Positions 1-11,933 are shown, numbered from the stretch's first letter. The stretch: DNA of 11,933 nt from Candidatus Hydrogenedentota bacterium (GCA_045863295.1 BTWA01000069.1:1-11933); one strand, 5' to 3'. Made by a program: numbers and translations. The notes: generated from the letters alone by a model not told the origin.

Positions 1-1
1 C

Positions 2-1672
2 GGACGGCAGTTCCGGTACAGCATGGGCCCGCCGCAGCAACTCGCGCTGATATTCGCGATTCGATTTGAACTTGGCAATTTGGACAAAACCCTGGGTGCC
101 AAGCACGGAAAGGCTCGCCAGAAACGTGGCGCGCAACGCGGCGCGGTATTGGCCTTTCTCAAGCAGATCGCGCGCCATGGATAACCAGGTGTCCTCTGGA
201 TAATCGGTGGCGACGATATCCTCGAGTTCAATATCGGGAACCTGTGGCAGTCCAAGATCTTCCGCCTCCCGAAAAGTGGGAGGACGCGAACGCCAGACCC
301 GAAAAAGAAGATAGGCCAACAATAAGCCTCCGATCAGGAGCAGGCCAATGGAAAGATATTGTGGATTGACGTTGAAGCCAGACCAACCACCGCCTTCTGA
401 ATTCTGATCCCGTCGAAACTTCTCCGAAAGCCATTTGAGAATGCCGTCAATGCGTTCGCCCATCCATGTAATTCCCTGGCCGATGGACTGCATCACCCCG
501 GATAGGAAGGACATCAGCGGACCTTCGTCTTCGATGCTTTCTTTGTCTTCGCGAGGAGCCCGCCAGGCGAACTCAGGCCGGCGCAAGACATCCTCTATTC
601 GGTCGCGCAACTCTTCCGGGGATACCGACTGGGCAACATCCGGTGCGGCGCTCTGGGCCCATGCGGGCTCCGAACACCACGCCGCGCACGCCAGCACACT
701 AAGGGCGGCTGCCGTCCGGCCCGTCCTGGCAACAACCGCTCGCCATTGCGCACGGAGGTCGTCGCCTGTTTCCAGGGACTCGCTATAGTGGCAGCGCAAG
801 ACATATGCAGCTTTCGCAATAGGATCCAGACAGAGATACGTGAGCGCGATTACCAGCATCTGCAATGTCTGATCGGAGGCGCCAATCGCCTTGAAGGTTA
901 TGAACTCGATGCCGAGGATAATCCTGGCGAGTTCCGGCAGAAAGAACAGAAGCGTGCCAAGATTCAATACTGCAATCGACCCGAGCGGGCACAGCGGAAT
1001 ACACAGCAGATACACGATGAAGTTCGCAATCCAAACAATACCCCGCAGGAAATCACCACCGCTGGAATCTGGGCTCACCGCTTCGAGCACCGGGGACATG
1101 ACGAATGTAAGACCTCCAGTAATGAGCAACAGCAAAGGACTGAGTAGCCACATGATCACGATATTCTGCCGAGTCCACATCGCGGCATGCCGTGCGGAGC
1201 GCAAGGCCGCCGTTCGGATACTTTCTTCCCTTGCATCGCCGTGGAAAGTGAAATTTTGAAAAAAGGCATACGCGAACGGCGCGGGTACCAGCGCGATGAT
1301 GGCCAACGGGAGCGCAACGAGGCCGGCGCTTTGCACAACCATTTGCTTATACAAAATACGGACGACGCGCGCCGGCGTCATTGGGGGCGCGGGTTCATCG
1401 AGCAATAGGGTGCGCAGGCGAAGGGCGTACAACGTATGCCACGTCTTCATCCACACAAAGAGCACCGCAAGCACGAGGGCGAATGCCGGTAGCCGGTCCT
1501 CGCCAAATACGTTGAATGTCATGTCCGTGCAGAAATAGACGAGGGCAAGGGCGAACGGCAGGGAACCGATGGCATACGGTGCGATGACGCTTCCACCTCC
1601 CCTGCGAATCAAGTGGAACGCCTGTTCGGCAATGTCGATTGCGCCAAGTTCGGCCCTGGTTCGCGGGTTCAT
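2..1672 (-). CDS. Large polytopic membrane protein with C-terminal DUF4129-like domain (3' end lies outside the window, >=557 aa)
   Basis: Not in the ORF track because there is no stop before the window edge. ATG at 1672 overlaps the TGA of the 1669..1998 gene (ATGA). Hand translation: MNPRTRAELGAIDIAEQAFHLIRR, many hydrophobic segments, YSESLETGDDL, then LSMARDLLEKGQYRAALRATFLASL and KSNREYQRELLRR, which resemble the DUF4129 'G.yr.AlR..y...L' and '(T/S)NREY' motifs. Confidence 0.8.
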   Translation of the reverse strand, partial: MNPRTRAELGAIDIAEQAFHLIRRGGGSVIAPYAIGSLPFALALVYFCTDMTFNVFGEDRLPAFALVLAVLFVWMKTWHTLYALRLRTLLLDEPAPPMTPARVVRILYKQMVVQSAGLVALPLAIIALVPAPFAYAFFQNFTFHGDAREESIRTAALRSARHAAMWTRQNIVIMWLLSPLLLLITGGLTFVMSPVLEAVSPDSSGGDFLRGIVWIANFIVYLLCIPLCPLGSIAVLNLGTLLFFLPELARIILGIEFITFKAIGASDQTLQMLVIALTYLCLDPIAKAAYVLRCHYSESLETGDDLRAQWRAVVARTGRTAAALSVLACAAWCSEPAWAQSAAPDVAQSVSPEELRDRIEDVLRRPEFAWRAPREDKESIEDEGPLMSFLSGVMQSIGQGITWMGERIDGILKWLSEKFRRDQNSEGGGWSGFNVNPQYLSIGLLLIGGLLLAYLLFRVWRSRPPTFREAEDLGLPQVPDIELEDIVATDYPEDTWLSMARDLLEKGQYRAALRATFLASLSVLGTQGFVQIAKFKSNREYQRELLRRAHAVPELPS

Positions 1673-1998
1673 TCGGGCGCATCCTCATCAATCCAACTTT
1701 CCAGCAGAGTTTCATGAAACGTCGACGGTACCTGGAGCAGTCCGTTGCCCAGCAAAAAGAACCCGAACCAGAGCAACAAAAGTATGGCCACGCTGTTCAT
1801 AATCTGCAACGCAATGCGCAACCGGTGCCTCGTGGATACTTTGGCGCTCACACTTCGGGCAAGGCATGCCGAACATACGAGCCGGTTTTCATGTTCGGTG
1901 ACACACTCGCGGCAATAGAACCGGCCACACTCCCTGCATTTCGCAGCGGCTTCGCGCAGCGCGTGATTGAAACACCGTTGTTGGTGAAGGTGCGACAT
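1669..1998 (-). CDS. B-box-like zinc-finger protein with one transmembrane helix (109 aa)
   Basis: CFNH-x8-CREC-x4-CREC-x9-CSAC followed by the hydrophobic helix IMNSVAILLLLWFGFFLLG. Start overlaps the upstream stop (TGATG at 1996-2000). Confidence 0.85.
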   Translation of the reverse strand: MSHLHQQRCFNHALREAAAKCRECGRFYCRECVTEHENRLVCSACLARSVSAKVSTRHRLRIALQIMNSVAILLLLWFGFFLLGNGLLQVPSTFHETLLESWIDEDAPE

Positions 1999-3014
1999 CA
2001 GGCGCTCTCCGCCGCCTGCACGGGTTGTTCCCGGTCGGCACGCACTTGGCCAATTGCAATCCAGTGGCTGCGGAGTATCAGCAGACCGGGCACCGCAAAC
2101 AAGAGATTTACCGCCATAGTGGCGGCGTTAATCACGCGGAACATACCAATGGCCACATCGTCATTGCGCAATTCGTCTTCCGCAAGAAAGACAAAATTGA
2201 AGAATATGGAGAAAAACACAAGCAAAGACATGATAAGTGCGTAAAGGGAAGTCATGGATCGCAGCGCAGGCGGAAGATCCGTGTTGGATTGGCGCACAAG
2301 CGAACCGACAATAAGCACCATCATGCCGAATATCGCCAGCACATGCACCGCGCCCGCACCGGCAAATGTGGAAGCCACAAGAATCGCACACAAAGCCGCA
2401 TTGAAAAGCGAGTAGGTGTACAGCAGCAAATGCCAATACCCCGTCTCGTGCCGCAGCTTGCGTGTCTTTTCCGAAAGCCAGGTGGACACCCGCTGGCGCA
2501 ATGCTTCGGAGTGCGGCTCAGAGTCCGCCTCCTGCACCGCTTGTATGCGGTCTTTTATGAGCCGCACGGCGCTCCGCGCCGAACGCCAGCGGCCCAACGA
2601 GGGCAAGTCCTCGATTTGAACAGGAGTTACCAGACTGCATACGCATGTTGGACCAAACGCCGCGTGTATGCCGGTGGCCACCGCCGCGACCAAACCTGCT
2701 CCCACGAGAAATGCGTAGAAGCCGGGTTCCCAATTCTGCCCGGCCCCCAGCAGGCCGCCCAGTGCCAGCAGGCCAATAGCCAGTGTGCCGAATGTCGCGC
2801 TCATGTACGTACCGGCAACGGTCTTTCTGAGAATAATGGCCTGAATGTCCCGGTATTCAAAACGCTTGTAGGTTTCTTGATACCGGTTGCTTTTGTACAC
2901 GTGCACAAGGTGATCGTCCGCGAGATACAGTTGGTTGGACTCCGCCGTCCACAACGCGGCCATGCGGCGGGACCGGCCAGGCAGGCGATCATATGCGCGT
3001 TTGGGCGCCGCCAT
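1998..3014 (-). CDS. Hypothetical polytopic membrane protein (338 aa)
   Basis: Long ORF with about 6 hydrophobic segments and a soluble N-terminus (YQETYKRFEYRDIQAI). Packed in the operon 3 nt after the upstream stop. Confidence 0.8.
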   Translation of the reverse strand: MAAPKRAYDRLPGRSRRMAALWTAESNQLYLADDHLVHVYKSNRYQETYKRFEYRDIQAIILRKTVAGTYMSATFGTLAIGLLALGGLLGAGQNWEPGFYAFLVGAGLVAAVATGIHAAFGPTCVCSLVTPVQIEDLPSLGRWRSARSAVRLIKDRIQAVQEADSEPHSEALRQRVSTWLSEKTRKLRHETGYWHLLLYTYSLFNAALCAILVASTFAGAGAVHVLAIFGMMVLIVGSLVRQSNTDLPPALRSMTSLYALIMSLLVFFSIFFNFVFLAEDELRNDDVAIGMFRVINAATMAVNLLFAVPGLLILRSHWIAIGQVRADREQPVQAAESA

Positions 3015-3017
3015 GAG

Positions 3018-3620
3018 CTAGAAACTCCCCGTGAGAAACGTTGAACCGACCACATAAACCCACACGCCAAGCGTTGCGACACTAAACAGAAGAGCAACCC
3101 AAGCGCGCCAGGAATTGCGGGGAATGGGCCGCTTCGTGTTGAAGAAATGGCGTATGACCAGGAACACGGCAACCGGAGCGGTAATAAAGGACACGGGCCA
3201 GCACAGTAACACCGGAACGACCGAGGCGTCCATCGCCATGTTGTCGTAGAGCACATGGCGGGTTACCATGCGAGTCTTCGCGGGATCATTCCGATTGGCT
3301 TGAAGACACGACGGGCAGATGTGCCGGCCATCCATCGCGATATCACAGAGCGAGCAAAGAAACCGGCCGCATTGATCGCAGGCGGCAGCGGCCCGCTTGG
3401 TGGCGTGATAGAAACAACTGCTCTCGCCTTCTACCAGAATGGACTCGCCAAACTGAGGTTTCAGTTCAGCACGGCTTAACGCGGGAAACGCCAAAACAAT
3501 AGATTCCGTGCCGCAATGGCTGCATCGGGTCTCGGCACCTGATTGCAGCATGGCATCGGACAAAAGACGCCGGCACCCGGCACAGGTAAGAACGTCGTCA
3601 TATTGAATGAGAGCACTCAC
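3018..3620 (-). CDS. Zinc-ribbon plus B-box-like zinc-finger membrane protein (200 aa)
   Basis: CAGC...CSHC ribbon, then CFYH-x8-CDQC-x4-CSLC-x9-CPSC and two C-terminal hydrophobic helices. GTG start overlaps the upstream TGA (GTGA at 3617-3620). Confidence 0.85.
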   Translation of the reverse strand: MSALIQYDDVLTCAGCRRLLSDAMLQSGAETRCSHCGTESIVLAFPALSRAELKPQFGESILVEGESSCFYHATKRAAAACDQCGRFLCSLCDIAMDGRHICPSCLQANRNDPAKTRMVTRHVLYDNMAMDASVVPVLLCWPVSFITAPVAVFLVIRHFFNTKRPIPRNSWRAWVALLFSVATLGVWVYVVGSTFLTGSF

Positions 3621-3916
3621 AACGTTACAACCCGCGATCGCGCCATAAAGTCATGCAAAGCCTCGCCGTTCTGGGTAAGAAGGGCAACGACATAACCGGC
3701 GCCAAACAACAAAACCGATGCCAATTCACCCAAGGTCCTTGTGAACGCCTGCACTAACGAGAGCCGATGCCCGTCCTTCGCGACGACATTCAACTTCAAG
3801 GGCTTGTACTTGCCGCAGACACTCAATTCAAAGATTGTGATTGCGTCGTGCGGGTCAACCAAGGTGCCACATTCCCGGCATGTGACCCGTTTTGGTGTTG
3901 CCGCGGCCGAACTCAT
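3617..3916 (-). CDS. Truncated (internally deleted) RDD-family paralogue, 99 aa; possibly a pseudogene
   Basis: N-terminal CREC-x17-CGKYKP aligns with CSVC-x17-CGECKP of the upstream RDD protein. The C-terminus LNVVAKDG...ALHDFMARSRVV aligns with LKVVTDDG...SLHDHLATTRVV. The intervening ~100 aa are missing. ATGA and GTGA overlaps on either side. Confidence 0.7.
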   Translation of the reverse strand: MSSAAATPKRVTCRECGTLVDPHDAITIFELSVCGKYKPLKLNVVAKDGHRLSLVQAFTRTLGELASVLLFGAGYVVALLTQNGEALHDFMARSRVVTL

Positions 3917-4689
3917 TTGTACACCACACGAGTTGTGGCAAGATGGTCATGCAACGACCGTTTTTGATCATCGAAGCCGGCGATGATGTACCCAATGTAG
4001 CAGCATATCTGGCTGATGAACTCGGCGGCGGTGCGGCCAAGGGCGCGCATATAGGTAATCGGACGGCCATCGTCGGTCACTACTTTCAACCCGCACACCA
4101 TCTTGCCGGGCGTAGCCCCAAACGTACCCAGGAAGTAAGTGTTGTAAGCCAGTTGAAGTGCAAAACCGAATAGGTAGAGAAAAACCTGGAGCAGCACTGC
4201 CCCGAGTTGACCCGCATCGGATCCACTGGATGCAAGCATCGCGATCAGCAGACCAAACACAAATCCTATGACCATGTTCACGGACCCGACCAGAATGAAA
4301 TCGATGATCTTCGCGCCGAACCGGATCCAGAAGCCGGCATAATTCATGCCCGTGGATAGGAGGTTGCCCTCTTTCAAGTTTTGGAAGAAGACGGGTTTGC
4401 ACTCTCCGCAGACGAGCGCACCTTCGTACCGGATGACGTCCTCTTCATGAAAAGAGCGGCCACAAACGGAACAGATCACCTGACCGGGCTGGGGTTCAGC
4501 ATAGCTTTCGACGGGGGTAGCCGACGGCGTGGAACCGAAAGCAATCGATCGATAGGGCACCCAATCCGCCATGCCATCGCGCCAGACGAGCGTATCTTCG
4601 GTAACGGTTCCATCGGCCACGCGCCCCTGAAACTCGTCGTCCGTCAGGGGGCCATGCTGTTCGGTGCCAACTGCAAAGTACCACGCCAT
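3913..4689 (-). CDS. RDD family membrane protein with N-terminal GYF_2 (DUF4339)-like domain and C4 zinc finger
   Basis: Start placed at ATG 4689 (upstream AAGGGGA SD-like sequence) rather than 4722. GYF_2-like: WYFAVGTEQHGP...DTLVWRDGMADW. Zn finger: CSVC...CGEC. RDD motifs: YAGFWIRFGAKIID, GATPGKMVCGLKVV, KRSLHDHLATTRVV. Confidence 0.92.
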   Translation of the reverse strand: MAWYFAVGTEQHGPLTDDEFQGRVADGTVTEDTLVWRDGMADWVPYRSIAFGSTPSATPVESYAEPQPGQVICSVCGRSFHEEDVIRYEGALVCGECKPVFFQNLKEGNLLSTGMNYAGFWIRFGAKIIDFILVGSVNMVIGFVFGLLIAMLASSGSDAGQLGAVLLQVFLYLFGFALQLAYNTYFLGTFGATPGKMVCGLKVVTDDGRPITYMRALGRTAAEFISQICCYIGYIIAGFDDQKRSLHDHLATTRVVYK

Positions 4690-4914
4690 GCGGATCCCCT
4701 TGGTGGACGCCGGGACCGGCATAATGCCAATTGCCCGGGCCGGATGTTGTCTTCAAGCCATCGGTTATAAGGCAGGCGCGCCAAGTCCCAAAGGCTGTCT
4801 ACCCAAGAACGCCAGGAATTGCGCGCAATACGTTTGGGCCAGTCTACAAACCCAGTTCGAATCCGTCACGGCATAGCATAACGAACCCAAGAGCCGTTCG
4901 CAAAAGGCGGGGAT

Positions 4915-5748
4915 TCACCGTCCGGCAAATAGCGCTCTGTCGTAGATCGAGTCAATCTGGATCCCGTCCACCTTCAACTCCTGCATTCGTTGTATATCCG
5001 CCAATCCTGCGGCAAGATGTTCCGGCTCGGGATAATGAAATGTATTGATGCTGGGAATAACGGCATACCCCAGTTTTTGAAACGCCGCCACGTTCCAGGC
5101 ATTAAACGCCTTGGCTTCGGAGAACACATAATAATTTGCGGATGCGTCGGAGTCCCCATCCAACAAAGCGTGCGCTTTCGCCGTATCGGCGCCAAAACTA
5201 ATGCGGGCCTCGCCGAGGAATCGCGATTTGAGTTCGTCGCGACCGATTACAAATGAAGCATCCATGAGTCCCTGTTTTCGCATCGACGTTTGCACTGACT
5301 CAATGAAGGGTTCGATCAAGGGTTCTGGCACCGCTTTCAAGTCGAGCTGGAATGCCAAACGCCCTCTCGCCCACTCGCAATAGGTGGCAAAACGGGGCAC
5401 CCGTTCTTCCTGCACACGCGTGTACAGTTCCGCAGTGGAAAGATCGTGGACGAGCACGTCGAGGCCGGCGGTCCGGCGCAGGCTGGCATCGTGCAGACAG
5501 ACAGCTTCGCCGTCTTTGGTGCATCGCAAATCCACTTCCACATGGGTATATCCGCGACGGTGCGCTTCCTCAAGGCCCGCCAGGCTGTTTTCTTTGAATC
5601 CAGCATCGGTCACACCCCGGTGGGCGATGAGGTAACGGCCCGGCTTGGGCGGTTCCGGCTCGGCGGCCGCCCCAAATAAGATCGTGCCGGTTGCCGCCAT
5701 AAACCCGCGCCGGTGAATTCGAATGGGGCCCTGGAATGGATACTTCAT
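4915..5748 (-). CDS. Glycerophosphodiester phosphodiesterase (GDPD) family protein with probable Tat signal
   Basis: GDPD motifs IAHRG, KENSLAG, VEVDLRCTKDG, LHDASLRRT, VDGIQID. Start placed at ATG 5748 (MKYPF..., upstream AAGGG). HRRGFM twin-arginine motif followed by a short hydrophobic stretch ending in AAA. Confidence 0.9.
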   Translation of the reverse strand: MKYPFQGPIRIHRRGFMAATGTILFGAAAEPEPPKPGRYLIAHRGVTDAGFKENSLAGLEEAHRRGYTHVEVDLRCTKDGEAVCLHDASLRRTAGLDVLVHDLSTAELYTRVQEERVPRFATYCEWARGRLAFQLDLKAVPEPLIEPFIESVQTSMRKQGLMDASFVIGRDELKSRFLGEARISFGADTAKAHALLDGDSDASANYYVFSEAKAFNAWNVAAFQKLGYAVIPSINTFHYPEPEHLAAGLADIQRMQELKVDGIQIDSIYDRALFAGR

Positions 5749-5870
5749 GTTTAAGCCCTTCTGCCGGGTTCCCGGTTGTCCTTTGCGCAAGGGGCACTCG
5801 ATGATACCATGTGCAAATGCCAGCGATCGCGGTTGAATGATACCGGCTGAATCATCCACAGGAAACAGGC

Positions 5871-6131
5871 ATGGACAATCCACATTCCGGCACGCCGCCT
5901 GAAACAAAGACGCCTTCCTATTACCGGAAGGGGTTCGTCTTGCTGCTGCTGTTTACAACAACCGGAGTATTGGGATTGCCGCTACTGTACAAAAGCCCAT
6001 ATTTTTCGCGCGGGGAGAAGCGGTTTTGGGCCGTATTGACGACCTTGTGGACCCTGACGTTAATAATTGCGGCCGCTACCACGGTGTGGTGGGCGGCGAT
6101 GAGCATCATGCGTGCGCTATCGATGAGCTAG
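5871..6131 (+). CDS. Small hypothetical membrane protein (86 aa, 2 TM helices)
   Basis: Two hydrophobic helices separated by LLYKSPYFSRGEK. Divergent from GDPD and ends just before a hairpin terminator. Confidence 0.75.
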   Translation: MDNPHSGTPPETKTPSYYRKGFVLLLLFTTTGVLGLPLLYKSPYFSRGEKRFWAVLTTLWTLTLIIAAATTVWWAAMSIMRALSMS

Positions 6132-6142
6132 TAGAAAACAAG

Positions 6143-6171
6143 AGGCCGGTTCCCAAAGCAGGAACCGGCCT
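6143..6171. terminator. Rho-independent terminator between convergent genes (best U-tract on the - strand)
   Basis: Perfect 11 bp inverted repeat AGGCCGGTTCC (6143-6153) / GGAACCGGCCT (6161-6171) with a 7 nt loop. On the - strand it is followed by CTTGTTTTCT. Confidence 0.85.
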
Positions 6172-6188
6172 GTAATCGTGTCGTGGAC

Positions 6189-6413
6189 TTAATACTGCTC
6201 GTGTTGCACACTGGCGCGAATGTCGGTAACGCCAAAGCGTTCAATTCCTTTAGGAGCATAGGACACTTCGCTGGTCGAAATCGTCACGGTGGCGGTGCCT
6301 GCCTGCACTGGGGCCGTGTGAAGTAATGAAACGGCCAGCAAGCCCGCGCCTGCAATGAAGGCAAAGGCCACCGCAACGGTTACGGCTTTGTGAAATCGCC
6401 GCTTATTCGGCAT
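6189..6413 (-). CDS. Small exported or membrane-anchored peptide (74 aa)
   Basis: Strong SD GGAGGT 9 nt before ATG 6413. Basic n-region (KRRFHK), hydrophobic h-region and a possible PVQA cleavage site. Terminator lies directly downstream. Confidence 0.7.
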   Translation of the reverse strand: MPNKRRFHKAVTVAVAFAFIAGAGLLAVSLLHTAPVQAGTATVTISTSEVSYAPKGIERFGVTDIRASVQHEQY

Positions 6414-6572
6414 ACTACGCGTACCTCCGTTGTTGTGCGGGGCGGTGTTTCGAACACCCCATAACACCTGACGCCCCGTCACACGGAATATTCACCCTTG
6501 ACATGAGTATACACAATTTTATCCCCGGAGGTGCAACGAAAGTTCCATTGGGGGGCAGAAGGGGGCAGCGGT

Positions 6573-8174
6573 ATGGGCGGGTGGTTCAAACGCCACAAGA
6601 TATTGACGGGATTCGCGCTCTTTATCCTACTGGGATGGGCATTCATGGCGTGGCGCATGTGGGGGCCCTACCGAGGGTACGAAGTCGATTTCATCGAAAC
6701 GGGCAACGCCGAAGAAGCGGATACCGGTTTCCAAGTGGGCGTGGCCAAGAGGGACATCACGCCGGATTTGTCGAAATACGATACATGGACCGATGCAAAC
6801 AACGATGCCAAATTCCGCGAGAAAGACGGTGATACCTGGCAGGATCGTAACGGCAACGGCAAAATGGATCTGGTTTGGATGGGCGGATTTTCAAATAACC
6901 GGCCCGCCAAAGGGGTAAACGATCCGCTTTGGGCACGCGCGATTGCGGTGCGGAACAACGGGGTGACCGTTGTCATGGTTGCCATCGACAGCGTGGGCAT
7001 GACGCATCACCGGTTCATCCCGGTGAGAAAGGCGGTCAATCCTTCGTTGAATATCGACCACATCATTCTGGCGACCACGCATTCGCACGAAGCGCCGGAC
7101 ACCATGGGCATCTGGAGTTACAAAATATACCCGCCGCTATTCGATACGGCCTATATGGCGTTTATTCAGGAGCAGGCGCGCGCGGCGATTGAAGAAGCCG
7201 TGGGCGCGTTACGGCCCGCGGAAATGATTTTGCAGGAAAAGACGGTGGAGGCCAACGGTTGGGTGCGGGACAGCCGCAAACCGCTGGTCTACGATCATAA
7301 GGTGTGTATGGCACGGTTTGTGGAACGCGGCACGGACATCACGATCGCAACCCTGGTTTCGTGGGGAAATCACCCGGAGTCCATGGGGAGCGACAACTCC
7401 TTTTTAAGCTCGGATTATCCTCATTATTTCCGTCAGGGAGTGGAGAAAGGTGTTGCCGAACCCAACGGCGCAACCGGTTTGGGTGGCACATGCGTGTTCT
7501 TTTCCGGGCCTTTGGGCGGACTGATGAATCCATTGCATATTCCATACACACACCGGGATGGAACAACCGTGGTTGAGAAGAACGGGATCGAGAAAGCGGA
7601 AATCCTGGGAGCGAATCTGGCGCTTTTGACGATCAATGCGCTGCGCGAAGAAGGATTGGAACGCGAGTCCTCGCCTCACGTGGCCGTGGCGGCGCGCACG
7701 GTGTACACGCCGATCAATGGGTTGTTTACGGTTCCAATCGTGTTGGGCTTGTTGCATCCCGGCTACTTTTGGGGCAAGGCCAAGACAGAAGTAAATATGG
7801 TGCGGATTGGCGGCTTGGAGATACTGACTATTCCCGGCGAGATCTATCCGGAGATCGTGGATGGCGGGGTGGAAAGTCCCGAGGGCGCGGATTTTGGCGG
7901 GGCACCGCTGGAAGTACCGCCTTTGCGCAGTGTGATGAAGGGCAAGGTAAATATGGTATTCAATCTCGCCAATGACGAGATTGGCTACATCGTTCCCAAG
8001 AGCCAGTGGGACACAAAGCCTCCGTTTACCTATGGAGAAGACGACGCGCCCTATGGCGAAGAGAATTCCGGTGGTTTTAACGTTGCCCCCAGCCTTCACG
8101 GGGAGGCGATCAAGCTGATGGCCGATTTTCACGAGGCACTGGGCGAGCCGGATGCCATTGCCCGGGCTGAGTAG
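6573..8174 (+). CDS. Neutral/alkaline ceramidase-like metallo-amidohydrolase, N-terminally anchored
   Basis: Motifs GVAKRDITP, GVNDPLWARA, THSHEAPD, WGNHPE, SSDYP, PGEIYPE, ANDEIGYI, typical of the neutral ceramidase N-terminal domain superfamily. N-terminal TM helix. Start placed at ATG 6573 (upstream GAAGGGGG). Confidence 0.8.
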   Translation: MGGWFKRHKILTGFALFILLGWAFMAWRMWGPYRGYEVDFIETGNAEEADTGFQVGVAKRDITPDLSKYDTWTDANNDAKFREKDGDTWQDRNGNGKMDLVWMGGFSNNRPAKGVNDPLWARAIAVRNNGVTVVMVAIDSVGMTHHRFIPVRKAVNPSLNIDHIILATTHSHEAPDTMGIWSYKIYPPLFDTAYMAFIQEQARAAIEEAVGALRPAEMILQEKTVEANGWVRDSRKPLVYDHKVCMARFVERGTDITIATLVSWGNHPESMGSDNSFLSSDYPHYFRQGVEKGVAEPNGATGLGGTCVFFSGPLGGLMNPLHIPYTHRDGTTVVEKNGIEKAEILGANLALLTINALREEGLERESSPHVAVAARTVYTPINGLFTVPIVLGLLHPGYFWGKAKTEVNMVRIGGLEILTIPGEIYPEIVDGGVESPEGADFGGAPLEVPPLRSVMKGKVNMVFNLANDEIGYIVPKSQWDTKPPFTYGEDDAPYGEENSGGFNVAPSLHGEAIKLMADFHEALGEPDAIARAE

Positions 8175-8192
8175 CCCAATTAAAGAAGTTCG

Positions 8193-9092
8193 TCAGGCGT
8201 CGTCACCTTCGATCACGGCGTTCGTCACCTTATAAACTTCTTCCAAGGTCATGCCGCGGGCGCGCTTGATACGTTCGAGACGCTTTTCGAACTGGCCCAT
8301 GGCAAAAAGCGTGAAGTGGTCCATTTCCATTCCAAAAGGAATGGGGTCGTACTGCGACAGGGACTCGGCGATGATTCCCATGGCGGGCTGCAACAACTCG
8401 TTCATGGTGTCTTCGATTACCTGCCACAGACTTTCGTCTTCGGCCATGAGGCGGGACAATAGAAATATTCCGTAGGCGATGTGGCGGGCTTCGTCCTGCT
8501 TGAGCAGGGAAATCCCTTTGCGTTGGCCCGGAAGGATGTTGAACTTGTCGAGCACCGTGAAATAGGCATGGTACCCGGTTTCGGCCAGCACGCCTTCGAC
8601 AATCAGGTTGTACGTGGCGGAGGCGCGGCAAAGAGCCATGGGTGAAACGTCTTTACGCAACGCGTTCAGCGCGCTGGGCAGCGCTTCGTAAAACAGCATC
8701 TGGTACATGGGCCCATGGAACCGCGTCAGATCCCCGGGATCGCCGGCAACCTCCGTGAAAAACCGGCTGAAGAAATCGCAGTGCTTCGCTTCTTCAAAAA
8801 GAAACGTCGTCAGATACAGCTCTTCTTCAATGTGGCCCTGCTCAGCGACGACGGATATGAGGGGTAATAGATCGATGGTGACTGCCTCTTCACCGGCTTG
8901 AAACATCGAGGTGAGATGGAGAACGACTTCCCGCTCGTCGTCTTTCAGGGACCGCCAATCAACACGGTCTTGCGAAAAATCGATGTCCGATGGATTCCAT
9001 ATGCCCAGCCGCTTCGCCTTCTCGTACAAGACCATGGGAGGAATCTCGCGGCGCAGTCCACGCGACGTTGTGGCAAAAGCGACATGGCTCAT
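8193..9092 (-). CDS. R2-like ligand-binding oxidase (R2lox; Mn/Fe ferritin-like)
   Basis: LYEKAKRLGIWNPSDIDFSQD, AGEEAVT, EEAKH, YNLIVEGVLAETGY and DEARH follow the R2lox pattern known from Mycobacterium and Geobacillus enzymes. Start placed at ATG 9092 (upstream GGAGA). No RNR large subunit adjacent. Confidence 0.92.
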   Translation of the reverse strand: MSHVAFATTSRGLRREIPPMVLYEKAKRLGIWNPSDIDFSQDRVDWRSLKDDEREVVLHLTSMFQAGEEAVTIDLLPLISVVAEQGHIEEELYLTTFLFEEAKHCDFFSRFFTEVAGDPGDLTRFHGPMYQMLFYEALPSALNALRKDVSPMALCRASATYNLIVEGVLAETGYHAYFTVLDKFNILPGQRKGISLLKQDEARHIAYGIFLLSRLMAEDESLWQVIEDTMNELLQPAMGIIAESLSQYDPIPFGMEMDHFTLFAMGQFEKRLERIKRARGMTLEEVYKVTNAVIEGDDA

Positions 9093-9461
9093 GAGTGCAC
9101 GGTCTCCGATTAATGAAACGCTAATTGTTCCGAATCCGGTTCGCGGAGTTGCACGAGGTCCCCGCATCCCCCAAAGTATTGCACAACGACCTTGCGAAGT
9201 TTGCCCCAGCAGACAAACCGTTGCGCATCAGACTGTACAAACGAACCGCTAGAATTCAACGTGGCCGCGCAATGGAGCCACCTGAACTGCGGGGGGACTG
9301 GCATCCCCGAATAGGGGCCTCGGGGGTGGATACCGGGGTAACACCTACCCGATCCCGTATTCGGAAACAAATCATAACTTATTTATTTACAATTGTTTGG
9401 CGATTTTAGTAGTTTTGCTCTGCCGCAATCCGAGATGAGGGGAGACTTTTGGGTGTTCGTA

Positions 9462-9470
9462 TGCTATTAT
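9462..9470 (+). promoter_or_regulatory. Candidate extended -10 promoter (TG-c-TATTAT)
   Basis: TGCTATTAT lies ~14 nt upstream of the first paired base of the structured element, predicting a start near 9476-9478. The -35 position (GAGACT) is poor. Confidence 0.55.
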
Positions 9471-9476
9471 CCAAAG

Positions 9477-9760
9477 TGACCATTGGGCTGGACATGGGTG
9501 GAAGCCGCCGTCAGGCGATCTTCCGCGAGGGTGTTAAGTCTAGTCCGGCAGTTGAAACGGCATCAGTTCCACCGTCCGGAACTGAGCTTGGGACGCAGCC
9601 TCTTCGGGGGCGCAGCCGTTGCCGGAACAGTTGAAGACCACTTGCGGGGTTTTTCTAGCATCCCGTCTTTCCAAACGTGCCTCAGATGCGTTTCCTCCTT
9701 TCGGAGACGGAATCCAGCGACTAGGTGCTTGGTTTGGCGGCTCCACCCTGGCCCATTTAA
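9477..9760 (+). ncRNA. Putative large structured non-coding RNA, family not recognised
   Basis: Hand-identified helices: 9484-9490/9749-9755; 9496-9509/9736-9748; 9510-9516/9727-9733; 9540-9545/9719-9724; 9544-9550/9620-9626; 9557-9561/9615-9619; 9563-9570/9578-9585; 9598-9611 with a cUUCGg loop; 9658-9662/9685-9689. G-U pairs favour the + strand. A promoter candidate lies upstream and no credible protein is encoded. Confidence 0.65.
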
Positions 9761-9824
9761 TCGTCCCCGCGTGGCTTCGCGCCCAGTAGTTACTTGCGAC
9801 ATGTGTTGCGGGTCTACTGTTGCC

Positions 9825-11018
9825 TTATGCCAAGACCTTGGCAATCGCCTCACACAAGGGATCCATATTGGCATCTGTCATTCCGGCGACGTTGATACGT
9901 CCGGATCCCACGATGTAGATGGCGTAGTCCCGTTTGAGGGTTTCGACCTGATCTTTGGTCAATCCCGAAAACGAGAACATGCCCCGCTGGGGAATGAGGA
10001 ACGAAAAGTCCTTCTTCACGCCTTTTTTCTTAAGGGTTTCCACAAAAACGGTGCGCATGCCGTTGATTCGGTCGCGCATGTGTTTCAGTTCGCCTTCCCA
10101 TTCCTGGCGCAGGGCGGGATCGCCGAGAATCGTGGTCACGATGTAGGACCCGTGGGCAGGCGGGTTGGAGTAGTTGGCCCGAATGGCGCTCTTAATGTGG
10201 CTGAAAGCCTTTTGAGCGGCATCTTGTGAATCGCCAACGACGGTCAAGGAACCGACACGCTCGTTGTAGAGGCCAAAATTCTTGCTGAACGAAGAGCAAA
10301 TGAGCAATTCCTGGCCGGGGGAGAGAAATTCGCGCAAACCGGCGGCATCTTCCGTCAAGCCGTCGCCAAACCCCTGGTAGGCAAAATCGAACAGGGGAAG
10401 CCAACCCTTCTCTTGGGCAATGGCGGCAATCGTCTTCCATTGCGCCGACGTTGGGTCGATACCGGTGGGGTTGTGGCAGCAGGCATGCAACAACACGACA
10501 TCGCCCTTGGGGACCGCTTTCAAGGCGTCGAACAATGCATCCAGTTTCAGTCCCTGTTGAGCGGCATCGTAATAGGGATAAGTCTTGATCGGGAGACCCG
10601 CGGCCGTGAAGACGTTCGGGTGATTGGGCCACGTGGGATCGGACAACCATACGGTGACCTCACCCAACTTCTGCCGGACAAAATCGGCGGCTACGCGCAG
10701 AGCGCCAGTGCCGCCGGGGGTGTGGGCAGTGGCGGCGCGCTTTGCCGTCACGACTTCATGGGACGCGCCAAAGATCATTTCCTGAACAACCTTGCCAAAC
10801 GCATCATCACCGGCAATGCCGACATAGGCTTTGGTCTTCTCGAATTCGAGGAGTTTGGCCTCGGCCTTCTTGACCGTGTTAAGCACCGGTGTCGCGCCGT
10901 TGGCATCTTTGTAGACGCCGACGGAAAGATTGATCTTCTTGGGATTGGGGTCGTTCTTGAAGGCGTCCGTCAGTCCAAGTATGGGATCGGCAGGCGCCAT
11001 GTCGAGCGAGTTAAACAT
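9825..11018 (-). CDS. aspC: Aspartate/aromatic amino acid aminotransferase (class I PLP, AspC/TyrB subfamily)
   Basis: APADPILGL, KINLSVGVYKD, TPGGTGALR, LHACCHNPTG, DFAYQGFG, SSFSKNFGLYNERVG (PLP lysine), SGRINVAG. Start placed at ATG 11018 (upstream AAGGA). Confidence 0.95.
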   Translation of the reverse strand: MFNSLDMAPADPILGLTDAFKNDPNPKKINLSVGVYKDANGATPVLNTVKKAEAKLLEFEKTKAYVGIAGDDAFGKVVQEMIFGASHEVVTAKRAATAHTPGGTGALRVAADFVRQKLGEVTVWLSDPTWPNHPNVFTAAGLPIKTYPYYDAAQQGLKLDALFDALKAVPKGDVVLLHACCHNPTGIDPTSAQWKTIAAIAQEKGWLPLFDFAYQGFGDGLTEDAAGLREFLSPGQELLICSSFSKNFGLYNERVGSLTVVGDSQDAAQKAFSHIKSAIRANYSNPPAHGSYIVTTILGDPALRQEWEGELKHMRDRINGMRTVFVETLKKKGVKKDFSFLIPQRGMFSFSGLTKDQVETLKRDYAIYIVGSGRINVAGMTDANMDPLCEAIAKVLA

Positions 11019-11357
11019 GTCCGGAAATTCCTTGTGCTTCCCCATTTGGGATATTCGCGCTTATGCGCACCGGCCCAAAGGCCATATGTGGGGGGAGTTG
11101 CAGCAATGATACGCGGGATGCCGGGGGGAAAACAAAATACAGGAGATTAGTCATATACGTAGACCCAATCGCCGATGCGTTCGGTGGGTTCGCCATAAAT
11201 TCTATCAGGGTAGTTTTCCCTCGTTCCCAAAAAGCTCCGCTTTATCTTCTTCTCCGTACTAAACGGAAATGCCTTCAACGCGAAAGGAGGCCCCATGCTG
11301 GCGTCGCACACCTCCAACCCGCACATCAGCAATAACCGCCTTCCATTGAATCGTCCC

Positions 11358-11386
11358 ATCTGCGCCCATCGGCGTTCATCTGCGGA
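11358..11386 (+). repeat. Short ATC-phased tandem repeat, copy 1
   Basis: ATCTGCGCCC-ATCGGCGTTC-ATCTGCGGA; a related copy lies at 11848-11875. Confidence 0.65.
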
Positions 11387-11423
11387 TAAAACTCCTCATC
11401 CTTCCCACACCTCCGCCCAATCC

Positions 11424-11635
11424 CTGTTCAGCACCGGCTTCTGGCAAACCGCCGACATAGACGACGTCCGCTTCACCGGCTCCAACCTCAAAACCACCAC
11501 CACCTGCAACAACGCCAAAGAACTCACGTCAATGGCCATGACCCCGGCGGCACCACCACCTTCACCTACGACGACAGGGGCCGCATGACCCAAAAAGCCA
11601 ACAGCCGCTTCACCGCCGACTACACCTACCGCTAC
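11424..11635 (+). pseudogene. Frameshifted RHS/YD-repeat gene fragment
   Basis: The frame of ORF 11295 gives ADIDDVRF...TTTTCNNAKELTSM. Shifting frame at the C-run 11542-11545 continues as GGTTTFTYDDRGRMTQK...TADYTYRY, i.e. YD-repeat units (YDxxGRL/M-like). No RHS core (PxxxxDPxG) is seen. Boundaries are approximate. Confidence 0.7.
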
Positions 11636-11667
11636 AGATTCTCCGAAGAAAACACGAGGGTTTTCTA

Positions 11668-11706
11668 TGGAGTGCGGTGGCAAAGGTGGCAGCCGCCGAC
11701 ACCGCT
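11668..11706 (+). repeat. REP-like half element (TGGAGTGCGG...CACCGCT)
   Basis: TGGAG followed by stem GCGGTG (11674-11679) / CACCGC (11700-11705) enclosing GGTGG-CAG-CCGCC. It resembles GGAG-type REP repeats; no inverted partner is seen in the window. Confidence 0.45.
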
Positions 11707-11847
11707 ATCACTCTCGAAGCCGGGACTTGCCTTCGTCTCGGTACTCCCTGCCACGCCAGATGACCAGAATGGTCTCCTCTTCGACTTGACTGCAAAGTAA
11801 ACACCCGCGCAAGGCCGGGCCTGCATATCAAAGAGTATTCTCTTAGG

Positions 11848-11875
11848 ATCTGTGTACATCGGTGTAATCTGTGGA
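11848..11875 (+). repeat. Short ATC-phased tandem repeat, copy 2
   Basis: ATCTGTGTAC-ATCGGTGTA-ATCTGTGGA, same orientation and unit order (ATCTG/ATCGG/ATCTG..GGA) as 11358-11386. Confidence 0.65.
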
Positions 11876-11933
11876 CCCGTTCAGTCCCCGCCGCCCCAAT
11901 CAATTCCGCCTCATCCCGCAAATGCGCAAACCG

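Follow-up and report, generated by a model that had tools for sequence, protein, structure and literature searches.

Positions 9477 to 9760 on the + strand of the window, by which we mean the whole 11,933-nucleotide stretch of Candidatus Hydrogenedentota DNA that was analysed, very probably (about 0.9 by our estimate) form an independent gene for a stable, abundant and structured non-coding RNA of some 270–285 nt, belonging to an uncatalogued family that is present, as far as we searched, in four genera. The original prediction of an independently transcribed, large structured RNA on this strand is supported by a promoter-like block in 14/14 copies, by contigs in 4/4 of the RNA runs compared, by covariation, and by folding that favours the + strand. 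The RNA is predicted to start at about 9476–9479, from the spacing to the -10 element, and to end at about 9755–9761.

The 657 nt that separate an R2lox-like gene from a class I/II aminotransferase gene contain the element. The left neighbour, a ferritin-fold R2lox-like gene (8193–9167, - strand; PF00268, 69 bits), is divergent from the RNA; its probable start is the ATG at 9092, and the alignment of its relatives begins at residue 26. The right neighbour, an aspC-like aminotransferase gene (9825–11045, - strand; PF00155, 289 bits), is convergent with the RNA. Gene calls and Pfam matches thus place both flanking genes on the - strand, as had been claimed. Upstream of the RNA, on the + strand, the -35-like hexamer GAGACT (9442–9447) is followed 17 nt later by the extended -10 TGCTATTAT (TGn and TATTAT; 9462–9470), which is the extended -10 that the original prediction had noticed. 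The whole block is conserved in 14/14 copies, with (G/A)AGAC(A/T) at equal distance, a 17-nt spacer ending in TG(C/G), and then TAnnnT, the -10 pattern being TG(C/G)TA(T/C/G)nnT; 13 copies also carry an A-tract farther upstream. Judged by this conservation, transcription probably starts at the extended -10 promoter. A simple consensus promoter and terminator scan called 0 sites at the locus, and missed the promoter because the -35-like hexamer fits TTGACA at only 3/6 positions. The TTTAAT noted after the closing stem is indeed found at 9756–9761 (+) and, from its sequence only, may be a weak stop signal. In six homologues a strong hairpin and T-run lie about 60 nt beyond the closing stem P1; in some of these six an A-run precedes the hairpin, which may therefore act for the RNA as well as for the convergent aminotransferase gene. 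The A-tract with the G-run and C-run upstream of the -10 was also considered as a - strand terminator, and was rejected on account of its stem of only 4–5 bp with a 9-nt loop, its absence in the window and at locus L003, and the strand tests, which favour +.

Thirteen runs recorded as RNA, labelled as bioreactor, soil or aquatic metagenome, as 'metagenome', or with one of two coded organism names, contained 0.54–0.59 of the sampled words of 9400–9830. Each of the four RNA runs compared, from four studies, yielded one contig with 0 differences from the window, matching 9491–9751, 9505–9750, 9498–9755 and 9505–9745, respectively. The whole contigs are 246–282 nt long; they reveal neither the strand nor the precise ends of the RNA, and DNA carry-over may have contributed. 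The X12 contig stops exactly at 9755, the end of the 3' strand of P1, and in one run the element's contig is flanked by sequencing-adapter letters. The sole contig match to the flanking genes in the four runs is 41 nt long with 90–95% likeness (9886–9926, X8), and their non-coverage is not evidence. RNA contigs from four studies that end near the same places hint at a discrete, abundant transcript of the predicted size.

A search for homologues had been proposed in the original prediction; by BLAST, pattern scan and covariance models we recovered 13 distinct homologues in addition to the window copy. The element is present once in the 6.34-Mb assembly that holds the window, and as a single match per genome in all 14 RNA-bearing genomes. 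BLAST against 60 relatives found a core of 30–59 nt (window 9653–9711) in six genomes of the same family, several of which retain the R2lox and aminotransferase neighbours. Scanning one genome per species for the pattern yielded 11 loci, four of them identical to loci from other searches; nine carry the title Candidatus Hydrogenedentota, Hydrogenedentes or Hydrogenedentales, and the other two are entitled 'uncultured Nitrospiraceae' and 'uncultured bacterium'. Five further loci came from a metagenome pattern scan: two are identical to known homologues, and three that have no -10-like pattern at the expected upstream distance were set aside as chance matches. With a homologue as BLAST query, 14/135 genomes of the phylum were positive. 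Two partial covariance models were used, R1 for the 3' domain and R2 for the P2–P3 middle arm. R1 found the same 14 genomes among the 54 of the family, and matches the window at 9636–9743 (+). R2, built without the window, has its top window match at exactly 9519–9650 (+) (17 bits, E 0.0046). Over the phylum R1 matched 15/135 genomes; the extra one (G068, 27 bits) has no R2 match and no CCUCC hairpin, lies at an apparent coding-region 3' end, and was taken as a chance match, as were BLAST matches in G018, G047 and G044 (28–33 nt, E 0.0015–0.007), which involve other parts of the query and have no R1 match.

The 14 genomes fall into four genera, all of one Hydrogenedentota family: the window's own genus, g6 (6/6 genomes), g12 (5/5) and g9 (2/3). 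In the RNA-negative g9 genome the orthologous R2lox and aminotransferase genes lie at contig ends, so the locus is probably in an assembly gap. In the aminotransferase flanks of 17 RNA-less genomes of the family, R1 with filters off found nothing (best score 15.2 bits, E 0.053), and the R2lox gene is absent from the same flanks. A tree of the aminotransferase, a single gene in 30 rows with one locus per genome from the best 30 matches, places g6, g9 and g12 in one supported clade (99/96) with the window's genus outside, which fits the window copy being the most divergent; a single origin of the RNA may be compatible with this tree.

The 13 homologues were aligned with MAFFT with no structure fitting (alignment A1), giving a consensus of 71 pairs with 86.6% of cells paired. 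Double-sided changes occur at 25/71 pairs, against 15.1 ± 2.1 in shuffles (0/500 as high) and 6–9 with slid partners. The helices are thus kept by compensatory changes, in agreement with the structured RNA originally proposed. The signal comes mostly from hairpin P3 and arm P2. In P1, lineages differ by compensated changes (U-A to C-G; GAAGC/GCUUC to UUGC/GCAA; and UAAGC/GCUUA), and the inner 14 bp of this stem, like all of P5, are nearly constant in sequence across the 13 homologues. The family architecture comprises a 5' hairpin (13 copies), the closing stem P1, a long arm P2 and the 3' hairpin P5. The P2 arm contains a short variable hairpin and the hairpin P3, whose GCCAUUC loop and UGGUGCA bulge are invariant in 13 copies and absent in the window copy. 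No coding frame is open across all copies, and 132/163 gap runs in the homologue alignment are of 1 or 2 nt.

The minimum free energy (MFE) fold of the window's copy (9477–9760, +) has -117.0 kcal/mol. Compared with dinucleotide shuffles, a check suggested at the outset, the + strand is modestly better than chance (z -2.04, 6/200 shuffles as good), and the - strand is so likewise (z -2.56, 3/200). With such a modest energy excess the single sequence cannot carry the case, which the homologues and the RNA contigs do. The predicted closing stem of about 27 bp between the 5' and 3' ends is recovered at its proposed place in the MFE fold. Its 5' strand (9484–9516) and 3' strand (9727–9755) pair as TGGGCTG (9484–9490) with TGGCCCA (9749–9755), GGGTGGA (9496–9502) with TCCACCC (9742–9748), GCCGCC (9504–9509) with GGCGGC (9736–9741), and GTCAGGC (9510–9516) with GCTTGGT (9727–9733). 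The MFE fold also contains the branched middle domain as it had been described (9544–9626, +), which aligns to the covarying P2–P3 arm via R2. The domain is closed by TCCGGCA (9544–9550) and TGCCGGA (9620–9626), has AACGGC (9556–9561) and GCCGTT (9615–9620) inside, and holds an 8-bp hairpin (9563–9585) and a cUUCGg hairpin (9598–9611).

Other helices of the original prediction did not hold. The words of the GCGA-loop hairpin, CTAGTC/GACTAG, GAAGACC/GGTTTTT and GCATC/GATGC are complementary, and none of them pairs in the MFE fold; each of the four helices also clashes topologically with the conserved P2a or P5. CTCC/GGAG could pair as an alternative to the 8-bp P5, and one compensatory change in one homologue favours P5. 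P2a pairs TTCCGCGAG (9521–9529, +) with CTTGCGGGG (9641–9649, +), which includes the conserved UGCGG; enforced in the homology-guided fold of the window, it is kept in 11/13 homologues, with a double-sided change at one pair (A1 columns 56–61/202–207). Imposing the conserved P2a, P5 and P5a on the fold costs only 2.2 kcal/mol above the MFE. The window copy has no separate 5' hairpin, its 5' end joining the closing stem, and it has lost the apical part of P3 that bears the GCCAUUC loop in the other 13 copies. It has gained an extra cUUCGg hairpin, flanked by a CGCAGCC repeat.

We compared the locus with the 4227 models of Rfam 15, which include RNase P, tmRNA, SRP, 6S, raiA, OLE, ROOL, GOLLD, Y RNA and RsaE/RoxS as well as riboswitches and ribozymes. 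At gathering thresholds the window had 0 matches. In E-value mode, 9150–9900 gave only four (E 0.35–9.6, 8–17 bits against cut-offs of 50–80), and the six homologue loci scanned gave one unrelated match (E 0.25) and otherwise none, so that neither the window nor these loci match a family. The statement that the element is none of the housekeeping RNAs agrees with their positions elsewhere in the genome: RNase P on C14 (320 bits), tmRNA on C19 (183 bits) and SRP on C2 (60.7 bits) are above their cut-offs, and the 6S RNA lies at C28:74379–74561 (53.1 bits, cut-off 46.4). The raiA RNA, also discounted by the original prediction, has no match at its gathering threshold. ARAGORN found no tRNA-like or tmRNA-like part in the locus. 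A MITE or other repeat, the refuting case foreseen originally, was rejected, as the element is single-copy in its own genome and in each of the 14, and has no match in plasmid and phage collections. The portions of the literature on structured, non-coding or small RNA of Hydrogenedentes and Hydrogenedentota accessible to our search report no such RNA, and broader searches brought up only general sRNA papers. The RNA is a new family, of a general kind (orphan structured or anti-Shine-Dalgarno-type bacterial RNA) that is familiar.

Conservation within the family is highest in P5. All 14 copies share GCGTTTCCTCCTTTYGGARAC unchanged, and GCGUUUCCUCCUUUYGGARAC, which contains CCUCCUUUC, is invariant in 14/14 copies and is the sole segment kept identical in all. 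In the favoured fold, CCGUCUUU pairs with GGAGACGG and the 9 nt CCUCCUUUC form a bulge below an inner hairpin, whose 7-nt loop is CUCCUAC in 13 copies and CCUCAGA in the window. In the window, P5 occupies 9663–9710 (+), with CCGTCTTT (9663–9670) paired with GGAGACGG (9703–9710), an inner hairpin at 9673–9693 (loop CCTCAGA in DNA letters), and the invariant segment CCTCCTTTC at 9694–9702 (+). This segment, unpaired by prediction, has the same sequence as the 3' tail of 16S rRNA, the anti-Shine-Dalgarno. The 16S 3' ends of three RNA-bearing relatives read ...CACCTCCTTTCT, i.e. ...GGAUCACCUCCUUUCU, so that bulge and anti-Shine-Dalgarno tail agree over 9 nt. Taken simply as a match, 9 nt in common with a 4.5-kb rRNA locus are at chance level (BLAST E = 12, with many other 9-mers), and the motif has weight only because the segment is invariant and predicted unpaired. 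Short-word BLAST against three rRNA loci found, as other rRNA mimicry, only chance-level 8–11-mers. The predicted mean unpaired probability of the bulge is 0.70–0.92 in all 14 copies; that it is bulged out comes from energy models, because P5 has almost no covariation (one compensatory pair, 37/500 shuffles as high).

An invariant, predicted-unpaired bulge equal to the 16S tail leads us to propose that the RNA acts in trans, pairing through this bulge with Shine-Dalgarno regions, a reading that we hold tentatively and at somewhat less than even odds. P1, of about 20–27 bp, locks the RNA ends and encloses the long branched arm P2–P3 and the 3' hairpin P5. In the proposed mechanism, the RNA would act in trans via the 9-nt bulge, assisted in 13/14 copies by the CUCCUAC apical loop. 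The bulge would pair with the Shine-Dalgarno regions of mRNAs in competition with 30S subunits, which would lower the translation of the paired mRNAs, and the rest of the fold would be a nuclease-resistant scaffold. Exposure of the motif in vivo and its pairing with mRNA are predicted. In the window's genome the complement of the 9-mer occurs 54 times, and the best of its matches on extension prove to be ordinary strong ribosome-binding sites or fall within coding sequence; the start regions of the neighbouring R2lox genes have no extended complementarity. The window copy does not keep the second C-rich loop, the GCCAUUC loop or the UGGUGCA bulge of the other 13 copies, and either these parts are dispensable or the window RNA works somewhat differently. 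It is also conceivable, and on balance unlikely, that an abundant copy of the 16S 3' tail, mounted on a scaffold that resists nucleases, acts on translation initiation as a whole. If it did, the soaking up of Shine-Dalgarno sequences would be a global brake favouring mRNAs with a weak Shine-Dalgarno or without a leader; alternatively, the RNA would be a decoy for a factor of the anti-Shine-Dalgarno tail (a nuclease, a toxin, or a ribosomal or hibernation protein). In that case it would represent a so far undescribed type of regulatory RNP.

The main rival to pairing with Shine-Dalgarno regions is that the RNA binds a protein, as an RNP scaffold or sponge, at the C/U-rich bulge and/or at conserved elements of P1 and P3. 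The partner could normally recognise the 16S 3' tail, or be another single-strand pyrimidine binder, which the RNA would titrate or carry. The RNP scaffold of the original prediction thus stays one of two live readings, a little less likely in our view than pairing with Shine-Dalgarno regions. In its favour, sequence is kept in helices besides pairing, with little variation among the 13 homologues in the inner 14 bp of P1 or anywhere in P5, and such conservation suits recognition by a protein equally well. No pairing partner is evident for the invariant GCCAUUC loop or UGGUGCA bulge, and no mRNA target emerged from the searches. The presence of the RNA in libraries of several studies and its locked ends also fit, abundance in RNA libraries and locked ends being typical of stable RNPs such as 6S RNA and Y RNA. 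The likeness to bacterial Y RNA (YrlA) with Ro (Rsr) lies in a terminal stem of conserved sequence formed by both ends, with a structured module inside; the present RNA differs in having no Rfam match and no tRNA-like module (ARAGORN). Ro/TROVE, the only partner candidate examined, is encoded in 3/54 family genomes (G000, which holds the window, G125 and G134), in 1/14 RNA-bearing genomes (G000) and in none of g6 or g12; it was rejected as the partner since it shows no correlation with the distribution of the RNA. Also against a protein partner, the P1 sequence of the window differs and its GCCAUUC loop is missing, so these are no universal protein site and the CCUCC segment alone is universal.

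The remaining explanations have far less in their favour. An action in cis on the - strand, either on the R2lox-like gene as its structured 5' leader or riboswitch, or as a 3' UTR of the aminotransferase mRNA, would suit two neighbours that are both on -, a - strand fold that is itself somewhat better than shuffles, and an R2lox-like gene found in almost the same genera as the RNA (15/54 family genomes: g1, g12 5/5, g6 5/6, g9 3/3, g31 1/1). In three genera R2lox adjoins the RNA divergently; kin genomes have many genes in common, so co-distribution alone is no proof of a functional link. The strand tests point the other way, to the + strand that had been predicted from G-U pairs: the consensus fold has -43.98 kcal/mol and 59 pairs on + against -30.97 and 31 pairs on -, every one of the 13 homologues folds 10–29 kcal/mol better on +, and G-U cells outnumber A-C cells by 122 to 37, a count biased by a structure derived from + strand folds. 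The conserved promoter-like block also reads on +. In g6 a serpin gene stands on the left in place of R2lox, which is found on a separate contig, and a hairpin flanked by T-runs separates the RNA from the aminotransferase gene. The downstream neighbour varies: it is the convergent aminotransferase gene at most loci, whose distance in several g12 genomes is 2–7 kb or which there lies on a different contig, and at one homologous locus (L005) it is a + strand open frame of 515 aa, without a Pfam family, that starts within the RNA. A cis riboswitch or leader was therefore rejected, as the original prediction had reasoned from the opposite strands of RNA and neighbours, and we give cis action on the - strand scarcely any weight. 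A second 6S-type RNA of the clade, binding RNA polymerase, is very improbable. The RNA resembles 6S RNA (RF00013) in being abundant, stable and a few hundred nt long, with a long terminal helix of its 5' and 3' ends and a strong promoter-like block of its own, whereas its fold is branched, without a large central bubble between long irregular helices, RF00013 has no match at the locus, and the genome has a separate 6S RNA on C28. The suggestion of a ribozyme, self-cleaving or otherwise catalytic, appears extremely doubtful, as nothing pointing to catalysis was found. The large multi-domain fold and the invariant unpaired nucleotides would suit such an RNA, as would a possible complementarity between the P3 loop and bulge (GCCA/UGGU in 13 copies, CGUCC/GGACG in the window), spotted by eye; on the other side, no Rfam ribozyme family matched, the contigs cross the entire element unbroken, the element is single-copy with no link to mobile elements, and there is no hint of a substrate.

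Small RNAs that expose C-rich, anti-Shine-Dalgarno-like motifs include RsaE/RoxS and the C-rich hairpins of S. aureus RNAIII in Firmicutes, and the CcsR or 'cuckoo' RNAs in Alphaproteobacteria. The exposed C-rich motif that characterizes this class is present in the Hydrogenedentota RNA by prediction. Like them, it has its own promoter and an unpaired C/U-rich loop or bulge able to pair with GGAGG, with two C-rich motifs on one hairpin arm in 13/14 copies. It differs in having no sequence or structure match among the 4227 Rfam models, in ends locked in a long closing stem, and in its phylum; it has 3–5 times the length of RsaE or CcsR. Where the known sRNAs have a CCCC/UCCC loop, it carries a 9-nt bulge that matches the 16S tail exactly, and its target pairing is predicted only. 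Among large orphan structured RNAs, raiA motif RNA, OLE, ROOL, GOLLD and IMES RNAs came from comparative genomics or metatranscriptomics. The present RNA is, like these, lineage-restricted, well folded and apparently abundant, and was seen via covariation and environmental RNA data. It has no Rfam match, is limited to four Hydrogenedentota genera, and is smaller than OLE, ROOL and GOLLD.

Large, well-folded bacterial RNAs of unknown function are rare, and several later proved to represent new biochemistry. To our knowledge, Hydrogenedentota have no cultured model, and the literature searched, as far as its text was accessible, describes no regulatory RNAs from them. For an uncultured phylum, the support from a promoter block, covarying helices and a discrete contig in RNA libraries of several studies is unusually good. 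The RNA gives a first handle on post-transcriptional control in Hydrogenedentota and a marker transcript for metatranscriptomes. Should the copy of the 16S tail work as proposed, a dedicated abundant RNA would tune the docking of ribosomes on mRNA.

The gene adjoining the RNA on its upstream side encodes an R2lox-like protein with a ferritin fold and occupies positions 8193-9167 of the minus strand in the window, with a likely start at the ATG at 9092. An R2lox-like gene is present in 15 of the 54 genomes of the family, and the genera that carry it are almost exactly those that carry the RNA. Two R2lox-like paralogues are found in each of the genera g9 and g12, and the gene does not adjoin the RNA in genus g6. 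The likely R2lox start is separated from the RNA promoter by a long spacer (9168-9440), in which positions 9293-9349 make up a G+C-rich hairpin region and positions 9366-9420 are rich in A+T. A search of this spacer against Rfam returned a single echo, at chance level: the 2dG-II family on the minus strand, which scores 13.9 bits where the cut-off is 60. The spacer may harbor the promoter or leader of the R2lox-like gene.

On the other side of the RNA, in six homologue loci (L003, L004, L025, L026, L028 and L032), a G+C-rich hairpin separates the RNA gene from the convergent aminotransferase gene; in some of these loci it has a preceding A-run and a following T-run. This hairpin is likely a two-way terminator. 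In one g12 genome (locus L008, about positions 1600-1660), a tandem repeat with the unit CGTGCTCGTGTCT lies immediately 3' of the RNA.

Inspection of the alignments by eye suggested a possible complementarity within P3, a hairpin of the long P2 arm. In 13 copies the loop sequence GCCA could pair with UGGU of the bulge, and in the window (9563-9597) CGUCC of the loop could pair with GGACG of the bulge. The loop and the bulge may form a tertiary pairing within P3, in the homologues as in the window. If the window and homologue positions are equivalent, the replacement of GCCA/UGGU by CGUCC/GGACG would represent a compensated change.

In the window's genome, the 16S rRNA gene (contig C14, 148158-148870) is broken by the contig end and comprises about the first 700 positions only; the anti-SD tail was therefore read from three relatives. 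In the same genome the start region TTCAACGCGAAAGGAGGCCCCATGC occurs at four places, namely window 11270-11300 (+), where it belongs to an ORF at 11295-11588 (+), and contigs C37, C32 and C29, which suggests that these are paralogues of one small gene family and share an identical ribosome-binding site. Two near-identical paralogues, at C52:22815 and C55:18249 (-), share the N-terminus MSTLQT(F/I)QFWLEPDREIPRFKRLHW... and have a Shine-Dalgarno match of unusual length, CGAAAGGAGGAA(A/G). A strong ribosome-binding site also precedes the gene at C1:308418 (+), whose product is a small histone-H1-like protein rich in lysine and alanine (MAMAKKKAAKKKAAPKKK...). Finally, a Ro/TROVE-domain gene (117.5 bits summed) is located at C20:72010-73020 on the minus strand; such genes are rare in the family, being found in 3 of the 54 genomes, this one included.
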